Program-made: the position numbers and the translations under genes
The notes under the pieces: generated by a model
The model's input: only the letters and a program-made list of their open reading frames with translations
Told to the model about the DNA's origin: nothing
Databases searched by the model: none
In this document: piece after piece, positions 1 to 64,000 of the stretch
How positions within the stretch are numbered: the first letter of the stretch is position 1
How the letters are laid out: each line of letters begins with the position of its first letter
Origin: an uncultured Gammaproteobacteria bacterium
Lineage (GTDB): Bacteria; Patescibacteriota; Microgenomatia; UBA8517
Assembly: GCA_964599625.1 (NCBI GenBank)
Contig: CAZRGC010000004.1
Location: 139,705 to 203,704 of the forward strand
Reading direction: 5' to 3'
DNA length: 64,000 nucleotides

Positions 1-1273
1 ATATCACAAAATATAAGTAAAAAATAAGCGCAGGAACACCATGCTCGGCAGCAACCGATAAATAAAAGTTATGTATATCGAGCGGAATTTTCCCAAAAAT
101 GCTTTGCGGTAGTGTCTCAAGTCCCTCCGGAACTACCATTTTTTTACCCACACCCATGACAAAATTTTTTGAAATCAATTCCGCTGAAGCAACAAACTGT
201 TCCACTCTAAATGTTCCTCCTCCCTGATCAAAGGAGTAGAAAGATTTTTGAAATCTAGGCAAAACAAAATATATGAGTATCGCGATTAGTGGAACAGCAA
301 AGAAAAAAGTATATTTGGGCAACTTAATATTAATTTTGAATTTCTTTACCTTTTCGACAATATAAAGAATGGTTAACAATCCGGCCAAAAAACCCATCCA
401 AGAGCTTCTGCTAAGAGTGAGGAGAAAAATAAGCATAGCAGGGACCACTGCAATAAGAATTAGTGAATTTCCCGAAACTAAATAGTAAACGATCAAAAGT
501 AGTAGCCAAATTGAAAATTCTGCCCCCAATGAGTTGGCATGAAAAAAAGTCCCTACAGGTCTATAAGACAAGTTTCGCTCATCCGGTTGATTCCCCCAAT
601 ATGCAGAGCCCGCTTGATATACAAGACTATTTCCTGTAAGAGAATTGGCTGTAAATTGTTTTACTGAAAGAATTGTTTCAAAAATACAAAGCGCGGCCAG
701 CATGAATATAAAAATTTTATAGAATTTTTGACCATCCTTAATATATGCCTGAAGATAAAAATATAGAATATATGGGTTAAGACTCAAAAGGTTGAAGGCC
801 AAAGATAGCCCAGGTTTTTTGGAAACAAAAAGATCGGACAAAATGGTCCAGGTTATATAGATAATCAGAAGATAACTGTGTTTGTAGAAGTCTTTTAGTA
901 ATAACTTTTTGTTAACCAGATCCCTAACGATTATAAACAGCATGATTGCTGCAAAAACGTTTGACGGCGTCACGACAAGGTATGCCAGAAGTCCGTCCTC
1001 AAAATATATAGGGTCGTATATTCCTCCGGGGATAAGCTCTATTACATATGTTTTTCCGATATAAAGAACCGAACTTATCAAAAAAGTAATCAAAAGGGCG
1101 AATTTATAGTTTTTTATTCTAAAGTTTAAAAATAAAAAAAGCAGTACGAATGCCGCCACAATAAACTTGTAACTGGGACTAAATAACCAAACTGTCAGGT
1201 AAAAGATGAGTGTGGTTAAAAAAATGAAAACATTGTTATCCTTGGTGTCTACTTTTTTCGACAGACTTTTCAA
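1..1273 (-). CDS. O-antigen ligase / Wzy_C-domain polytopic membrane protein (partial; C-terminus runs off window start)
   Basis: Hand translation of the minus strand gives a >400-aa multi-TM protein with the Wzy_C/WaaL-like loop motif LTLSRSSWMGFLAGLL. There is no ATG; the likely start is TTG 1271-1273 or GTG 1310-1312. It is absent from the ORF track because of the non-ATG start and truncation. Confidence 0.5.
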   Translation of the reverse strand, partial: MKSLSKKVDTKDNNVFIFLTTLIFYLTVWLFSPSYKFIVAAFVLLFLFLNFRIKNYKFALLITFLISSVLYIGKTYVIELIPGGIYDPIYFEDGLLAYLVVTPSNVFAAIMLFIIVRDLVNKKLLLKDFYKHSYLLIIYITWTILSDLFVSKKPGLSLAFNLLSLNPYILYFYLQAYIKDGQKFYKIFIFMLAALCIFETILSVKQFTANSLTGNSLVYQAGSAYWGNQPDERNLSYRPVGTFFHANSLGAEFSIWLLLLIVYYLVSGNSLILIAVVPAMLIFLLTLSRSSWMGFLAGLLTILYIVEKVKKFKINIKLPKYTFFFAVPLIAILIYFVLPRFQKSFYSFDQGGGTFRVEQFVASAELISKNFVMGVGKKMVVPEGLETLPQSIFGKIPLDIHNFYLSVAAEHGVPALIFYLYFVI

Positions 1274-1382
1274 ACTGTTAATAAAATGTGATTGTGTTAG
1301 ATAACTATTCACTTCTTTTTAGATTAATTTCATAGATTATAATACATATGATTTTGGATGATCTTGAGCATAAGTTAATAGT

Positions 1383-2471
1383 ATGAAAATTGGAATAGAT
1401 GGACTATTGTTTACTACTAAGTTTCCGTGTGGCACCAGAAATTATGCCGAAAAACTTGTCGCAAATTTAGCACGAATTGACAAAAAAAACGAATATTATA
1501 TTTTTGCGACCAAAGATATAACAGTCCCTAAAAGTAAAAGTTTTCATTTTATAAAAATTAAAAGCAGACTTCCGATTTTCAAGCGCCAGATAATCCTACC
1601 CGCAGTTGCAAAAAGGTATGACATAGACCTATTCCATTATTTGGAACCATTCGGGTCGCTCTTCAACACTCATGGTTCTATAATAACTACGGTTCACGAC
1701 TACAATCTTGGCTATACTTACCCTTATATTAAAAGCTTTTTTAGAAGGGTTAATGGTGAAATATTGAGAAGCTTTACCCTAAGGCGTTCAAAATATTTTA
1801 TTACCGATACAAACAACATAAAGAAGGAGTTAAATAACAACGGCTATTCTCAAAAAATCTTTAATATTTATCTAGGAGTAGACGCAATATTCAAGCCGGC
1901 AAAAGTCGGAAATAGAAAAAACAAATATATATTGGCAATGGCGGATTTTGCACCAAGAAAAAATATTAAAAACACGCTCAAGGCTTTTAGCTTGATTCAC
2001 GATAGACTACCGAAACTTAGCATCAAAGTAATAACAACTAATCAAAAGGCTAAAGAAAGGATCTATCGTGAAGCAAAATGCCTAAAAATAGCCGGGAAAG
2101 TTGATGTTTTAGAAAACGTAGATGACAAACGTTTGGCATCAATGTACAGAAATGCTGAATGTTTCGCCTACCCATCGTTGTATGAAGGGTTTGGCTTACC
2201 AATTTTGGAAGCGATGGCGTCGGGTTGCCCCGTTATAACTTCTGATTTTGGGGCCATGAAAGAAATTTCCGGAGGGGCAGCGGTTCTTGTAGACCCCAAC
2301 GATCCAGGAAGTATATCGGCAGCAATCGTAAAATTAGTTAATAACCCCACATTTAGGATGAGTAAGGTGAAATCAGGTATAAATAACGCAAAACGATTTT
2401 CTTGGAAAAATACGGCTAAAGAAACACTTAACGTATACAACTATGCATACAAACAACTTCAGAGTGAATAA
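1383..2471 (+). CDS. glycosyltransferase family 1 (GT4-type)
   Basis: C-terminal EX7E-type motif YEGFGLPILEAMASGCPVITSD typical of GT1/GT4 retaining glycosyltransferases. Confidence 0.85.
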   Translation: MKIGIDGLLFTTKFPCGTRNYAEKLVANLARIDKKNEYYIFATKDITVPKSKSFHFIKIKSRLPIFKRQIILPAVAKRYDIDLFHYLEPFGSLFNTHGSIITTVHDYNLGYTYPYIKSFFRRVNGEILRSFTLRRSKYFITDTNNIKKELNNNGYSQKIFNIYLGVDAIFKPAKVGNRKNKYILAMADFAPRKNIKNTLKAFSLIHDRLPKLSIKVITTNQKAKERIYREAKCLKIAGKVDVLENVDDKRLASMYRNAECFAYPSLYEGFGLPILEAMASGCPVITSDFGAMKEISGGAAVLVDPNDPGSISAAIVKLVNNPTFRMSKVKSGINNAKRFSWKNTAKETLNVYNYAYKQLQSE

Positions 2472-3249
2472 AAAGTCAGGCAGGGTATTTTTTTATATCT
2501 TAATAAGAGGTTGGAAATGTTACGAAAACTTTGATCAATGCATAGATTCTGTACTTAATCAGACTTACACAAATTTTAAGATAATTTTTGTGGATGATAA
2601 CTCTAACTACACAAAGAAACAAAAGCAACATATTGCAAACAAATTAGAAGGGCACATTGTAGTTTTTAACTCTGCAAGGAAATATGCAATTTACAATCAG
2701 TACCATCTTATTCACAAGTTCGCCGATAATGACGATGCCGTTATAGTTAATCTGGACGCCGATGACCGGTTGTTGAATAAAAACGTTTTGTCATATCTAG
2801 GCAAAATTTACACAAAATACCCAAAATGCAACTTTACATATGGTGAGTGCTTGATTGAAGATGAAAATGGAGTTTCTAAAAACGTTTCCGGTAAGCTTCT
2901 GGAACATGCAAATCAAAAGTATCCACCTGATGTTGTAAATAAAAAGGCATACAGAAAGTTTCCTTTTCTGCCACTCCACCCACGAACATTTAAGGTCAGG
3001 ATGTTTAAAAAGATTAAAAAAGAGGATTTCAAACGTTCTGATGGATCATGGTTGAGATTTGCCGAAGATCAGAGTGTTTTCTTCCCGCTTCTGGAGATGA
3101 ACATAGAAGGGCTTTTGGTGATCAAAAAACCACTTTACATTTATAATGCCTCAAATACCAAATCTGATGTAAAGATAAATACACTCGCACTCTTGAGAGA
3201 CGAACTCGAGATTCGTAGAAAAAACATATATGAAAACATTGATATCTGA
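2443..3249 (+). CDS. glycosyltransferase family 2
   Basis: CIDSVLNQTYTNFKIIFVDDNS and a DxD (NLDADD) motif; start uncertain (overlaps the upstream gene by 29 nt). Confidence 0.7.
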   Translation: MHTNNFRVNKKSGRVFFYILIRGWKCYENFDQCIDSVLNQTYTNFKIIFVDDNSNYTKKQKQHIANKLEGHIVVFNSARKYAIYNQYHLIHKFADNDDAVIVNLDADDRLLNKNVLSYLGKIYTKYPKCNFTYGECLIEDENGVSKNVSGKLLEHANQKYPPDVVNKKAYRKFPFLPLHPRTFKVRMFKKIKKEDFKRSDGSWLRFAEDQSVFFPLLEMNIEGLLVIKKPLYIYNASNTKSDVKINTLALLRDELEIRRKNIYENIDI

Positions 3250-3643
3250 TAAAACGATTACTGTAGGTACAACAAAGGTTAAATTTTTGAGAAATATAAC
3301 CGCGTTCTTGCAGTTTGTTTTTCACCGTGTTGGGTTGCAAAAAAAAATATATTTGTCAGATGGATATTACGGATGGAATAAAATGTTGGTTGAAGATATA
3401 AACCGTTTATACAAAATTGCTCGAATTGAAGATCTTGGCTTGGGTCTTCTGACAGAAAAAATATTGATAAAAAAAGTGGTAGACATTCAGCACAAGATCA
3501 ATCTGAATAGTTTTTCTAAAGACCAACTATACTCTGCCATGTGGACACTGGTTTTTTGCGACTATGCATCGGAGATGTCTAAAAAGAACATCAAGAAGAT
3601 ACTTCCGTCTGATTTCCCCGTATATTTTGGAGCCCTGGGATAG
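3230..3643 (+). CDS. hypothetical protein
   Basis: 137-aa ORF between glycosyltransferase genes; no recognisable motif. Confidence 0.3.
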   Translation: MKTLISDKTITVGTTKVKFLRNITAFLQFVFHRVGLQKKIYLSDGYYGWNKMLVEDINRLYKIARIEDLGLGLLTEKILIKKVVDIQHKINLNSFSKDQLYSAMWTLVFCDYASEMSKKNIKKILPSDFPVYFGALG

Positions 3644-4718
3644 ATAAAACATCACTCAGCTTCTTTTGAATACCGTTGTTTTTCAGAATTTTGAGAGTTT
3701 TTGCTTTCGAAATTTTAACACTCGAAGCGCTTTCGCAAACCTTTTTGATTGTATTAACAAAGTCCTCTTTTGTTTTATATGTGTATATTGGTATTTTTTC
3801 TTTGAGCTCTTTTGAGATTTTTAGTTCCGGACATATTGTGGGAACGCCCATACTCAGATAGTCATATATTTTTATCGGGTTTGAATATAAGTTGAAAATA
3901 TCACTCCGGATATAGGGAATAATTCCAGCCCCGCACTTTGGAAGTTTACTTATTTTTTTAATACTTAAATACTTAACGTTTTTGCAACTAACTATTTTCC
4001 CCCACAACTTACCGCGTTCTACATCGGCATCTTCTTGATAATATTTGTTTAAATATACTTCTCCGGCAAAGTAGAAGGTATAATCCGGTAAATTTTTAAC
4101 AGCGTATAAAACCAACCTGTAGTCTATCCTTTGCGATATTCCACCATAAAACAATACCGATTTTTTGTTTTCAGATTTTTGGTCATATATTTGAGGACTT
4201 TCTATATATCCAGATGACACAATCTGCACATTATTGTTTAATGCAGATAACAACTTTTGCATATATCTTGTGTTTGTCAAAACAATATCCATCTCTTCAA
4301 TAAATTTTTTACGTAAATCAAACTCACCTTTATGAATATCGGGGCAATCAAAAATTTTTAGGTCTGAAGGTATTTTGGAATAAATTGGGTCATAATATGC
4401 AGAAGTTGTAATCAGTATTATTTTATGTCTCAAAATTAACTTTTTAAACCATAATAGACAATTGAGGATCAAATACATAAGTTTGTTTTTTGGGTAATTG
4501 TCCCAAACAAAAAAGTTCTTTTTTCCAAGGGCCAAGAGTGGAATGTTGGCAATAAAACGGTATGGAAATTTGGATGACACAAAACTTTTGGTTGTCGGGA
4601 GGCTTACAAAAAAAATGTCATGTTTTTTTGATAATTTTTTTGTAAAAAAAACCCTGTGATGTGGTGGGTATCCGTATGGAACTACAGAGCAGTATACAAT
4701 AGTATTTCTTTTGGTCAT
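3591..4718 (-). CDS. glycosyltransferase, GT1-like (GT-B fold)
   Basis: C-terminal half resembles the GT1 donor-binding domain (VLFYGGISQRIDYRL...GAGIIPYI...IYDYLSMGVPTI). Confidence 0.55.
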   Translation of the reverse strand: MTKRNTIVYCSVVPYGYPPHHRVFFTKKLSKKHDIFFVSLPTTKSFVSSKFPYRFIANIPLLALGKKNFFVWDNYPKNKLMYLILNCLLWFKKLILRHKIILITTSAYYDPIYSKIPSDLKIFDCPDIHKGEFDLRKKFIEEMDIVLTNTRYMQKLLSALNNNVQIVSSGYIESPQIYDQKSENKKSVLFYGGISQRIDYRLVLYAVKNLPDYTFYFAGEVYLNKYYQEDADVERGKLWGKIVSCKNVKYLSIKKISKLPKCGAGIIPYIRSDIFNLYSNPIKIYDYLSMGVPTICPELKISKELKEKIPIYTYKTKEDFVNTIKKVCESASSVKISKAKTLKILKNNGIQKKLSDVLSIPGLQNIRGNQTEVSS

Positions 4719-5644
4719 TTATTAATTGGCTTCTTATAAAAACCGTAAATATAACCGCAAAGAAATATAAAATTCAAAAGTAACATTGCCGGGACGTACT
4801 TCAGACGAGGCTTTCCTGCTCTGTAGGGGAAGGTGGAAAAAAAGTTTTTAGTTGCAAAAATACACCTATTTGTGAAGGTTGTTTTTTTTGGTAGGAGCAA
4901 TGTTAGGTGATATGTGCTTTTACCCAAACCGTAATAGAACCACTGTTTCACAAAACCCTCAAAGGTGGTTCTGTAGTCGTGTTTAACGCTTATTTTTTTA
5001 TGAAAGTAAATATGTGCCCCGTGTTTGACAAGTTTTTTGGAAAAATCATGATCCTCCGATGAATAAGCAAGTCTGTTATCGAATTTTATATTGTTTTTGA
5101 CAAGGAAAGATTTTTTGTAAACAGAATTCCCCGCTGGGACACTGAATACAATTCCTTCGTAGTCGAATTCGTGGCCCGATATTGAATTCCACACCCCATT
5201 CCAATAGTTATTTCCGTGTTTTGGTATTTTTGGTCCACACAAAACATCTAGTGTGGGATCTGACAAAAAGATATCTCTTACGTTTGCCACCCAATCTGCT
5301 GGCATGTATTCGTCATCGTCGATAAAAGCAAAAAAATTCGATTTCACACTTCTTAGAGCTTCATTTCTGGAAAATGCCAAACCTTTGTGTGGAACTTTAA
5401 TGTGTTTAAAATTAATTTTGCGTTTCTTAATAATCGAACTGTATTGTTTAACATCATCCGAGGATACATTGTCTGATGCATCAATTACAAAAACATTTTG
5501 TGGTTTTACTTTGTTGGTTGCGATTCTGCTAAGACATGACTTTAGTTGGGGAACCCTGTTTCTAGTAATTATAGCTATATCTATTTTGAATTTAGTCATA
5601 CTTATCAGCTTTAACCTTTCTTTTGGAATATTTCTCAAGAACAC
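4715..5644 (-). CDS. glycosyltransferase family 2
   Basis: IAIITRNRVPQLKSCLSRI...VFVIDASDN and a DDDEY motif; GT-A fold. Confidence 0.75.
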   Translation of the reverse strand: MFLRNIPKERLKLISMTKFKIDIAIITRNRVPQLKSCLSRIATNKVKPQNVFVIDASDNVSSDDVKQYSSIIKKRKINFKHIKVPHKGLAFSRNEALRSVKSNFFAFIDDDEYMPADWVANVRDIFLSDPTLDVLCGPKIPKHGNNYWNGVWNSISGHEFDYEGIVFSVPAGNSVYKKSFLVKNNIKFDNRLAYSSEDHDFSKKLVKHGAHIYFHKKISVKHDYRTTFEGFVKQWFYYGLGKSTYHLTLLLPKKTTFTNRCIFATKNFFSTFPYRAGKPRLKYVPAMLLLNFIFLCGYIYGFYKKPINK

Positions 5645-6329
5645 TAACTTTACCCTCTTTTACCAGCTTTCCTTCCGAAAGCCACACTATTTTAGAACAA
5701 ATTGATTTTAGAAAACCCAAATCATGACTCACAAATATCATTGTTTTACCCGATTTTCTAAACTCATCAATTTTTTGTAAACATTTTTTTCTAAATTTTT
5801 CATCTCCAACCGATACATTTTCATCCAAGAGGTAAATATCTGCATCAGTGTGAACTACTATCGAAAATCCCAAACGAAGTTTCATTCCTTGAGAGTAAGT
5901 ATAGAAGGGTGAATCAATGAATTTGCCGATTTCTGCAAATTTCACTATTTTTGACATCTTTTCATCAACTTCTTTTTTGGACATTCCAACCAACATGCCA
6001 TTTAGAACAATGTTTTGTCTACCTGTAAGCTCCGGGTGAAAACCAGCATCAAGTTCAATTAAGGACGCAACCTTCTTTGATATTTCAACTATCCCCGAAG
6101 ACGGATAAGTTATTCCTGATATTATTTCCATAAGAGTAGTTTTTCCCGAACCGTTTGACCCGATTATTCCTACGGATTCCCCCGAAAAAATTTTAAGGCT
6201 TATGTTTTTTAACGCCCAGAAGGTTTCGTTTCCAGACCTAGAAAGAAGGCTTTCCACCAACGTTGGCTTTTCCCTGTATAAGGTATATTTTTTGGAAACT
6301 TTTTCGAGAACTACGATTGCTGTTTGCAT
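5592..6329 (-). CDS. polysaccharide/teichoic-acid export ABC transporter ATP-binding protein (Wzt/TagH/KpsT-like)
   Basis: Walker A GSNGSGKTTL, Walker B LLDE, and ABC signature region; paired with an ABC-2 permease. Confidence 0.85.
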   Translation of the reverse strand: MQTAIVVLEKVSKKYTLYREKPTLVESLLSRSGNETFWALKNISLKIFSGESVGIIGSNGSGKTTLMEIISGITYPSSGIVEISKKVASLIELDAGFHPELTGRQNIVLNGMLVGMSKKEVDEKMSKIVKFAEIGKFIDSPFYTYSQGMKLRLGFSIVVHTDADIYLLDENVSVGDEKFRKKCLQKIDEFRKSGKTMIFVSHDLGFLKSICSKIVWLSEGKLVKEGKVSVLEKYSKRKVKADKYD

Positions 6330-6337
6330 AAATTATT

Positions 6338-7129
6338 TTAAAGCCAGTCAACAAAATATCTGCTGTTTTTTCTGAACACCCAAATTCCACATATCAACAT
6401 AAAAATGGTAAGAATCAAATTTGAAATAATCAGATTTTGATTAACGTGTCCCTGACCTGTAATACCCAGATGCATCAGTTCAAATATTGAAGTCAAAGGA
6501 TTTAATGCAAAAATTAAAAACGTTTTTGTGTTTTCAGGTGGTAAATTGTAAAGAATTGGCGTTGCGTAAAACCACAAAGTCAAAACAGTTTGAACAAAAA
6601 AATTAACATCTCTGAATCTCACGTTAAGACTTGATGTGAGAAGTGATACTCCCAAGGTAAAAACCAAAAGCCATATTAGTGCCGGCAGAGCCATCACAAA
6701 AGCGGCTAAATTTACTTTGAAAATAAATGTCAATATAAACGAAAACAAAATCAGTGAGATAAGCATATTAAAAAAATTCGCCAGAACTATTGATATAGGT
6801 ATGGATTCGATTGGAAATTTAGTCTTTTGCAATAAAGTGCGTTCGTGAACTATGCTTGGAGTAGCTTTAGACAGGGAAAGCGAAAAGAATTGCCAAGGAA
6901 GTAGTCCACTGAACAAAAAAGCAAAATAGTTGGGTATATGGATAAAGAAGCTGAAAATAATCCCAATTGTAAGCATTTGGAGAACCGGGTTCAAAATTAC
7001 CCACAAAAAACCAAAAAGCGCTCTTTTGTAGCGTGCACCGATCTCCTTTGCTGTCATTGCGTATAAAAAATCGAAATAGTAAGTAATACCTGCTTTGTTT
7101 ATTTTTCTCACATGCAAATGATACAGCAA
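6338..7129 (-). CDS. ABC-2 type transporter permease (Wzm/TagG/KpsM-like)
   Basis: 263 aa with about 6 TM segments, immediately upstream of the ABC ATPase. Confidence 0.8.
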   Translation of the reverse strand: MLYHLHVRKINKAGITYYFDFLYAMTAKEIGARYKRALFGFLWVILNPVLQMLTIGIIFSFFIHIPNYFAFLFSGLLPWQFFSLSLSKATPSIVHERTLLQKTKFPIESIPISIVLANFFNMLISLILFSFILTFIFKVNLAAFVMALPALIWLLVFTLGVSLLTSSLNVRFRDVNFFVQTVLTLWFYATPILYNLPPENTKTFLIFALNPLTSIFELMHLGITGQGHVNQNLIISNLILTIFMLICGIWVFRKNSRYFVDWL

Positions 7130-7133
7130 AAAA

Positions 7134-8486
7134 TTATTTTGTTGAGGTGATTATGCTTTGTATGCCATGAGCCTTGGAAAAACAGGTGTTTGTCCAATGG
7201 TTGGGGTCGTCACTGACATCTGATTTGTAATTATATTTGTTTATTATCTCTCTTTGGCTAAACGGTGTGCTAATGAGATTAATTTCCGGAACTTTTAGAT
7301 TTAATACACCGGACTCAACCTGCGATGCCATCAATCTGTTGCGGTTTTCAATTTGTATAGAAATATTTTGAGCCTCTTTTATGGCTGATAAGCCGTTGCC
7401 AAACGTGCTTACAACTAAAAAGGACAATAAGGTGAGTTCGAATATTGTACTTTTTGGCATCATCTCAGCCAAAAATACTATTCCCATTATTGCAATTATT
7501 TCAAATGCAAAGGCCCTTCTAAAGTTAAATAATTGTTCGGTGGGAAGGAGAGAAAAACTAAGTATTGTTCCGACAGCGATGGCAAATAAGTGCCAAAAAA
7601 ACGGTTTCTTCAGGTTCGCAAAAAAGTTTGAATTTGTCATAGATACAAACCAGAAAAAAACAAATATCCAACCTAATGTGGTTTGGCCTGCAAAAGTGTC
7701 AAGATTGTTTACAATTCTCTGGTTTAACTGAAGTGGCATTTCGTAGACAGTAGCTTTGAGAAAGTTGCCCTTAGATGAAAACAGAAGAATAGTCCCAAGC
7801 AAATGCAAAGCTGCAACAAGAACTATCGTTTTAGATAACTTGTTTTTGTTTGAGTAAATTTTGTAAGTTATAAAAACAAAAACTGCAGAAATTGCAAGAG
7901 ACATGTGTTCTATAAACATTGAACCTGTTAATGCAGCAGTGGGGTATATAAATTTTTCTAAAGTCGTTAGCTTTTTCTCTTCGTTATTTCTTACAAAATG
8001 AAGAAGTGGAATTGCGGAAACAAGTTCCAGAACAACCCCCCACAAGTAACCAATTGAACCCGTTTTCCATAATGCTATCTCCCCTACCCCTTGAGTAGCA
8101 GAAAAGACAAGGCTGAAGATTAAAAGTAATAAAATAGTGTCCCGGTATCCCCTGGGATCCCTTCCGGTAGCTAGCTTGAAAATCAGGTAGATAAGTGAGG
8201 TAAAAAAAAGAGAATTTAAAAAATTAAAATATGGCAAGGAAGACGGAATGTTTCCGAAAACCAAATAGTTAGACAAATGTGCAAAAAATCTGCCGTTCCA
8301 GTTTATGTATCTGTCTACTGCTGTTGCTATCGCTTCGGGAAAAGTTGTTGATACTGCGATTCTACAGAAATCGTCAGCCCACAATGGTGTTTTTGCATTG
8401 AGGTATAACATAAATAAAAATATTCCGAGAAGCAAAGCAAATGGAATGAGTATATTTATATGGTTTAATTTTTTTTCATTATTCAT
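7134..8486 (-). CDS. polytopic membrane protein, possible glycan polymerase / GT-C-like
   Basis: 450 aa with at least 10 predicted TM segments in the glycan locus; no soluble catalytic motif recognised. Confidence 0.45.
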   Translation of the reverse strand: MNNEKKLNHINILIPFALLLGIFLFMLYLNAKTPLWADDFCRIAVSTTFPEAIATAVDRYINWNGRFFAHLSNYLVFGNIPSSLPYFNFLNSLFFTSLIYLIFKLATGRDPRGYRDTILLLLIFSLVFSATQGVGEIALWKTGSIGYLWGVVLELVSAIPLLHFVRNNEEKKLTTLEKFIYPTAALTGSMFIEHMSLAISAVFVFITYKIYSNKNKLSKTIVLVAALHLLGTILLFSSKGNFLKATVYEMPLQLNQRIVNNLDTFAGQTTLGWIFVFFWFVSMTNSNFFANLKKPFFWHLFAIAVGTILSFSLLPTEQLFNFRRAFAFEIIAIMGIVFLAEMMPKSTIFELTLLSFLVVSTFGNGLSAIKEAQNISIQIENRNRLMASQVESGVLNLKVPEINLISTPFSQREIINKYNYKSDVSDDPNHWTNTCFSKAHGIQSIITSTK

Positions 8487-8494
8487 AAGCTATT

Positions 8495-9664
8495 TTAAAA
8501 AGCCCAGTTCCCTTGTATGAACAGATACAAAAAGACAGCCTGCAACAAAATAAAAAGACTTACGGTTCCAATAAAAAAAGATTTCGACTTACTAATAAGT
8601 GCAAGTGAGATAAAAAGCGGGAATATCGGAAGTGCAAACCTGGGCATGCTTGCCCATGTTGGAGTTAGTGTGACGAGGCCCAACGAAAGTAATACATAAA
8701 CCGAATACGACAGTCTTATCTTTTTAAATAGTCCTGCAAATGCCATTAAAATGTTATAAATCCAGGAAACAACCACAGCCCCACCCTCCATTATCCAATC
8801 TCGCGGACCAAGCACAAAAAATTTATTATAACTTCTGACTATCGCATACCACGGAACTGTTATGAATTCCCAATAGTCTGTTTTTAATGAGTCCATGTAT
8901 TCAAACGGATTACCAAAGATTTTCTTGTTTAGGATCAAATATGAGCAAAATGCCACAGGCACAAGTCCTAGCCACAAGATGTTTTTTTTGATTTTTTTGT
9001 AATCAAAATTAACAGACTGAAAATATTCCGTAATCAGAAAGATAAAGATTACTATTCCGTTTAGTCTGGTGAGAGTCGCCAAAAATCCCAATATTCCTGT
9101 AATTTTCCATTTGCCCAACCTGGCATAGTAAACGGATGCAAAAAGTGTAGCCATGTATAAACTCTCCGAATATCCTGCGTGCAAAAAGTATGCAGTGGGA
9201 AATGAAACAAGATACACAACCGTTTTCCATGAGACTTCGTCGTCGTAGTCTAACCTTACTATTTTGTATAAATAATAAATTGCTATCAAAAATGAAACAT
9301 TTGCAATTAAAAGCGAAGATAAAAGATAGCTGTTTGTTAACAGAGTAAAAGATCTTATCAACCATGGAAATAACGGCATGTATGGAATTGATGCATGGTT
9401 AAGTAAAGAAGCCTTGAGATACCCGTTTTCGGCTAAATTTAAATAGTGCAGTGTATCCCACCTCAGCCATATGTTTAGGTCAAAAATGTACTTGTTTTGG
9501 GATATTTGAAAATAAAATAAAGATATGAGAAAAGTTATAAAGATACTTGCCAAAGAGTAATAAAGTATTTCACGAAGCTCCTTTTTGATCGTCATTGCCA
9601 AACAATTATATATTAATCGATTGTTACATTTTGGATAAAAAACAAGCTTGCGATGCAAATGCAA
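8495..9664 (-). CDS. polytopic membrane protein, GT-C-type glycosyltransferase-like (PMT_2/DUF2029-like)
   Basis: 389 aa, multi-TM, in the glycan locus. Confidence 0.4.
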   Translation of the reverse strand: MHLHRKLVFYPKCNNRLIYNCLAMTIKKELREILYYSLASIFITFLISLFYFQISQNKYIFDLNIWLRWDTLHYLNLAENGYLKASLLNHASIPYMPLFPWLIRSFTLLTNSYLLSSLLIANVSFLIAIYYLYKIVRLDYDDEVSWKTVVYLVSFPTAYFLHAGYSESLYMATLFASVYYARLGKWKITGILGFLATLTRLNGIVIFIFLITEYFQSVNFDYKKIKKNILWLGLVPVAFCSYLILNKKIFGNPFEYMDSLKTDYWEFITVPWYAIVRSYNKFFVLGPRDWIMEGGAVVVSWIYNILMAFAGLFKKIRLSYSVYVLLSLGLVTLTPTWASMPRFALPIFPLFISLALISKSKSFFIGTVSLFILLQAVFLYLFIQGNWAF

Positions 9665-11153
9665 TAAAGATATTATTCAAGTGGAAAAAATGGATAAAAA
9701 TGTTTGTCTAACAATTGACCTTGAATCAGATTATGCGGGATTTGGGAAGTATTATTATCACTGTTGGGAAGAAAATAAAATCAAATCATTATTAAAAGTC
9801 TTAAAAAAATACAACGCTCCACTAACAATATTTGTAGTTGCCAATACCCTAAAAAAGCATAAAAAAATTATCTCACTATTCCAAAAGGCCGGATGTGAAT
9901 TTCACCTTCATTCCTATTCTCATGATATCAAGAACTCAGACAGTCTGGATCAGATAATGCGAGGACAAAAGGAATTTAGAAATCAACTTGGATACAATCC
10001 CTCCGGATACAGGGCGCCAATGGGCTATATTACTCCTGAAGGTCTAGCTAACCTAAAAAAACTTGGATTTGAGTTCGATTCCAGTGTGTTTCCGTCTTTT
10101 TGGCCTAAAATTTCTTTTTTTACAAAACCCAACTATTCGTATATAGACAAGGATTCGGGAATTTTGGAACTTCCAATTTCGACAATCTCGCCGATGAGAT
10201 TTTTGATAACTTTAAGTTGGTTAAAACTCTTGGGGTGGAAATTTTACAAGTTCGTACTAGAAAATTTTAAAATGCGTAACATTGTTGTTTTTGGTTTTCA
10301 TCTTCACGATGTTTGGGAGTCTCCGGCAAAAGAAATGCTCCCTGTTTCTTGGAAAATAAGGTACCTAAACAATTCGGGAATGGGACTTACTTATTTAGAA
10401 AAATTTATAAAATTTGCAAAGAAAAACAATTACAACTTCTGTTATTTGAGTGACGTTGCGAAAAAAGAAAAACTGGCCTCCAGAAAAAAAGAGCTTTTCT
10501 ACAACACCGATCACACTTCGCTAAAAACATGGATTACCAAAATCGAAACATCCAAACGCGTGAAATATATATTTAATGAATTACTAAAAAAATCTGAAAT
10601 TCGCGGAAAGACTTTTTTGGAAGTGGGTATCGGCTTTGGGGATGTATCTCAACGCGCGACAGACTTGGGCGCAAAAATTACAGGTGTGGATATTGGTGCA
10701 AAATTTGTTGCTTTGGCAAAACGTAAAATGAAAAAAGGTCATTTTTTACTGGCTTCGACAGAAATACTACCTTTTAAGGATAATTCATTTGATATTGTGG
10801 TCTGTAGTCAAGTCCTGCGCCACGTAGCTAGGCCACATGAGGCGATTTCTGAAATGCTAAGAGTTGTAAAACCCGGTGGAACCATAATAATAACAGCACC
10901 TAATAAACTTTTCATGCCTCTGGGGATGCTTATGAGTAAGATTCAGAAATACAAAGGCTATGAGAACTGGTTTTACCCCGCCGAAATCGGTCGTTTGTTT
11001 ACCAAAAATGGTGGAAAAGTAGTTGCACAAAGATATTTCCATCCATTTTCGGATAACTTTATACTGAAGTTTCTCGAAGGCTCCAAATATTTTATGAGTA
11101 TTTTGCCCGATTTTGCTTTAAAAATTAAAAAAATACACAAAAGCGACGAATGA
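9648..11153 (+). CDS. fusion protein: NodB-type polysaccharide deacetylase + class I SAM-dependent methyltransferase
   Basis: N-terminal HLHSYSHD His motif of polysaccharide deacetylases. C-terminal LEVGIGFGDVS (motif I GxGxG) and VVKPGGTIIITAPN (motif post-I/II) of SAM methyltransferases. Confidence 0.7.
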   Translation: MRCKCNKDIIQVEKMDKNVCLTIDLESDYAGFGKYYYHCWEENKIKSLLKVLKKYNAPLTIFVVANTLKKHKKIISLFQKAGCEFHLHSYSHDIKNSDSLDQIMRGQKEFRNQLGYNPSGYRAPMGYITPEGLANLKKLGFEFDSSVFPSFWPKISFFTKPNYSYIDKDSGILELPISTISPMRFLITLSWLKLLGWKFYKFVLENFKMRNIVVFGFHLHDVWESPAKEMLPVSWKIRYLNNSGMGLTYLEKFIKFAKKNNYNFCYLSDVAKKEKLASRKKELFYNTDHTSLKTWITKIETSKRVKYIFNELLKKSEIRGKTFLEVGIGFGDVSQRATDLGAKITGVDIGAKFVALAKRKMKKGHFLLASTEILPFKDNSFDIVVCSQVLRHVARPHEAISEMLRVVKPGGTIIITAPNKLFMPLGMLMSKIQKYKGYENWFYPAEIGRLFTKNGGKVVAQRYFHPFSDNFILKFLEGSKYFMSILPDFALKIKKIHKSDE

Positions 11154-12181
11154 AGCAAAAATTCATAGGTATTGGCCTGCTTATTGTTTCTAGTGTTTTT
11201 TCTGTTGTCGTTTTGGATATGACAATAGGCAAATTTATGGTAAATAAGCTTCTTGGACACTCCTGGTTAAATTGGAGAAACAATGAAGACAATTTTAGTA
11301 ACACAGGTTGTTATAAGTTGTCTCCAACTTTGGGGTTTGAGCCTGTGTGGGGAAGTTGCAACTACCCAGGTTTGGGTTTTATAAATAACCTAGTTGGCGA
11401 CAAAGAGGTTTTGGGAGTTAATTCAGGGCAAAAAAATATATTGATTATCGGAGACTCAAATACTGCCCGGTCAGGATATGCGCCCGAGCTTGAGAATCGG
11501 CTTAACAGTTATTTATCCCAAAACGGTTTCAGGGTCAAGATAACCAAAGTGGGTGTAGAGTCTTACAACACAAAACAAGAGGTTGGTCTCCTTAAAGAAA
11601 GCTTATACAAGTTGTCACCTGACTTATTGGTTTTGCAGTTTACCGAAAACGATTTTGACTTTTCTCCCGTTGCCGTAAAAGTTGATGAAAAAATTGTATA
11701 TTTTTCTTCTCAGGGAGAAAAATCTGAAGAAAAAAACCCTTTTTTATTTAAAAACAGTAACCTTTACAGACTTTTTACTCTCAGAAATTTATTAATTGAC
11801 AAGACTGATATTCCGCCCGGAAAGATTAGCAATCAAAGATTTTGGGACAATCATTTTTGGGACGCAAAGGTAGAGAATATGGACAAGACTATGGGCGAAC
11901 TAAAATCGTTTGTTGATGACAATCATATTAATATAGTTTTTTTGGTATATCCCAAATTTGACATGGGCCCTCCAACCAGAGAAGCAAAATCCATGCTTGA
12001 TATTCTAGACAAATACCAGATTCCATATTTGGACCTGCGTTTGTACACAGAACCTTTTGGGGGCCCCTACAGTTTCCATAGCAGCTTTGAAGATGGAAGC
12101 AATGATTCCGTACACCCACAAAGAAATTTTGATACAATTGTCTCTGAAGTTTTGTTTGGCTATATATCGAAAAATTTATAG
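11150..12181 (+). CDS. SGNH/GDSL hydrolase with N-terminal TM anchor
   Basis: Block I ILIIGDSNTARSG and block V DSVHP. Confidence 0.65.
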   Translation: MKQKFIGIGLLIVSSVFSVVVLDMTIGKFMVNKLLGHSWLNWRNNEDNFSNTGCYKLSPTLGFEPVWGSCNYPGLGFINNLVGDKEVLGVNSGQKNILIIGDSNTARSGYAPELENRLNSYLSQNGFRVKITKVGVESYNTKQEVGLLKESLYKLSPDLLVLQFTENDFDFSPVAVKVDEKIVYFSSQGEKSEEKNPFLFKNSNLYRLFTLRNLLIDKTDIPPGKISNQRFWDNHFWDAKVENMDKTMGELKSFVDDNHINIVFLVYPKFDMGPPTREAKSMLDILDKYQIPYLDLRLYTEPFGGPYSFHSSFEDGSNDSVHPQRNFDTIVSEVLFGYISKNL

Positions 12182-12185
12182 GATA

Positions 12186-12338
12186 ATGTTTTCATCGATT
12201 AAGCAATTGTTGATTCTTTTAAAAAGCTCGAAAAAATACTGGTTGGCTCCCGTGGTTATTGCAATTTTGGTCGGCGCCATCCTGGTTGTAGTAGCCGAAG
12301 TTTCACCTGTCCCACTATTTATCTATCCTTTAATATGA
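12186..12338 (+). CDS. small membrane protein (50 aa), SxtK/DUF5989-like by context
   Basis: MFSSIKQLLILLKSSKKYWLAPVVIAILVGAILVVVA..., single TM. The track ORF 12057-12338 is trimmed to this ATG because the upstream part overlaps the SGNH gene. Confidence 0.4.
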   Translation: MFSSIKQLLILLKSSKKYWLAPVVIAILVGAILVVVAEVSPVPLFIYPLI

Positions 12339-12532
12339 AAAATGTTGTAAAAAGAGTCAATCGTGCGATCTCAACTTTTGTACTTGTTACCGTTTACCTT
12401 TTTGTTGTAGGTCTTATTCATTTTTTCTACAAAATCTATATCTCAACAACAGGAAAAAATAAAAAAACTGAGTGGAAGACGACCGAATTACTCTCTGATG
12501 TAACCTGGGAAAGCCTGAGTTCTCCTTACTGA
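12335..12532 (+). CDS. small membrane protein (65 aa)
   Basis: Single hydrophobic segment; translationally coupled (overlapping stop/start) with both flanking genes and directly upstream of the carbamoyltransferase. Confidence 0.4.
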   Translation: MKNVVKRVNRAISTFVLVTVYLFVVGLIHFFYKIYISTTGKNKKTEWKTTELLSDVTWESLSSPY

Positions 12533-12533
12533 G

Positions 12534-14225
12534 ATGTACATTTTAGGTATTTCTGCATATTACCACGACAGCGCTGCTGTATTGGTTAAAGATGGTGTTC
12601 CTGTGTGCGGGTTTGAGGAAGAGCGTTTTACCAGGATAAAACACGATAACACATTCCCCGCAAATGCAATTCAGGCGTGTCTTAAAAAAGAAAAGATAAG
12701 CATAAATAACATAGATTTTGTAGCGTATTACGAAAAACCCCTTCTTAAATTTGAACGAATTGTAGAAAACTTTGTTCGTACATATCCATATTCTTTAAGT
12801 AATTTTATAACAGCCTTACCTGAGTGGCTTGGGGAGAAAATTAATGTGGAAAATAACATAAGATCAATTACCGGTTACAAAGGAGATATAAAGTATGTTC
12901 CCCACCACCTGTCACACGCATCCTCTGGCTTTTATACCTCTCCTTACAAGAAATCGGCGGTATTGACTGTTGACGGCATAGGTGAATATGAGACTACAGT
13001 TCTTTGGCTTGGGTCCGAAAAAGGTTTTACCAAAATAAAGTATTTAGATTTTCCCGATTCATTAGGATTACTATATTCGACATTTACATCCTTTCTGGGC
13101 TTCAAGGTTAATAGTGACGAATATAAAATGATGGGGCTTTCGGCTTATGGGAAGCCAAAATATAAAAAGAAAATTCTAAAAATTATAAAGGTGGGAGGTA
13201 ACGGAAGTTTCTCGTTAGATATGAGCTTTTTTGAGTTTCATAAAAGCACTACCATGTGGAGCCGTAAATTTGAAAAGCTTTTTGGTAGTCCGAGACAGTA
13301 CGGCACAAAAATTGCGCAAAAGCACAGAGATTTGGCCGCCAGCATACAATCTGTAACTGAGGATATTTACTTTATGATTCTCAACCACCTGCAAGAAATC
13401 ACAGGTGAAACAAATTTATGTATCAGTGGAGGTGTAGCCCTTAATTCTTTGGCAAACGGGAAGATTTTTGAAAGAACTAAATTCAAAAACATACACAACC
13501 TGGGTTGCGCGGGAGATAGTGGGGGCGCAATTGGCGCAGCTCTGTACGTTTACTATTTATCAACACAAAATAGAAAAAGCTACCCCAAAGCTTTCTCGTT
13601 GGCTCTGGGTAACGAGTATGGGGACGTTGAGGTAGAAAGTATTTTGAGAGAAAGGGGTTCCAAATATGTAAGTTATCGTTCAGAAAAAGAATTATTGCGT
13701 TTTGTGGCTAATAAGTTGGCTCAAGATAAAATAGTCGGTTGGTTTAATGGCTCAATGGAGTTTGGGCCTAGAGCCTTGGGGAAAAGATCTATTTTGGCAA
13801 ACCCGAGAATGAGGGCTATGAAAAAACTTATGAACAAGATTAAAAGACGTGAGGCATTCAGACCTTTTGCGGGATCGGTCCTCGAAGAAAAGGTTTTTGA
13901 TATGTTTAAGATACCTGATACACAAACAAACTTTTCTTATATGAATTTTTGTTTCAAGACAAAAAAAGAATTTGCAAACAAGATTTCGGCCATTGTTCAC
14001 AAAGACGGCACTTGTCGGATACAAACAGTTGGAAAACAGGATGGAATTTATTACAGATTAATTAATGAATTTTGTAGAAATACTGGTATTCCATGCTTGT
14101 TAAACACAAGCTTTAACGTTAATAATGAGCCAATAGTGGAAAGTCCTTTGCAAGCCATAAACGACTTTGAGAACAATCCGTTTGACTATTTGGTTATAAA
14201 TAGGTTTATTATGTCTAAAAAATGA
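12534..14225 (+). CDS. carbamoyltransferase (NodU/CmcH family)
   Basis: N-terminus MYILGISAYYHDSAAVLVKDG and HHLSHAASGF are hallmarks of the NodU/CmcH/HypF-like carbamoyltransferase family. Confidence 0.9.
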   Translation: MYILGISAYYHDSAAVLVKDGVPVCGFEEERFTRIKHDNTFPANAIQACLKKEKISINNIDFVAYYEKPLLKFERIVENFVRTYPYSLSNFITALPEWLGEKINVENNIRSITGYKGDIKYVPHHLSHASSGFYTSPYKKSAVLTVDGIGEYETTVLWLGSEKGFTKIKYLDFPDSLGLLYSTFTSFLGFKVNSDEYKMMGLSAYGKPKYKKKILKIIKVGGNGSFSLDMSFFEFHKSTTMWSRKFEKLFGSPRQYGTKIAQKHRDLAASIQSVTEDIYFMILNHLQEITGETNLCISGGVALNSLANGKIFERTKFKNIHNLGCAGDSGGAIGAALYVYYLSTQNRKSYPKAFSLALGNEYGDVEVESILRERGSKYVSYRSEKELLRFVANKLAQDKIVGWFNGSMEFGPRALGKRSILANPRMRAMKKLMNKIKRREAFRPFAGSVLEEKVFDMFKIPDTQTNFSYMNFCFKTKKEFANKISAIVHKDGTCRIQTVGKQDGIYYRLINEFCRNTGIPCLLNTSFNVNNEPIVESPLQAINDFENNPFDYLVINRFIMSKK

Positions 14226-14836
14226 AAAAGAGTTACTACCATGATTCACTAACGAAAAGGTTGTTGGACTTAACTGTGTCGTTGGCTTTGCTTATATTTT
14301 TTTTGCCATTTCTGTTGGTTATTGCTGTTTTGTTAATGTTGACTCAGGGGCCGCCACTTTTTTTTATCCAAAACAGGACTGGAAAAGATGGAAAGGTTTT
14401 TAAAATGATCAAGTTCAGATCAATGATTCCCAACGCCGACAAAATGAAAAACAAACTCGCTTCATTAAATGAGTCTGACGGACCTGTTTTTAAGATCAAA
14501 AACGACCCTAGATTTACCTTTGTAGGAAAGTGGCTGTCGGGGTCGGGTTTAGACGAACTCCCACAGATATTTAATGTTCTAAAAGGAGATATGAGTATAG
14601 TTGGCCCTCGTCCGCTACCTGTTTACGAAGAAAAAAGACTCAAAAGAACACACCGTCAAAGAAACCTGATAAGACCAGGAATTACAAGCGGATGGGTTGT
14701 GAATGGTTCTCATTCACTTAGTTTTTCAAAATGGATGAGGCTGGATATTGAATATATTAAAAACGGCAATTTTTCTACAGATATATTTATCATTATTAAA
14801 ACAACCATTTTTATGTTGAGTAAATATTGGCAGTGA
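14222..14836 (+). CDS. undecaprenyl-phosphate sugar phosphotransferase (WbaP/ExoY-type bacterial sugar transferase)
   Basis: KRLLDLTVSLALLIFFLPFLLV...FKMIKFRSM...DELPQIFNVLKGDMSIVGPRP, the classic PF02397 signature. Confidence 0.9.
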   Translation: MKKSYYHDSLTKRLLDLTVSLALLIFFLPFLLVIAVLLMLTQGPPLFFIQNRTGKDGKVFKMIKFRSMIPNADKMKNKLASLNESDGPVFKIKNDPRFTFVGKWLSGSGLDELPQIFNVLKGDMSIVGPRPLPVYEEKRLKRTHRQRNLIRPGITSGWVVNGSHSLSFSKWMRLDIEYIKNGNFSTDIFIIIKTTIFMLSKYWQ

Positions 14837-14863
14837 CCCCCAAAAAAAACGCTTTAATAACTT

Positions 14864-16156
14864 ATGGTTACCAAAAAGTTAATATTTTTAGCTTTAATTC
14901 TGATTTTGACAGGTATAATTCTGGTATCTTATATATCAAAATTGCAATCCGTACCGTTTTTTGTAGACGAGTATCATTTTTTACGAAAAGCTTATTACTT
15001 CAATCTTTTTTTTGTTGACAATGACAGATCGAATGCAAAATTCTACACTGAGTTTGAGGCCGCACAACCCAAAATTGGAATATACATATATGGTGCCACT
15101 TTGTATTTATATGGCGTCAAAGACGTAAACACATTCCTGAGCAGATTTGAAATAAAAAGTTGGCCAAAAAGTGTTGGTCCGCTGATGACAAGTTTTGGCG
15201 GTACAAAGTTGTCCAACTTTCCGAGTCACATGAATGACTTTGTGAAAGTTATCTTTAACCAAAGGAAAGTTTCTCTTTTTTTTACCTTCTTGTCATTTGT
15301 GTTGATTTTTTTAATTTGCAGTAAGGTGATGGGTTATCTGTATGCCTTTTTGACAACATATTTGGTAAGTTCGAACACACTTGTAGTTTATACAAATTCG
15401 GTAGCAACTACAGATTCGATGTTAATGTTTTTTACGTTCTTATGTTTTTTTGTCACTATTAAGTTAACAGAGGCGCTTAAGAACAATTCAAAAAAAATAT
15501 ACCAATATTCTTTTCTGTTGGGGATTTGCATGGCTTTTGCAGCGGGTGTAAAGGTGACTGGCATTGTTATAGTTTTTTACGCATTATGTTTTCTTGCCGT
15601 TTCTATATGGTCTTCATGGAACGATATAGTAAAACGCGCAGCCATCTTAAAGGGTCTTTTAGTTACAATTGTTAGCTTCTTCGTAGTATTTGTTTATTTT
15701 CACCCCTTTTTGTACAAAGAAACTTTGGAAAATTTTATACTAATGTTCGTCGGACGATATAAAGGTATTGCCGACGCACAACTCCAAAATACCGTCGCAG
15801 ATGTTCCCACACGTGTTCAAGCTTTAAAACTAATTTTAAAGGAAACACTTTTGCCCGGTGGTTTATATACAAACTTTGAACTTGGATACGTGCCTATCGA
15901 TTTGGTGCTATTTTTGTTTGGAGCAACGTTATTAATCAAGAATTTATTTCAAAAGTATAAATTTTTTGGCCAACCACCTCTTGAGGCGATGGTCTTAATT
16001 TTGTTTTTGCTGACATTGTCAGCACTTGTTATGTATTTGAAGGTCAACTGGCCACGTTACTTTATGCAGACCGAAATATTAATATCGATGGTTCAGTGTT
16101 ATGGGTTGGCAATTTTTTTGGCATGGTACAGAAAGTTGATGGTAAAATTATTTTGA
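14864..16156 (+). CDS. GT-C glycosyltransferase, PMT/ArnT-like (GT39/GT83-like)
   Basis: Multi-TM protein with an N-terminal-loop DE motif, FFVDEYHF (compare PMT VFDEVHF, ArnT DExRY). Confidence 0.55.
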   Translation: MVTKKLIFLALILILTGIILVSYISKLQSVPFFVDEYHFLRKAYYFNLFFVDNDRSNAKFYTEFEAAQPKIGIYIYGATLYLYGVKDVNTFLSRFEIKSWPKSVGPLMTSFGGTKLSNFPSHMNDFVKVIFNQRKVSLFFTFLSFVLIFLICSKVMGYLYAFLTTYLVSSNTLVVYTNSVATTDSMLMFFTFLCFFVTIKLTEALKNNSKKIYQYSFLLGICMAFAAGVKVTGIVIVFYALCFLAVSIWSSWNDIVKRAAILKGLLVTIVSFFVVFVYFHPFLYKETLENFILMFVGRYKGIADAQLQNTVADVPTRVQALKLILKETLLPGGLYTNFELGYVPIDLVLFLFGATLLIKNLFQKYKFFGQPPLEAMVLILFLLTLSALVMYLKVNWPRYFMQTEILISMVQCYGLAIFLAWYRKLMVKLF

Positions 16157-16208
16157 AGACTGTAGGAGGTGTTGTGTTGATTGTTTGTCTTACAGTTGTT
16201 AGACTGAA

Positions 16209-17108
16209 ATGATGACAAAGTATAACAGTAAAAATGAAAGTGGACAGGCTCTCGTTTTGGTACTCCTTTCGTTGGCGGTTGTTCTAACTCTTGTGCTTTT
16301 TGTACTGGCCAGGAGTGTTACAGATGTTGCAGTTTCATCGCGCTCCGAAGACGCTGTAAGGGCATTCTCTGCTGCAGAGGCCGGGGTGGAACAGGCATTG
16401 ATATTAGGCACAGGTGGAACTAGTCAGATTGGAAATGCAACATTTACAAGCACTGTTACCAACTTTGCTTCAGGTCAGCAGTCTTTGGTTTATCCTATCA
16501 CCCTGTCACCGGGCGAGACTTCGACACTTTGGTTTATGAATCATAGTGCTTCGGGTGCGCCTGTTTGTGACGCAACCCATCCATGTTTTACAGGTAGAAA
16601 CCTCCAAGTTTGTTGGGGGCGGGAGGGCACAAGCAGCTCCTCTTCTACCACACCTGCAATTGAGCTTACAATTGTGTACGAGACAACCCCTGGTAACCCT
16701 GCCACAGCAAGAATCGCTCGGGCCGCATTTGATCCTAACTCAGCAAGAACAGCCACAAACAACTTCGCTAGTTCGGATCCCGGGACTTGTACTATAAACG
16801 GTGAAGTTTTCGCATTTCAAAAGACGGTTGATCTATCTACTTTGGGGATTGGAGCAGGAACGTACAATACTGCTGGTGGTCTAAATTATGCAAGGACCAG
16901 AATTTTTTACAACTCTGATCAGAACCATGATGTTGGATTTAACGTTGCTTTGGTTGGTGGGTCTTCTCTTCCGACACAAGGCCTCCAAGTTGACTCAAGC
17001 GGCACTGCTGGACAAAGTCAAAGAAGATTGAACGTTTTTCAGAGTTGGGCAGAGATTCCGAGTGACTTTGATTTTGCAATTTACAGCCCGTCTGGAGTCA
17101 GTAAGTAG
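16209..17108 (+). CDS. type IV pilin-like protein, PilX N-terminal-domain type (minor pilin/pseudopilin)
   Basis: Short polar leader ending in G, followed by a hydrophobic helix QALVLVLLSLAVVLTLVLFVLA (PilX_N-like, no Glu5). The rest is Ser/Thr/Gly-rich. Noticeably higher GC than the upstream locus. Confidence 0.6.
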   Translation: MMTKYNSKNESGQALVLVLLSLAVVLTLVLFVLARSVTDVAVSSRSEDAVRAFSAAEAGVEQALILGTGGTSQIGNATFTSTVTNFASGQQSLVYPITLSPGETSTLWFMNHSASGAPVCDATHPCFTGRNLQVCWGREGTSSSSSTTPAIELTIVYETTPGNPATARIARAAFDPNSARTATNNFASSDPGTCTINGEVFAFQKTVDLSTLGIGAGTYNTAGGLNYARTRIFYNSDQNHDVGFNVALVGGSSLPTQGLQVDSSGTAGQSQRRLNVFQSWAEIPSDFDFAIYSPSGVSK

Positions 17109-17192
17109 AAATTTAACTATGCAGACTGGCCAAAAATTGATAGTATTAATTGAGCTGCCCTTCAAGCCGTATGGGCATTTGTTTATAAACAT

Positions 17193-18203
17193 ATGGTAGG
17201 AATAGATATTGGAAGTAAAACAATCAAAATAGTAGAGCTTCAAAAAGAAGGTAATGGTGTTACTTTGTCGGCGTCGGGTATTGTAGGCTATTCCGGTCAA
17301 TCTGTGGACAAAATGGTCGACGACAAGGAATTTGCTGTTTTGGGTGATGTCGTCAAGAAACTTCACTCGGAAGCTGGAGTGTCTTCGAAAGAAATTGTAA
17401 TCGCTCTTCCTGAACAACAAGTTTTTACAAGAACTATCAAGTTTCCACTTCTGACGGATGCGGAAATTGCAAGTGCAGTTAAGTGGGAATCGGAACAATA
17501 TATTCCTATTCCGGTTAACGAAGCCATAATCCAACACAGCATTCTGGCACGCAATGAAACTTCTACCCCACCCGAGGTGATTGTACTTTTGGTTGCCGCA
17601 CCTCGTGTTGTGATCGAAAAATATACGAAGGTTATTTCTGCTGCAGGACTTACAACCCAGGCTGTGGAGACCGAGTTGATAGCACTTACAAGATCGCTGG
17701 CCCCAGTTGACAAGACTGTTTTGCTTTTGGATTTGGGAGCTAACTCAACCGATATAGCAATAGCAAGAAACGGATTGCTTTCTTTTTCCCGTTCAATACC
17801 AATTGCTGGTGAAGCTTTTACCAGGGCTGTTTCTCAGGGTTTGGGCATCTCTGCCGTACAAGCTGAGGAATACAAAAAAACCTACGGATTAGAAACAAAA
17901 GAATTGGAAGGAAAAATAAAAGTATCTTTGGAGCCAGTGCTCAGAATGGTCGTTGATGAGGTAAAGAAAGCAATCAACTTTTATCAAACTGAAGAAAAAG
18001 GTGATGCACCAACTGCAGTGATACTTTCCGGTGGAAGTAGCGGAATGCCTCAGATGATTTCTACACTAAGCTCACTTTTGGGTTTGGAGGTTTTAGTTGC
18101 TAACCCCTTTTCGAAAATTGCTGTTGATCCGGAAACAGCTCAACGCCTTGCCCCTTATGCGCCCCTGTACTCGGTGGCTGCCGGGTTGGCAATGAGGGAA
18201 TAA
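17193..18203 (+). CDS. pilM: type IV pilus assembly protein PilM
   Basis: MVGIDIGSKTIKIVEL... actin-like ATPase fold typical of PilM; followed by pilN/pilO. Confidence 0.85.
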   Translation: MVGIDIGSKTIKIVELQKEGNGVTLSASGIVGYSGQSVDKMVDDKEFAVLGDVVKKLHSEAGVSSKEIVIALPEQQVFTRTIKFPLLTDAEIASAVKWESEQYIPIPVNEAIIQHSILARNETSTPPEVIVLLVAAPRVVIEKYTKVISAAGLTTQAVETELIALTRSLAPVDKTVLLLDLGANSTDIAIARNGLLSFSRSIPIAGEAFTRAVSQGLGISAVQAEEYKKTYGLETKELEGKIKVSLEPVLRMVVDEVKKAINFYQTEEKGDAPTAVILSGGSSGMPQMISTLSSLLGLEVLVANPFSKIAVDPETAQRLAPYAPLYSVAAGLAMRE

Positions 18204-18210
18204 TTTTGAT

Positions 18211-18738
18211 ATGGCTATTAAGATAAATTTATTGCCTCCAGAAGCCACTATCACTGGACCTGTGGCTCAATTGATGAAATTGGCAAGGATGTTAAACGTT
18301 GTTTTTCTCGCGATTTTTATAGTTGTAGGCTTTGGTTTGGGTATTTTTTTTGTAGTAAGCAGCCTACAACTGCAGGATTTGAATACTTCCAACAATAAGC
18401 TCAAAGGGCAAATAACAGCTCAGGAGACCAGTGAACAGCAACTTGTACTTCTGAAAGACAGGTTGGCCAAAATTCAAACAATTAAAAATCTTCCTGACAC
18501 TACAAAAAACATGGTTAAAGTAGATCCTTTTATTCGTGAACTTGTTGGCAACACCTCTTTAACAGAACTTGAAGTAGACGCTCAAAAAACTGACCTTTCG
18601 GTGCTTTTTAGAAGTAATTCCGATCTTACAAATTTTCTTAAAAGTATGTCAGAAAATGAAGTATATAAGTCCTCGATTTTGTCGTCATTTGGTTACAATC
18701 CGTCGAGCGGTTATTTGGTGAGTGTTCATTTGTTGTAA
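18211..18738 (+). CDS. pilN: type IV pilus assembly protein PilN
   Basis: MAIKINLLPPE start, single TM and coiled coil. Confidence 0.8.
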   Translation: MAIKINLLPPEATITGPVAQLMKLARMLNVVFLAIFIVVGFGLGIFFVVSSLQLQDLNTSNNKLKGQITAQETSEQQLVLLKDRLAKIQTIKNLPDTTKNMVKVDPFIRELVGNTSLTELEVDAQKTDLSVLFRSNSDLTNFLKSMSENEVYKSSILSSFGYNPSSGYLVSVHLL

Positions 18739-18742
18739 AAAT

Positions 18743-19417
18743 ATGAAAGGACTAACTGAAAGTTCAAAAATGCAGCTTATGGCATTTGGGCCATTGGTTG
18801 CTGTGATTCTTTTAACATATTTTGTTTGGTCGTTTGGATACAGCAAAGTTTCAGAAATAAGGCGAAATATTAAAAAAGCCCAAAGCGATCAAACAATTTT
18901 AAATCAAAAATTGGGCACACTTACCAACGTACCAGAGAACGTTATTTTGGGTGCCCAAAACGCGACCATAGCTTTTCCTGAATCGAACCCATCAGTGGTA
19001 CTACTTTCCCAGATAAGAAGTTTGAGTCAGGCAAATAGTGTAAGAATTGGAAATATCAAAAGCGGCAGCGAAGTTGCAGACTCTTCAGGTCTTCAAAGGG
19101 TAGATGTGAGCTTTGATATTACCGGAGGTCGTGGTGAGGTAATACAGACAATCTTGGATATCCAAAACTTGGCGCCCATTACGGTTTTGGATAAAGTAAA
19201 AATCAATGAAACCGGCGGCCTTGCCCGCTCAACTGTGAGTGTTAAGTCTTTTTGGGCTCCACTGCCCACAAAGCTACCTGCTCTTACAGAAAAAGTCACC
19301 GATTTGAATGCCAACGAAGTGAACCTCTTGGAGTTAATAAATGGCCTTAGGATGCCAGACTTTTCTACCATAACCGCAAGTGACGGTGCAGGAAAATCTG
19401 ATCCATTTACACCCTGA
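18743..19417 (+). CDS. pilO: type IV pilus assembly protein PilO-like
   Basis: TM (LMAFGPLVAVILLTYFVW) plus coiled coil, directly after pilN. Start trimmed to the ATG immediately after the pilN stop. Confidence 0.55.
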   Translation: MKGLTESSKMQLMAFGPLVAVILLTYFVWSFGYSKVSEIRRNIKKAQSDQTILNQKLGTLTNVPENVILGAQNATIAFPESNPSVVLLSQIRSLSQANSVRIGNIKSGSEVADSSGLQRVDVSFDITGGRGEVIQTILDIQNLAPITVLDKVKINETGGLARSTVSVKSFWAPLPTKLPALTEKVTDLNANEVNLLELINGLRMPDFSTITASDGAGKSDPFTP

Positions 19418-19445
19418 ACCATTTTTTATGAAGTGTTACTGAAGC

Positions 19446-19673
19446 TTACTCTGTAACTTCCAGACCAACAGCCTTTTTTTCCAAGGTAGCCCTTACTTTT
19501 AGAAGATTTCTAAGGGCGTGAATTGTTTTACCACCCTTGCCTATCACTAAACCTATGTTTTCTGGTTTAGTCTTAATTGAATATACAGTTCTACCTTCTG
19601 ATTCGCTTTCGGATACGGAAAAGTCTTCTTCACCAAGAAGTCCTTTTAGCATGAAGTTAAGTAAATCTATCAT
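19446..19673 (-). CDS. KH-domain RNA-binding protein (YlqC-like)
   Basis: GLVIGKGGKTIHALR (GxxG KH loop); conserved position downstream of rpsP. Confidence 0.8.
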   Translation of the reverse strand: MIDLLNFMLKGLLGEEDFSVSESESEGRTVYSIKTKPENIGLVIGKGGKTIHALRNLLKVRATLEKKAVGLEVTE

Positions 19674-19674
19674 A

Positions 19675-19893
19675 TTAGCCTATCAACTTTTTAACAGCCG
19701 AGCTGATTTGGGCACCTTTTTCAACCCAAACCTTAACCTTGTCAGAATCGATTTTCTTTGTGTTTTTTGCAGGATTCCAAAATCCAAGGATGTCCAAAAA
19801 CTCACCATTGACCTTTTTTCTTGAATCAATGGCTACTACCCTATAAAAAGGGCCTTTTTTCCTGCCTAATCTTGCCAAGCGAATTGCAATCAT
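19675..19893 (-). CDS. rpsP: 30S ribosomal protein S16
   Basis: MIAIRLARLGRKKGPFYRVVAIDSR matches the S16 N-terminus; the track ORF is trimmed to this internal ATG. Confidence 0.9.
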   Translation of the reverse strand: MIAIRLARLGRKKGPFYRVVAIDSRKKVNGEFLDILGFWNPAKNTKKIDSDKVKVWVEKGAQISSAVKKLIG

Positions 19894-19932
19894 GAGTGAT
19901 ATTTTACTATATGAGGTGCACTCTGCCAAGTG

Positions 19933-20607
19933 CTAAGGCTTAACTTTGTCCAAAATGGCATTTGTGGCAGCCTCTTGTTCTGCTAGGCTCTTGCTTCGGC
20001 CTTGGCCGACGCCCCACACATCCCCATTAACAAGTACCTGTATTGTGAAAGTTTTATTGTGATCCGGGCCTGTTTCGTCTGAAACAACATACTTTGGCGC
20101 GGGAAGTGAAAGCGACTGAACATGCTCCTGCAGAACCGATTTTGAGTCTTTTAGGGGAGACTTTGCGCGTGCATCCAGGTTGTCCAAAAGATTTTCCCTT
20201 ATAAATTTTTCAGCAGCAACAACCCCTCGGTCCAAGAATATTGCTCCAATAATCGCTTCAACAGTATCTGCTAAAAGTGAAGTGTTTGTGCGGCCTCCAC
20301 TATCCTCCTCACCTTTGGATAAATAAAGTATGTCGCCAAGGTTGAGATTTTTGGCAATTTCCGACAACGAAACTGTGTTTACAAGATTTGCGCGGAGGGC
20401 CGTCAGATAACCTTCTTCTTTGTCCTGAAACTTGGTGTATATCTCCTTTGAAACAACAAACTCGAGGACTGCATCACCCAAAAACTCTAGTCTTTCGTTG
20501 TGAGTCCTTACACCCTTGTGTTCATTTACCCACGATCTGTGGGTAAGGGCCAGGTCAAAAAGTTCAGCGTTTTTGAAACTTTCTTTGAGTTTTTTTATGT
20601 CGGTCAT
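19933..20607 (-). CDS. rnc: ribonuclease III
   Basis: RNase III signature ERLEFLGDAVLE and a C-terminal dsRBD. Confidence 0.9.
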   Translation of the reverse strand: MTDIKKLKESFKNAELFDLALTHRSWVNEHKGVRTHNERLEFLGDAVLEFVVSKEIYTKFQDKEEGYLTALRANLVNTVSLSEIAKNLNLGDILYLSKGEEDSGGRTNTSLLADTVEAIIGAIFLDRGVVAAEKFIRENLLDNLDARAKSPLKDSKSVLQEHVQSLSLPAPKYVVSDETGPDHNKTFTIQVLVNGDVWGVGQGRSKSLAEQEAATNAILDKVKP

Positions 20608-20608
20608 A

Positions 20609-20851
20609 CTATTCTTGAGCGGTTACAGCATCTACAAGCTCGCCGAATGTTTCCACCTCCGTAAAGTCAAGCTTGGAGGTGTCATATCCTGCAGTTGTGA
20701 GGATTTCGGAAAAATCAGTCAAATCTGTGGGCTGCATATGAAGATCTTCAGACAAAACCGAGTCATCTTCGATATCTTCCGGGTCTACTCCCTGGTAATC
20801 AGCCAGTTCTCGCCTGATCTTCTCTTTTATTTTTATGAGTTCGCTATCCAT
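20609..20851 (-). CDS. acyl carrier protein-like (divergent)
   Basis: 80 aa, acidic, four-helix ACP-like pattern (IKEKIRRELADYQGVDPEDIEDDSVLSEDL...). Strong SD AAGGAGG 8 nt upstream of ATG 20851; syntenic acp-rnc arrangement as in B. subtilis. The canonical DSL serine is not evident. Confidence 0.45.
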   Translation of the reverse strand: MDSELIKIKEKIRRELADYQGVDPEDIEDDSVLSEDLHMQPTDLTDFSEILTTAGYDTSKLDFTEVETFGELVDAVTAQE

Positions 20852-21212
20852 CTTTTGAAGCCTCCTTATCTTGAAATATAGTACCAAGGACACCATTTAC
20901 AAAAGAGGAGGAAGATTCACTCCCAAACTCTTTGGCAAGTTCCACTGCTTCGTCAATTACAACCTTGGGTGGGGTGTCTTCGTTGTCTAGTTCGTATACT
21001 GCCAGTCGAAGTACTGCGAGGTCGATTCTGTTTAACTTTTCAATTGGCCAGGCGGGTGCTGCTTGCTGAATCTTGGAATCAATTTTATCTTTTTGAGCTA
21101 ATATTTTTGTTGCAACTTCCGGATAGTCTGGCTGGTGTACAAAAGTATCCGCAAATAGCGCCTTAACTGTTTCACGCCTTCTTATGTGTCTTGGATCTGT
21201 CGATGTTTTCAT
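20844..21212 (-). CDS. nusB: transcription antitermination factor NusB
   Basis: RHIRRRETVKALF...DLAVLRLAVYEL matches NusB conserved blocks. Confidence 0.8.
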   Translation of the reverse strand: MKTSTDPRHIRRRETVKALFADTFVHQPDYPEVATKILAQKDKIDSKIQQAAPAWPIEKLNRIDLAVLRLAVYELDNEDTPPKVVIDEAVELAKEFGSESSSSFVNGVLGTIFQDKEASKDG

Positions 21213-21465
21213 ATGAGGTTAGTATAGATAGCAAAAAAGATTGAAGCAAGGAGAAAACGCGCATTCTGGTAAAATATAGCTGATGAATAAAGAAGGAGAC
21301 CCTGGTTGGCGAGATATTGTTTTGCAAAAAGTTAAGCAAAAAATTATCACCTTAAGGTTGGTTAAAGTGGACAAAAAACCGACAAAACAAAACACTAACC
21401 CTGAAACACCGAATATTAGTTTGTCGGAATCCTCCAAAACCGAAATCGAAAACTTGGATAAAGAA

Positions 21466-22053
21466 TCAAGGTAACTTATTCTTCAAAAAATGTTGCAAAA
21501 GGACGTTTTTGATAATTTGATAAATTATTTTGTGACCGTGTTCGTTTGGGTGTTTGGAATCATATTTTCGACCTTTTTCGAGGCTGGGGGTACAGTCAAC
21601 CAATCTGACGTTTTGTGCGCAAATCTTTTTAAGTAAATCGCGATCATCGAAGTATTTCAGCACGTAAATATTGTTTGAGTACGACTTTGCCTCAAAAAGT
21701 AGTCTTACATATTGATTCACAAACTCCGCATCCAAATTGTCATTTATTCCCAAAGCAAAAATGAATATATTTTTTGTGTTTCTTTTTTGTCTAGAATCCG
21801 TTTCGCTTCTGAAACGGACAAAGGTTTCAGCTACGGTTGATCCTGGAACGCTCAAATTGTAGACAGTGAAATATTCACCCGACTGTTTAGAGATTGATTT
21901 CATGTTGTTTCTCAGGAGGTATTTCATCAGACGACTGGACCAACCCCCTCCTGCGGGGTCATATTTGCCCCAGGCTACACTATCGCCAAAAATAAACAAA
22001 TTGTAATAGTACATATGATTACGTATGATATACTCCCTCCAAAGAATGGGCAA
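21466..22053 (-). CDS. SGNH/GDSL-family hydrolase
   Basis: FGDSVAWG (block I), GINDN (block III), HPNEHGH (block V). Confidence 0.7.
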   Translation of the reverse strand: MPILWREYIIRNHMYYYNLFIFGDSVAWGKYDPAGGGWSSRLMKYLLRNNMKSISKQSGEYFTVYNLSVPGSTVAETFVRFRSETDSRQKRNTKNIFIFALGINDNLDAEFVNQYVRLLFEAKSYSNNIYVLKYFDDRDLLKKICAQNVRLVDCTPSLEKGRKYDSKHPNEHGHKIIYQIIKNVLLQHFLKNKLP

Positions 22054-22711
22054 TATTGAAAGAAAAAGGTTTGAGATCGAGCTTGAAAATATACTGAAAA
22101 CCGACGAATCACTAAAAAATTACGGGAAGCTCTGTAATGCTTTGGGGTACGACGTTGTAGTGAGTGGATTGGAAAAGATTGAAGCTGTTTCAAAAGGTCC
22201 ATGTTTAATAATATCTAACCACCCAGGTTCACTTGATTTAGCCTCAATAGTTTTCGCTTTATACAGTTACGACAACTTCAAAAGAGACGACATCCAAATA
22301 TTAGTTTCACAAACGACCTACCCGTTTTACCTGGAGTATTTTGATGAAAGACATTTTTTGAAAGCAACCGATGAGCCCAGGAAGGTCGCAAGTCTTATTG
22401 CAAATATATCAAGTTACATTGATAAAGGTGGAATTTTCGTTATGTTTCCCTCAAAAAGAAACTCACCCGATCAATATAAACAGATAGTGTTTGAGTCTGG
22501 TCTTGGCTATACGCTTAGGTGCCTGGACAATAAAACAACTGTTGCCAGCTTTTCGATTAGGTATGCCAATAGCGAAATAAGCCTGGCTTTAGATGTTCAT
22601 GAAGCGGGCTGGTGGAAGAATGGTGTCAACTTTAACCTAGGAAATTTTGAGATAAACAAGACTTTAAGTGCAAAATACGTTGATTTGCACACATCAAACC
22701 TAAATAATTAA
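22025..22711 (+). CDS. lysophospholipid acyltransferase (PlsC-like) family protein
   Basis: HX4D motif ISNHPGSLD of glycerolipid acyltransferases. Confidence 0.45.
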   Translation: MIYSLQRMGNIERKRFEIELENILKTDESLKNYGKLCNALGYDVVVSGLEKIEAVSKGPCLIISNHPGSLDLASIVFALYSYDNFKRDDIQILVSQTTYPFYLEYFDERHFLKATDEPRKVASLIANISSYIDKGGIFVMFPSKRNSPDQYKQIVFESGLGYTLRCLDNKTTVASFSIRYANSEISLALDVHEAGWWKNGVNFNLGNFEINKTLSAKYVDLHTSNLNN

Positions 22712-22714
22712 GCT

Positions 22715-22873
22715 TTATCTGTAGAATCCGCAGTAAGGACAAGCTCTGTGGGACTCCCTTAGTTTGCCACAATTAGAGCATTTGGTAAGATTTCCAAGCT
22801 TAAGCTTGGGTTGACCTGCGCGTCTGATATTTGAACGCGACCTGGTGTGTTTTCGTTTTGGAAGCGGTACCAT
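22715..22873 (-). CDS. rpmF: 50S ribosomal protein L32 (zinc-ribbon type)
   Basis: Hand-translated 52-aa ORF, shorter than the track's 60-aa cutoff: MVPLPKRKHTRSRSNIRRAG...CSNCG...CPYCGFYR. It matches C4-type bL32. Confidence 0.8.
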   Translation of the reverse strand: MVPLPKRKHTRSRSNIRRAGQPKLKLGNLTKCSNCGKLRESHRACPYCGFYR

Positions 22874-22916
22874 AGGCGTAATTCTATCATGAACTGTTAA
22901 TTTGTGGCAAGCCTGG

Positions 22917-23540
22917 TTATAGGTGGCTTGTGTCGTTCCAGGCTAGAAGCTTTAGCTCTCCAAACTTGTCTTTTTCCAAAATGGTTACACCCGTGTTTTC
23001 GGATCCCATTCCATATCTCATCTTGGTAAATATTTTTGGAGTCAAGTCTTTGCCGAATATGGTCTTGGAGACCATGAAACGGATAAATGTGCCATGGGAA
23101 ACACAAACTATGTTTTCGCTGCTATGATTATTGAACAAGTGCTCCAAAACCCTACTTGCCCGATTATCCAAGTCAAAAAAATTTTCTTCATCTGAATAGT
23201 GCCAGTCCGGGTTGCCAAAGTTCTTTTTTACCTGTGACATTATTTTCCCGGCGACAGGGTCTTTCCCAGCTCTACCTCTTACTTCTTTTGGTCTGGTTAT
23301 TTCTATCAGATCCTGCCATTCCTCAACCCTTACTCCTGTATATTTTGAAATTATATCTGCGGTATCCCTGGCTCTTAAGTGTGTACTTGTATAAATGAGA
23401 TCCAAGGGAACGCTTCTTAATCTTTCAGCGACTTGTTTGGCCTGGTTTAAGCCCTGTTCCGTTAACGGGGTTTCGGCAGTCTGGTAAAAATCATTTACGT
23501 TGCCTGTGGTTTGCCCGTGACGTACAAAATATATTTTCAT
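22917..23540 (-). CDS. histidine phosphatase family protein (phosphoglycerate mutase-like)
   Basis: MKIYFVRHGQTTGN (RHG catalytic motif). Confidence 0.8.
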   Translation of the reverse strand: MKIYFVRHGQTTGNVNDFYQTAETPLTEQGLNQAKQVAERLRSVPLDLIYTSTHLRARDTADIISKYTGVRVEEWQDLIEITRPKEVRGRAGKDPVAGKIMSQVKKNFGNPDWHYSDEENFFDLDNRASRVLEHLFNNHSSENIVCVSHGTFIRFMVSKTIFGKDLTPKIFTKMRYGMGSENTGVTILEKDKFGELKLLAWNDTSHL

Positions 23541-23542
23541 AA

Positions 23543-24634
23543 CTAATTATAGCTGTTAATTAATTTAGTTAAAATTTCCACCCCTTTAACTATATTTTCA
23601 AAGCTACAGTATTCGTTAGGTTTATGCATAACTTCCGGTTCACCAGGTCCGAATATGATGGCAGGAATCCCCATCTCCGTAAAAAATGGCATATCGCTTG
23701 ATCCTGTGAACTTTTTAACAGGAAAGCCTTGTTTTTTCATCAGCTTTACAACCATCTCGGTTTCTTGGGTATAAGCATAGCCGACGGGTTCATAAACATT
23801 TTCCAACAAACAATTCTCCGGAATGACTTTAGTTATTTCATCAATGGCTCTGCCGTGCATTTCCGGCACGGTTCTTATATCAAAAGTTGCATGACAAGTA
23901 TCGGGAAATTTGTTTGGTGACAAGGGATTTCCAGCACTTATAGAAGTTGCAACGCTAAGTGAGGGTGAACCTAAATGTTTGTTTTTGTATTTTCTTTGCC
24001 AAGTTTTTCCCAAATTTTCGAGATTTTTAATGACTTTGTACATGATAAGAACTGAGTGTTGGTTTTCTTTTATAGGACTACTACCATGACCCGACGCCCC
24101 TTTGGTTGTGATTTTCAAAAAGATATTGCCTTTGTGCCCCAAACAAAAGTAAGAAGAATTGGTGGGTTCGGTTACCACCGCTGAGATTTTTGTGTATTTA
24201 TTCAAATATTTATCTTTTAAAACTTTTGCCGTAATTTTTGTTCCGTGACCGTCAATTTCCTCACCTCCCGTAAAGGTGATAATGAGGTTACATTTGGGTT
24301 TATTAACCGAAAACTCTTTGGCCAAAGTTAATAGCATGGCAACCGATGCTTTGTTGTCACTTGCTCCAAGGCCGTAGACCTTTCTCCCAAGCTCTGTGGC
24401 GTCAAATGGGCCGTGAGTCCACTGATTTATGTTGCCGGGGCTTACAGTGTCTACGTGTGCGTTAAAGATGACACATTTTGCAGCGTCGTGACCTTCGATC
24501 TCCACAACAATATTACCTTCAAAGATTGAGGGCTTGTGTCCGTACGAGGTCAGGAGATTCAGAATGTACTCCTGAATCTCCGCCTCGTTTCCGGAAACTG
24601 AATTGATTTGGATTAACTTTTTAAGTATTTCCAT
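23543..24634 (-). CDS. M20-family metallopeptidase / N-acyl-amino-acid deacylase (ArgE/DapE-like)
   Basis: NAHVDTV and GASDNK metal-binding motifs; 363 aa. Confidence 0.85.
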   Translation of the reverse strand: MEILKKLIQINSVSGNEAEIQEYILNLLTSYGHKPSIFEGNIVVEIEGHDAAKCVIFNAHVDTVSPGNINQWTHGPFDATELGRKVYGLGASDNKASVAMLLTLAKEFSVNKPKCNLIITFTGGEEIDGHGTKITAKVLKDKYLNKYTKISAVVTEPTNSSYFCLGHKGNIFLKITTKGASGHGSSPIKENQHSVLIMYKVIKNLENLGKTWQRKYKNKHLGSPSLSVATSISAGNPLSPNKFPDTCHATFDIRTVPEMHGRAIDEITKVIPENCLLENVYEPVGYAYTQETEMVVKLMKKQGFPVKKFTGSSDMPFFTEMGIPAIIFGPGEPEVMHKPNEYCSFENIVKGVEILTKLINSYN

Positions 24635-24640
24635 ATTTTG

Positions 24641-25174
24641 TTACAGCTTTCTTATTATTACAGGAATATCGCAACAAAGTTTTCCTTGCGCTTTTGTATC
24701 CTGAAATTTTGGGCAGCTAACACATTCACCAAAGACTTCTTTCGGTAATTCTGTAGGATCTGTCAGTATCTCAGCCCCGTTATCCAAAAAAAGTTTGAGA
24801 CTTTTTTCATTGCACAAAGCAAAAAGATTTGCATTAGGGTATTTGGCCGAAGCCAAAGCTATAAGATCTTTGGTTATGGCATGTCCCACGCCTGATTTTC
24901 TAAAACCCTTATCTACAACAATTGCTCCCAACTCGACCCAGTTGTTGGGCCACACAAATGTAATAGCCCCGAACCCAACGGGGATAGCTTCTCTACCGTA
25001 GGACCAAGCTGCCACAGCGTTGCCCTCTTTTATAAATGTCTTGATATCCTCAGGACTTTTGGGAAGCATTGTTCCAGCCTCCATAGTCCATTTGGAAACC
25101 TTGGAAGCCAAAAAATTAATCACATACTCCGCAAACATCTCGTCTGTTTTTTGAATTTCATTTTCTTTATTCAT
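24641..25174 (-). CDS. GNAT-family N-acetyltransferase (possibly amino-acid N-acetyltransferase), Cys-rich C-terminus
   Basis: GNAT motif A LGAIVVDKGFRKSGVGHAI. Start trimmed to ATG 25174, which has a perfect SD AAGGAGGTGA 7 nt upstream; the longer track ORF would overlap the terminator. Confidence 0.75.
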   Translation of the reverse strand: MNKENEIQKTDEMFAEYVINFLASKVSKWTMEAGTMLPKSPEDIKTFIKEGNAVAAWSYGREAIPVGFGAITFVWPNNWVELGAIVVDKGFRKSGVGHAITKDLIALASAKYPNANLFALCNEKSLKLFLDNGAEILTDPTELPKEVFGECVSCPKFQDTKAQGKLCCDIPVIIRKL

Positions 25175-25197
25175 ATTTCTCACCTCCTTTCGAGCAC

Positions 25198-25452
25198 AAA
25201 AAAGCCCCTCTGAACTCCGACATGCGTCAGGATTCAAAGGGGCCTTTGGTAGGCGGTACCACCCTTTTTCGATTACCTTTAAACCAAAAATCCGGCTATG
25301 CGCCGGAAATTTTCAAATTAAAGGATAATCCTCATTATTTGAGTTCTCCGCTTAGCGACAAACTCTAGCTTATTTTTACGGTTAGCTTCCGTCGGTCATT
25401 TTGGACCGCTGCTCGTGGGGCGCGAACCCACTTATACGCATTTATTTAAATG
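25198..25452 (-). promoter_or_regulatory. T-box riboswitch leader (copy 2) upstream of GNAT-M20 operon
   Basis: Minus strand carries AAAGGGUGGUACCGCC (13/14 to the T-box core AGGGUGGNACCGCG) at 25253-25267. It is followed by a long intrinsic terminator (25204-25243, GCCCCUUUGAA.../...UUCAGAGGGGC) plus a U-tract ending 20 nt before the SD. Upstream AACCGUAA (F-box-like) and a stem-III-like hairpin UCCGGCGCAUAGCCGGA are present. Confidence 0.6.
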
Positions 25453-25458
25453 TAACCT

Positions 25459-25486
25459 ATAATAACACCTGTATATTTTTTGTCAA
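25459..25486 (-). promoter_or_regulatory. sigma70-like promoter for T-box leader 2
   Basis: TTGACA-N16-TATTAT on the minus strand, immediately after the recG stop codon. Confidence 0.45.
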
Positions 25487-27550
25487 CTATATCAAAGAAG
25501 CATTTGATAATTGCTCCGTAATTTGTGGGTATTTATCTGGGTCTTTGACTATTTCATCGGCCAGATCCTTAATTCTTTTTATAAGTTTGTGGTCGTTCCA
25601 GGCTGCGATTTTTAGTTCCGAAAACCCTGACTGCATAGTTCCAAATATTTCCCCCGGACCCCTGAGTTCCAGGTCAATTTCAGCCAATTCAAATCCTGAA
25701 TGGGTTTTTTCCATGGCTTTAAGTCGTTTGGAATATTTTATATTTGAAAACAGTAGGCAGTATGATTTTTGGGTGCCGCGACCAACTCTACCCCTAAGCT
25801 GATGAAGTTGAGCTAATCCAAATCTTTCCGCTGCTTCAATTATCATTATTGTCGCGTTTGGAATATCAATTCCCACTTCCACAACCGGCGTTGCAACAAG
25901 AATATCGGTTTTTTTATTTTTGAAGTCTGACAAGACCTGGTCTTTTTCTTTCACTTTCATCCTGCCGTGCAAAAGACCAAGTTTTCGGTCCCTGAACACC
26001 CTTTTTAATTTTTCATATTCCGATGTAACTGACTTCACGTCAGTTAGGGTTTCCGATTCAGAATCTTCAATCAGTGGACAAACCACAAAAACCTGAGACG
26101 CAGTTTCTTTAATTTGTTTTTCAACCCATGCGTAGGCACCTTTGCGCTTTTGTTCAGGAACAACCCAGGTCGTAACAACCTGCCTGCCTTTTGGGCTTTC
26201 TTTTAGAATTGATAAATTCAAATCACCGTACGTAGTTAGAGCAACGGTGCGCGGGATTGGTGTTGCTGTCATGGTTAGAACGTGAGGAGTACCCGACTTT
26301 TTGGCAAGATGAGCGCGCTGCTCTACACCAAAGCGGTGTTGTTCATCTATTACTACAAACGCCACCTTATCAAAACTCACTTTGCTGTGAATAAGAGCAT
26401 GAGTTCCAACAAAAATGTCAGTTCTTCCCAATTCCATCTTTTTGCTTGCCGAAGTTAGTAACGAAACTCTTACGTTAAAGGGTTCAAAAATTTTTTTGAG
26501 TGTTTCGTAATGTTGGTTTGCCAGGATTTGAGTAGGTGCCATAATAAGCGACTGATACCCATTTACGAATGCGGCAAAAGCTCCGGCAGCGGCCACAACC
26601 GTCTTTCCGCTACCAACATCTCCCTCCAGAAGTCTGTTCATCGGTGTTGGTTTTTCTAAATCAGACACAATTTCTTCAATTGCGATACCTTGTGAATCGG
26701 TTAACTCATAAGGCAAACTTTTTATAAAACTATTAAGCGCAGACCCGTCAATTTTTAACCTGTACTTAACTTTGTTTTGTTTCCAATTGAGTTTTCTGTA
26801 TTCACTTTTTAGTTGGAGGTTCAAAAGCTCGTTAAAGCCCAGCCTTTCGCGACCTTGTAAAGCATCAACTTCTTTTTGAGGAAAGTGAACCAAAGACAAG
26901 GCAGTCTTTAGATCTACGAGATTTTCCCTTTTAAGAATGTCTTTTGGTAAAAAATCTCTTATTTCCATACTTGGATCCTGGTATGCATTTCTTACAAGTG
27001 TTCTCAGCCATTTGGAGGATAGTCCAGCAGTTTCTGGATAAAGAGGAACCAGTTTGCCTGTATGATAAGTTTCACCGTCTTCTTCCTCCATAATTTCGTA
27101 GTCTGGTGAGGTGAGACAAAGTTTTCTGTTAAAAAAACCAACCTTACCGGAAAGCGAAACCAGACGTCCCGGATAAAGCATTTTGGTAAGAAATGGCTGG
27201 TTGAACCAAATAACCATAAGTTTACCAGTTGAATCTTCTACACTTCCTATTTGCATTCGTCTGCCTTTTTTGGAAAAAATGTTCGCGATAGAAATAATTT
27301 TGGCGTGAATTGTAACTGTCTCCCCAAGTCTAAGACCTTTTATGGTGGTTATTTGAGAGTAGTCCAGGTAGCGTGAAGGTACATGATAAAAAAGGTCGTT
27401 GATTGTTCTTATTCCCAGTTTTTCAAGTTTTTTGGAAAGAATTGGTCCAACTTTTGGAAGATCTGTAATAGAGGAGTTTAGATCCATTAGATTGTCAGGC
27501 GTATAACATATAGGGCAATATTGCGCTGACAATAAGTGCCAACATTGCAA
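25487..27550 (-). CDS. recG: ATP-dependent DNA helicase RecG
   Basis: Walker A GDVGSGKT, DEQH box VIDEQHRFGV, and the RecG wedge/helicase architecture. Confidence 0.9.
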   Translation of the reverse strand: MQCWHLLSAQYCPICYTPDNLMDLNSSITDLPKVGPILSKKLEKLGIRTINDLFYHVPSRYLDYSQITTIKGLRLGETVTIHAKIISIANIFSKKGRRMQIGSVEDSTGKLMVIWFNQPFLTKMLYPGRLVSLSGKVGFFNRKLCLTSPDYEIMEEEDGETYHTGKLVPLYPETAGLSSKWLRTLVRNAYQDPSMEIRDFLPKDILKRENLVDLKTALSLVHFPQKEVDALQGRERLGFNELLNLQLKSEYRKLNWKQNKVKYRLKIDGSALNSFIKSLPYELTDSQGIAIEEIVSDLEKPTPMNRLLEGDVGSGKTVVAAAGAFAAFVNGYQSLIMAPTQILANQHYETLKKIFEPFNVRVSLLTSASKKMELGRTDIFVGTHALIHSKVSFDKVAFVVIDEQHRFGVEQRAHLAKKSGTPHVLTMTATPIPRTVALTTYGDLNLSILKESPKGRQVVTTWVVPEQKRKGAYAWVEKQIKETASQVFVVCPLIEDSESETLTDVKSVTSEYEKLKRVFRDRKLGLLHGRMKVKEKDQVLSDFKNKKTDILVATPVVEVGIDIPNATIMIIEAAERFGLAQLHQLRGRVGRGTQKSYCLLFSNIKYSKRLKAMEKTHSGFELAEIDLELRGPGEIFGTMQSGFSELKIAAWNDHKLIKRIKDLADEIVKDPDKYPQITEQLSNASLI

Positions 27551-27592
27551 TTATGATAATGACAGTAAATATTTTTTTGCCTCTTTTAGATA

Positions 27593-28744
27593 TCATTTTG
27601 CTTTAAGAAATGTTCGGCTACCCACTTTTATTTCGTCGCCGGATTGGACGATGTAGGATCCGTCTGAAACCCTTTCTCCATTCACCTCTACGGCATTTTG
27701 TTTAAGCAATCTCTTTGCGTCGCTTGTGCTTTGCAAAGAAGTAAATGGAGTTATTGTTTGCACCAGTGTGGAGTTTGCGTCGACCTTTATGTCAAAGTCT
27801 GGTTTTTTGTTCTGAAAAGTTTTGGCGAACTTGTCCTGCGCATCATTTGCCGCTGATTCCCCCCACAAAAACTTTACAACCTCAAATGCCAGATTTTTCT
27901 TTTCTCCCATAGGATCTTTTTGAACTTTTTGAGAAAGATTTGTTAAATCTACTTCGGTAAGAAGTTCAAATCCCAACTCGATAACTTCGTCGGGAAACGA
28001 CATGATTCCGGCATAAAAGTCAGACGGATGCGAGTCCATAAAAAGGGCATTACCTGTGGTTTTACCAACTTTCTTACCTTCTTTATCAACCAAAAGTTTA
28101 GTAGTAAGAACATACTTCTCCTTGTTTTTGATTGCTTTCATTAAGGTCCTGCCTGCCATCATATTGAAAAGTTGATCGTTGCCGCCGACTTCCAAGTCAA
28201 CATCCATGGCAACTGAGTCATACCCTTGGGCAACCGGATATAAAAATTCATGGAGATAAATTGGAGCCTTGGTTTTTATTCTTTCCTGGAACATGTCCCT
28301 CTCAATCATCTGCTGCACTGTTAAATTTGAGGTTATTTCAATAAGATCTTTAAAAGTTATTTTGTCGCTCCACTCGGAGTTGAACAGTATTTTTGCAGGG
28401 TTTTCTCCTTCGAAGTCCAGGACACGCCCCGCTTGCTCCATCCAGGCCTTTGCGTTTTCCAAAACTTCTGTTCGAGTAAGTTTTTTCCTTGTTGCGAGCT
28501 TGTCGGTGGGATCACCAATCATGCCGGTAAAGTCGCCAACCAAAAAGATAACCTCGTGCCCCAGTTTTTGGAACTGTCGAAGTTTCATAAGGCCCACAAA
28601 GTTGCCAAGATGCAAAGAAGGTGCGGATGGGTCAAAACCCTGAAAAAGTTTTATTTTTCTTTTGGACAAAAGATCCACCAGCCCGTCTTTACCTGGGAGT
28701 ATCTGCGATACACCTCGTGTGAGAATTTCATCAATGTTATTCAT
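27593..28744 (-). CDS. tyrS: tyrosyl-tRNA synthetase
   Basis: GFDPSAPSLHLGN (HIGH region), KVGKT (KMSKS-like), and a C-terminal S4 domain. Confidence 0.9.
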   Translation of the reverse strand: MNNIDEILTRGVSQILPGKDGLVDLLSKRKIKLFQGFDPSAPSLHLGNFVGLMKLRQFQKLGHEVIFLVGDFTGMIGDPTDKLATRKKLTRTEVLENAKAWMEQAGRVLDFEGENPAKILFNSEWSDKITFKDLIEITSNLTVQQMIERDMFQERIKTKAPIYLHEFLYPVAQGYDSVAMDVDLEVGGNDQLFNMMAGRTLMKAIKNKEKYVLTTKLLVDKEGKKVGKTTGNALFMDSHPSDFYAGIMSFPDEVIELGFELLTEVDLTNLSQKVQKDPMGEKKNLAFEVVKFLWGESAANDAQDKFAKTFQNKKPDFDIKVDANSTLVQTITPFTSLQSTSDAKRLLKQNAVEVNGERVSDGSYIVQSGDEIKVGSRTFLKAK

Positions 28745-28812
28745 AACTTTATTATTATGTTTTTGCTCCAGTCTATTTTATTCTGTATACAATGGCCAGT
28801 CAAAGTGTTGAT

Positions 28813-29904
28813 TTAATAGTTTTCTACAAAATCTTTTAAACCTTCAAAAAACTTAAGGCATGAAGAAATGCTTATCCACTCTGTTTCCGAATGTATCTCT
28901 CCACCCATTGGTTTCATCATAAGAACAGGAATATTGTATTTTGCAAAATGCCGAGCATCACTTGCACCATATGTATGTGTTACAACTATTTTTTTCTTGT
29001 AGACTTTTTCCATACTCTGCAAAAAAGTTCTAACCATTTCGTCTGATTCATCGGTGAAAGTCGGAAGGCCTGTAGAGGCTTTGGCCACCTCAACTCTTTC
29101 TGAAATCTTTTTTGCTATATCAGTCACCTTTTGTGTAATTTTTTCGATGCTATCAGATTCAGGATAACGAAAATCCAGTTTCATTACTGCCTCGGGGCAA
29201 ACTTGATTTAGCGAGATACCACCCTGTACCTGGCCTATATTCAAAGTTGTATTCCAATTTTCTTTCAGGCTGTTTTTGCCGTAAATCTTAAGAAGTTCAT
29301 GCCCAATCTTTATAATCGAGTCCAGAGCATTTTTTCCCATCCAAGGCCTGCTCGCGTGTGCAGGAGACCCTTTGGCAGTTAGGATTAGCTGACAAACGCC
29401 CTTAGCTTTATTTACAAAAGTTAAATTATCCCCTCCGTCGGGAACAATCAAACATTTGGGAACAATTTTAAGATTGTCGGCGACGAACTTTCCTCCATCG
29501 AACCCTCCCACCTCTTCGTCTGTGGTGATAATTAATGAAAAAGATTTTTTGGACTTTGACTCAATCAAATCGTTCAATATTGCCACACCCAAAGGTATGG
29601 AAAATTTCATATCACTTGCACCTCGGCCAAACAATTTATCACCCTTCGATACAGCTCTAAACTGGTCGGGTCTGGCTGCGACCACGTCCATGTGCACCAT
29701 ATATCCTAGTTCAGGTTTTGTGGTATCTGTGTTGCTTGCTATCAAAATTTCAGCATTTCCATTTTTCAGACGTTTGACTAGTGCTTTTTTGTGCAAGATT
29801 GATTTCACAAAGTCCAAAGCCTTTGAATTTTCGGGCACATTTCCGCTAACTGTTTCAAACGAAATCAATTTTGTTAACTGTTTTACAAATAAATCTTTGT
29901 TCAT
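28813..29904 (-). CDS. M20-family metallopeptidase / deacylase (ArgE/DapE-like), paralog of 23543-24634
   Basis: HMDVV and GASDMK motifs; same length (363 aa) as the other M20. Confidence 0.85.
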   Translation of the reverse strand: MNKDLFVKQLTKLISFETVSGNVPENSKALDFVKSILHKKALVKRLKNGNAEILIASNTDTTKPELGYMVHMDVVAARPDQFRAVSKGDKLFGRGASDMKFSIPLGVAILNDLIESKSKKSFSLIITTDEEVGGFDGGKFVADNLKIVPKCLIVPDGGDNLTFVNKAKGVCQLILTAKGSPAHASRPWMGKNALDSIIKIGHELLKIYGKNSLKENWNTTLNIGQVQGGISLNQVCPEAVMKLDFRYPESDSIEKITQKVTDIAKKISERVEVAKASTGLPTFTDESDEMVRTFLQSMEKVYKKKIVVTHTYGASDARHFAKYNIPVLMMKPMGGEIHSETEWISISSCLKFFEGLKDFVENY

Positions 29905-29952
29905 ATTCTATATGCGATTCTAAAACTTTGACGGGTCATCGTCAAAGTAAAC

Positions 29953-29974
29953 AAAAAAACCTCCTTGCGGAGGC
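29953..29974 (-). terminator. intrinsic terminator (GCAA tetraloop hairpin + U7)
   Basis: Minus strand GCCUCCGCAAGGAGGU followed by UUUUUUU. Confidence 0.6.
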
Positions 29975-30002
29975 TTGCCTTGGTTTAATGTTTCTTTAGC
30001 CA

Positions 30003-30062
30003 CTAAACGGCAACCCCGCTTGAGAGGTTGTAGTGATAGTGCCAGTTCGAAATAGTGTTCAT
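30003..30062 (-). CDS. candidate leader peptide (19 aa, MNTISNWHYHYNLSSGVAV)
   Basis: ATG lies 8 nt downstream of a TTGACA-N16-TATGAT promoter; the ORF ends about 30 nt before the terminator. Paralogous in layout and N-terminus (MNT..W.Y) to the cassette at 53379-53459. Confidence 0.3.
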   Translation of the reverse strand: MNTISNWHYHYNLSSGVAV

Positions 30063-30070
30063 ATTCCCCA

Positions 30071-30098
30071 ATCATAGCACAAAGCCTTTTCTTGTCAA
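30071..30098 (-). promoter_or_regulatory. sigma70-like promoter (TTGACA-N16-TATGAT)
   Basis: Near-consensus hexamers on the minus strand between the GNAT-like gene stop and the mini-ORF. Confidence 0.5.
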
Positions 30099-30114
30099 AA
30101 CTTGCCAGGTTTGG

Positions 30115-30810
30115 CTATTTAAAAATGTATCCTGCAAATATAATTGCATCACCCTTAAGATAGTTAAAGTCTGGTTTTTTGATAGCTATCGAATCAAATC
30201 TGGCAATATCTTCGTAAAGACTTTGGCCGCCATACCTTTCTTTATCAATTGGACCTTCCTGGGTGTCTTGCATATTTCCGGTACCAATTAGCCCCGCCAC
30301 CTCTCGGGCTAGGTCTGCGTCAAAACGAGATACTTTCTGCCCCAGCTTTTCCATTAGGACCGACTGTGTGTGAAACGCAATAATGTCTGTACTTGTAACC
30401 ATAAGCTCTCTTTGTAATATTGCTACAGAAAAATTTTTATGGTGCAGTGTGGGGTCCACAATTATTCCACCAAGGTGATACACGTTATTTTCTCTATGTT
30501 TTGCGAATCCTGCGGCAATAAAGGCAATAACTTTTCCTGACGAATCTCTGAAAACGGAAAGCCGGTCGCAGGGCACAACATGGTTATATACGTCTTCGTA
30601 CAGCCTCTGATATCCCTCTCGTGTTGTCAAATCCCTCATAAACCCAAGTCCGGTAATTGGGGTTAGCTCGTGTGATAATAATTCTTTTGCTTCGTTATCA
30701 AGTGTTCTGTCCGGCATAAGAATTACTTGCTTTGTCACGCCGGCAAAATTTTCGGCTTCCGTTCTCCCTCCAATAATAAATGTTTCTTTTTCGCTTCTCA
30801 TATAATTCAA
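30115..30810 (-). CDS. GNAT-fold acyltransferase-like protein (divergent paralog of 24641-25174)
   Basis: NNVYHLGGIIVDPTLHHKNFSVAILQREL aligns with the GNAT motif-A region NNWVELGAIVVDKGFRKSGVGHAITKDLI of the other GNAT. Start is TTG 30810 or ATG 30801. Confidence 0.5.
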   Translation of the reverse strand: MNYMRSEKETFIIGGRTEAENFAGVTKQVILMPDRTLDNEAKELLSHELTPITGLGFMRDLTTREGYQRLYEDVYNHVVPCDRLSVFRDSSGKVIAFIAAGFAKHRENNVYHLGGIIVDPTLHHKNFSVAILQRELMVTSTDIIAFHTQSVLMEKLGQKVSRFDADLAREVAGLIGTGNMQDTQEGPIDKERYGGQSLYEDIARFDSIAIKKPDFNYLKGDAIIFAGYIFK

Positions 30811-31040
30811 AAAAAACTCGCCTTCACAACCGACAAATGTCGGTCATAAGGGCGAGTTTTCTCGCTGTGCCACCTTAATTCGTTAAAAAGTTGCCTTTTT
30901 AACCTTAAAAACTAACTCCGCCTGTGCGACATTAGTTTTGAATATTACGGTTTCCTCCGGAGCCTGGTACTTTCCTTGCGGATGATTCTCAGGTCAGCTC
31001 GGTGAGTCCATTCCCTCACCTCAAGTGCATTTCAACTGTA
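30809..31040 (-). promoter_or_regulatory. T-box riboswitch leader (copy 1), possible Trp specificity
   Basis: Minus strand carries AAUUAAGGUGGCACAGCGAG (T-box core, 12/14) at 30861-30880. An antiterminator helix GCGAG-AAAA-CUCGC overlaps the terminator CUCGCC...GGCGAG (30817-30856) plus U8, which abuts the start codon. An F-box-like AACCGUAA is present. The 5' hairpin GGUGAG-GGAAUGGA-CUCACC has UGG-A in its loop, and the bulge UGGC would pair a G73 tRNA. Confidence 0.6.
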
Positions 31041-31044
31041 AAAA

Positions 31045-31073
31045 AGTATAAAAATGTTTTTCTAAAATGTCAA
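31045..31073 (-). promoter_or_regulatory. sigma70-like promoter for T-box leader 1 (TTGACA-N17-TATACT)
   Basis: Consensus -35 and near-consensus -10 on the minus strand, just downstream of the TDO-like gene stop. Confidence 0.5.
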
Positions 31074-31090
31074 ATTTACGGCTAAATAAG

Positions 31091-32218
31091 TTAATTATCA
31101 GTGAAAATCAGTTGAATAATATTTCCAAAGTTGTTGATTCTGTTCCTCAAAAACGATTCAGAATCGTTAACACCGCTAGTGCCTTCGATTGGTCCACTAA
31201 TTGTGTTCAAAAGTTGTTTTTGTGTAGATCTTAAGTGGGCCACTCTAAAATTCAAAATAAGATTCAAGTTTGTATCCAAAACATCCCTTACCTCTTTTGT
31301 TGGCTTATTGGCCATTAGTTTTGTTACAATGCTACCCTCTTCGATTGATTTTTTGAGATAATGGTCTATCTGCTTCATGCCGCTTACAGGAAAGTATTGT
31401 CTGTATTTTTGGAAATAATCTTGGTAACTTTTGCCCAATTTGTCACCGGCCAAAAGCACTTCCGCAAGTGGCACCCTTGCTGTAAATTGACCACTAGGGC
31501 CGGACAAACCGTTGACGGGGTGTGTTTGCAAGTAGTCTCTAAAGTATACAAAGTCTGACACAGGCATATCTCTACCTATCCTGCCAGTGTATTCGACTAG
31601 AAATCTCAGTCCTTTTTGGCTTTCTGCCAGATGTTGAAAAATCAAATCAGAGTTTGGCTGTGTTTTTGATTTGTCAAAAACAAACTTCAGGTGATCAAGA
31701 GATTTTTCCATCTCCTTTTCAATAAGCAAGTGGCCTTCATAAAAATCGGACTCTGACTCACCCACCTTGCCGGGGGTAAAGACCCTTTTGTCTAGCGTAG
31801 GGTTATTTAGAACTATATCTTCATAGGTAATGTGAGCAGGCATGCCGCTAAGTGTGACTATTTTCTCCAAAACTTTCTGGAACTTTGGCCCGGGAGTTAT
31901 GGGTGAAGCAAGTATTCCGGACTTTTGTAATAAGCGTGAAGAGTGTGCAATTCCACTATCCAACATCAAAAGGTCAAGCCTAGCCAAAGAAAGTGTGTCA
32001 GGACTCAGCTTGCCGTCTTTTATTAGTATTCCGTAGTCAAAATTTTCCATATAACCCTCGAGGTAATCTCTCAAGATTATTAATGATCCCACTGAAGCAC
32101 TATCTCTTATTTCGGCAAGCCTTCCCGGAAGTTCTTCGACGACAAAATGACTCAAATACCCAAGAGGTCTTTGTTCGCTACGGGCAAAATGTTCGTCTTT
32201 AAAAATTTCCCGTCCCAC
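31091..32218 (-). CDS. hypothetical protein, weak resemblance to tryptophan 2,3-dioxygenase family
   Basis: GTG start. FVYFRDYLQTHPVNGLSGPSGQF resembles TDO FNDFREYLSPASGFQSLQF, and the C-terminal GTSG block resembles TDO GTGGSSG. A leaderless TTGACA-N17-TATATA promoter lies at 32226-32254. Confidence 0.35.
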   Translation of the reverse strand: MGREIFKDEHFARSEQRPLGYLSHFVVEELPGRLAEIRDSASVGSLIILRDYLEGYMENFDYGILIKDGKLSPDTLSLARLDLLMLDSGIAHSSRLLQKSGILASPITPGPKFQKVLEKIVTLSGMPAHITYEDIVLNNPTLDKRVFTPGKVGESESDFYEGHLLIEKEMEKSLDHLKFVFDKSKTQPNSDLIFQHLAESQKGLRFLVEYTGRIGRDMPVSDFVYFRDYLQTHPVNGLSGPSGQFTARVPLAEVLLAGDKLGKSYQDYFQKYRQYFPVSGMKQIDHYLKKSIEEGSIVTKLMANKPTKEVRDVLDTNLNLILNFRVAHLRSTQKQLLNTISGPIEGTSGVNDSESFLRNRINNFGNIIQLIFTDN

Positions 32219-32343
32219 TTATTTCTATATATACCTATTTTCAATCGATGTCAAAAAAAAGGTGTATACTCCAAAAGTTATTTCGCACGTTCAAATAACC
32301 TGTGGTGTTTTTTATTTCATAACCCGGAAAGGAGGTTTAGAAA

Positions 32344-33366
32344 ATGACCACTAAAAGAGTTCTAACCGGAATGAGAACAACCGGTAGTTTGCACTTAGGA
32401 CATTATGCCGGGGCTCTCAAACGCTGGTTGGAAATTCAAGAAAGTAACAAGTACGAAAACTTTTTTCTACTTGCAGACATTCAGGCACTCACAACACATG
32501 CGGATCAGCCTGAGCTTCTCAAAAAATCGATTCGGGATGTGACACTTGACTGGTTGAGTGTTGGTCTTGACCCCTTCCGGTCTGATGTCCATTTTGTTTT
32601 GCAAAGCCAGGTGCCTGCAAGGGCAGAGCTTTCAATACTTTTTACAATGATCGCCCAGTACCATGAGGTGCTGAGAAATCCGACACTCAAAGACGAACTA
32701 GCCAATCAAAAGCAACCTTCGCTCGGATTCATCAACTACCCTGTGGATCAGGCTGCCGACATTTATATGGTTTCACCTGTAAATCCGTCGGGTGGTGATC
32801 AATTGCTTGTGCCCGTAGGACAAGATCAGGTTGCTCATCTGGAATTTGCCAACAGACTTGCCAGGAAGATTAACAACAAATACGGAAACATCGTTCTCCC
32901 TTGTGATCCGCTTGTAGGACACGTTGGCAGGCTTCCCGGAGTTGGCGGAGGTGACAAAATGAGTAAAAGTAAAGGAAACTCAATCGACCTTACGGACGAC
33001 GCCGAGACAGTGAGACGAAAAGTGATGAAGATGTATACAGATCCCAATCGCATTTCACCCAATATGCCTGGGGACGTGATCAATAATCCAGTATTCATCT
33101 ATCACAGAGCGTTCAACGACGACCGCAACCAGGTTTTGGAACTGTCTGATCTTTACAAAGTTGGAAAAGTTGGTGATGTTGAGGTTAAAGAAAGACTTGC
33201 CGAAGCATTAAACCGCTTTTTGGACCCTATCCGCGAAAGGCGCAAAAAATTTGAAAAGGTCAATCTACGCGACTTGCTTGTAAGTGGTTCGGAAGCTGCT
33301 CAAAAATATTGCTTGCCGGTAACTGAAGCTTTACGGGAAAAAATGTTTTTGGGTTATCCTGACTAA
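32344..33366 (+). CDS. trpS: tryptophanyl-tRNA synthetase
   Basis: TGSLHLGHYAG (HIGH) and KMSKSKGN (KMSKS). SD GGAAAGGAGG upstream of the ATG. Confidence 0.9.
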   Translation: MTTKRVLTGMRTTGSLHLGHYAGALKRWLEIQESNKYENFFLLADIQALTTHADQPELLKKSIRDVTLDWLSVGLDPFRSDVHFVLQSQVPARAELSILFTMIAQYHEVLRNPTLKDELANQKQPSLGFINYPVDQAADIYMVSPVNPSGGDQLLVPVGQDQVAHLEFANRLARKINNKYGNIVLPCDPLVGHVGRLPGVGGGDKMSKSKGNSIDLTDDAETVRRKVMKMYTDPNRISPNMPGDVINNPVFIYHRAFNDDRNQVLELSDLYKVGKVGDVEVKERLAEALNRFLDPIRERRKKFEKVNLRDLLVSGSEAAQKYCLPVTEALREKMFLGYPD

Positions 33367-33370
33367 ACTT

Positions 33371-33412
33371 GAGCGTGGTGCTTATCGATTGAAAAAGCCC
33401 ACGCTCTTTTTG
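33371..33412 (+). terminator. intrinsic terminator after trpS
   Basis: GAGCGUGG...CCACGCUC 8-bp stem followed by a U-tract. Confidence 0.45.
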
Positions 33413-33413
33413 T

Positions 33414-36011
33414 TTGTATTTTTTTGAGTCTCTGGTTAAAATCAGAGTAATGTGGAGGGACAGGCTCAGAAGAAGAAGACGAGTGTTTAACGGCAGACAA
33501 AACTTATCCAGGAGCAGACTTTTGGTGAAAATTGCCCAGTTTGGCTTTTTGGGAGTTGTCTTGATAGTTATAGCTTTTTTTATAGCACTGCCTTTGCTTT
33601 CACTGGCTCTGCCATCCCCTGACAAAATAGTAAGAACTCAGGGATTTTCGACACAAATAACCGATAGAAACGGACAAATTTTGTATGAGGTTTATGCAAA
33701 CCAAAACAGAACTCCTGTAAAACTTCAAGACATGCCTTTGTACCTAAGACAAGCTACAATTGCGATTGAAGATAAGAACTTTTATTCACATTCAGGTTTT
33801 GACCCAATAGGTATTGTTAGAGGCTTTTTAAGGATTTTCAAAAGCGGGAGAGCAGCCGGAGGTTCCACTCTCACCCAACAACTGGTCAAAAATTCACTTC
33901 TAACCAGTGATAGAACTTTAGTAAGAAAAATAAAAGAATTCGTTTTGTCAGTTGAAATTGAAAAAAAGTATTCTAAAGATCAGATTTTACAAATGTATCT
34001 TAACGAAGTTCCCTACGGAGGGACTGCTTGGGGTGTTGGCGCTGCCTCACAGACTTATTTTGGCAAAGAGGTTAAAGACTTGGACTTGATTGAAAGTGCA
34101 ATCTTGGCAGGACTACCCCAAAGTCCTTCTAATTACTCTCCTTATTCAAGCAAACCAAAGGCATACATAGGAAGAACCAAGGAGGTCTTAAGGAGAATGA
34201 GAGAAGATGGGTATATAACTGCAGACCAGGAAAAATCTGCCGTAGATTCATTGGAAGGTGTTACTTTCCAGACCAGAGGTGCAGGGTTTAAGGCACCGCA
34301 TTTTGTACAGTACGTCCAAAAAATTCTAGAGGACAGATACGGCCAGGCATCTGTCGAACAAGGTGGTCTAAAGGTTCAGACCACTTTGGACCTGACTCTT
34401 CAAGAGACGGCGCAAAGTATTGTTTCAGAAGAAATAGCCAAGGTTGAAAAACAACATATAACCAATGGAGCAGCAGTGGTTTTGAACCCAGACACCGGTG
34501 AAATTGTTGCAATGGTGGGCTCCAAAGATTTTAATGCAGCAGATTACGACGGCCAAGTAAACGTTACAACTTCACTAAGACAACCGGGTTCGTCATTTAA
34601 ACCGTTCACATATGTCACCGGTCTTAAAAAGGGCTACACGGCTGCAACTATGTTTATGGATGTTCCCACAAGTTTTCCCGGTGGTGCGAATAACGCCGAT
34701 TACAACCCTGTTAATTACGATGGAAAATATAGGGGTCCTGTTCAAATGCGATATGCACTGGCCAATTCTATAAACGTCCCGGCAGTCAAAATGCTTGCAA
34801 TGGTTGGTATCAAAGATGTCCTGCAGACAGCAACTGACATGGGAATTACTACACTACCCCCAACCAACGAGACACTTAGACGTGTAGGTCTCTCACTAAC
34901 TCTTGGTGGAGGTGAAGTTAGACTTATCGATCTTACGAATGCATATTCAGCGTTTGTTAACACTGGCTATCGGGTTGACCCTATTGCAATTCTCAAGGTA
35001 ACGGATGTTAACGGTAAAGTTTTGGAGGACAACACACCCCAAAAAGGAAAAAGAGTTTTGTCGGAAGAACAAGCATTTATCATCAACCACATCTTGTCAG
35101 ACAATAATGCCAGGAAAGATGTGTTTGGCCCGAATTCGCTTTTAAACATACCCAATGTCATGGTCAAAACAGGAACCACCAACGACAAACGGGATAACTG
35201 GACCATTGGGGGAAACATGAACGCGGTCGTGGGTGTTTGGGTTGGCAACAATGACAACTCACCCATGTTGAATGTGGCTTCAGGTGTCAGTGGTGCTTCC
35301 CCCATCTGGCGCAGAATTCTTTTGGAAGCCGTAAAGGGAAAACCTGAGGTAAAATTCGACCCGCCGGGAAATATTGTCCAAATCGATGTCGACACAATAT
35401 CCGGCGCCAGATCTCATGATGGTTTTGCATCGCGGAGTGAATATTTTCAAAAAGGTACGGAGCCGGGTGAAGATACAACACATGTCATGCTTAAACTTTG
35501 CAAAAGTGAACAAAAACTTGCCAATCCTTCTGATGTCGCAGCCGGAAACTATGACAGCAAAGAGTTTTTGCAATTTAAAGAAGAAGATCCGACTGCTGCA
35601 CCGGGAGGCACCAATCGATGGCAGGAGGCAATTATTAACTGGGTAAATGGCCAAGCGGATTCCAAATATCATCCTCCAAGTGAATACTGTGGTGCAAGTA
35701 ATCCTATAAATGTGGAGTTTGTCAGTCCAACCGACAGAAATTCTAATGTGCCCAATAATACAACGATAAAATTCAGAGTTGATGCAGTGAATGATATTGT
35801 ACAGGCGGAATTATATATAGATTCTAAAAAAGTAAGAAGCTTCTCAAGTGTCCCATTTGAATTCACAAGTGACTCGTCCAGTTTGCCAAATGGTGTTCAT
35901 ACTTTGCGTGCGGTTGCAACCGACTCGACCGGAAAAAGCTCGGACAGAGTAATAACAATTGGAGTTAATGTTGCCTGGAACGCTACCCCATCTCCAAGTC
36001 CGTCACCCTAA
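33414..36011 (+). CDS. class A penicillin-binding protein (bifunctional transglycosylase/transpeptidase) with C-terminal Ig-like extension
   Basis: GT51 motifs IAIEDKNFYSHSGFD and GGSTLTQQL. Transpeptidase SSFKPF (SxxK), SINVP (SxN) and KTGTT. Confidence 0.85.
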   Translation: MYFFESLVKIRVMWRDRLRRRRRVFNGRQNLSRSRLLVKIAQFGFLGVVLIVIAFFIALPLLSLALPSPDKIVRTQGFSTQITDRNGQILYEVYANQNRTPVKLQDMPLYLRQATIAIEDKNFYSHSGFDPIGIVRGFLRIFKSGRAAGGSTLTQQLVKNSLLTSDRTLVRKIKEFVLSVEIEKKYSKDQILQMYLNEVPYGGTAWGVGAASQTYFGKEVKDLDLIESAILAGLPQSPSNYSPYSSKPKAYIGRTKEVLRRMREDGYITADQEKSAVDSLEGVTFQTRGAGFKAPHFVQYVQKILEDRYGQASVEQGGLKVQTTLDLTLQETAQSIVSEEIAKVEKQHITNGAAVVLNPDTGEIVAMVGSKDFNAADYDGQVNVTTSLRQPGSSFKPFTYVTGLKKGYTAATMFMDVPTSFPGGANNADYNPVNYDGKYRGPVQMRYALANSINVPAVKMLAMVGIKDVLQTATDMGITTLPPTNETLRRVGLSLTLGGGEVRLIDLTNAYSAFVNTGYRVDPIAILKVTDVNGKVLEDNTPQKGKRVLSEEQAFIINHILSDNNARKDVFGPNSLLNIPNVMVKTGTTNDKRDNWTIGGNMNAVVGVWVGNNDNSPMLNVASGVSGASPIWRRILLEAVKGKPEVKFDPPGNIVQIDVDTISGARSHDGFASRSEYFQKGTEPGEDTTHVMLKLCKSEQKLANPSDVAAGNYDSKEFLQFKEEDPTAAPGGTNRWQEAIINWVNGQADSKYHPPSEYCGASNPINVEFVSPTDRNSNVPNNTTIKFRVDAVNDIVQAELYIDSKKVRSFSSVPFEFTSDSSSLPNGVHTLRAVATDSTGKSSDRVITIGVNVAWNATPSPSPSP

Positions 36012-37960
36012 TTAACGGAACCTCCAAATTTGTTTAGAACTGAAGCAATTAGGTGATCATTTATCTTATTGGCTTCTTCATCCGTAAGGTTTTTGCTTGG
36101 GTCCAGATAAAAGATTCTGAACGTGTGGTTACCGTTATAGACTGCTGTAAGTTCGGCGGAATCGACATACTTTTGATTCAGTAAAGCTTCGAGAACGTTT
36201 CCGATATAAGTTTTTTCAGGGAACGAAAACGTAATATCTCTTATGGCAGCTGGAAATTTGGATGGAGGTTTGTATTTTCCTATATTTGTGTGGCTTGTGA
36301 ACAAAGTTTCGACCCCAAACTCATAATATACCAGTTCAGAGTTCTCCAGGTACCCGATTTTGCCAATAAGCTGTCCGTTGTGTTTTATTTCAGCCATTTT
36401 TCCGGATTCAAAACCAGACTCCTCAGATGGCAAAAATTCAGTGTTAATGTTAATTTTTTGGAGTAGTGCTTCGACTACACCTTTTGCATCATTATATTGA
36501 TAGCCGTAAAATACCCCACCCAAAATCATTGTTTCGGCTGGCAAATCTTTCTTTTTGGGAAGATAAACATTAGCCATTTCAAATATGTGAAATTGGCTTG
36601 AAAGTTTGGAATTTTCTAAAGCAGCACTTTTGAGTGAAGGCATAAGCGACGTTCTCAAATATTCTGTATCACGGCCAAGCGGATTTTTGAGAGCTAACGC
36701 GTTCACCCCTGCCATGCTCCGCGAAACAAGTGACAGTGAGTAAACTTCCACGCCACCAAAACCTGACAAAAAATCTTTAAGTCGATCTTCAAAATCAAAC
36801 AACTGCGAAGGAGACCTATCTGGTATAGATGTTGCCATTATTCTGCTTGGAAGGTTGTGATAGCCGTATATCCTGGCAATTTCTTCCACCAAATCTTCGG
36901 AGTCTAAAATATCTTTTTGTCTATACGAGGGAATAATTCCGGTAAGTGAGTCGCCGTTCCATGAATTTTTTATGCCAAGAGAGTTCAGATACGACGATAT
37001 TTCTTTTTGGGAAATGACAATTCCCAGCCTTGATGTAATAAACTTGTCCGATACTTTTACCTTTTTATCTTTGGGCGGTGCGGGATAAAGATCAAGTATT
37101 TTTGATTCGACCTCACCTTTGCATAGACTTTTGAAAAGCTCTATGGCCTTAAGAATTCCTGGCGTAACAAGCTCCGTATCCAGTCCTTTTTCAAATATGG
37201 CAGCGGCGTTGGTTCTTTGAGCCAAAGACATCGAAGTTTTTCTGATGTGCTCAGGGCTATAAGTTTGCACAAAAAGCAAAACGTTTTTGGTATTTTCATC
37301 AACCATGCTTAGATTGCCACCCATAACACCTGCCAAATCAATAAGCCTCCCTTCACCGTCTTCTATAACAATGTCACCACCTTCAAGTTTGAAAGTTTTT
37401 CCATCTAATGTAGTTATAGATTCCCCTTTCTTACTCTCACGAAGGTTCATTTGTGATTTTTTAATTTTGTCGTAGTCAAATGTGTGCACGGGTTGTCCTA
37501 AGTCAAGCATTATGTAATTACTTATATCTACAACGTTGTTTATTGATCTAACACCAGCGGATTCCAATCTTCTGACTACGAAATCAGGTGAAGATCCAAC
37601 CTTTACTTCTTTAACCAAAACAGCGGTAAATCTTGAGCAAAGTTTTCCATCTACCTCTGCTTTTATATAGGGCACAGATTTAGTGAAAGTGTAGTTTTTA
37701 TCAGAGGTTGAAATTTCTTTTAGTTTGGCGCCAACTCCAAACCTCGGAAGAATCGCAGCCGCTTCACGGGCAATTCCATACACAGAAGCCGTGTCAATTC
37801 TATTGGTGGTGACTTCAATATCGTACAACCAATCGTTGCCATATTTTTCCACTCTTTCAACCGATGGCCCACACAAAGACAAATATTCACCAAGTTTCTG
37901 TGGTGAAACCTTGGAATCCAGATAATCGCGCAACCAACTGTCCAGTATTTTTAAATCCAT
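36008..37960 (-). CDS. pheT: phenylalanyl-tRNA synthetase beta subunit
   Basis: N-terminus MDLKILDSWLRDYL like PheT, B3/4 and B5 regions; directly downstream of pheS. Confidence 0.85.
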   Translation of the reverse strand: MDLKILDSWLRDYLDSKVSPQKLGEYLSLCGPSVERVEKYGNDWLYDIEVTTNRIDTASVYGIAREAAAILPRFGVGAKLKEISTSDKNYTFTKSVPYIKAEVDGKLCSRFTAVLVKEVKVGSSPDFVVRRLESAGVRSINNVVDISNYIMLDLGQPVHTFDYDKIKKSQMNLRESKKGESITTLDGKTFKLEGGDIVIEDGEGRLIDLAGVMGGNLSMVDENTKNVLLFVQTYSPEHIRKTSMSLAQRTNAAAIFEKGLDTELVTPGILKAIELFKSLCKGEVESKILDLYPAPPKDKKVKVSDKFITSRLGIVISQKEISSYLNSLGIKNSWNGDSLTGIIPSYRQKDILDSEDLVEEIARIYGYHNLPSRIMATSIPDRSPSQLFDFEDRLKDFLSGFGGVEVYSLSLVSRSMAGVNALALKNPLGRDTEYLRTSLMPSLKSAALENSKLSSQFHIFEMANVYLPKKKDLPAETMILGGVFYGYQYNDAKGVVEALLQKININTEFLPSEESGFESGKMAEIKHNGQLIGKIGYLENSELVYYEFGVETLFTSHTNIGKYKPPSKFPAAIRDITFSFPEKTYIGNVLEALLNQKYVDSAELTAVYNGNHTFRIFYLDPSKNLTDEEANKINDHLIASVLNKFGGSVN

Positions 37961-37968
37961 ATTTTTAT

Positions 37969-39015
37969 TTAAAACTGTGTCAAAAATCTAAGATCGGGAC
38001 TATACAAAAGTCTAAGATCGGGAATGGAAATACCCGAACGCATCATAAGAACGCGCTCCACTCCCCAGCCAAATGCAAATCCGGAGTACTTTTTGGTATC
38101 AATTCCTCCCGCTTTCAATACGTTGGGATGCACCATTCCGGCTCCCCCCATTTCTAACCAACCTGCTTTGCAAACCTTGCAACCCTTACCATCACAAATT
38201 CCACAAGTAATGTCTACCTCAAAAGACGGTTCTGTAAACTGAAAGTGATATGGTCTTAGCCTGGTTTTTCTTTCTGGACCAAAAAAAGTCCTGGCAAAAT
38301 AGTCCAAAGTGCCTTTCAGATTAACGATTGAAATATCTTCGTCTACCACAAGTCCTTCAAACTGATGAAACATTTGCGAGTGAGACACGTCAGATTGCCT
38401 TCTATAGCATTTTGCAATGTTGATCATCCTGATGGGAGCCTGCCTGCCGGCAGGCAGGGCATTTTTTACTCTAAGCATTTCCCTTACCTGTCCGTTTGAT
38501 GTATGAGGTGTCAGGACCATTTTTCCATACTCACTACTTTCTGGTGCATCTACAAAAAATGTTTCCCACTCATCTCTTGCGGGATGTGTTTTGGGCATAT
38601 TTAGTGCCTCAAAAGCAAAATAATCCCAGTCAGCTTCCGGGTACCTTAAACGTTCAAAACCGATTCTGGAAAATACCGAAGAAATTTCTCTGATTGCCTG
38701 GGTAACCAGATGAATATGTCCAATTTTGGGTTTGACACCCGGGATGGTGGGATCAAACCAAACACGTGCGTTTTGCCTAAGACTGTTATTTTGGGATTTT
38801 AAAAGACTCTCTATCGTATTTTTAACATCATTAATAGTTAAACCTATTTGTTTTCTTGTTTCAGGAGTAGCATTTTTAATGTTTTTAATAAGCAAGGTAA
38901 GCTTACCGTTTTTACCCAGAAGATTTATACGTATATTTTCCAGCTCTTCAGATGAACCTGCTGACATAATCTGTGCAATCGCTTGATTTTTGAGACTGAT
39001 TATTTCCTCGTTCAT
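37969..39015 (-). CDS. pheS: phenylalanyl-tRNA synthetase alpha subunit
   Basis: Class II motifs including LRPYHFQFTEPSFEVD and GWGVERVLM. Confidence 0.9.
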   Translation of the reverse strand: MNEEIISLKNQAIAQIMSAGSSEELENIRINLLGKNGKLTLLIKNIKNATPETRKQIGLTINDVKNTIESLLKSQNNSLRQNARVWFDPTIPGVKPKIGHIHLVTQAIREISSVFSRIGFERLRYPEADWDYFAFEALNMPKTHPARDEWETFFVDAPESSEYGKMVLTPHTSNGQVREMLRVKNALPAGRQAPIRMINIAKCYRRQSDVSHSQMFHQFEGLVVDEDISIVNLKGTLDYFARTFFGPERKTRLRPYHFQFTEPSFEVDITCGICDGKGCKVCKAGWLEMGGAGMVHPNVLKAGGIDTKKYSGFAFGWGVERVLMMRSGISIPDLRLLYSPDLRFLTQF

Positions 39016-39084
39016 ATATAGTAATTATACAAGCATTCTATAGCGCTTGTACGTCATCTTTTTGTAAAAAAAATGTTACAAAAC

Positions 39085-39110
39085 TAAAAAAGCCTCCCTT
39101 TTAGGAGGCC
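39085..39110 (-). terminator. intrinsic terminator between rplT and pheS
   Basis: Minus strand GGCCUCC-UAAAA-GGGAGGC followed by UUUUUU. Confidence 0.5.
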
Positions 39111-39135
39111 TAATAAGATTATCAGTTTACCCCCC

Positions 39136-39486
39136 TTACTTTTGGTTGGTAAAGCCTGCACTTTTCATTATTTCTTTAAAGGTAGGAAGATCTTTAACTA
39201 TAATATCCGAAAGAATTTTTCGATCGATTTGAATATTGGCTCTTTTGAGTGCGGCAACAAACTTGGAGTATGAAACACCTTCTTGTCTTACAGCTGCGTT
39301 AAGCCTGACAATCCAAAGACTTCTAAGGTCTCTTTTCTTGAGTTTTCGACCATGATAAGCATAGGCACCTGCGTGAACTATTGCTTCTTTTGCGGTTTGG
39401 ATTCTACGGCTTCTTGCCTGCCTAAAACCTTTGGCACGCGCCAAAAATTTCCTATGTCTTCTAGCTGATACAGATTTAATTCTCAT
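39136..39486 (-). CDS. rplT: 50S ribosomal protein L20
   Basis: MRIKSVSARRHRKFLARAKGFRQARSR...YAYHGRK matches L20. Confidence 0.9.
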   Translation of the reverse strand: MRIKSVSARRHRKFLARAKGFRQARSRRIQTAKEAIVHAGAYAYHGRKLKKRDLRSLWIVRLNAAVRQEGVSYSKFVAALKRANIQIDRKILSDIIVKDLPTFKEIMKSAGFTNQK

Positions 39487-39489
39487 AGT

Positions 39490-39714
39490 TTATTTGGTTC
39501 TTCCTCCGTGACTGACCCTTTTTCTAATAGTTTTTCTCACCTTTTTGGCATAGAAGCCCTTAAGCTCCGTAACCCTTTTAAGGTTTTTTAATCTCTTTGC
39601 CGACTTGGCACTCTTCAAATGACGCCTAAAACTGTGGCGTCTTAGAATTTTGCCGTTTTTGGTAATTTTAAGTCTGTTGACCAGGAGTTTCCTGGATTTG
39701 ATTTTTGTTTTCAT
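39490..39714 (-). CDS. rpmI: 50S ribosomal protein L35
   Basis: MKTKIKSRK... basic; conserved infC-rpmI-rplT order. The start overlaps the infC 3' end by 47 nt. Confidence 0.7.
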   Translation of the reverse strand: MKTKIKSRKLLVNRLKITKNGKILRRHSFRRHLKSAKSAKRLKNLKRVTELKGFYAKKVRKTIRKRVSHGGRTK

Positions 39715-40261
39715 TTTCTAAGTTTTCTTTCTGTTTTTTACCTTTTCCTACAGCGGAAATAACTGTAACCAGGTGTTTTCCCAAAAACTTGGGTTCCATG
39801 TCGGTTGCTATTCCGTCTCCGAATTCAGCTTTAATTTTGTTAAGAACCGCATAGCCTGTGTGCTTTACCCTCATTTGAGGTCCTGTAAACACTACAACCA
39901 CACGAACTTTGTTCTTTTCTTCAAAAAACTCTTTTATTCTTTCGAGTCTGGTATTAAAGTCGTTTTCGGCTATAAAAGGACTAAATCTTATTTCCTTCAC
40001 CTCACCACCTTTGGCCCCTTTGGCAACTTTCCTCTGCTTCTTCTCCTCTTGATACTTGAACTTGCCAAAATCAACTATTTTAGCAACAGGGGGAGCTGCG
40101 TTTGGTGCTATCTCCACAAGGGTAAGCCCTTCCTCTTTGGCTTTTTTGATTGCCTCGTCACGCCTAAGCTCACCAAGGAGCTTTCCGTCTGAACCGATTA
40201 CCCTTAAAGATTGGGCACGGATTTGATAATCTGTTCGCCAAAAAGAATTTGTTTTTCCCAA
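39668..40261 (-). CDS. infC: translation initiation factor IF-3 (non-AUG start)
   Basis: QIRAQSLRVIGSDGKLLGEL...KEIRFSPFIAENDF...RVVVVFTGPQ matches the IF3 N- and C-domains. TTG start, with an in-frame ATA 3 codons upstream. Lys-rich C-terminal tail. Confidence 0.85.
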   Translation of the reverse strand: MGKTNSFWRTDYQIRAQSLRVIGSDGKLLGELRRDEAIKKAKEEGLTLVEIAPNAAPPVAKIVDFGKFKYQEEKKQRKVAKGAKGGEVKEIRFSPFIAENDFNTRLERIKEFFEEKNKVRVVVVFTGPQMRVKHTGYAVLNKIKAEFGDGIATDMEPKFLGKHLVTVISAVGKGKKQKENLENENKNQIQETPGQQT

Positions 40262-40328
40262 AGTTACTATCTTTCTAATCTGGAATTGTATCTAAAAGTA
40301 GCCTAAATCGCAAGAGTGAAAGGCTCCC

Positions 40329-41633
40329 TTACTTTCTGGATTTGATTTCACTCAAAGCTAAATCGGTAAATTCGGAGATTTTCATTACCCCAAGGTCCTC
40401 TCCGTCGCGCCTTCTGACGCTCACAGAGTCGCCTGCAACCTCTTTGTCCCCCACAACAAGCATAAAACTTGCTTTTTCAAGTTGTGAATCGCGGATTTTG
40501 GCACTCAGCCGTTCATTTCTGTTATCAAGCTCGACTCTGATACCTGCTTCTCTAAATTGCAGAAAAAGACTTTCACAAAAGCTGTTTTGTTTTTCGGAAA
40601 TAGGCAAAATTTTTACTTGAACGGGAGAAAGCCACAAGGGAAAGTTTCCCTTATATTTCTCGATTAAAAATGCAATAAGTCTTTCTATTGCCCCAATTGA
40701 TGAACGGTGGACAACCACAGCCTCCTCCATTTCACCTTTTTCGTTTACATACTCTAACTTGAACCTTTTGGGCATTACGAAGTCGTACTGAACCGTAAAT
40801 GCAGTATCTTCTTTGCCATTGGCGTTGACCATCTGGATGTCAATTTTGGGGCCATAGAAGGCCGCCTCCCCTTGAGCTTCTACAAATTTGGACTTCCTGC
40901 CTGTCAAAACTTTGCGAAGAATCTCTTCTGCGTGATCCCATGCCGCGTCGTCTTTAAAATATTTTTTGTCGTCGCTTCTGTCTCCCAGGGACAACCGGAA
41001 GTGGTAGTCTGTATCCTTGATTAAACCCAAAACACCGGCAACTTTTTCTATAAGGTCCAAAACAGAATTAATTTCAGCCTCAGCCTGGTCCTTTTTGCAA
41101 ATTATATGTGCATCAGCCAAACAGAAGCTTCTGACTCTTTGGAGCCCCATAAGTTCACCTGATTTTTCAAATCTGTAAAGTTTTGCAAGCTCTGCGAACC
41201 TAATCGGCAAGTCTCTGTAACTTCTGGGTTTATCCAGGTAGAGTTCAAAATGATGCGGACATGTCATGGGACGGAGCATAAATTCTTCATCCTCAATTTG
41301 AATAGGAGAATACATTGAATCTTTGTAATAGGGGTAGTGACCAGATTTCTTATAAAGATCGAGTTTTGCAATATCGGGAGTATAAACATGTGAATAGCCA
41401 CACTTTACTTCTTCATCAACAATAAATCTCTCCACCTCGCGCCTGATTGCGGCGCCTTTAGCGGTCCAAAGCGGCAGACCTTTACCCACAGTGTCAGAGA
41501 ACGTAAACAAATCAAGTTCGCGTCCTAGTTTCTTGTGATCCCAATCTTTTTCACCCTCAAAAACATCGTTTTTAACGGGTTCCTGTATTACATTGTTGCT
41601 CATAAAAATACAACCTTTTTGAAGACGATTCAT
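40329..41633 (-). CDS. thrS: threonyl-tRNA synthetase (short form lacking N-terminal TGS/editing domains)
   Basis: Class II catalytic core with MLRPMTCPHHFELY (zinc site) plus an anticodon-binding domain; 434 aa. Confidence 0.85.
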   Translation of the reverse strand: MNRLQKGCIFMSNNVIQEPVKNDVFEGEKDWDHKKLGRELDLFTFSDTVGKGLPLWTAKGAAIRREVERFIVDEEVKCGYSHVYTPDIAKLDLYKKSGHYPYYKDSMYSPIQIEDEEFMLRPMTCPHHFELYLDKPRSYRDLPIRFAELAKLYRFEKSGELMGLQRVRSFCLADAHIICKKDQAEAEINSVLDLIEKVAGVLGLIKDTDYHFRLSLGDRSDDKKYFKDDAAWDHAEEILRKVLTGRKSKFVEAQGEAAFYGPKIDIQMVNANGKEDTAFTVQYDFVMPKRFKLEYVNEKGEMEEAVVVHRSSIGAIERLIAFLIEKYKGNFPLWLSPVQVKILPISEKQNSFCESLFLQFREAGIRVELDNRNERLSAKIRDSQLEKASFMLVVGDKEVAGDSVSVRRRDGEDLGVMKISEFTDLALSEIKSRK

Positions 41634-41781
41634 GAAGTCAGCCTAGGCTGAGCTTGTCGAAGCGTGGTCCCACTTCAATTACTTCTTTTTTTATTGGTCT
41701 CAACTTTCCGGTTGGTGAGTCCGAATATTAACGTCTAAACCAATGAATATAATTTACATCCACACACGTTCAAAGTCAACA

Positions 41782-41818
41782 AAAAAAGGGTATGCAACTT
41801 TTTCAAATTGCATACCCT
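41782..41818 (-). terminator. intrinsic terminator
   Basis: Minus strand 10-bp stem GGGUAUGCAA/UUGCAUACCC followed by UUUUUUU. Confidence 0.55.
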
Positions 41819-41823
41819 GCCGG

Positions 41824-42105
41824 TCAACTCAAAATTGAGGTTTTGCAACCTGTTTCTTGGGTGATCTTGCTTGCCAGTTCCAGGCGTTTGCCCTGATGTT
41901 CCATTTCCAGTCCAAAAATAAAGATCATTGTTTTTTGGACAAAGAGCATGTTTTGGTCTTCAATGACAACCGGAACTGCATCAGATCTGACAAAACACGT
42001 GCCGCCATCCCAGTCATGCCCGCCTTCAGAAATGTTTCTGGCGACAATGGGTGCCAATTTTGCAAGCTCTGCATCACTTTTGGTGGTTACGAGTACAAAA
42101 ATCAT
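41824..42105 (-). CDS. hypothetical protein
   Basis: 93-aa ORF upstream of thrS; no confident family. Confidence 0.3.
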   Translation of the reverse strand: MIFVLVTTKSDAELAKLAPIVARNISEGGHDWDGGTCFVRSDAVPVVIEDQNMLFVQKTMIFIFGLEMEHQGKRLELASKITQETGCKTSILS

Positions 42106-42182
42106 TAAATGGCTCCTTAAATTGTTAAATGTAAAGTTCCAACTGCAGAAGAATTATATTCTCGGGGTTATGGAAGTCAAAT

Positions 42183-44000
42183 TTAAGCCTTTTTTCCCAT
42201 CTTGGCTGCTTTTCTTGCTTCGACTTCGTCCAAAATCATTTTCCTTATGCGGATCGACTTTGGTGTAACCTCTACAAGTTCTGTGTCGTCAATGTATTCC
42301 AATGCATCTTCTAAACCCATTGTTCTTGGAGTATTGAAATGTTCCATTGTTCCATCTCCTTTACTTCTCATGTTGCTAAGCTTTTTCTCTTTGCACACAT
42401 TGACTCTAAGGTCTCCAGATCTTGCGTTTTGACCAACCACCTGCCCTTTATATACCTTGGTTGCAGGGCCTACAAAAAACTCACCCTGATCCTGGACTTG
42501 TGTCATTCCATAAAGTCTGGTTTCACCAGACTCAAAAGCAATAAGACTTCCACGGTCTCTTTCTCTTTGAAATCCGTCATCTTTTTGAAACTCATAAAAT
42601 GCGGAATTCATTATTCCAAGCCCTTTTGTGTCTGTTATAAATTCACTTCTGAATCCGATAAGTTCCTTTGTGGCAACAGTAAATTCCAGGTAAACAATCC
42701 CCTCACGTGTTTCCATGTTGTCCATCTTGGCGTGCCTAACTCCCATTTTTTGAATAACAACCCCAGAATATGCTTCAGGCACTTCTACATAAACTTTTTC
42801 AAATGGTGTCATGTTCACGCCATCTACAATTTTATTGATAACGTGTGGTCTACTTACCTGAAATTCATAACCCTCTCTTCTCATACGCTCAATTAGAATT
42901 GCCAAATGAAGTTCTCCTCTTCCCTTTACGGTCCAAGTCCCGTCATTGTTGTCAGCTACTTTCAAAGCAACATCTGTTTCCAGTTCTTTGTAAAGCCTTT
43001 CTCTTATTTGGCTGGAGGTTTTGAATTCACCTTCATGACCACCAAAAGGAGAATTGTTGACCATGAATATCATTTTTACTGTAGGCTCCTCGATATTAAT
43101 AAGCGGCAAGGCAACCGGGGTTAACGGATCTGCTATTGTTTCGCCGATATTAACATCCAAAACTCCGGTTACAGCAACCAAATCCCCGGCAAGTGCTTCC
43201 TGTTCTTCGATTTTACCCAAACCTTTGAAAGTAGAAAGAGATGTCACTTTGCATTTTTTGATGACTCCATCTCGGTTGATATGTGCTATCTCTTGTCCAT
43301 TTACAATTTTCCCGGCGTGGATCTTGCCTATAGAAATGCGACCTTTGTAGTTGTCTTTGCCTATATTGCTTACTAGCATTTGCAGTGGTTGATCGGGGTA
43401 GGCCTTGGGCTCCGGAATGTGCTCCATTATTGCTTCAAAAAGAGGTGTGATATCTGACATCGTGGAAAGGTCAGGTTCCAAACCGGCTTTTCCGTCACGG
43501 CCGGAGGCATAAACGGTTGGAAAAAATGCTGTTTCCTCGCTCGCGCCCAGTTCAACAAACAAATCAAAAGTCTTTCCCTGGACCCAATCTGGCCTGGCAC
43601 CGGTTTTATCAATTTTGTTTACAACAACAACAATCTTAAGTCCCAGCTTGAGTGCATGTTTAAGAACAAACCTGGTTTGAGGCATTGGCCCTTCTTTAGC
43701 ATCAACCAAAAGCAGTGCTCCATCAGCCATCGAAAGAACTCGTTCCACCTCACCCCCAAAGTCTGCATGACCCGGTGTATCGATAATGTTAATTTTGGTT
43801 CCTTTGTAATTAACTGAAGCGTTTTTGCTGAAGATCGTGATTCCGCGCTCCCTTTCCAACTCGTTGGAGTCCATAATGGCTTCTTGCTCAGCCACTTCCT
43901 TTTTCATTTCCGTATGTGATTGGCGCAAAAGCGCATCCACCAATGTAGTCTTTCCATGGTCTACGTGGGCAATAATTGCAATGTTTCTTAAATTGATCAT
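42183..44000 (-). CDS. typA: translational GTPase TypA/BipA
   Basis: MINLRNIAIIAHVDHGKTTLVDALL, closely matching the BipA N-terminus; EF-G-like domain order. Confidence 0.9.
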   Translation of the reverse strand: MINLRNIAIIAHVDHGKTTLVDALLRQSHTEMKKEVAEQEAIMDSNELERERGITIFSKNASVNYKGTKINIIDTPGHADFGGEVERVLSMADGALLLVDAKEGPMPQTRFVLKHALKLGLKIVVVVNKIDKTGARPDWVQGKTFDLFVELGASEETAFFPTVYASGRDGKAGLEPDLSTMSDITPLFEAIMEHIPEPKAYPDQPLQMLVSNIGKDNYKGRISIGKIHAGKIVNGQEIAHINRDGVIKKCKVTSLSTFKGLGKIEEQEALAGDLVAVTGVLDVNIGETIADPLTPVALPLINIEEPTVKMIFMVNNSPFGGHEGEFKTSSQIRERLYKELETDVALKVADNNDGTWTVKGRGELHLAILIERMRREGYEFQVSRPHVINKIVDGVNMTPFEKVYVEVPEAYSGVVIQKMGVRHAKMDNMETREGIVYLEFTVATKELIGFRSEFITDTKGLGIMNSAFYEFQKDDGFQRERDRGSLIAFESGETRLYGMTQVQDQGEFFVGPATKVYKGQVVGQNARSGDLRVNVCKEKKLSNMRSKGDGTMEHFNTPRTMGLEDALEYIDDTELVEVTPKSIRIRKMILDEVEARKAAKMGKKA

Positions 44001-44022
44001 ATTTTTAATAACTAACGGCCAT

Positions 44023-44050
44023 CAAAAAAGCCACCTATTAGCCGTGGCCT
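44023..44050 (-). terminator. intrinsic terminator
   Basis: Minus strand AGCCACGGCUAAUAGGUGGCU hairpin followed by UUUUUU. Confidence 0.45.
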
Positions 44051-44063
44051 TTTAAAAAAGATA

Positions 44064-44279
44064 CTATTTTTTGCGAACAAACTGATATTTGGTCAAAAGA
44101 CGATGGTTTTCATCGTCTATTATTACCTGTGTACCAGCGTCGTAAAACCTTGTTGCCAAATCTCTTTTTTCCGAAGTGATTTTGGCAATTTCTTCCCTAA
44201 ATTCGGCACTTTCCTGAACGCCATAGCAACCTTTTGTAAGTTTTGTAACCAAAAAGTCTGCCATACGCTCCAATGACAT
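44064..44279 (-). CDS. hypothetical small protein (71 aa)
   Basis: Track ORF 44064-44381 trimmed to M35 (MSLERMADF...) because its N-terminal part overlaps tRNA-Ala. Confidence 0.3.
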   Translation of the reverse strand: MSLERMADFLVTKLTKGCYGVQESAEFREEIAKITSEKRDLATRFYDAGTQVIIDDENHRLLTKYQFVRKK

Positions 44280-44324
44280 ATTAAAATTATACCCTATATT
44301 GTTTTTTATTAAAAGGGTCTTGAG

Positions 44325-44395
44325 TGGACTCAGGGGGAATCGAACCCCCGTTCCATGACTGCCAGCCATGTGTCCTACCATTGAACGACGAGCCC
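44325..44395 (-). tRNA. tRNA-Ala (anticodon GGC)
   Basis: Hand-folded cloverleaf: acceptor GGGCUCG/UGAGUCC with the G3:U70 Ala identity pair, D arm GUUC-AAUGGUA-GGAC, anticodon loop CU-GGC-AG, T arm GGGGG-UUCGAUU-CCCCC, discriminator A. CCA is not encoded. Confidence 0.85.
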
Positions 44396-44648
44396 TCGAG
44401 TCTTCGAGAGGGCTAGTGAAATGGCAAGCTTGCCTACTTTGAGCAAATTGCGAGAAGCAAGATGCTGCAGCTTACCATTGAACGACGAGCCCTCGTCGCA
44501 AAGCGACGAGCTATGCCGCTCACAAAAACTATTCAGTTTTTGGATCGCAACGCTTCGTCGATTGCTCCTCTCAAAATTCTTTCAGAATTTTGGTAGCTGA
44601 GGGAGCAAAATAATTGCCTGTGAATTATATCATGTATATACTGATCTT

Positions 44649-45416
44649 ATGAACCCTTTGCATGTTGCAGTATTGGCGGCAGTTGAAGGCATAACTGAGT
44701 TTTTACCAATTTCTTCTACCGGACACCTGGTGCTTGCCAGCAAGCTCGTGGGTATTCCACAAACCGATCTTCTGAAAACTTTTCAAATAGTTATCCAGCT
44801 TGGTGCAATATTGGCAATTTTAGTTTTATACTTTAGAAAAATAGTTACAAACTTTTCGCTTATCAAAAAAATTTGCATAGCTTTTGTACCAACAGCAGTA
44901 GTCGGATTTACGCTATACCCTTTGATAAAATCTTCGCTTTTGGGTAATTCGGCCATAACACTGAATGCTTTGTTTTTTGGCGGAATGGCACTCATTGGGA
45001 TTGAATGGTTTCTAAAAAAATCTCAGCGGGAAGTAAAAGATTCTGTAGACATAACATACAAACAAGCCCTTATGATAGGCACCTTTCAATCGCTTTCAAT
45101 AGTTCCTGGAGTTTCCCGGGCTGCCGCGACAATTATGGGCGGACTTTTATCTGGTTTGAATCGGAGCGCCGCAACCGAATTTTCTTTTTTGCTGGCAATT
45201 CCCACCATGTTTGCGGCCACTGCACTTGATCTTTGGAAATCAAAAGAACTTATAACACAAGGCTGGACTCTGACGCTTTTGGGAGGAACAACACTTTCGT
45301 TTATTTTTGCGATACTTGCAGTTAAGTTTTTAGTTGGTTATGTAAGAAAACATGACTTTACGGCATTTGGAATATACAGAATTGTTTTAGCCATAGTTTT
45401 TTGGTTAATTTACTAG
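44649..45416 (+). CDS. uppP: undecaprenyl-diphosphate phosphatase
   Basis: MNPLHVAVLAAVEGITEFLPISSTGHL, the BacA/UppP N-terminal signature; 8 TM. Confidence 0.9.
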   Translation: MNPLHVAVLAAVEGITEFLPISSTGHLVLASKLVGIPQTDLLKTFQIVIQLGAILAILVLYFRKIVTNFSLIKKICIAFVPTAVVGFTLYPLIKSSLLGNSAITLNALFFGGMALIGIEWFLKKSQREVKDSVDITYKQALMIGTFQSLSIVPGVSRAAATIMGGLLSGLNRSAATEFSFLLAIPTMFAATALDLWKSKELITQGWTLTLLGGTTLSFIFAILAVKFLVGYVRKHDFTAFGIYRIVLAIVFWLIY

Positions 45417-47012
45417 CGCTGTTCTTGGGTCTCCTAGTTTTTGAATTTCCTTCCAGTCTTCAGAATGCAAATTTATATCTTTACCTTTTGAGAGAAAAAG
45501 CATCTGTGTATATGAATGGAAGAAATCAAGAGCGCGGGCCAATGCCTGTTCTTTTGTGGTAACCAAACCATCTAATTGGTCAAAATAAACCGATTGCAAA
45601 ACTACACCAACCCAAACCCCGCCTTGTTTTGTACCCAACCTATCCATCAAGGGCTGGCCCATTAAAATTTTTTCAGGAGATTTTTGATCAACTTTTAAAT
45701 GTTTAGATTTTTCTAAGAGCCAAGTCTGCCATGCGTTCAAGTCCTCAACGTCTTCCCTTTTGAAATGATAACCCGCAGGGTTCCTTCCTCGTTGGTCTGC
45801 TTCTGCCAATAACGAAATCATATAAATGTTGGTGTTTCCCCCGTCCGGATAACTCTTTTTGTCACCGTTTTGAAGCTTATTTGACAAATGAACTATTGCT
45901 CGGCGTTGATCGATGTTCCGCTTTATCTCGTTTTGCCAAAATTCTTTAGGTTTAAGATGCTCTGCAACAAGCGGTAGGATTTTCTTGGTTAAGTCACTTA
46001 TGCTTCTAGCTTTTTTATCAGAAAATACACGTTCGACAAATGTTCTCGAAGGCTCGACGCCCGCCTGTTCGTGTCCGCGTGACCTTATAGCACCTTCTAT
46101 GTACTCGGTAGTACCTGGTTTTCCGAAGTCGTGGCACAAGGCTGAAATAATTAATATCAGTTTATCTTCTTTGTTGAGATGTTCTCTTTCAGCAATCTCT
46201 GCAGCCGCATCCACCACCTGCATAGTATGAGTCCACACATCTCCTTCCGGATGCCAGTTTGGTTCTTGAGGGACACCAATCAAGGCATTAAGTTCTGGCC
46301 AGTATTTTTCTGTTAATCCGATTCTTCGGGCTAACTCAAATCCAACCGAAGGCCTTCTGGCTTTTAAAAGAAGTTTCTCAAATTCTTCTTGTACTCGCTC
46401 GCGCGACAAAAAATCCAGATCTCCGTTTGTGACCATCTCTGTGCATAGTTGTAAGGTTTCGTTGTCAACAGAGTATTCAAAGCGCGCCGCAAACTGTATT
46501 AGCCTGTAAACTCTGAGTGGGTCATCCTGAAAAAGTTTTTTGTCTGTTACTTGTATTGTTTTATTTTCTATATCAAATACACCAAGATAAGGGTCGTACA
46601 AAATATCTTCCAATGGATCAAAAGCCATGGAGTTAATTACAAAGTCTCTTCTTTTTGCAGCCTCCCGAACGTTCATTGAAGGGTCGCCGTGAACTTTGAT
46701 ACTGCTTCTTCTTGGGCCGTTGTCCACTTTGGAATCACGCCTGGGAATGCTTATATCAACTTCAATGTCGGTTCCAGGAAGTGTTATTTTTAAAACCTCA
46801 AAAGATTTGCCTTTGGTGTCTACGGACTCCATTCCCGTCATTTCTGCAACAAGTTTTTCAACCATTTCGGAGCCAAGTCCGTAAATTTCCAAATCAAAGT
46901 CTTTTGAATTGACTTTTTCACCTTTGTTATGACTTATAATAGCGTCTCTAACAGCACCTCCAACCAACAAAAGTCTTCCGCCGTATCCTTCAATAGTTTT
47001 TGCAAAATCCAA
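45405..47012 (-). CDS. cca: CCA-adding tRNA nucleotidyltransferase with HD domain
   Basis: Pol-beta-like head LLLVGGAVRD...DFDLEIYGL and HD motif ALCHDFGK; TTG start. Confidence 0.8.
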   Translation of the reverse strand: MDFAKTIEGYGGRLLLVGGAVRDAIISHNKGEKVNSKDFDLEIYGLGSEMVEKLVAEMTGMESVDTKGKSFEVLKITLPGTDIEVDISIPRRDSKVDNGPRRSSIKVHGDPSMNVREAAKRRDFVINSMAFDPLEDILYDPYLGVFDIENKTIQVTDKKLFQDDPLRVYRLIQFAARFEYSVDNETLQLCTEMVTNGDLDFLSRERVQEEFEKLLLKARRPSVGFELARRIGLTEKYWPELNALIGVPQEPNWHPEGDVWTHTMQVVDAAAEIAEREHLNKEDKLILIISALCHDFGKPGTTEYIEGAIRSRGHEQAGVEPSRTFVERVFSDKKARSISDLTKKILPLVAEHLKPKEFWQNEIKRNIDQRRAIVHLSNKLQNGDKKSYPDGGNTNIYMISLLAEADQRGRNPAGYHFKREDVEDLNAWQTWLLEKSKHLKVDQKSPEKILMGQPLMDRLGTKQGGVWVGVVLQSVYFDQLDGLVTTKEQALARALDFFHSYTQMLFLSKGKDINLHSEDWKEIQKLGDPRTALVN

Positions 47013-47165
47013 TATTCCCAGCGGTACTTCAAAGTCAAAAAATCGGTATTTTTGATTAGAGTCTGTTGCAAAATGAGGGCCAAGGAAAGATTCGGTAACA
47101 CCGAATTTATATGTGTAGACGAGAAGGTTGGGTTACGGAACCTTTAATTGTTCCATATATCTTAT

Positions 47166-47194
47166 AGTATATCATAGGATGATAATTCAATCAA
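47166..47194 (-). promoter_or_regulatory. sigma70-like promoter (TTGATT-N17-TATACT) for cca
   Basis: Near-consensus hexamers; they predict a ~150-nt 5'UTR containing the hairpin GGAACAAUUAAAGGUUCC. Confidence 0.4.
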
Positions 47195-47195
47195 G

Positions 47196-47699
47196 TTATA
47201 TACCCAAATGAGAAGGATTGAAGTTATATGGCAAAAGTGCTTTTAATGATGTGACTTTACGCACTTCTCCATTTGTGTCAGCAACCACAACAATACAATT
47301 GTCTGCGTGTTCAACCATCCTTTGCAAACACTCCCCGCAGGGTCCACTGTCACCATCGTGAACAACTGCCACAGCTTTTAAAAATTTGCGGTTCCTGTTG
47401 CCTTCACCTTCGTTGTTGGCCATGGAAATTGCCGTACCCTCTGCGTGATTAGTAGGTGAATAAGATACGAATTCGGAGTTTGAACCGCCATAAATGTCCC
47501 CACGGTCTGTCAAAATCGCAGCCCCTACTTTGTAATGTGAATATGGAGAATAGGAGTTCTCTCTATATGCTACGGCGGTGTTAACAAGTTCGGTCAATTT
47601 TTCTGTACCAATTTCCAAAACTTCACGTTTAATAAAATCCAGCTCTCTGATGGTGTCGTTAAATTCAGGTGCCCAAAACTTTTCTTTTATTCTTTCCAC
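47196..47699 (-). CDS. cdd: cytidine deaminase
   Basis: Zinc-binding motifs HAEGTAI and PCGECLQ of the cytidine/deoxycytidylate deaminase family. Confidence 0.75.
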   Translation of the reverse strand: MERIKEKFWAPEFNDTIRELDFIKREVLEIGTEKLTELVNTAVAYRENSYSPYSHYKVGAAILTDRGDIYGGSNSEFVSYSPTNHAEGTAISMANNEGEGNRNRKFLKAVAVVHDGDSGPCGECLQRMVEHADNCIVVVADTNGEVRKVTSLKALLPYNFNPSHLGI

Positions 47700-47769
47700 A
47701 TCTCCTTTATAACAAAAACTACTTGTAATACAAGTAGTTGTACTTCATATGATTTTTGAATATTAAAAA

Positions 47770-48054
47770 ATGATACAATTTAGACCAATGGAGAGAATAA
47801 GGCATGAAAACCTTGATGAGTTTTTCTTTGCCTCCCCAGTTTGGGATAACGACGGAAACATTGTTCCCGCTCCACCCGAAGCAATCGCAAAGTACACAGA
47901 CCTCAGGGATAATTGGATGGAAAATCATCCCAGACTGGAAAACGAAATTCCGACAGTTGCAATTTTCCCCGTATATTCATCGGAGCGCGAGGGGTACATT
48001 GTCTATACACAAATAATCTATAAGCCAATTAATATTCCAGAAGAAAACCAGTAA
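47770..48054 (+). CDS. hypothetical protein
   Basis: 94-aa ORF in an otherwise empty interval; no motif. Confidence 0.25.
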   Translation: MIQFRPMERIRHENLDEFFFASPVWDNDGNIVPAPPEAIAKYTDLRDNWMENHPRLENEIPTVAIFPVYSSEREGYIVYTQIIYKPINIPEENQ

Positions 48055-48057
48055 TTT

Positions 48058-48678
48058 TCAAACATTAACACCTTTTGATTTTAGTGTAGTAAGGAAGTTC
48101 TCAAACCCTGCAAACAGAAAAGTTTCGATTCCTAAACTCTTGGCACCTGTGATATTTTCAACATTATCATCTGAAAAGATAATTTCTGATGCTTCCACCC
48201 CTGAAACATTGATTAGCTCCTGGAAAATTTTGGTGTCTGGTTTAGCAAACCCAACTTCATAAGAAAGTGCTTTGCCGTCAAAGTCACTCAAAAAACCAAA
48301 CCTTTTATCCAACCCCTCAATCCTTGCGGGGAAATTGTTGGAACAAATTAAAGTCTTGTAACCATTTGCTCTAACCTTCTTTACAATATCACGAACATTG
48401 GAGTCAACCTCGTAACCAGAAATAAGAAGGTCAATTAATTCCTGCCAACTTCTGCCAATGTTCCACTCAGAGGATGCCCAAGTCCAAAATTCCTCATCTT
48501 CCAGCTGTCCGGTTTTGTAGAGTTTGTTCATTTGGTCGCTCTGAAGAAAAACCCTTTTGGCTTCCGATTCATCCACACCAAGGTTCACTAAGTTGGCAAT
48601 AAAATTAGCCTTCCCGTTTATGAAGTAAACTCCGTCCAAATCAAAGGTAATCGCTTTAATCATTATATTCACAACCAA
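48058..48678 (-). CDS. HAD-superfamily hydrolase
   Basis: Motif I ITFDLDGV and C-terminal motif IV SDD. Confidence 0.75.
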   Translation of the reverse strand: MVVNIMIKAITFDLDGVYFINGKANFIANLVNLGVDESEAKRVFLQSDQMNKLYKTGQLEDEEFWTWASSEWNIGRSWQELIDLLISGYEVDSNVRDIVKKVRANGYKTLICSNNFPARIEGLDKRFGFLSDFDGKALSYEVGFAKPDTKIFQELINVSGVEASEIIFSDDNVENITGAKSLGIETFLFAGFENFLTTLKSKGVNV

Positions 48679-49613
48679 TCTGCTATAACTTTTGCCAAGT
48701 CGTTTCTTTTTCCGCTAAACCTATGGTCAGCACCCTGTACGGTTTTATAATCAAGATCAGGGTTATATTTTTTTAGAATTTCTATAGCCTTTTCTCCGGA
48801 ACCAAGTGCAAACTCGTCCAATTCTCCATAAATAATCAAAGAATCTTTTTTAATTTCGGAAAAATATCCAAACAATGGCTTAGTGGAAAGTTTAACTCCT
48901 TCTGATTCTTCCAAAAATGGAAAGCAGTTGTAATCTCCATCGGGGTTTGCAATGTCCCAAAAACCTTTGTAGGCAAAAATCTCGTCAGGCAATAATTCTT
49001 TTACCAAATCGTCGCCGTGCCCGCGTATAACAAGTCCTTCCGACTCTTTAAGAAGCTTGTGGAACTTTTCCGAGCCCAAAATTTGATAATAAATTCCCGT
49101 GTCGTCTCCGCCGGAAACCAAAATATATTTGGATATTTCGTTTTTTGGTTTGTAATGATTATATACACAGATCTTATTGGCGCCTGTTGAGTTGCCTTGA
49201 AGATAGAATTCTTTGTAGCCTTCTTTTTTCAGAAACTCTATAGCTCCTTCGATATCTTCTACACATTCTTTGATCACCTCATATGCACAACCGAAACGCA
49301 AACGTTCAGTTGCGTTATCTTTTTTGACATCTAACTTTTTGATGATGTGAGCGCCACGGTTATTGAACTTGAGAAGAGAGATTCCTTTTTCCGCAAGTGC
49401 ATTTGGCAAGTCCATTCCTTCGGCAACATCGTAAAAAACAGACGAAGACCCGTTACCATGCAAATAGATTACGACTTTATCTTTTTTTCCTGCTTCAAAC
49501 AAAAGTCCCGGAAGTGTTAGTCCGTCAGATGTTGGAAATTCTACAAATTTCATCATTTGTTTAAATATACTACAAAGACCTACAAAATCTAGAATTCGAA
49601 GAATCAAAAACAA
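48669..49613 (-). CDS. alpha/beta hydrolase-fold protein
   Basis: YLHGNGSS and nucleophile elbow GNSTG. Confidence 0.5.
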   Translation of the reverse strand: MFLILRILDFVGLCSIFKQMMKFVEFPTSDGLTLPGLLFEAGKKDKVVIYLHGNGSSSVFYDVAEGMDLPNALAEKGISLLKFNNRGAHIIKKLDVKKDNATERLRFGCAYEVIKECVEDIEGAIEFLKKEGYKEFYLQGNSTGANKICVYNHYKPKNEISKYILVSGGDDTGIYYQILGSEKFHKLLKESEGLVIRGHGDDLVKELLPDEIFAYKGFWDIANPDGDYNCFPFLEESEGVKLSTKPLFGYFSEIKKDSLIIYGELDEFALGSGEKAIEILKKYNPDLDYKTVQGADHRFSGKRNDLAKVIADWL

Positions 49614-49621
49614 AATCGCAG

Positions 49622-49843
49622 GTGCTGTATAATCAATTTGTGCCAGAAGATTTCTTTGATTTGGGGATTATCAGCGTAATCGGGCTACTAACAGCACTAC
49701 CACTAATCATTCTGCTTATATTTTCTATAAAGAAGATGTTGCAACCCCTAGATGACTTAGACAAAGCCGAAATTGCATTCAGATGCCTTTACATTGGTTT
49801 TGCTGCAGGATTTGTTGCGGCAGGACTTATGTTAAGACAATAG
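49622..49843 (+). CDS. small membrane protein
   Basis: 73 aa with two hydrophobic segments. Confidence 0.3.
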   Translation: MLYNQFVPEDFFDLGIISVIGLLTALPLIILLIFSIKKMLQPLDDLDKAEIAFRCLYIGFAAGFVAAGLMLRQ

Positions 49844-49859
49844 GCACTGGTAACTCTTG

Positions 49860-49933
49860 TGGACGCTAAGGGACTCGAACCCCTGACCTCTTTCACGTCA
49901 AGAAAGCGCTCTAGCCAACTGAGCTAAGCGTCC
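49860..49933 (-). tRNA. tRNA-Val (anticodon GAC)
   Basis: Hand-folded: acceptor GGACGCU/AGCGUCC, D arm GCUC-AGUUGGCUA-GAGC, anticodon stem CUUUC/GAAAG with loop UU-GAC-GU, T arm AGGGG-UUCGAGU-CCCUU, discriminator A. CCA is not encoded. Confidence 0.85.
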
Positions 49934-50149
49934 GCTTCGCGGACTTTGCGACTCGCCCACATGGGCTCGTCGTACTTGTGCCTTTCGGCAAAAGCGTCCA
50001 TTCGTCCAAACGGATTTCGCTTTTGAGTTTACCGCTTACGCTTAAACCCATTCGCTCCATCGTTTCTCCTCTCAAAACTTTTTTAAAGTTTTGGTTGGGA
50101 ACAGGACATGCAATTATAGCAATTGTGGTCACCAAAGGGAATCGGAAGG

Positions 50150-50959
50150 CTAGTCGGGTGGGTGGAAGGCAAATCTGGAAAAAGATTCTTCTGCATTCAA
50201 AACTTCGTAACCCAAGCTTAGAGCAACAACTTTTCGGGCTAGGGCTTTGAGCGGATCTACCATCAAAAAGTCTTTGTTTCCGTCAAGAGCCAAAGAAATC
50301 TCAGTACACCCTGCGATAATTAACTCTGATCCTCTTTTTGTCAATTTATCGGCACTTTCCAATAGTATTTTGCGGGCCACGGGACTGACATTTTCTCCCG
50401 TTTCTTTTACTCCAAACCTTTTTGAGTAAATTGCTTCCATTACCTTTTTTTGGTCTTTTGAATCGTTTTGGAAACAGATGACCTCAATACCAAATTTCGT
50501 TAAGGCTTTCTGATACAACTTTGTTTTCAATGTTCCTGTGGTCGCTAGAATTCCCACTTTTTTGACGCCGTGATACTTAAGGGCAACCTCTCTAACTGTT
50601 TGGTCGATAATTGAAACAAACGGCACAGACAGTTTCCGTGCAACATGAGGCATATAGTAGTGAGCCGTGTTGCAAGTTGCTACTACAAAGTCGGCACCCA
50701 TAGACTCAAGAACCTTAGAAAAATAAATCATATGGCGCAAGGGATTTTTCCCATCGCCTGTGATACTTTTTGTCCGGTCAGGAGTTGAGGATCCACTGAC
50801 AGTGAACCATATAGGGGTGTTTTGATCGCCGGTGACCCCCAACTCCTTGCAAATAGAAATAAGGTGATTTTCGAATTGAATATGACTTAGCGGTCCCATT
50901 CCTCCGTAAATTCCCGGTATTAGCCTTTGCCCATTTGATAAAAAGTTAGTTTTTAACAT
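50150..50959 (-). CDS. Asp/Glu racemase family protein (aspartate-racemase-like)
   Basis: Catalytic cysteine motifs VATCNTAHYY and AGCTEISL. Confidence 0.7.
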   Translation of the reverse strand: MLKTNFLSNGQRLIPGIYGGMGPLSHIQFENHLISICKELGVTGDQNTPIWFTVSGSSTPDRTKSITGDGKNPLRHMIYFSKVLESMGADFVVATCNTAHYYMPHVARKLSVPFVSIIDQTVREVALKYHGVKKVGILATTGTLKTKLYQKALTKFGIEVICFQNDSKDQKKVMEAIYSKRFGVKETGENVSPVARKILLESADKLTKRGSELIIAGCTEISLALDGNKDFLMVDPLKALARKVVALSLGYEVLNAEESFSRFAFHPPD

Positions 50960-51824
50960 TTAAGTATTGTGATAAAACCCTTTCGGCGTTTTTGTATGCA
51001 ATTTTCTCCAGGTCGGCGTTTTTGTAACCCCTGTTTATTAAAATATTCAATAAATCTTCCAGTTTTGTTACATTCTCCAAGCCTTTTGGGGTTCCTGTTG
51101 TAATTCCTCCAAAGTCGCTTCCGATTGCGGCAACTTCAATGCCGCCAGTTTGGACCAGGTGGTCCATGTGGTTGGCAACATCTTGGATGGTGGGTGGAGA
51201 TTTGGAATTTATATATTTTCCTGAGAAAAATATTCCAATAACACCGCCCAGTTTGGAAATGGTTCTTATCTGCTCATCAGTTGTATTTCTGGGATTACCT
51301 TCAACAGAAAAGCTTGCAGTATGAGAAACAACAGGGGGTTTATCTAAAATTTTCAATGTATCCATAACAGACTTTTTACTCATGTGTGCCATGTCAACCA
51401 AAAGTCCCCTTCGAAGAGATTTTTTAACAAGATTTTTTCCTTTTGTGGATAGACCTTCCTGCGAAATGCCGGAAGAACTTCCACACAGTCCGTTATCGTG
51501 GGTATGTGCAAGGCCAATTGATTTAAGTCCACGCTCAACATATTTTTCAAAAAGTGAAGGGTCATTGGCCAAAATTTGTGCACCCTCAAGGTGAGGAAAA
51601 ACCTTAAAAACACTTTTTGAGCTCCTTATGAACTTTTCTGTTTCCAGAAACATGAGTTCGGTTTTTCCCAATTCGTCATCGTAAGAAAACCCTGCCAAAA
51701 TTGTAGAGACTTCTGTCTTTTCCAAAAGAGACGCATTTATTTGCGAAGAAGTGTTTACACCAAATAGCGTGTCAAGTTTTGCCTCCCCTAAAATAAAATC
51801 TGTGTGCAAATCGACTATTTTCAT
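50946..51824 (-). CDS. membrane dipeptidase (peptidase family M19)
   Basis: DLHTDF, HLEG, GLAHTHDN, LVDMAH, VSHTAS and GSDFGG blocks matching renal-dipeptidase-family motifs. Confidence 0.75.
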   Translation of the reverse strand: MKIVDLHTDFILGEAKLDTLFGVNTSSQINASLLEKTEVSTILAGFSYDDELGKTELMFLETEKFIRSSKSVFKVFPHLEGAQILANDPSLFEKYVERGLKSIGLAHTHDNGLCGSSSGISQEGLSTKGKNLVKKSLRRGLLVDMAHMSKKSVMDTLKILDKPPVVSHTASFSVEGNPRNTTDEQIRTISKLGGVIGIFFSGKYINSKSPPTIQDVANHMDHLVQTGGIEVAAIGSDFGGITTGTPKGLENVTKLEDLLNILINRGYKNADLEKIAYKNAERVLSQYLNVKN

Positions 51825-53272
51825 AATATTTCGGATATTTTTGACTTGAATACACCCGTGGCTATTGAAAGCTGGGAAAGATTCAATTTGTAAAATGTTT
51901 CGGGTAACACAAGAGCTGGATCATCCGGAATGTTTTCCATGGGATGCGAGTTTTGTGTAAACCGTGACAAAAATGCAGCTGACAAATCCTTGTGTAAACC
52001 ACGCGACACAAAGTCTTCAGCAACACGACCTACATAATCCAAACTTTTATTTTTAGAGGGTTTATCCTGCGGCTCCTTAGATATTTGTTCCAAAAAACTA
52101 TTAACCGCAGATACTTCGGCTTTTTGGTTTTTGTGAGGAAGAAGCTGAAAAATACCAGCAGGCATCAGAGTATAGGCTATAGGTAATACAGCTTCTTTGC
52201 TTCCTTTGGTGATAAGTGCCATCAAAAGTTTAAGGTCTGACACGGCGCTTTGAAAATAGCCCCGGTCGCGCCCAACTCCAGCCATCTGAAGACCTCCCCA
52301 GTGAAAATGAGGATTTATTTTACCCTGCGATTTTACTCCTTGAGTAAAATCCGTATCCAATAATGCAAAGGTGAGCATCAAAAATTCTTTACCCATTAAC
52401 GGCATCTTTTCCGGTAAACTCCGTGCTATTTCCACAAATTTTTCCGGATGTGAAGCAATATATAAATTAATTTTCAACCTTGCCAATAAGTCGTCCCATG
52501 AATAATACTTCCCATTTTCTGTCACTCCATTGTCACCAACAGAAAAGTTACTTTTGCTCACAACTCCATCAATATTTACCCAGCGGTCAAATACTTTGGA
52601 CAAAGTTTTTTTTCTTTGAAACGGGTCGCTATCCAATAAAACTCTTTGGATCACGTTTCTGATATTCGATTCAAGATGATCCCAGTTTTCATACAAAACA
52701 TCTGAGGAATAAACTGCGTTTTGCAAATTCCGCAAACGGAGCCTGTGTATGTGGTTGATTGCCATTAATCCGTCTTTTGTATTTGCAACAACAAAGGGTG
52801 AATACAATGCCTCGCCCTGCACCGCGTGGAATCTGCCGTGTCTAAGAACATACTTGGGTAAATCCACAACTTGCCCTTTTTCCAAAATGGTTCCTGGGTA
52901 ATACAAATTATCACCCAATCCTCCACCAGGGGTCATGTTTGTGTCAAACAACAGTGGGTATCCAAGCCCCAACTCCGTTACACCTCTATTGAAAGCTACA
53001 CTCCCGCCGCCACCTTGAGCAATTGCTTCCCAACTTCCACCAATATGCCCGGTTCGAGGCGCGAACACATAGTCACGGTGGTTTGTTATCCAGCTATAGA
53101 AATGTTCAAAAGGTATTTTACTTTCACCAACATCTTTCCAGGAAAAAACATTGGTAGCTTCCAAAACTTCTTTTTCTGATTTAGCCAACCCTAACTCCAC
53201 GTAAACCTCTGCCGCGTCCAATCTGCGGTTAACTTTTAGTTCCAGTTCTTGGTTTTTGTTTTCGATTGTCAT
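51821..53272 (-). CDS. hypothetical protein (483 aa), Gly-rich GHIGGSWEAIAQGGGGSVAF region
   Basis: Long ORF translationally coupled to the M19 dipeptidase; no confident family assignment. Confidence 0.5.
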   Translation of the reverse strand: MTIENKNQELELKVNRRLDAAEVYVELGLAKSEKEVLEATNVFSWKDVGESKIPFEHFYSWITNHRDYVFAPRTGHIGGSWEAIAQGGGGSVAFNRGVTELGLGYPLLFDTNMTPGGGLGDNLYYPGTILEKGQVVDLPKYVLRHGRFHAVQGEALYSPFVVANTKDGLMAINHIHRLRLRNLQNAVYSSDVLYENWDHLESNIRNVIQRVLLDSDPFQRKKTLSKVFDRWVNIDGVVSKSNFSVGDNGVTENGKYYSWDDLLARLKINLYIASHPEKFVEIARSLPEKMPLMGKEFLMLTFALLDTDFTQGVKSQGKINPHFHWGGLQMAGVGRDRGYFQSAVSDLKLLMALITKGSKEAVLPIAYTLMPAGIFQLLPHKNQKAEVSAVNSFLEQISKEPQDKPSKNKSLDYVGRVAEDFVSRGLHKDLSAAFLSRFTQNSHPMENIPDDPALVLPETFYKLNLSQLSIATGVFKSKISEIL

Positions 53273-53327
53273 AGGTTAAACAGAATCTACCTCGACATAA
53301 ATCTTCGGTAGTTTCCGCCTTCGGCAT

Positions 53328-53350
53328 AAAAAAACCTCTCTTGCGAGAGG
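53328..53350 (-). terminator. intrinsic terminator (GCAA tetraloop hairpin + U7)
   Basis: Minus strand CCUCUC-GCAA-GAGAGG followed by UUUUUUU; A-tract on the other side, so possibly bidirectional. Confidence 0.6.
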
Positions 53351-53378
53351 TTGTCTTTTTCTATTTTTTTTGTTTTTA

Positions 53379-53459
53379 CTAGCTTTGAACTTCTCTCGCC
53401 ACGTTATATAAGCCCTTAATAAGGGTAAAACAGACGAGCATGTACCAAGCCGTATTCAT
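53379..53459 (-). CDS. candidate leader peptide (26 aa, MNTAWYMLVCFTLIKGLYNVAREVQS)
   Basis: ATG lies 11 nt downstream of a TTGACA-N18-TAGAAT promoter and the ORF ends about 28 nt before the terminator. Same geometry as cassette 30003-30098. Confidence 0.3.
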   Translation of the reverse strand: MNTAWYMLVCFTLIKGLYNVAREVQS

Positions 53460-53470
53460 TTCAAGTCTAA

Positions 53471-53500
53471 ATTCTAAAAAACACACCAGCTATCTGTCAA
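53471..53500 (-). promoter_or_regulatory. sigma70-like promoter (TTGACA-N18-TAGAAT)
   Basis: Consensus -35 on the minus strand immediately after the M20 gene stop. Confidence 0.45.
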
Positions 53501-53510
53501 CAGGTAAAAA

Positions 53511-54830
53511 TTACTCAGTTAACATTTCGCGGCTAAACTCCAATCCTTTGTGTATCAATTCAATGTCAAAATTTTCGTCAATTCCGTGCATATTGCAGTC
53601 TTCGTTGCAAAGAGGAATCAAAAGCGTATCGATATTAAAGGCGTTTTTAAAATCTGCAACCACAGGTATGGCTCCTCCGACAAATTTTTTGTTTATTTTT
53701 TGTCCGTAAACCTTTTCCAATACAATTTTGGCTTCTTCATAAAATTTATTATTAGAATCAACTTTTATTGGTTCGTGAAATCCTCCAGCAGATAACGAAT
53801 ATTCAACATAATCTGGGGTATTTTCTTTTACATATTTTTTGAAACCTTCATAAACATCCTCCGGCTTTTGCGAGGTGACAATTCTAAAGTTAAGTCTGGT
53901 TTCGGCTTCTGCGGGAACAATGTTGGCATAACCCTGGCCAATATAGCCCGTATTAATGCCTGTTATCTGAATTGTAGGTTTGTTGCCGGTGAGCGTAAAG
54001 AAATCTACATTTTTTTCTCCCAGCAAACGTTTAACGCCGGCAAGTGCGGCAATATTTTCTGATTCTTTTTCCAAACATATGTTATTTTCCAAATCCTCGG
54101 GCAATATCGAATCCACGTCATTATAAAAGTCCGGATAAGAAATTGAGTTGTCGTCATTGAAAAGCTTGGAAAGAAATTTAGACATCTCGGTGCCGGCATT
54201 TGGAATTGCTCCTCCAAAAATTCCCGAATGCAAATTTGTTTTGCCGGTTTTGTATTTGAGTGTTACGTTAAAACCACCACGCAGAGAAACCTCTATTGTT
54301 GGTTTGCCGTTGGTAAGCTCGCCATCTGATATCAAAACAATGTCGCATTCCATTTCTTTCTGTTTATTTTTTATTATTCCGTAAAGTTCGCCGCTGCCTG
54401 ATTCCTCGTTGCCTTCCACCAAGAACTTAACATTGTATTTAAGTTTTCCGGCTTTAACTGCTTCTACCGCCGTCAATATGTGCATTAGTATTTGTCCTTT
54501 ATTGTCAACCACTCCTCTGCCGTAAAGCTTCTTTTCTCCAATGCGCAAGGCAAATGGTTCGGACTCCCAACCATCTTTGACAGAAGCCGGTTGAACATCG
54601 TAATGCCCGTAAATAAGCATTGTGGGAAGATTTACGTCTTTTACGTAAGATGCAAAAACAACCGGATTGGCATCCTCCGCTGTCCATATTTGAGCATCAA
54701 ATCCACCATCGGAAAGTATATTTTTAATCCATTCAACAGTTTTTTCCATCTCCCCGTAATACTTGGGGTTAGTGGAAATACTTTTGAAACTTATAAATTC
54801 AGCCAGTTTGTTTAAATAATCTTGATACAT
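53511..54830 (-). CDS. M20-family dipeptidase (PepV/DapE-like)
   Basis: MLIYGHYDVQPA, GVVDNKG and EGNEESG metal-site motifs; 439 aa. Confidence 0.8.
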   Translation of the reverse strand: MYQDYLNKLAEFISFKSISTNPKYYGEMEKTVEWIKNILSDGGFDAQIWTAEDANPVVFASYVKDVNLPTMLIYGHYDVQPASVKDGWESEPFALRIGEKKLYGRGVVDNKGQILMHILTAVEAVKAGKLKYNVKFLVEGNEESGSGELYGIIKNKQKEMECDIVLISDGELTNGKPTIEVSLRGGFNVTLKYKTGKTNLHSGIFGGAIPNAGTEMSKFLSKLFNDDNSISYPDFYNDVDSILPEDLENNICLEKESENIAALAGVKRLLGEKNVDFFTLTGNKPTIQITGINTGYIGQGYANIVPAEAETRLNFRIVTSQKPEDVYEGFKKYVKENTPDYVEYSLSAGGFHEPIKVDSNNKFYEEAKIVLEKVYGQKINKKFVGGAIPVVADFKNAFNIDTLLIPLCNEDCNMHGIDENFDIELIHKGLEFSREMLTE

Positions 54831-54843
54831 TTTCTATAAAAAC

Positions 54844-54869
54844 AAAAAAACTCTCCTTTTTGGTGAGAG
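54844..54869 (-). terminator. intrinsic terminator / possible attenuator 13 nt upstream of the M20 start
   Basis: Minus strand CUCUCACC-AAAAA-GGAGAG followed by UUUUUUU. Confidence 0.4.
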
Positions 54870-55037
54870 TTTTGCTTGTTTAAGCTTAAATTAATTTTTT
54901 TATATACCTCTCTCACCACGCATAACCTTCTTCCACGAATGGAAATAGGAGTTAAACATGTAGGAAAGACGTGTCATTGTCTGTATTTTAGCTTTTAAAG
55001 ACACTGAAGGTCAAGAAGATTCCGAATTATCGGCAAA

Positions 55038-56225
55038 TTACCCTTCAAGTGACAACCCGTTTGCAACCAACTGCCCAATATCTTCCATATCTTCGGAGGT
55101 GCGAAGTATGAAGTTTTGCGGTACTTTCACACCCGACTTTCGGCACGATTCGGCAATCATGTTCATCCACTTGTTTCTTATGTCCGGTTCGTCATATTCA
55201 TCAAAAAGTGTTTGAGGTTCTCTAAACATAAGCATTTCCTCACGGCTGGGGTTTGTCCAATCAAAAACAATCAAATCAATTCTGCCTGTTTCTGCAAGCT
55301 GCATACATGCCGAAAGATTTGCCTCAGTGATAATATCCACCCCCTTAAATCTTCCGTCTTTCTGTAGCTTTTGATGCAGATTGTCCCTAACCCGGCCGTA
55401 ATTGTACAGATCGTTTTCAACCAAAAGTATAGTTGCCGGACCAAAAACCCTCCGCCCATTCTCGATACTCACGACATCCAAATTCCCGAAAGTTTCCGAC
55501 AAAGGGATATTGGGATTACGCTTGTCAGCCTCCCATTTCGTCCTTTCTTTGATAACGTTGGCTTCATACAAAACGTGTTCTTTTATACGCTTTTCTTTTT
55601 TGCCTGCTAAACTAACTGCCTTAGTCAAAAATTTATCTACACCAGGAATTGAACCTGACTCCATGAGTTTTCGAAGGTCTTCAGATTTTGACAAAATCGG
55701 AGGCATATGAAGTCCGCGGGACTTCATATGGGTCATAATCACCAAATAAATGTTTTCAAAGTAGCTGTCTTGGTCAGACAGGCTCTCCAAAGTAATTCGT
55801 TCGAAGTCCATAAACGGAACTTCGGTGTCGGGACCACCTCTCATACGGCTAAACTCATCCATTACCAATTTTCTTGTTTTGATTGGATCTGTTAAGTCAG
55901 ATTTCGGAATCTCTCCGGACACATTTGTCATGCCGCCAACAGAAAAAATCTTTTTACCGTTAAATGCTACTCCCCACGATTTTGTGGGCAAATAAGTATC
56001 TCCATCTGTGTGTCTGTCTGAATATTCGATCCTGGCTAAAATTTTATATTCCGCACCCTCTCCCGACAAAGTTAGAGCAAACGTAAAAAACTCCTGAGAT
56101 CTTTTGCCTGTTATTTTGTTTTGAAGTTCAGGGAAAAGGCTCTGCTCTGTAGCGTCTAACCCTGTTATGTCAGCGAAAAACTTTGCTTCTGTCGCCAGTT
56201 CACTGTTTTTGATTCTTTCTTTCAT
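55038..56225 (-). CDS. hypothetical protein with C-terminal response-regulator receiver-like domain
   Basis: C-terminal ATILLVENDLYNYGRVRDNL...GRIDLIVFDW resembles REC-domain beta1 and beta3. The N-terminal ~250 aa is unassigned. Confidence 0.45.
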   Translation of the reverse strand: MKERIKNSELATEAKFFADITGLDATEQSLFPELQNKITGKRSQEFFTFALTLSGEGAEYKILARIEYSDRHTDGDTYLPTKSWGVAFNGKKIFSVGGMTNVSGEIPKSDLTDPIKTRKLVMDEFSRMRGGPDTEVPFMDFERITLESLSDQDSYFENIYLVIMTHMKSRGLHMPPILSKSEDLRKLMESGSIPGVDKFLTKAVSLAGKKEKRIKEHVLYEANVIKERTKWEADKRNPNIPLSETFGNLDVVSIENGRRVFGPATILLVENDLYNYGRVRDNLHQKLQKDGRFKGVDIITEANLSACMQLAETGRIDLIVFDWTNPSREEMLMFREPQTLFDEYDEPDIRNKWMNMIAESCRKSGVKVPQNFILRTSEDMEDIGQLVANGLSLEG

Positions 56226-56243
56226 TGCCCTTTATGCAAGTTT

Positions 56244-56876
56244 TTAGCCTGCAGACCTTTGTAAGTAGTGGTCGGGCGAAAGAAGGAAGGAGCTTCCTTT
56301 CTTTTTGTACATACTCCAATAGTTTTTCTTTTCGGCACGTTTGTTGGAACTTTGAAGCCAAACAGAAGCTTCGTTTATTTTTTTGCGAAAAGATTGAAGG
56401 AAGTTGAGAACCTTCTCAAAAAACAGAACATGATAAACCCCAGGGTTGGCTGGTGCCTGGACCATGGCAACCTGAGTCGCCTCTGCCAAATTTTGGGTGC
56501 TTTGAGCCACTTTGGAAATTTCCTGGGTAATCGCTTGAAGCTGTACTCTTAATTCGTTGCTTTTTTGTTCCGCCAGCCTGGCTTGTTCACCGGAAAGACG
56601 TCTTTCAAGCCCAATCTGAGCACGTAGTTTTTTGTTTTCCTCCTCTTTTCCGCTTAGGATGTCAGCCATAGACAAAGACTCACCCATAGAAATATCACCG
56701 GAGCGCCTTGGAGCGGCCTTAGGAAGCCCCAAAAGCTCTTTAAAAAAGTCTTCTGAGGTCTTTTTGAAAAGGTCGGATTTGATTGAATCGGACGCGGAAT
56801 TACCCAGATCCTTGAGCGACTCAAGAACGTTTTGCTTAGTCCTTATATTGCCTTTGGTTTTTTTATTGTCCGCCAT
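56244..56876 (-). CDS. hypothetical coiled-coil protein
   Basis: Central heptad-rich region (LRAQIGLERRLSGEQARLAEQKSNELRVQLQAITQEISK). Confidence 0.4.
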   Translation of the reverse strand: MADNKKTKGNIRTKQNVLESLKDLGNSASDSIKSDLFKKTSEDFFKELLGLPKAAPRRSGDISMGESLSMADILSGKEEENKKLRAQIGLERRLSGEQARLAEQKSNELRVQLQAITQEISKVAQSTQNLAEATQVAMVQAPANPGVYHVLFFEKVLNFLQSFRKKINEASVWLQSSNKRAEKKNYWSMYKKKGSSFLLSPDHYLQRSAG

Positions 56877-56908
56877 TGGCCGAAGTTTAACTCAATTTAA
56901 GGCTATTA

Positions 56909-57799
56909 TCAAGAAATTGCAAGAAGACTATCAAGTGCCATTCTGCGCCTGAGAATTGATTCTACCAAGCGTTTTCTGCCTTCGGGATCGGAGTCTTTAG
57001 TGGTTGATTGGGACATCTCAAGAGCCGAGCTGAGTTCTGATTCATTAACTTTGAGGCCTTCTACCTCTGCAACCTTGGTAAGTGCCAGATCGAGTGTAAT
57101 GGCATCTTTTGCCTGTTGGGCATACTCGGCTTTCAAATCCTCAACCTTCTTATTAATAGAATTTAGGTAATTTTCCAATGCCAAACCCAACTTTTCCAGT
57201 CTTGCCAACAGGTTAGAAAGACGACTGTTTGCTTCTTCTTCAACTAAAATCTGAGGAATTTCTATTTTTATGCTGTCCAAAAGGGCTTTTATTACAATTC
57301 CTTCTTTTTCTTCTTTTGTCAGACCCTCTTTACCAGCTGCCACTTTGTCAGGTGTTACGATGCTATCCTTTCTGAGTGCTCCCGCAATTTCTTTCTTGTA
57401 ATCACCTAACTTGACTTCGGGAAGTTCACAAGTGGTCCCTTTAATCTGCCATGGTTCGTTCTCCTTGGCACTTATAAGTTCAAATTTGGGGTAAATAGCA
57501 AGTTTAAGGTTGTTTTTTTCTATTGCCTCACCCAATGCGGATGGAAGTATATGACCCAAAGAATGTTCAACAAGCTCACTTGGGTTGATTTTTTCTCTTA
57601 CCTTGGCAAGTGGTGCTTTGCCTTTCCTGAAACCGGGAACTTCAATATTGACAGCCATTTCAGCAACGGTGTCTTCTTGGGCTTTTTGTACTGTCGCAAA
57701 AGGAATTGTAAAAGTTATTTGGATGTTGCCATTACTATCACGAGCCACAACGGAGGTAACCCCTTCTGCCTTGCTGTGTGTATGTGTTGCCATTTTCAA
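56909..57799 (-). CDS. tig: trigger factor (short form)
   Basis: Ribosome-binding signature PGFRKGKAP in the N-terminal domain; 296 aa, so lacks part of the PPIase/C-terminal modules. Confidence 0.7.
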   Translation of the reverse strand: MKMATHTHSKAEGVTSVVARDSNGNIQITFTIPFATVQKAQEDTVAEMAVNIEVPGFRKGKAPLAKVREKINPSELVEHSLGHILPSALGEAIEKNNLKLAIYPKFELISAKENEPWQIKGTTCELPEVKLGDYKKEIAGALRKDSIVTPDKVAAGKEGLTKEEKEGIVIKALLDSIKIEIPQILVEEEANSRLSNLLARLEKLGLALENYLNSINKKVEDLKAEYAQQAKDAITLDLALTKVAEVEGLKVNESELSSALEMSQSTTKDSDPEGRKRLVESILRRRMALDSLLAIS

Positions 57800-57864
57800 A
57801 AAATTACCACGCCCTAAGCGTGGAACAGGTATAGTTTAGCCTTAAAAACCCAAAACTGCAAGAA

Positions 57865-58044
57865 TTATTTACCTCCGGCACCCTTGCTTTGGGTTATTCT
57901 GATTTGGGGTGGTGTAACCTTGGCTCCTCCGCCAAACTTTTTACCTCCAACGTTTACACCTCCGGAAAAAACAGAGGTTTTTCGCCCAAACATTGAGGGC
58001 ATTTTAGGCGGCTCACTCACTCTGATTTTGTCATTGTTTGCCAT
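57865..58044 (-). CDS. hypothetical small Gly/Lys-rich protein
   Basis: Track ORF trimmed to the internal ATG (MANNDKIRVSEPPK...GGKKFGGGAKV...). Confidence 0.25.
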   Translation of the reverse strand: MANNDKIRVSEPPKMPSMFGRKTSVFSGGVNVGGKKFGGGAKVTPPQIRITQSKGAGGK

Positions 58045-58224
58045 ATATACGCTTATATTATATAATAACATTGTTATTTTCAAAGGAGGTGTGCCTAAGT
58101 ATTTGAAGTAAGGAGTTTTCCGTTCTTCGTAAGCTTTCTGCCGTCCCTCACAAAAGTAGCTCATGAAAGGAGGTGACACATAAACTAAACCCACAAAACT
58201 TGTTTTTGTGGAAAAAACATTACT

Positions 58225-58485
58225 ATGCAAAATAAATTATTCGTTGGAAACTTGGATTTTTCAGTTGTAGCCGATGATCTTAGATCTTTGTTCGCAGGTG
58301 CCGGTACAGTTACCGATGCAGCTGTTATCATGGACAAGATGACCGGAAGAAGCAGAGGATTTGGATTTGTTACTATGAGCACAGATGAAGAAGCTAATGC
58401 TGCTATCGAAAAGTTCAATCAGTACGACCTCAAAGGAAGAAAGATCAATGTCAACATTGCTCGTCCGATGGAACCAAGACAATAA
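58225..58485 (+). CDS. RRM-type RNA-binding protein
   Basis: RNP-2 LFVGNL and RNP-1 RGFGFVTM. Confidence 0.85.
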   Translation: MQNKLFVGNLDFSVVADDLRSLFAGAGTVTDAAVIMDKMTGRSRGFGFVTMSTDEEANAAIEKFNQYDLKGRKINVNIARPMEPRQ

Positions 58486-58501
58486 CATTGTCTTGTAGGT
58501 C

Positions 58502-58537
58502 AAAAAAAAACGCGTCACGAAAAGGCGCGTTTTTTGT
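58502..58537. terminator. bidirectional intrinsic terminator
   Basis: A9-ACGCG...CGCGU-U6 hairpin between convergent genes. Confidence 0.55.
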
Positions 58538-58595
58538 TGGTAAACCCAAAAAAAAGTTTCCACTCCGTAGCCAACTTGATGTGAGAACAAATCGT

Positions 58596-58934
58596 CTACT
58601 CTGTAGCCAATTTGTTGAGAAACCAGGAGACCAAAGAAAGAACAATGGAGGCAATTATAGCGGTCTGGAAGCTAACAATTTCGAATCCTGGAACCGCCTG
58701 TGAAGAAAACCACAAGAGTGCAACATTGATAAGAAATGCGGAAATGCCAAAGGTGAGAATGGAAATGGGAAGAGCGACAAATTGCAAAATTGGCTTAAGA
58801 AGTGTATTAACAATTCCCAACACTATTGAAGCAACAACAGCCGAACCAAAACTTGCAATCTTGAACCCCGGAACCAAATAAGCAACCACAAAAAGCGCTA
58901 TTACATTAACCGCCATTTTGTATACAAGTCTCAT
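58596..58934 (-). CDS. DUF360 / phage-holin-family-4-like small membrane protein
   Basis: 112 aa with 3-4 TM segments and an internal repeat (VPGFKIASFGSAVVASIVLGIVN / VPGFEIVSFQTAIIASIVLSLVS). Confidence 0.6.
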   Translation of the reverse strand: MRLVYKMAVNVIALFVVAYLVPGFKIASFGSAVVASIVLGIVNTLLKPILQFVALPISILTFGISAFLINVALLWFSSQAVPGFEIVSFQTAIIASIVLSLVSWFLNKLATE

Positions 58935-58970
58935 TACTTAAGTATTTAATATGAAAGTTCTATTGTCAAG

Positions 58971-59969
58971 TTAGTTTGAATTAAAAAATTCTAAACTTTG
59001 CAAAATTGCAGTGTCCCACCCAGGGGTCAGATTGTGATTTGCACCCGCGTGTTTGACATAGGAAATATCAACACCCTCCTTCTTTATTTTTGTATTAAGT
59101 GCGTCATTCCACACAAAGGGCACGGCCTCGTCCGCAGTTCCCTGGTGCAATTGAATTTTTGTTTCTTTGTTTATCCTCCCCAAATAACTCTGAATGGAAT
59201 ACTTGGTCACATCGTAGTCGGACATAAAAGAAGAAAGCTTGGTAATTATAAGTTTCCCTTCGTCACTAGCCTCATCCAAATAATAGAGAATGGAATATGG
59301 GAACTTGGCAGAGTTTGGTGCCCATAAAACAGTCGTATAGGGTTTTTCTGTTATCTCCAACATAGCCAGAGCAATCTGCCCTCCATTACTGTGTCCCCAA
59401 ATAGAAACTTTGCCGTTGCCATTTTGGATATTCTCCGCTGCTTTGAGGGTAGCCAGAGCTGTTGTATAAGTTTGGAATCTTGATTCAAAAATATCACCGG
59501 CCTCAGTATCTGAACCAGCATAACCCAAAAAGTCGGGGGCAATTGTTATATATCCGTTAGACGCAAAAAATTCACCTCCGTGTTGCGTCCCCATTCCTGT
59601 CACATACAATTTCTGATCAACATAACCGCGGAACATTACAATTACAGGAAAAGTGCCTTCGCCTTTGGGAATATTAATAAGGCCTGTTATTTTTTTCTTT
59701 TGACCTTTTGCTGTTGCAGGCTCAAATGTCAAAGAAAACTCGTTTGATGTAAATTTGGGGTAATCTTTCACAAGACTACCGACTTCAAGTTGGTATTCAG
59801 GCACCACCCACCGGGAAAGGTTATCAAAAGAATATTTCTCCAAGGGATATTGCTTGATTTCCGAAACAATATTTCCCGGTTTTCTGGGCAAATGATATGC
59901 ACTATTTGCAAACCAGCCTATCAAAACGAACACAACCGCTATGGAAAAATAATAGAAGAACTGCTTCAC
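58971..59969 (-). CDS. alpha/beta hydrolase (S9/dienelactone-hydrolase-like) with N-terminal TM
   Basis: Nucleophile elbow GHSNGG. Confidence 0.6.
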   Translation of the reverse strand: MKQFFYYFSIAVVFVLIGWFANSAYHLPRKPGNIVSEIKQYPLEKYSFDNLSRWVVPEYQLEVGSLVKDYPKFTSNEFSLTFEPATAKGQKKKITGLINIPKGEGTFPVIVMFRGYVDQKLYVTGMGTQHGGEFFASNGYITIAPDFLGYAGSDTEAGDIFESRFQTYTTALATLKAAENIQNGNGKVSIWGHSNGGQIALAMLEITEKPYTTVLWAPNSAKFPYSILYYLDEASDEGKLIITKLSSFMSDYDVTKYSIQSYLGRINKETKIQLHQGTADEAVPFVWNDALNTKIKKEGVDISYVKHAGANHNLTPGWDTAILQSLEFFNSN

Positions 59970-59972
59970 AGA

Positions 59973-60410
59973 CTATTCTAACATCTTTTTAAGCCACTCT
60001 TCCCTATACACAAGCTTCCTGGCACTGGGTGTCGAAAGTCCTTGGATAACACCACCAAGGAGAAATCCTCGCGTAAGCCAAAAGTCCAAAACAACATTGT
60101 TTATTAGTATGGAAACCACTAAAAGCAGAGAAAAGTTGAACCAATGGTGAAAGTGGATCACCCTGCCTTTAATCGTTATTCTTATACTTGGCAAAAGTTC
60201 TAATCTTTTTATTCTTAGATGAGGGAATTTGTGCCAAACTTTGGATTTGGGATGAGTAAACAAGTTGCAGATTTTGTAGCTAATTAAAGTTGCTAAAATT
60301 GTAAAAATGTAAGTCACGTTATATAGCTTAGCACAATCTTCAAAGATGCAAAACACATCTTGACTTCGTGTTTTATTCGGGTATAAAAATAAGTATGACG
60401 CAAAAGCCAA
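59973..60410 (-). CDS. hypothetical membrane protein
   Basis: 145-aa ORF abutting the hydrolase gene start; low complexity. Confidence 0.25.
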   Translation of the reverse strand: MAFASYLFLYPNKTRSQDVFCIFEDCAKLYNVTYIFTILATLISYKICNLFTHPKSKVWHKFPHLRIKRLELLPSIRITIKGRVIHFHHWFNFSLLLVVSILINNVVLDFWLTRGFLLGGVIQGLSTPSARKLVYREEWLKKMLE

Positions 60411-60655
60411 ACTCTCCCATTTCTGTTGGTGTGAGTTTCGATCACGTCAAAAAAGTAATATCCCCCCGTTGGATTTTATGGAACGGCAGGACACACAAAA
60501 TTGAGAAGATTGGATTGCACCACACTTATCGAAGCGGCAGAACTTTGTTTCATGTATTTTCGGTTACCGGTAAGACTTTATTTTTTCGTTTAGTGCTGGA
60601 CACAGAAACTCTGGGATGGAAACTGGCTGAAATAAGTGACGGGCTACCGGACTAG
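60368..60655 (+). CDS. hypothetical protein, co-transcribed partner of Y-family polymerase
   Basis: 95-aa ORF ending 3 nt before the polymerase start codon. Confidence 0.3.
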   Translation: MFYSGIKISMTQKPNSPISVGVSFDHVKKVISPRWILWNGRTHKIEKIGLHHTYRSGRTLFHVFSVTGKTLFFRLVLDTETLGWKLAEISDGLPD

Positions 60656-60657
60656 GT

Positions 60658-61902
60658 ATGATTTTGAATTTTAACTCAACTCCAAGTTACAGAATGCACA
60701 TCGACCTCAACTCCTGTTTTGCGACAGTGGAACAGCAGGCAAACCCACTACTTCGCGGGAGGCCTGTTGTTGTGGCTGCCTACAAAAGCCCAGGTGGATG
60801 CATTTTGGCATCTTCAATAGAAGCGAAAAGATTGGGTATTAAAACCGGAATGAGAGTTGGTGACGGAAAGAAAATTTACAGAAGTTTAATAGTCTTGGAA
60901 TCCGACCCTTGGAAATATAGAGACGTACACAAAAAACTAAAAAGACTTTTGTCTGAATATACATACAACTTTGTTCCCAAAAGCATTGATGAATTTGCTC
61001 TCAACTTCAAGGGTTTTCCGGCATATCAAAAAGGGATGATTAACATAGGACGGGAAATAAAGTTGAGAATAAAAAAAGAAATAGGTGAATGGCTCACTGT
61101 GTCGGTGGGCATTGCCCCAAACAGATATTTGGCAAAAATTGCCGCAGGACTCATCAAACCGGACGGCCTGGAAGAAATAAACAAAGATAATTTTTTGAAT
61201 ATTTATTCTAAGTTAAAACTTACCGACCTTACAGGAATAAAAGAAAGAAACGAAATAAGACTCAACTCTGTCGGAATAAACTCTGTTCTGGATTTTTACC
61301 GCGCCCCTCCCAATATTTTAAGGATTGCATTCCACTCAATAACCGGACTCTATTGGCACACCCGCCTGTCTGGTTACGAGGTAGATGATGTTGAATTTGC
61401 AAGAAGAAGTTATGGCAACTCCGTTGCTTTGGGTGCAAAAGTGGCAGAAAGAGAAGAAATTTTACCTGTGCTTTCTAATCTGGTTGAAAAGATGAGTGCC
61501 AGGTTAAGACGGGCGGGCTACAAAGCCAAAGGGGTTCATTTGGCTTTGTCATACAAAGACGGTTCTTTCTGGCATAGGGGGGAACTTTGTCAAAAATCTC
61601 TTTTTGACTCCAGAGATATTTTTAGGGAATCTCTGAGGATTCTTGAATACCACTCTTTCGGCAAACCTCTAAGAAATATTGCCGTTTCCGTATTTGATCT
61701 AACCAAAACTCAAAACCTGCAGTTGGATTTTTTTGACGATGTGGAGAAAAAGGACATACTTATGAAAGCAGTGGATGGTGTCAATGAAAGATGGGGTGAC
61801 TTTGTAATAACTCCCGGCAGAATGCTTGCAAGCAAACAAAAAGTTTTGGATAGGATCGCCTTTGGCGGAGTAAAAGAGTTGGAGGAATTTACTCTTGGTT
61901 AA
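60658..61902 (+). CDS. Y-family DNA polymerase (DinB/UmuC-like)
   Basis: HIDLNSCFATVEQ catalytic block and GRPVVVA; thumb and little-finger regions. Confidence 0.8.
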   Translation: MILNFNSTPSYRMHIDLNSCFATVEQQANPLLRGRPVVVAAYKSPGGCILASSIEAKRLGIKTGMRVGDGKKIYRSLIVLESDPWKYRDVHKKLKRLLSEYTYNFVPKSIDEFALNFKGFPAYQKGMINIGREIKLRIKKEIGEWLTVSVGIAPNRYLAKIAAGLIKPDGLEEINKDNFLNIYSKLKLTDLTGIKERNEIRLNSVGINSVLDFYRAPPNILRIAFHSITGLYWHTRLSGYEVDDVEFARRSYGNSVALGAKVAEREEILPVLSNLVEKMSARLRRAGYKAKGVHLALSYKDGSFWHRGELCQKSLFDSRDIFRESLRILEYHSFGKPLRNIAVSVFDLTKTQNLQLDFFDDVEKKDILMKAVDGVNERWGDFVITPGRMLASKQKVLDRIAFGGVKELEEFTLG

Positions 61903-62756
61903 CCTTTAGGGAGTTCAATTTTACCTGCCTCAGCCAAAATTCTGATCGGATGCATCCAAGCGCTTCCAGCAACCTTGACCCATGGCCACATTATTGCAGC
62001 CTTGGAAAAATCTGACAAAGGAAAGTCTTTGCCGGGTTCGTTCAAATGACTGGCGTATGAATAAATGGAGGCGACAAGCTCGTTAAGCAGATCTGAAGCT
62101 TGGGATTTTATAGTCATGTATGCACGCACTGCTTCTGTTCTTCCGATAGATGGTGTGGATTTTAAAATACCCAAAGTCTTTCCTGCACTTTCCAGATTTT
62201 TCCAAAACCTTGATACTATAATTTTTTGTCTAAAAATCTCTTCTCTGGAAGAAATAACCTCACCCGTTGGGTTTAGAGTGGCCATCAAAAAAGGGTCTGT
62301 CTTTGGGGGGATGACGATAGGGGCAACATCCGAGTCTATTCTGGTAGTGATCATTACTCTTGGAGTAGAAACAGGCACCAAGGTTAAAGGTTGTACAACT
62401 ATTTTTTTGTTGGGATCATACGTTTCAATAATTTTGAACGGTTCCCACTTTGGTGTCACATGCGCAGGCATCCTGGGAACCGGAAAAACTTTATTAAATG
62501 CCGGATGGGCGTATGAGTGCACTTTGGATGGCCTTTCCTGATCCATGTGGCGCACCATCCAGTCCACCATTTCGGCAGGAAGCTCACTACCCACACCACT
62601 TTGCCTCAAAGACCCATAGACTTTATCGCTCCATACAACAAAGGCAGGGATATCAATTTGTTTTTGTATACTTGTTTCTTGGCCAGTAGCAACAACCCAC
62701 TCACCGGCTGCTTGCCAGGTAGGTGCCACTGTAAATGTTTGTAATTCTTTTTGCAT
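61899..62756 (-). CDS. hypothetical protein
   Basis: 285-aa ORF with GC visibly higher than the window average; no motif. Confidence 0.45.
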   Translation of the reverse strand: MQKELQTFTVAPTWQAAGEWVVATGQETSIQKQIDIPAFVVWSDKVYGSLRQSGVGSELPAEMVDWMVRHMDQERPSKVHSYAHPAFNKVFPVPRMPAHVTPKWEPFKIIETYDPNKKIVVQPLTLVPVSTPRVMITTRIDSDVAPIVIPPKTDPFLMATLNPTGEVISSREEIFRQKIIVSRFWKNLESAGKTLGILKSTPSIGRTEAVRAYMTIKSQASDLLNELVASIYSYASHLNEPGKDFPLSDFSKAAIMWPWVKVAGSAWMHPIRILAEAGKIELPKG

Positions 62757-62757
62757 T

Positions 62758-63915
62758 TTAGTAACCGGAATAACTTGACCAAAAACGATCTTCTTGTTCT
62801 CGCCTTGCCCGCTCTATTGCCGCCTCTTCCATCAAATGATGACTAAAACCGACCACAATACCGTCTGGGACTGTGTTGGCAAAGGAGGCTGTCAATAAAA
62901 TGGGAAGATGCACCGCTAGTGTAGCAGATCTTGTATTTTTGTCCATTGGTATGCCGTCTATGCCCAAAATGTCTTCCGAAAGGTGTCTTGACAACTTTAA
63001 TACGTTTTCTGTTGCAACGTTTCTTATTTGATAAACGGTGTTATTGAAAGACCAATATTTCCATCTTTCATCATTTGGCATAAGTATCCAACCCTTTGAC
63101 ATAACTTCCCATTCTTTGGATGCACCCCCAACGGTTACCGAAATTGACTGAAGCTGGGTATTATCCTGGTCCAAACGAGGATCACCCAAAAAGGCTGCAA
63201 CAATTGGGGTTTTAAGTGGCATTCCCGTAAATTGAAGCGGCCAGTCCAAGATATGTCTCTCCATCGAAAGTGTTTGCAAGTCTCTCATTTTGGACTTCAA
63301 ATACGGCAGGTGTTTAATATCAACCTTGGCCAACTCACCCGAAGACGTAATCACCTCGGCAACTCTTGAAATCATTGGCAAATTCTCATCAACAAATTCC
63401 GAGTAATGCGGATCTCCAGTAAGCACAAGCGGGACTCTGGCTATCCTCTCTGTGTTGCCACCTTCCACGTCGTACTCCATTATTACAGGGTGGATGTTTG
63501 GAGAAATTTGCGAGTTTGGAAAAAAAGAATAAGCACTCCTTAGCCTGATTCTTCCCGGATTTATATTCTGTGTTTCTCTGGAGATTGTATAGAGTTTGTC
63601 TTGTATATTGGAGCCGGGGTTTCCCAAAAGCTTAATGCCCTCGCTCATATCGGCACCCAATGGATTTTTGAATATAGTTGGTGAACAAATTTGAGCAAGG
63701 CGGTAGTAAATAAGACACTCGGGCCTGTCAAATCTTTGCGACTCCGACCCCAATATGCCAAAATAGTCGGCAAAAAGCTGCTCCAGCCTCCCATGGTTGG
63801 ACGGCTCACTCATATCAAGAGTGGTTACGTCGTCAAAAACGTTTAGAGCATGCTTAAATTCACGCATAACCCTCCATGAAGCCGCCTTCTCCAATACCGT
63901 ATTTTTTTCTGCCAT
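62758..63915 (-). CDS. hypothetical protein
   Basis: 385-aa ORF translationally coupled to the downstream ORF; higher GC; no motif. Confidence 0.45.
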   Translation of the reverse strand: MAEKNTVLEKAASWRVMREFKHALNVFDDVTTLDMSEPSNHGRLEQLFADYFGILGSESQRFDRPECLIYYRLAQICSPTIFKNPLGADMSEGIKLLGNPGSNIQDKLYTISRETQNINPGRIRLRSAYSFFPNSQISPNIHPVIMEYDVEGGNTERIARVPLVLTGDPHYSEFVDENLPMISRVAEVITSSGELAKVDIKHLPYLKSKMRDLQTLSMERHILDWPLQFTGMPLKTPIVAAFLGDPRLDQDNTQLQSISVTVGGASKEWEVMSKGWILMPNDERWKYWSFNNTVYQIRNVATENVLKLSRHLSEDILGIDGIPMDKNTRSATLAVHLPILLTASFANTVPDGIVVGFSHHLMEEAAIERARREQEDRFWSSYSGY

Positions 63916-63921
63916 GTGCGG

Positions 63922-63951
63922 ATTATAGACTTAGATAATATTTGAAGTCAA
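63922..63951 (-). promoter_or_regulatory. sigma70 consensus promoter (TTGACT-N18-TATAAT), leaderless
   Basis: The -10 TATAAT ends 6 nt before ATG 63915, implying a leaderless mRNA. Confidence 0.45.
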
Positions 63952-64000
63952 CTATGGGGTGGCCGGTCAATTCAAATCTTACTCAGATCCACCGGGTCTC

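What the first reader, a model, noticed from the sequence alone, without database searches (positions are those of the whole stretch)
29953..30098. Promoter - near-leaderless mini-ORF - GCAA-tetraloop terminator cassette upstream of M20-tyrS (candidate peptide-mediated attenuator)
TTGACA-N16-TATGAT is followed 8 nt later by AUG AAC ACU AUU UCG AAC UGG CAC UAU CAC UAC AAC..., giving MNTISNWHYHYNLSSGVAV with two Tyr, two His and one Trp codon clustered. The stop lies 30 nt before the terminator GCCUCCGCAAGGAGGU+U7, which itself sits 48 nt before the M20 start, and tyrS follows. The Tyr-codon segment GGCACUA can pair with UAGUGGC downstream (region 1:2), and GGGGUUGCC can pair with the terminator 5' strand GGCAAGCC (2:3 antiterminator). 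This resembles trp/his/pheM ribosome-stalling attenuators and would be a Tyr-responsive control of tyrS. Alternatively it is an independent ~110-nt sRNA.
Basis: partly seen in the sequence, partly recalled or inferred. Interest (0 to 1): 0.55.

Follow-up and report, generated by a model that had tools for sequence, protein, structure and literature searches.

The report
Aromatic leader-peptide attenuator before peptidase–tyrS operon
A promoter, a 19-codon mini-gene with a conserved Tyr-Trp-His codon cluster and a terminator together look like a classical ribosome-stalling attenuator that switches a peptidase–tyrosyl-tRNA-synthetase operon on when aromatic amino acids run short, in an uncultivated "candidate phyla radiation" (CPR) bacterium where no such control has been described.

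Summary
On the minus strand there is a TTGACA-N16-TATGAT promoter, an AUG 8 nt later, the ORF MNTISNWHYHYNLSSGVAV, and a GCAA-loop terminator with U7 lying 48 nt before an M20 hydrolase gene that is followed by tyrS.

The organism is a Woesebacteria-like CPR bacterium. I found the same cassette in 16 distinct relatives, plus more distant versions. It always sits at the head of the operon that contains M20–tyrS. In 16 of 18 loci the next gene's ATG lies only 4–22 nt after the U-run, so the cassette acts in cis and is not a free-standing sRNA gene.

- **Leader ORF:** the AUG is invariant and lies 6–8 nt after the -10 box (leaderless). The frame stays open for 16–23 codons. Trp7 is present in 16/16, His8 in 14/16 and Tyr6 in 13/16.
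- **RNA structures:** three mutually exclusive structures (1:2, 2:3 antiterminator, 3:4 terminator) are predicted in every homologue, and their partner segments co-vary.
- **Paralogues:** the window holds two further cassettes with aromatic-rich leaders, before a second M20 gene and before a DUF6025–M19 dipeptidase–racemase operon.

Best reading: a ribosome-mediated transcription attenuator that senses aromatic (Trp/Tyr, probably His) aminoacyl-tRNA supply. It is a new member of a known kind. All evidence is computational.

The parts
30093..30098 (-). -35 box TTGACA of the leader promoter P1
   Evidence: A TTGACA or TTGACT box sits at the same place in the homologues.
30071..30076 (-). -10 box TATGAT, preceded by TG; 16-nt spacer from the -35 box
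   Evidence: 11 of 12 consensus positions. In 11 homologues the -10 box lies 6-8 nt before the leader ATG, so the transcript should begin at or next to the AUG.
30003..30062 (-). Leaderless leader ORF MNTISNWHYHYNLSSGVAV plus its UAG stop
   Evidence: The ATG is invariant in 16/16 aligned homologues. Frame 0 is open for 16-23 codons in 18/18 sequences.
30030..30044 (-). Candidate regulatory codons UGG CAC UAU CAC UAC (Trp7 His8 Tyr9 His10 Tyr11)
   Evidence: In the 16-member family, W7 is present in 16/16, H8 in 14/16 and Y6 in 13/16. Every leader has at least one Tyr codon.
30024..30043 (-). Segment 1: 5' strand of the anti-antiterminator hairpin (GGCACUAUCACUACAACCUC). It overlaps the regulatory codons.
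   Evidence: Cognate segment 1:segment 2 duplexes are more stable than permuted pairings (p about 0.0008).
30001..30019 (-). Segment 2 (GCGGGGUUGCCGUUUAGUG). It pairs either with segment 1 or with segment 3, and the leader stop codon lies inside it.
   Evidence: In the antiterminator core, 89.5% of alignment cells are paired, against 26-49% when the partner columns are slid.
29967..29990 (-). Segment 3 (CAUUAAACCAAGGCAAGCCUCCGC): 3' strand of the antiterminator. It includes the terminator's 5' strand and part of its loop.
   Evidence: -23.7 kcal/mol; z = -4.2; co-variation with segment 2.
29953..29976 (-). Intrinsic terminator AAGCCUCC-GCAA-GGAGGUUU followed by U7 (segments 3:4)
   Evidence: one match in the window against 0.01 expected. 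The terminator is conserved in all homologues.
29917..29945 (-). Second promoter-like site P2, TTGACG-N17-TAGAAT, just before M20. Its -35 box lies in the palindrome TTGACG-ATGACC-CGTCAA.
   Evidence: Similar TTGAC...GTAAAGAyTTAGAAT sites precede M20 in L085, L086, L087 and L093.
28813..29904 (-). First regulated gene: an M20 (ArgE/DapE-family) metallo-hydrolase of unknown substrate
   Evidence: Pfam PF01546 and PF07687. NCBIfam scores fall below every equivalog cut-off. The closest solved structure is the uncharacterised 2rb7.
27593..28744 (-). tyrS (tyrosine-tRNA ligase), 68 nt downstream of M20
   Evidence: TIGR00234, 334.9 bits against a cut-off of 113.8. M20 followed by tyrS is conserved in nearly all related loci.
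54844..55014 (-). Paralogous cassette A2: TTGACC-N18-TAAAAT, then 7 nt, then the ORF MTRLSYMFNSYFHSWKKVMRGERGI, then a terminator. The second M20 gene (54830-53511) starts 13 nt after the U-run.
   Evidence: fold z = -4.2. Segment 2 GGUGAGAG is complementary to CUCUCACC in the terminator's 5' strand.
53328..53500 (-). Paralogous cassette A3: TTGACA-N18-TAGAAT, then 11 nt, then the ORF MNTAWYMLVCFTLIKGLYNVAREVQS, then the terminator CAACCUCUC-GCAA-GAGAGGUU with U7. It precedes the DUF6025, M19 dipeptidase and racemase genes.
   Evidence: (fold z = -3.3).

Best explanation
This is a ribosome-mediated (leader-peptide) transcription attenuator of the trp/pheST type, built on a leaderless mini-ORF.

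Proposed mechanism:
1. RNA polymerase starts at promoter P1, so the transcript begins at or next to the AUG. A ribosome translates the 19-codon leader while the polymerase transcribes the next roughly 110 nt.
2. When charged aromatic tRNAs are plentiful, or when the leader is not translated at all, segment 2 (GCGGGGUUGCC...UAGUG) is not free. Either it is held by segment 1 (the codon 7-13 region), or it is covered by the ribosome that has run on to the UAG stop lying inside segment 2. The CCUCC-GCAA-GGAGG-U7 hairpin then forms and transcription stops before M20.
3. When Trp-, Tyr- or His-tRNA is scarce, the ribosome stalls on codons 7-11 (UGG CAC UAU CAC UAC). Its footprint covers segment 1.
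4. Segment 2 is then free to pair with segment 3. That pairing includes the terminator's 5' strand and is about 7-12 kcal/mol more stable than the terminator. The terminator cannot form, and the polymerase reads into M20 and tyrS.

Together with two sister cassettes in the same window, this would switch on peptide and acyl-amino-acid hydrolases, plus TyrRS, when aromatic amino acids are limiting. That makes sense for a CPR bacterium, a group generally held to depend on scavenged amino acids (background knowledge; not checked in this window).

Shown by computation: the cassette and its conservation, its position in cis, the conserved open frame and codon cluster, and the alternative pairings with co-evolving partners.
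Inferred: translation of the leader, stalling, the identity of the effector amino acids, and the regulatory outcome.
For: 1. Conservation and position. nhmmer and inspection find the cassette in 16 distinct relatives of this Woesebacteria-like genome. It is always upstream of the first gene of the operon that contains M20 and tyrS, whatever that first gene is: M20 itself, an Asp/Glu-racemase-family gene, a HAD hydrolase gene or an unknown gene.
2. Cis action. The next gene's ATG lies 4-22 nt after the U-run in 16 of 18 loci.
3. Translation signals.
- The ATG is invariant and sits 6-8 nt after the -10 box.
- Frame 0 is open for 16-23 codons in 18/18 sequences, while the other frames close early.
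- Only 7 of 51 long ORFs in the window have an SD-like motif, and many have a -10 box 6-8 nt before the ATG. Leaderless initiation therefore appears to be the norm in this genome.
4. Codon cluster.
- W7 is present in 16/16, H8 in 14/16 and Y6 in 13/16, with at least one Tyr codon in every leader.
- W, Y and H together are enriched in the three window leaders (12 of 67 residues against a 5.3% background, p = 2e-4).
- The 3' part of the ORF is conserved as RNA but not as peptide. The same nucleotides, GGGUAGCC, are read in different frames in L142 and L143. This is what an attenuator predicts.
5. Structures.
- In all 11 sequences folded (the window, 8 relatives and 2 distant versions), the early transcript forms a 1:2 hairpin.
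- Masking the first 40 nt yields the 2:3 antiterminator.
- The full transcript carries the terminator.
- Across the 16-member family, the antiterminator region has mean dG -18.6 kcal/mol and mean z -2.9. The terminator averages -11.2 kcal/mol.
6. Co-evolution.
- Within the family, cognate partners are more stable than permuted ones for 1:2 (p about 0.0008) and for 2:3 (p about 0.0006).
- Across nine cassettes with different terminator stems, segment 2 changes in step with the terminator's 5' strand: GCGGGG/CCUCCGC, GCGAGAG/CUCUCGC, GGUGAGAG/CUCUCACC, CGGCGG/CCGCCG and GGGAGGU/ACCUCCC.
- There the cognate mean is -14.4 against -10.4 kcal/mol for non-cognate pairs, and 0 of 20,000 permutations reach it.
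7. Functional context.
- tyrS is always in the operon.
- One relative (L148) inserts a phenylalanine-hydroxylase-family gene, whose family converts Phe to Tyr, between M20 and tyrS.
- A distant cassette with the same AACCUC/GGAGGUU design (L007) carries FSFFFF directly 5' of segment 1.
- In L150 a second copy uses the M20 C-terminal codons ...UAC UAC ACA ACC UCC CUU UAG as its 'leader'.
8. A motif scan of the window that ignored amino-acid content returned exactly three cassettes. All three have aromatic-rich leaders and all three precede peptidase genes.
Against: - There are no expression or termination data of any kind.
- Each regulatory amino acid has only one to three codons. The best-conserved residues are Trp7 and His8, not Tyr, so specificity cannot be read off as cleanly as in pheL or hisL.
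- The conserved string UAUUGGCAY is also part of the 1:2 helix, so part of its conservation may be structural.
- Inside the 16-member family the core helices are almost invariant. Classical column covariation is absent (1 and 0 pairs with changes on both sides). RNAalifold on the MAFFT alignment recovers only the terminator and the outer antiterminator helix.
- The 1:2 region is only weakly better than shuffled sequence (mean z = -1.05).
- In this window a promoter-like site (P2) lies between the terminator and M20, and another lies before tyrS. Both could bypass the attenuator.
- Whether transcription and translation are coupled in CPR bacteria is not known.
Confidence: 0.75

Rival explanations
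1. The conserved Tyr-Trp-His motif works as a nascent-peptide arrest sequence, in the manner of TnaC, SpeFL or the Erm leaders. The short nascent chain, with or without a small ligand such as a free aromatic amino acid or a dipeptide, would stall the ribosome at a fixed codon. The stall would then trigger the same 2:3 antiterminator switch, independently of tRNA charging.
For: - The motif sits at a fixed distance from the AUG (W7 in 16/16, H8 in 14/16), rather than being a run of one codon.
- Phe replaces Tyr at codon 9 in three leaders (L143, L148, L149). That looks like conservation of an aromatic side chain rather than of a codon.
- The RNA switch itself is equally compatible with this trigger.
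Against: - Codons 2-5 are not conserved, and the chain would be only 8-10 residues long at the stall site.
- The sister cassettes A2, A3 and L007 have quite different peptides (SYMFNSYFHSW, AWYM, FSFFFF). They share composition, not sequence.
- UAUUGGCAY is also a helix strand, which can explain its fixed position.
Confidence: 0.1
2. The roughly 110-nt terminated transcript is primarily an independent small RNA, or a gene for a functional 19-aa peptide, that merely happens to lie upstream of M20.
For: - The cassette has its own strong promoter and its own terminator.
- In this window a separate promoter-like site (P2) precedes M20.
- Attenuator-derived RNAs and leader peptides with trans functions are known from the literature, for example rnTrpL and peTrpL of Sinorhizobium (titles listed).
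Against: - In 16 of 18 loci the next gene starts 4-22 nt after the U-run with no room for a promoter, so that gene depends on read-through.
- The cassette keeps its position at the head of the M20-tyrS operon even when the first gene differs.
- The C-terminal half of the peptide is not conserved and changes frame between relatives.
- The conserved antiterminator has no purpose in a free-standing sRNA.
- A trans role in addition to attenuation is not excluded.
Confidence: 0.07
3. The switch is operated by a trans factor that binds the conserved UAUUGGCAY/UUUAGUGG sequences: an RNA-binding protein of the TRAP or PyrR type, or an uncharged tRNA as in T-boxes. On this reading the mini-ORF is incidental.
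For: - UAUUGGCAY is more conserved than pairing alone requires.
- The organism does use a T-box-like leader about 800 nt upstream.
Against: - There is no T-box match at the cassette, only noise-level Rfam hits.
- There is no repeated protein-binding triplet array.
- The invariant AUG at the predicted transcription start, and the frame that stays open in 18/18 sequences while other frames close, are unexplained by this model.
- The sister cassettes lack the UAUUGGCAY string but keep the architecture of an ORF plus three RNA segments.
Confidence: 0.05
4. Chance arrangement: the hairpin is simply the terminator of the upstream T-box-controlled ORF (30810-30115), and the promoter-like hexamers and the short ORF are coincidental.
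For: - No terminator lies between that ORF's stop codon (30115) and the cassette, so its transcripts probably do end at this hairpin.
- Promoter-like sites are not enriched in the region.
Against: The whole cassette, from promoter to U-run, is conserved next to unrelated upstream genes: serS, hisS on the opposite strand, a PBP gene, EamA and others. nhmmer E-values range from 1e-14 to 1e-25.
Confidence: 0.02

Closest known systems
E. coli trp operon attenuator (trpL leader peptide); textbook knowledge, summarised in PMC4007540
   Same: - A short leader ORF with a few regulatory codons (two Trp in trpL).
- Three mutually exclusive pairings: 1:2, 2:3 and 3:4.
- An intrinsic terminator just before the first structural gene.
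- A stop codon placed so that a ribosome that has not stalled blocks segment 2.
   Different: - The leader here is leaderless, with no Shine-Dalgarno sequence.
- The codon cluster is mixed (Tyr-Trp-His, with or without Phe).
- The regulated genes are hydrolases plus an aminoacyl-tRNA synthetase, not a biosynthetic pathway.
- The host is a CPR bacterium.
- There is no match to the Rfam leader families. The only leader-family match at the cassette is Phe_leader at 17.5 bits against a gathering score of 55, covering the terminator only.
E. coli pheST attenuator (pheM leader); own knowledge
   Same: An aminoacyl-tRNA synthetase operon controlled by ribosome stalling on codons for an aromatic amino acid in a short leader peptide.
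   Different: - In pheST the synthetase genes follow the leader directly, and the leader is rich in the single cognate codon (Phe).
- Here tyrS is the second to fifth gene, behind M20 and other hydrolase genes.
- Tyr codons number only 1-3, and the Trp codon is the invariant one.
Leaderless leader-peptide attenuators of Deinococcus deserti and Actinobacteria (PMC4007540; 10.1101/834739; PMC11857589)
   Same: - The transcript starts at the AUG of a short sensory ORF.
[quoted passage not shown]
- In mycobacteria, several Cys-rich leaderless ORFs form a ribosome-directed regulon, called a 'ribulon' by the authors. The three aromatic cassettes in this window look like the same idea.
   Different: - The phylum is different (Patescibacteria/CPR).
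- The signal is different (aromatic residues).
- The targets are peptidases and amidohydrolases.
- The mycobacterial Cys elements act on translation by sequestering the ribosome-binding site. The cassettes here carry canonical intrinsic terminators.
T-box leader of tyrS (Rfam RF00230)
   Same: Both control tyrS in response to the supply of the cognate amino acid. A T-box-like element is present in this same window, at 30845-31034.
   Different: A T-box senses uncharged tRNA directly through a specifier codon and a UGGN bulge and contains no ORF. The cassette has no T-box match.

Membership tests
Ribosome-mediated (leader-peptide) transcription attenuators | A short translatable ORF at the 5' end of the transcript, upstream of the regulated genes | tested here: met
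   - The ATG lies 8 nt after the -10 box here and 6-8 nt after it in 11 homologues.
- The ATG is invariant in 16/16 sequences.
- The frame is open for 16-23 codons in 18/18 sequences.
- The genome rarely uses SD sequences, so leaderless starts are plausible.
- Translation itself has not been shown.
Ribosome-mediated (leader-peptide) transcription attenuators | A cluster of codons for the amino acid or acids relevant to the regulated operon, placed in or just before segment 1 | tested here: inconclusive
   - A conserved Tyr6-Trp7-His8-(Tyr/Phe)9 cluster lies directly 5' of, and inside, segment 1.
- tyrS is in the operon and every leader has at least one Tyr codon.
- However, Trp and His are the best-conserved residues, the M20 substrate is unknown, and there are only 1-3 codons per amino acid.
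Ribosome-mediated (leader-peptide) transcription attenuators | An intrinsic terminator between the leader ORF and the first structural gene | tested here: met
   - The hairpin has an 8-bp stem, a GCAA loop and a U7 run.
- It is conserved in all homologues.
- The next gene's ATG lies 4-22 nt after the U-run in 16 of 18 loci.
Ribosome-mediated (leader-peptide) transcription attenuators | An antiterminator (2:3) that is mutually exclusive with the terminator and at least as stable | tested here: met
   - It is predicted in all 16 family members, with mean dG -18.6 against -11.2 kcal/mol for the terminator and mean z = -2.9.
- In the core, 89.5% of cells are paired against 26-49% in slid controls.
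- Its partner segments co-vary within the family (p about 0.0006) and across nine cassettes (0 of 20,000 permutations).
Ribosome-mediated (leader-peptide) transcription attenuators | An anti-antiterminator (1:2) whose 5' strand would be covered by a ribosome stalled at the regulatory codons | tested here: met
   - A hairpin pairing codons 7-13 with segment 2 is predicted in every homologue.
- Cognate pairs are more stable than permuted pairs (p about 0.0008).
- Support is weaker than for 2:3: mean z = -1.05 and no column covariation.
Ribosome-mediated (leader-peptide) transcription attenuators | Read-through increases when the cognate charged tRNA is limiting and depends on translation of the leader | not testable with these tools
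   This needs Term-seq, reporter assays or in-vitro coupled transcription-translation.
T-box leaders (RF00230) | Stem I with a specifier loop, plus the conserved T-box sequence with a UGGN bulge in the antiterminator | tested here: not met
   cmscan at permissive thresholds finds no T-box at 29900-30130. The only T-box-like hit is 800 nt upstream, at 30845-31034.
Curated Rfam amino-acid leader families (Trp_leader, His_leader, Phe_leader, Thr_leader, Leu_leader) | A match to the family covariance model at its gathering score | tested here: not met
   There are no matches at gathering score anywhere in the window apart from two tRNAs. The best hit at the cassette is Phe_leader at 17.5 bits against 55, covering the terminator only.

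The most novel reading that the evidence does not exclude
The invariant Tyr-Trp-His core would not be a starvation sensor for charged tRNA. Instead it would be a very short nascent-peptide sensor. An 8-10-residue chain ending in YWH(Y/F) would arrest the ribosome in response to a small ligand, such as a free aromatic amino acid or an aromatic dipeptide or N-acyl amino acid (the likely substrates of the M20 and M19 enzymes). A CPR bacterium would then induce its peptide-salvage hydrolases by sensing substrate or product on the ribosome.
Probability: 0.1. Interest if true: 0.8.

Novelty: new member of a known kind. Interest (0 to 1): 0.55.

Why it matters
CPR/Patescibacteria are uncultivated bacteria with reduced genomes, and almost nothing is known about how they regulate genes. 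My literature searches found no paper that links leader peptides or attenuation with Patescibacteria or CPR.

If this reading is right, a Woesebacteria-like organism uses the textbook ribosome-stalling attenuator in leaderless form for an unusual purpose. It would control salvage enzymes rather than amino-acid biosynthesis: two M20 hydrolases, a DUF6025–M19 dipeptidase–racemase operon, and TyrRS. The three cassettes in 64 kb would form a small ribosome-directed regulon tuned to aromatic residues.

Practical consequences:
- It gives a concrete, testable regulatory circuit for an organism that cannot be cultured. Reporter constructs, in-vitro coupled systems and metatranscriptome read ends could all test it.
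- It hints at the function of the conserved M20 gene next to tyrS, namely supply of aromatic amino acids.
- It provides a sequence and structure model that can be used to annotate such leaders across Microgenomates genomes.

The mechanism itself is classical, so the advance is one of scope, not of principle.

Tried and rejected
- **Known RNA families.** Rfam at gathering score on the whole window gave only two tRNAs. Permissive thresholds around the cassette and around cassettes A2 and A3 gave only noise. ARAGORN found no tRNA or tmRNA there. So the element is not SRP RNA, 6S RNA, a T-box or a curated leader family.
- **Consensus folding.** RNAalifold on the MAFFT alignment A3 recovered only the terminator and the outer antiterminator helix, and no 1:2 consensus. 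The inner helices shift register between relatives.
- **Column covariation.** Counts on A3 were uninformative because the core helices hardly vary. I replaced this test with cognate-versus-permuted duplex energies.
- **Substrate of the M20 enzyme.** NCBIfam scores were below all equivalog cut-offs. The PDB search gave only an uncharacterised structure (2rb7) and distant DapE/ArgE entries. The substrate remains unknown.
- **Source organism.** The exact M20 protein is in the collection, but without a name. The one-per-species genome set holds only a 69% relative.
- **SD hypothesis.** I considered whether the GGAGG 3' strand of the terminator serves as the Shine-Dalgarno sequence of the downstream gene. 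The spacing varies from 11 to more than 50 nt, and cassettes A2 and A3 use GAGAG stems, so I rejected it.
- **TRAP-like triplet repeats and T-box-like UGGN logic in UAUUGGCAY.** Nothing supports either idea.
- **Limits reached.** I could therefore not fetch homologues of cassette A2. The only candidate relative of A3 I hold is the L065 leader.
Full report
**1. What is in the sequence**

The feature lies on the minus strand.
- TTGACA (30098-30093), a 16-nt spacer and TATGAT (30076-30071, preceded by TG) form a promoter that matches 11 of 12 consensus positions.
- Eight nt later, ATG (30062) opens the ORF MNTISNWHYHYNLSSGVAV, which ends at UAG (30005-30003).
- The hairpin AAGCCUCC-GCAA-GGAGGUUU (29976-29957) runs into a U7 tract (29959-29953).
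- The next ATG (29904) starts a 363-aa M20/ArgE-DapE-family hydrolase. tyrS (28744-27593) and recG follow.

Generic promoter and terminator motifs are not enriched in this region, so the motifs alone would not be convincing. However:
- the CCTCC...GGAGGTTTT hairpin is unique in the window, against 0.01 matches expected;
- the 117-nt transcript folds better than shuffled sequence (-33.4 kcal/mol, z = -2.9);
- no tRNA, tmRNA or Rfam family matches it.

**2. Organism and homologues**

The closest M20 proteins in public genomes come from Candidatus Woesebacteria and other Patescibacteria (69% identity at best). The window is therefore from a CPR bacterium.

I collected relatives from the genome and metagenome scans and from 12 contig look-ups of M20 homologues. 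I read the upstream regions and then ran an nhmmer profile over all 159 fetched loci.
- The cassette is present in 16 distinct relatives, with E-values of 1e-14 to 1e-25.
- Recognisably related but more distant versions occur in L092, L002, L003/L091 and L065.
- It is missing where an IS element has been inserted (L001 and its duplicates) and in a few loci where M20 abuts serS or other genes.

**3. It acts in cis**

Wherever it occurs, the cassette precedes the first gene of the operon that contains M20 and tyrS, and that first gene varies.
- M20 itself: the window, L141, L142, L143, L146, L148, L149, L150, L089.
- An Asp/Glu-racemase-family gene: L087, L158.
- A HAD hydrolase gene followed by a nucleoside hydrolase gene: L147, L154, L086.
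- An unknown gene: L081.

In 16 of 18 loci the first gene's ATG lies only 4-22 nt after the U-run, which leaves no room for a promoter. Those genes can be transcribed only by reading through the terminator. This disposes of the 'independent sRNA gene' alternative as the primary function.

The upstream neighbours are unrelated to one another (serS, a divergent hisS, a PBP gene, EamA, and the T-box-controlled ORF here). The hairpin is therefore not simply the terminator of the upstream gene.

**4. Evidence that the mini-ORF is read**

- The promoter is conserved, and the -10 box lies 6-8 nt before the ATG in all 11 sequences examined. The mRNA should therefore begin at the AUG.
- The ATG is invariant in the 16-sequence alignment although the next 12 columns are highly variable.
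- Frame 0 stays open for 16-23 codons in 18/18 sequences, while the other frames close early.
- Only 7 of 51 long ORFs in the window have an SD-like motif, and many have a -10 box just before the ATG. Leaderless initiation appears to be the organism's normal mode.
- Within the leaders, Trp7 is present in 16/16, His8 in 14/16 (Tyr in the other two) and Tyr6 in 13/16. Codon 9 is Tyr, Phe or His in 13/16. Every leader has at least one Tyr codon.
- Downstream of codon 13 the peptide is not conserved, but the RNA is. For example, GGGGUAGCC is read as Gly-Val-Ala in L142, while in L143 the UAG of GGGUAGCC is the in-frame stop.

This is the signature of an attenuator leader: a 5' codon cluster under codon-level constraint and a 3' half that is an RNA element.

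**5. The three alternative structures**

The 11 sequences folded (the window, 8 relatives and 2 distant versions) all behave the same way.
- (i) A transcript truncated before segment 3 forms a long hairpin. The codon 7-13 region (UGGCAYUAU...ACCUCC) pairs with GCGGGG..GCC..UUUAGUGG, the region around the stop codon.
- (ii) If the first 40 nt are masked, as by a ribosome stalled at codons 8-10, GCGGGG..GCC... pairs with ...GGCAAnCCUCCGC. That pairing includes the terminator's 5' strand and two loop bases.
- (iii) Otherwise the terminator forms.

In the window these structures have energies of -19.0, -23.7 and about -11.5 kcal/mol. Across the 16-member family, the means are -17.5 (z = -1.05), -18.6 (z = -2.9) and -11.2 kcal/mol.

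The core helices are almost invariant inside the family. The column counts therefore show maintenance of pairing (89.5% and 82.7% of cells paired, against 26-61% in slid controls) but no compensatory changes. RNAalifold on the MAFFT alignment finds only the terminator and the outer antiterminator helix.

Co-evolution does show up in two other tests.
- Within the family, cognate segment 1:segment 2 and segment 2:segment 3 duplexes are more stable than permuted pairings (p about 0.0008 and 0.0006).
- Across nine cassettes with different terminator stems, segment 2 tracks the terminator's 5' strand: GCGGGG/CCUCCGC, GCGAGAG/CUCUCGC, GGUGAGAG/CUCUCACC, CGGCGG/CCGCCG and GGGAGGU/ACCUCCC. The cognate mean is -14.4 against -10.4 kcal/mol, and 0 of 20,000 permutations reach it.

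**6. Mechanism (inferred)**

Positions are numbered from the A of the AUG.
- Regulatory codons: nt 19-33.
- Segment 1: nt 20-39.
- Segment 2: nt 44-62, containing the stop codon at nt 58-60.
- Segment 3: nt 73-96.
- Terminator: nt 87-106, followed by the U-run to nt 110.

A ribosome stalled with codons 8-11 in its A site would cover nt up to about 37-45. That melts the 1:2 hairpin and leaves segment 2 free to capture segment 3 as it emerges, so the terminator cannot form. A ribosome that reaches the UAG covers segment 2, and a leader that is not translated keeps 1:2 paired. In both of those cases 3:4 forms and transcription ends at about 29953.

**7. What is sensed**

Points in favour:
- tyrS is always in the operon;
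- in L148 a phenylalanine-hydroxylase-family gene, whose family makes Tyr from Phe, sits between M20 and tyrS;
- low-molecular-weight phosphotyrosine-phosphatase-family genes occur in several of the operons;
- in L150 a second, partial copy of the element uses the last codons of M20 itself (...UAC UAC ACA ACC UCC CUU UAG) as its leader, before a 336-aa ORF and tyrS (fold z = -5.0).

Points against a Tyr-only signal:
- Trp7 and His8 are better conserved than any Tyr codon;
- Phe substitutes for Tyr at codon 9.

A scan of the whole window for promoter, short ORF and terminator cassettes, blind to amino-acid content, returned exactly three hits.
- The present cassette.
- A2 (54977-54844, MTRLSYMFNSYFHSWKKVMRGERGI), which ends 13 nt before a second M20 gene.
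- A3 (53459-53328, MNTAWYMLVCFTLIKGLYNVAREVQS), which precedes the DUF6025, M19 dipeptidase and Asp/Glu/hydantoin-racemase genes.

Both A2 and A3 fold into a 1:2 hairpin plus a terminator (z = -4.2 and -3.3), and both have a segment 2 complementary to their own terminator. Trp, Tyr and His are enriched in the three leaders (12 of 67 residues against a 5.3% background, p = 2e-4). A distant cassette of the same design (L007/L098) has FSFFFF immediately 5' of AACCUC and precedes an AstE/AspA-family deacylase gene.

The most economical reading is multivalent sensing of aromatic aminoacyl-tRNAs (Trp and Tyr, probably His, and Phe in some lineages). This would control a small regulon of peptide and acyl-amino-acid hydrolases plus TyrRS. 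The M20 substrate could not be inferred.

**8. Caveats**

- Everything here is computational.
- Each sensed amino acid has few codons.
- UAUUGGCAY is also a helix strand, so its conservation is confounded with structure.
- Support for the 1:2 hairpin is modest.
- In this genome a promoter-like site (TTGACG-N17-TAGAAT, 29945-29917) lies between the terminator and M20. Related sites precede M20 inside the longer operons of relatives. A further site precedes tyrS. The attenuator may therefore add a regulated component on top of basal transcription.

**9. Comparison with what is known, and novelty**

Mechanistically this is the trpL/pheM scheme. Leaderless leader peptides that control synthetase and biosynthetic genes have been predicted in Deinococcus deserti (PMC4007540). 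They have been demonstrated, as translation-level attenuators forming a 'ribulon', for Cys in mycobacteria (10.1101/834739).

I found no report of leader-peptide attenuation, T-boxes or riboswitches in Patescibacteria in the searchable library. I also found none of leader-peptide attenuators governing dipeptidases. The element matches no curated Rfam leader family.

I therefore classify it as a new member of a known kind. The points of interest are its phylum, its salvage-enzyme targets, the mixed aromatic codon cluster and the presence of three sister cassettes in 64 kb.

Noticed in passing
window 54844-55014 (minus strand): A second attenuator-like cassette (A2). It has TTGACC-N18-TAAAAT, then 7 nt, then the ORF MTRLSYMFNSYFHSWKKVMRGERGI. 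Its segment 2, GGUGAGAG, is complementary to the terminator's 5' strand, CUCUCACC. A second M20 gene (54830-53511, 439 aa) starts 13 nt after the U7 run. Fold z = -4.2.
   Followed up: partly
window 53328-53500 (minus strand): A third cassette (A3). It has TTGACA-N18-TAGAAT, then 11 nt, then the ORF MNTAWYMLVCFTLIKGLYNVAREVQS, then a GCAA-loop terminator. It precedes the DUF6025 (53272-51821), M19 dipeptidase (51824-50946) and Asp/Glu/hydantoin racemase (50959-50150) genes. Fold z = -3.3. The leader in L065 (MKVMNYWYIITLALVLFKRSAVV) looks related.
   Followed up: partly
window 30845-31034 (minus strand), promoter at 31073-31045: A T-box-like leader scoring 47 bits, below the Rfam gathering score of 93. 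Its stem I is very short and has the terminal loop GGAAUGGA, which could hold a UGG (Trp) specifier. It has a UGGC bulge and its own terminator (AAACUCGCC...GGCGAGU8). It precedes a 231-aa ORF (30810-30115) with no family match. The Trp assignment is my inference, not a tested result.
   Followed up: partly
window 29928-29945 (minus strand): The palindrome TTGACG-ATGACC-CGTCAA overlaps the -35 box of the promoter-like site P2 just before M20. It could be an operator or simply a small hairpin. Related TTGAC...GTAAAGAyTTAGAAT sites precede M20 in L085, L086, L087 and L093.
   Followed up: no
L150 3575-3675 (also L151): An intercistronic copy of the attenuator. The 'leader' is the 3' end of the M20 gene itself (...Asn-Tyr-Tyr-Thr-Thr-Ser-Leu-stop; UAC UAC directly 5' of AACCUCC). 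It is followed by GGCGGAG, a terminator and then a 336-aa ORF plus tyrS. Fold z = -5.0.
   Followed up: partly
L007 about 5179-5266 (and L098): A distant cassette with the same AACCUC / GGGGAGGUU / AACCUCCC-loop-GGGAGGUU design. Its leader is rich in Phe (MLRNINQIFSFFFFNLEKGEVGICVKK). It lies after an M20 gene and before an AstE/AspA-family deacylase gene.
   Followed up: partly
L148 3595-4359: In one relative a Biopterin_H (aromatic amino-acid hydroxylase) gene is inserted between M20 and tyrS, inside the attenuator-controlled operon.
   Followed up: no
L001 3600-4000 (same sequence in L083, L084, L090): In the GW2011_GWB1_39_10 Woesebacteria genome the region upstream of M20 holds the 3' end of an IS/transposase-like ORF, and the attenuator is absent. 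This suggests that an insertion displaced it.
   Followed up: no
whole window: Only 7 of 51 long ORFs have an SD-like motif. Many have a TATAAT-like box 6-8 nt upstream of the ATG. This points to a genome in which most mRNAs are leaderless.
   Followed up: partly
window 25487-36011: Genes of translation and aromatic amino-acid handling are clustered here: trpS (32344-33366, plus strand), the T-box-controlled ORF231, the M20-tyrS pair and recG. In relatives, serS, hisS, glyS-like and tRNA_edit genes flank M20.
   Followed up: no

Follow-up and report, generated by a model that had tools for sequence, protein, structure and literature searches.

A putative leader-peptide attenuator and its relatives ahead of peptidase and amino-acid-salvage operons in Woesebacteria-type CPR bacteria

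Introduction

What is a complete promoter, a very short open reading frame (ORF) and a terminator doing ahead of a peptidase operon in a member of the CPR/Patescibacteria? The genomes of these bacteria are tiny. To our knowledge they have no amino-acid biosynthesis and few recognisable regulators, and we know of almost nothing on how their genes are regulated. Full-text literature searches returned no paper connecting attenuation or leader peptides with CPR/Patescibacteria. The element analysed here lies at about 53 kb in the window, by which we mean the whole 64,000-nt stretch of DNA that was analysed, and is referred to below as the 53-kb leader. Sequence comparison and folding models suggest, with a probability of roughly 0.7, that it acts as a ribosome-mediated (leader-peptide) transcription attenuator for the downstream operon, which carries genes for a DUF6025 protein, an M19 dipeptidase and a racemase.

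Results and Discussion

Layout of the 53-kb leader

The sequence-only reading had placed a cassette of promoter, mini-ORF and terminator here, and each of the three parts was located at that place on the minus strand (Table 1). The terminator also matches when the plus strand is read, but that orientation was rejected, as the neighbouring genes are all on the minus strand and there is no credible converging plus-strand gene. Promoters equivalent to that of the 53-kb leader, with spacers of 16-18 nt, are present in all of the family and cassette sequences examined (29/29). The mini-ORF is not preceded by a Shine-Dalgarno (SD) sequence and is near-leaderless, because its ATG begins only 11 nt past the -10 box. 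The terminator (AA-CCTCTC-GCAA-GAGAGG-TT followed by T7) has 8 pairs and folds by itself with -12.8 kcal/mol. The composite pattern TTGACA-N15-19-TANNAT-N5-20-ATGAAYAC, close to a search that had been suggested for recognising such cassettes, has two matches in the window, where 100 shuffles give an expectation of 0.00, and the covariance model of the family described below scores 98.6 bits (E 2e-16) at the 53-kb site.

Table 1. Coordinates of the leaders, their parts and the neighbouring genes in the window.
Feature	Position	Strand	Remarks
Regulated operon	50150..53272	-	Pfam and NCBIfam matches
Asp/Glu-type racemase gene	50959-50150	-	
M19 dipeptidase gene	51824-50946	-	
DUF6025 protein gene	53272-51821	-	483 aa; Pfam
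Spacer to DUF6025 start codon	53273..53327	-	55 nt; 43-nt window-specific insertion with predicted hairpin
Intrinsic terminator (regions 3 + 4)	53328..53352	-	AACCUCUC-GCAA-GAGAGGUU + U7
Linker, region 2 to terminator	53353..53378	-	A-rich, G-poor, unstructured; 26-28 nt
Antiterminator of window copy	53399-53393 : 53349-53343	-	GCGAGAG : CUCUCGC (terminator)
Region 2, conserved motif	53391..53402	-	GUGGCGAGAGAA; GGCGAG pairs with region 1
Small hairpin P1	53413..53425	-	CCCUU-AUU-AAGGG; within ORF, tip of 1:2 hairpin
Region 1, codons 8-11	53429..53438	-	CUCGUCUGUU; pairs with region 2 as anti-antiterminator (MFE structures)
Leader mini-ORF	53379..53459	-	26 codons + TAG; encodes MNTAWYMLVCFTLIKGLYNVAREVQS
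Mini-ORF start ATG	53459-53457	-	11 nt past -10
Mini-ORF stop TAG	53381-53379	-	
Sigma-70-type promoter, 53-kb leader	53471..53500	-	TTGACA-N18-TAGAAT; 11/12 consensus match
-10 box	53476-53471	-	TAGAAT; 18-nt spacer to -35
-35 box	53500-53495	-	TTGACA
M20 family dipeptidase gene	53511..54830	-	439 aa; upstream of 53-kb leader
M20 peptidase gene ATG			13 nt downstream of leader A
Leader A (second family member)	54844..55014	-	covariance models
Leader A terminator	54872-54844	-	AAACUCUC-ACCAAAAAG-GAGAGUU-U7
Leader A motif	54919-54910	-	GUGGUGAGAG
Leader A ORF	ATG 54977, ends 54900	-	MTRLSYMFNSYFHSWKKVMRGERGI
Leader A promoter	55014-54985	-	TTGACC-N18-TAAAAT
30-kb cassette	29950..30098	-	TTGACA-N16-TATGAT; ATG 30062-30060; upstream of M20 (363 aa) + tyrS
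30-kb cassette ORF and terminator		-	ORF MNTISNWHYHYNLSSGVAV; terminator AAGCCUCC-GCAA-GGAGGUUU-U7

No promoter-like site was found in the spacer between the terminator and the DUF6025 gene. In relatives this spacer is only about 12-20 nt. A further hairpin that had been reported after the terminator is indeed predicted (-17.7 kcal/mol, z -1.9), but it is no conserved part of the element because it lies inside an insertion that relatives of 93% and 76% identity lack, and the window holds no second copy of it. Searches bearing on the function of the DUF6025 protein gave no lead: a profile search against PDB sequences gave no match, its AlphaFold2 model was poor (pLDDT 63.7), Foldseek returned nothing from the PDB with E below 2, and our literature search found no paper mentioning DUF6025.

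Other leaders in the window

An architecture scan of the window found exactly three cassettes, all with terminators. Two of them, at 30 kb and 53 kb, had been described as paralogous. The scan confirmed that they share their architecture, but two family covariance models scored the 30-kb cassette at only 18.5 bits (E 0.53; model R1) and 20.6 bits (E 0.28; the broader model R2), and an intragenic chance match at 11.6 kb scored about as high. By sequence comparison the 30-kb cassette has the shared architecture and is not detectably homologous to the 53-kb family. It is kept in a 78% relative (L055), where the peptide is MSMNTYWHYFDLLSRGAAI, and a second promoter follows its terminator in the window.

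The true paralogue, which had been overlooked, is leader A, located 1.4 kb upstream of the 53-kb leader and before the M20 peptidase gene. It scores 47.9 bits (E 1e-6), or 75.1 bits with the broader model, and is conserved in L001 and L002. The arrangement suggests that the gene for the 439-aa M20 peptidase is under the control of leader A and that its transcripts continue into the 53-kb leader. From the M20 stop codon (53511) to the 53-kb terminator no further terminator is present, and the 53-kb terminator probably also ends the M20 transcripts arriving from upstream.

A family of leaders

A genome-wide search for further copies of the cassette had been suggested, and pattern and database scans together with covariance-model searches yielded about 30 distinct members from public genomes and metagenomes. 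The leader is kept before DUF6025 genes in five diverged relatives, which bears out the proposal of a functional regulatory family as opposed to a chance arrangement. The gene order leader-DUF6025-M19-racemase is repeated in L001, L002, L004, L009 and L021, and the leader precedes DUF6025 genes whose proteins share only 44-76% identity. The hosts are mostly Candidatus Woesebacteria MAGs. The CPR-typical domains DUF5660 and DUF5665 are encoded beside leaders in relatives, and these domains and the related MAGs are the grounds for assigning the DNA to Woesebacteria/Microgenomates-type CPR.

All members have in common a near-leaderless, always-open mini-ORF, the motif GUGG[U/C/G]GAGRG and a terminator. 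The region 2 motif is kept in every member, an invariance that is partly ascertainment because some positions of the motif and of the terminator stem were prescribed by the search pattern; copies found with covariance models deviate from the pattern (ACUCUC, CCUCC, AUCUC). The motif can pair either with the ORF, as an anti-antiterminator, or with the 5' arm and loop of the terminator, as an antiterminator. The GCAA loop, which had been part of the cassette as originally described, does not serve as a family signature. In most members the loop is ACCAC, complementary to the upstream GUGGU, and GCAA is found in a subgroup comprising the window copy, L002, L004 and L009, in which the G and C of the loop take part in antiterminator pairing. 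The linker between motif and terminator is 28-58 nt across the family, variable in sequence and always A/C-rich and G-poor.

At 22 of 26 loci the downstream gene starts within 27 nt of the U-run (one further locus has no called downstream ORF), so that most members leave no space for a separate promoter; many loci have a strong SD before the downstream gene. The regulon is coherent, comprising genes for M20, M19, M24 and S58 peptidases, a racemase and a GCS2-like ligase. Two leaders in L020 head paralogous operons, each encoding a protein of unknown function and an M24 peptidase.

The family is absent from Rfam. At the gathering score, the whole window matched two tRNAs only, and permissive scans of both cassettes returned sub-threshold noise, at 12.6-20.5 bits for the locus compared with gathering scores of 47-115. 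The Rfam leader families tested (Phe_leader, RF01859, and Thr_leader, RF00506) reached 16.7-17.5 bits at best against a gathering score of 55. The family is thus an RNA motif new to Rfam with clear covariation, and can be used for the annotation of CPR genomes.

Alternative helices

Comparison and modelling of the family sequences predict three mutually exclusive helices (1:2, 2:3 and 3:4). RNAalifold applied to the family predicts the 1:2 helix together with the terminator. The 1:2 helix is 90% paired, compared with 46-66% in slid controls, and in the MFE structure of the window copy CUCGUC(UGUU) pairs with (AACG)-GGCGAG. The stem of the small hairpin P1 is retained with changed sequence in relatives (CCUC/GGGG, CUCC/GGAG), and its pairs covary.

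Pairing reaches 96.7% in the antiterminator (2:3) helix, as opposed to 38-61% in slid controls. The search pattern had left the bases of the terminator loop free, and these bases complement GUGGU. GC occupies pair 78-153 in 25/25 sequences and pair 77-154 is UA in 24 and UG in 1, while pair 80-151, which joins motif position 5 to the first loop base, occurs as UA (17), CG (3), UG (3) and GC (1); a CM-based alignment agrees with this covariation. One position in L020 is altered in all three strands (C/G/C), which preserves the 1:2 helix as well as the 2:3 helix.

Folding under a ribosome mask gave, in at least 14 members, a terminator probability of about 0.95 in the free RNA, which fell to about 0 with the ribosome at codons 4-13 and was about 1 with the ribosome at the stop codon. 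Across the members this stop codon lies either just before or after region 2. Switching at equilibrium was rejected for the window copy, L002, L004 and L009, in which partition-function mask folding formed the terminator at every ribosome position. The antiterminator of the window copy is weak, with 7 bp across a 45-nt loop, and so is that of the L002, L004 and L009 subgroup. For the window copy the 2:3 helix is computed at -12.3 kcal/mol and the terminator at -12.8, and the 2:3 helix is the MFE structure only while the 3' arm of the terminator is unmade; any switching by this copy would accordingly need to be kinetic.

The leader ORF and its peptide

In 26/26 members frame 0 has an open stretch of at least 16 codons, compared with 6/26 and 10/26 for the other two frames. 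The ATG lies 6-12 nt past the -10 box, without an SD, in 28 of the 29 sequences, and insertions or deletions within the ORF keep to multiples of three, among them one of 45 nt inserted in frame in L047. In a 17-codon subgroup pN/pS is 0.92, compared with 0.91 and 1.18 in off-frame controls. The frame is kept open and the peptide sequence is not conserved; a conserved functional micro-protein was rejected as an explanation because pN/pS is no different from the off-frame controls.

The leaders of relatives contain runs of single amino acids (FFFFF, IIIII) or are Leu-rich (LSLLSLLSLLLL). The two L020 leaders encode MYRELSLLSLLSLLLLEE (L020) and MQSNSFAFQTFFFFFN (L020b), and L022 encodes MNIISLIIIIIVLFTGT. 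Non-hydrophobic variants also exist, for example MTRLSYMFNSYFHSWKK... In the window copy the peptide contains a mixed A-W-Y-M-L-V-C-F stretch and no run of a single amino acid, and the sensed amino acid therefore cannot be read from this copy. Codon positions that switch the terminator off in the mask folding, and hence the operon on, are 61% I/L/V/F/M compared with 39% elsewhere; part of this hydrophobic bias may stem from the pyrimidine-rich strands needed by the RNA helices.

Proposed mechanism

In the proposed mechanism (Table 1) the transcript would begin a few nucleotides ahead of the AUG, a start that we infer from the -10 box only, and the 26-codon ORF would be translated as a leaderless or near-leaderless mRNA. 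With no ribosome loaded, region 2 (GUGGCGAGAG) would be held by region 1 (CUCGUC...) within the ORF, and with a ribosome running freely to the stop codon it would be bound in the same way or else lie under the ribosome. In both situations CCUCUC-GCAA-GAGAGG-U7 would form and the transcript would end at about 125-130 nt. An early stall, roughly at codons 4-11 (A-W-Y-M-L-V-C-F), would place the ribosome over region 1 and free region 2, which could then pair with the terminator 5' arm and first two loop bases (CUCUCGC) once these have emerged. The terminator would be blocked by this antiterminator and RNA polymerase would enter the operon. The stalling signal is presumably a scarcity of charged tRNAs carrying hydrophobic or aromatic residues, in which case starvation would switch on amino-acid-releasing peptidases in a host presumably unable to make amino acids. 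Across the family, the sequences indicate that at least 30 related switches most likely let a translating ribosome decide the transcription of peptidase and amino-acid-salvage genes.

The switch could be real and yet be triggered by a protein or small ligand on the 1:2/P1 hairpin or on GUGGYGAGRG, as in riboswitch- or protein-type control, with the open frame incidental. Such a trigger would suit the conservation of motif and hairpin at the nucleotide level, the pN/pS of 0.92, with no purifying selection on the peptide, and a window copy that does not switch at equilibrium under the ribosome mask. It is nevertheless unlikely, given a frame that is open in 26/26 members with the other two mostly closed, a fixed distance between ATG and -10 box, ORF indels that stay in frame, FFFFF, poly-Leu and poly-Ile runs, a stop codon just before or after region 2, and the lack of any Rfam riboswitch or T-box match.

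Small molecules or antibiotics trigger nascent-peptide arrest of ribosomes on erm/cat/TnaC-type leaders. A hydrophobic peptide might similarly stall the ribosome here, on a small molecule or antibiotic or according to membrane-insertion status, with an RNA logic identical to that of the tRNA-sensing attenuator. The peptides are hydrophobic, with a composition like that of short arrest and leader peptides, and the window copy has no strict single-amino-acid run, both of which suit this explanation. Arrest peptides need specific residues, however, while the peptides of this family drift freely; the downstream genes are for peptidases and salvage enzymes and not for resistance, and the paralogous M24 operons have one Leu-rich and one Phe-rich leader. 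We consider peptide arrest quite unlikely.

Type I toxins and other small hydrophobic proteins are encoded by very short hydrophobic ORFs with their own promoter, and the present leaders resemble them in having hydrophobic ORFs of 16-33 residues and a promoter of their own. They differ in that the peptide is not conserved and has non-hydrophobic variants, and in that the ORF forms part of a terminator/antiterminator switch directly upstream of enzyme genes. That the element is an independent small gene adjoining the operon, for a trans-acting small RNA or a toxin-like or membrane small protein, with a terminator that ends it and the upstream M20 gene, is very unlikely: it would account for the presence of a full unit of about 130 nt from promoter to terminator, for toxin-like peptides and for the second promoter after the 30-kb terminator, and PMC7968998 describes terminated attenuator RNAs with trans activity in other bacteria, but the next gene follows the U-run too closely for a promoter at 22/26 loci, the 55-nt spacer of the window has no promoter-like site, a covarying antiterminator would have no role in a plain gene, and there is no purifying selection at the peptide level.

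Comparison with known attenuators

The ribosome-mediated attenuator favoured here has many features of known systems. Classical leader-peptide attenuators control trp, leu, ilvGMEDA/ilvBN, pheA, his and thr, as well as pheST in Enterobacteria. Like these, the CPR leaders have a promoter-proximal short ORF, four segments forming exclusive 1:2, 2:3 and 3:4 helices, a 3:4 helix that is an intrinsic terminator with a U-run, and a stop codon placed so that a finishing ribosome would disable region 2. Some members also have the classical kind of run (FFFFF, Leu-rich or IIIII), and in their multivalent hydrophobic composition the CPR leaders recall those of ilv. In contrast to the classical systems, the leader ORF has no SD and starts 6-12 nt past the -10 box, the controlled genes are for peptidases, a racemase and proteins of unknown function and not for biosynthesis, the terminator loop takes part in the antiterminator, no single-amino-acid run is present in the window copy, and the host is a Woesebacteria-type member of the CPR.

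Leaderless short ORFs also occur in the polycysteine attenuators of mycobacteria, which have been termed a 'ribulon' (bioRxiv 10.1101/834739). That system is translational and senses cysteine, stalled ribosomes preventing a structure that sequesters the ribosome-binding site (bioRxiv 10.1101/834739). The likeness to the CPR element lies in a leaderless short ORF as first cistron, in stalling as the putative sensor, and in several operons per genome having their own copy, which would give a collective response. The CPR element differs in its intrinsic terminator, covarying antiterminator and hydrophobic or aromatic codons. An attenuator of the mycobacterial type was rejected: the leaderless start is inferred here, control would run through an intrinsic terminator, and Cys is rare in the leader peptides, with only 5 in 506 residues.

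A comparable CPR ribulon can be proposed tentatively, in which Woesebacteria-type genomes would each have several leaderless leader-peptide attenuators, each tuned by its codons and gating its own paralogous peptidase or salvage operon; a cell short of a given amino acid would thereby induce the enzymes that release it. Tuning to Phe, Leu, Ile/Val or the aromatic Tyr/Trp/His is possible on the same tentative footing. If this were so, the substrates preferred by uncharacterised proteins such as DUF6025, the 'CPPYDY' proteins and the small 50-99-aa proteins could be predicted from their leader peptides. The attenuator reading itself, if true, would mean that CPR organisms monitor amino-acid supply directly through translation. 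The attenuator would then define a regulon that marks the peptide-scavenging machinery and would offer clues to what several uncharacterised protein families do, DUF6025 among them.

In Sinorhizobium meliloti, a trp-type attenuator frees a short terminated RNA, rnTrpL, that encodes the leader peptide peTrpL (PMC7968998). The CPR leaders would resemble it as attenuators of trp type with a short terminated RNA and a leader peptide; the S. meliloti RNA and peptide, unlike the CPR element, have documented trans roles (PMC7968998). By analogy, action in trans of the terminated CPR leader RNA is only a possibility. In the tentative CPR ribulon, the terminated RNAs of different leaders might also affect one another in trans, because members of one genome share complementary motifs (GUGGUGAGAG, CCUCUCACCAC).

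Elements of the 53-kb leader

The sequence-only reading had described a cassette of promoter, mini-ORF and terminator upstream of the 483-aa protein gene, and this description was accurate, with all elements on the minus strand. The window has two occurrences of the composite of promoter plus ATGAAYAC, where 0.00 are expected. The Rfam scan gave no family at or near threshold for the 53-kb leader, and the leader RNA family is absent from Rfam 15. The further hairpin claimed between terminator and gene is predicted there, together with a direct repeat (CCGAAG...CCGAAG), but it sits in a 43-nt spacer insertion specific to the window, which is missing from the related loci L001 (whose protein is 93% identical) and L002 and is found nowhere else in the window.

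Features of the window and of related loci (L numbers, from public genomes and metagenomes)
Feature	Position	Strand	Remarks
-35 box, TTGACA	53500-53495	minus	
-10 box, TAGAAT	53476-53471	minus	18 nt from -35
Mini-ORF MNTAWYMLVCFTLIKGLYNVAREVQS, 26 codons	ATG 53459, stop TAG 53381-53379	minus	ATG 11 nt past -10
A-rich linker, 26-28 nt		minus	between mini-ORF and terminator
Terminator AACCUCUC-GCAA-GAGAGGUU + seven U	53352-53328	minus	
43-nt insertion	~53278-53322	minus	between terminator and DUF6025 start
483-aa DUF6025 (Pfam) gene	ATG 53272	minus	55 nt past terminator
M19 dipeptidase, then Asp/Glu-type racemase			after DUF6025 gene
tRNA-Val(GAC)	49859-49933	minus	~200 nt downstream of racemase gene ending the operon
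tRNA-Ala(GGC)	44324-44395	minus	
M20 dipeptidase gene	54830-53511	minus	stop codon 10 nt ahead of -35 box
Leader A	54983-54844, promoter from 55014	minus	directly upstream of M20 dipeptidase gene
395-aa ORF	55038-56225	minus	no Pfam/NCBIfam match; in L001 and L002 also between DUF5660 and M20 leader
30-kb cassette	29950-30098	minus	
Promoter-like site TTGACG-N17-TAGAAT	29917-29945	minus	between 30-kb terminator and M20-tyrS
231-aa ORF	30115-30810	minus	no Pfam/NCBIfam match
L020, two leaders	2000-2131; 7570-7707	plus; minus	~5 kb apart, convergent
L025, small-protein locus	1882-2037		
L011, CPPYDY protein gene	5487-6689		
L017, CPPYDY protein gene	6177-8000		
L055, conserved 30-kb-type cassette	2340-2500		12 nt from M20-tyrS genes

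A family of leaders

The DUF6025 protein has few homologues, and their contigs share the gene order trigger factor, DUF5660, M20 peptidase (in most), DUF6025 and M19 peptidase. The DUF6025 proteins are just 44-76% identical, yet in relatives they are preceded by the same leader, which keeps the promoter, an ATG-initiated short ORF, a small hairpin, the motif GUGGYGNGRGA, the A-rich linker and the terminator. The stem of the small hairpin covaries (CCCUU/AAGGG, CCUC/GGGG, CUCC/GGAG). In these relatives the start codon of DUF6025 comes just 12-20 nt after the U-run, which leaves this gene no room for its own promoter, so it must be transcribed through the terminator.

Scans of one representative genome per species and of JGI metagenomes with the pattern GTGGNGNGNGA-N28-58-CCTCTC-N4-5-GAGAGGTTTT gave 11 and 32 loci, all but two of them true members. 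A covariance model built on 25 members was then used to find more divergent copies, and added second copies in the window (leader A), L020 and L025, so several copies exist within single genomes. Retention in relatives, about 26 distinct sequences and these further copies uphold the earlier claim of a functional family rather than chance. Named contigs with members are Candidatus Woesebacteria or Blackburnbacteria MAGs (Microgenomates, CPR). The records of L014, L016, L019 and L020 are titled 'uncultured Gammaproteobacteria bacterium' despite a CPR-type leader and CPR-typical neighbours, which looks like a mislabel.

Leader A scored 47.9 bits (E 1e-6) with the covariance model and 75.1 bits with a broader one. 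It is a third promoter/mini-ORF/terminator cassette of the window, unlisted in the sequence-only reading, with the peptide MTRLSYMFNSYFHSWKKVMRGERGI. It is kept in L001 and L002, and its first 15 codons differ from the L002 copy by four synonymous and two non-synonymous changes.

Alternative RNA structures

The motif GUGG[U/C/G]GAGRG (region 2) is complementary to a run of pyrimidines near the start of the ORF (region 1; mostly UCUCUCAU, but CUCGUC in the window subgroup) and also to the terminator 5' arm and loop (CCUCUC-ACCAC in most, CCUCUC-GC in the window subgroup). With the terminator arms as regions 3 and 4, helix 1:2 is the anti-antiterminator, 2:3 the antiterminator and 3:4 the terminator. 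RNAalifold independently yields helix 1:2 and the terminator. By pair counts, pairing reaches 96.7% in the antiterminator, where slid controls give 38-61%, and 93.5% in the terminated state (helix 1:2, the small hairpin P1 at its tip, and the terminator), where they give 46-66%. The invariance of motif and stem comes partly from the search pattern, which fixed those parts; copies found by the covariance model vary (ACUCUC, CCUCC, AUCUC). Terminator loop positions were left free in the pattern and are complementary to GUGGU: pair 78-153 is G-C in 25 of 25 members, 77-154 is U-A in 24 and U-G in one, 79-152 is G-C in 18 and G-U in two, and at motif position 5 and the first loop base the pairs covary (U-A 17, C-G 3, U-G 3, G-C 1). 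One position in L020 is altered in all three strands (CUCUCC, GGGGAGAG, CUCUCCCC), and both helices are kept.

The leader ORF

The promoter resembles the consensus in every member, its spacer being 16-18 nt long, and the ATG lies 6-12 nt past the -10 box in 28 of 29 sequences. Unlike many downstream genes, which have the Shine-Dalgarno sequence AAAGGAGGUGA, the leader ORF has none; from this and the short distance we infer that it is leaderless or nearly so. In 26 of 26 members the frame set by the ATG runs at least 16 codons without a stop (other frames, 6 and 10 of 26). Gap lengths in the ORF are all divisible by three, and L047 has a 45-nt insertion that keeps the frame. The pN/pS ratio is 0.92, not below off-frame controls. 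Judged from sequence, the reading frame is preserved and the peptide is not, as expected for a leader peptide, where translation matters and the product does not. The stop codon falls 1-6 nt ahead of the motif in 18 short-ORF members and 17-24 nt beyond the motif start in the other eight; with either placement, a ribosome completing the ORF would disable region 2.

Predicted attenuation mechanism

Sequence and folding models together suggest, with a probability of about 0.7, that the 53-kb leader is a ribosome-mediated transcription attenuator. For the whole family, confidence in this mechanism is greater still; which amino acid is sensed is less certain than the mechanism. Termination would follow when the leader ORF is translated to its end or left untranslated, whereas a ribosome stalled early in the ORF would free region 2 to capture the terminator 5' arm, and the operon would be transcribed. 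The leader would respond to how much charged tRNA is available for amino acids with hydrophobic or aromatic side chains, a signal in keeping with peptidase induction by an auxotrophic CPR cell. From the stop codon of M20 to the 53-kb promoter there is no terminator, so the leader terminator probably ends M20 transcripts too; in these the leader ORF, internal and lacking a Shine-Dalgarno sequence, should be untranslated and the RNA should adopt the terminating fold.

The mechanism was modelled by masking a 30-nt ribosome footprint codon by codon and computing the terminator-helix probability. At least 14 members gave a classical profile, with the terminator at ~0.95 in free RNA, ~0 at codons 4-13 and ~1 at the ORF end, and I/L/V/F/M made up 61% of switch-on positions against 39% elsewhere. 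Leader A is predicted to switch. Equilibrium masked folding gave no switching in the window's 53-kb copy or its GCAA-loop relatives, which in this model leaves the function of the 53-kb copy less certain. Its antiterminator has 7 bp (GCGAGAG:CUCUCGC) over a 45-nt loop and is the minimum-energy structure only until the terminator 3' arm is made (-12.3 against -12.8 kcal/mol for the terminator). The E. coli trp leader, where antitermination is kinetic, has a comparable energy relationship, and the energies of the window copy resemble it.

The regulatory logic is already known from amino-acid attenuators (trp, leu, ilv and pheA), from which this family differs in that the ORF is putatively leaderless and the antiterminator includes the terminator loop, and also in its peptidase/salvage regulon and its phylum. 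The closest leaderless precedent is the mycobacterial polycysteine sORF attenuators, which control translation and not a terminator (10.1101/834739). In full-text literature searches, neither attenuation nor leader peptides turned up for CPR lineages.

Codon content and downstream genes

Ile (2.1x) and Leu (1.8x) are over-represented in the leader peptides, Lys is under-represented and Pro is absent. Some peptides contain amino-acid runs: MQSNSFAFQTFFFFFN (L020b, the second leader of L020), MYRELSLLSLLSLLLLEE (L020) and MNIISLIIIIIVLFTGT (L022). One L020 leader is Leu-rich and the other Phe-rich (FFFFF); both precede paralogous operons of an unknown protein and an M24 peptidase, the M24 proteins being 44% identical. 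Family-wide, the downstream enzymes are M20, M19, M24 and S58 peptidases, racemase and a GCS2-like ligase, and the other products are DUF6025, other unknown 350-660-aa proteins and small hydrophilic proteins.

At about ten loci (L022, L023, L024, L025, L026, L031, L034, L041, L042, L046, L050) the first gene has a strong Shine-Dalgarno sequence, and its product is small (51-99 aa) and hydrophilic; in L023 the genes that follow code for an unknown protein of 521 aa and for an S58 peptidase. These small proteins are mostly unrelated in sequence (those of L022 and L042 are homologous), several have ...LP(S/E)L C-termini, and BLASTP gave no match to other regulon proteins. In L011, L017, L025, L036 and L052 the first gene encodes a 400-660-aa protein with a (S/T)P(L/V)CPPYDY motif and no Pfam domain, and an M20 peptidase gene is next in 5/5 loci. 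At L015/L039 a GCS2-like carboxylate-amine ligase is found instead.

The 30-kb cassette

An architecture scan of the window (promoter, ATG 5-13 nt past the -10 box, ORF of 8-45 codons) found exactly three sites, at 55014, 53500 and 30098, all three with terminators. The cassette at 30 kb had been taken as a paralogue of the 53-kb leader; it has the same architecture, but the family models are not significant (E 0.28-0.53). Its sequence also allows 1:2, 2:3 and 3:4 pairings, as predicted structures. The two are devices of one kind, and the 30-kb cassette cannot be termed a paralogue. The cassette is absent in L056 (17-nt gap) and L058 (transposase upstream), and kept in a 78%-identity relative, L055, where the peptide is MSMNTYWHYFDLLSRGAAI against MNTISNWHYHYNLSSGVAV in the window and the cassette abuts M20-tyrS without a second promoter. 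The tyrS gene downstream and the Tyr codons before region 1 suggest that the 30-kb cassette could be Tyr-responsive.
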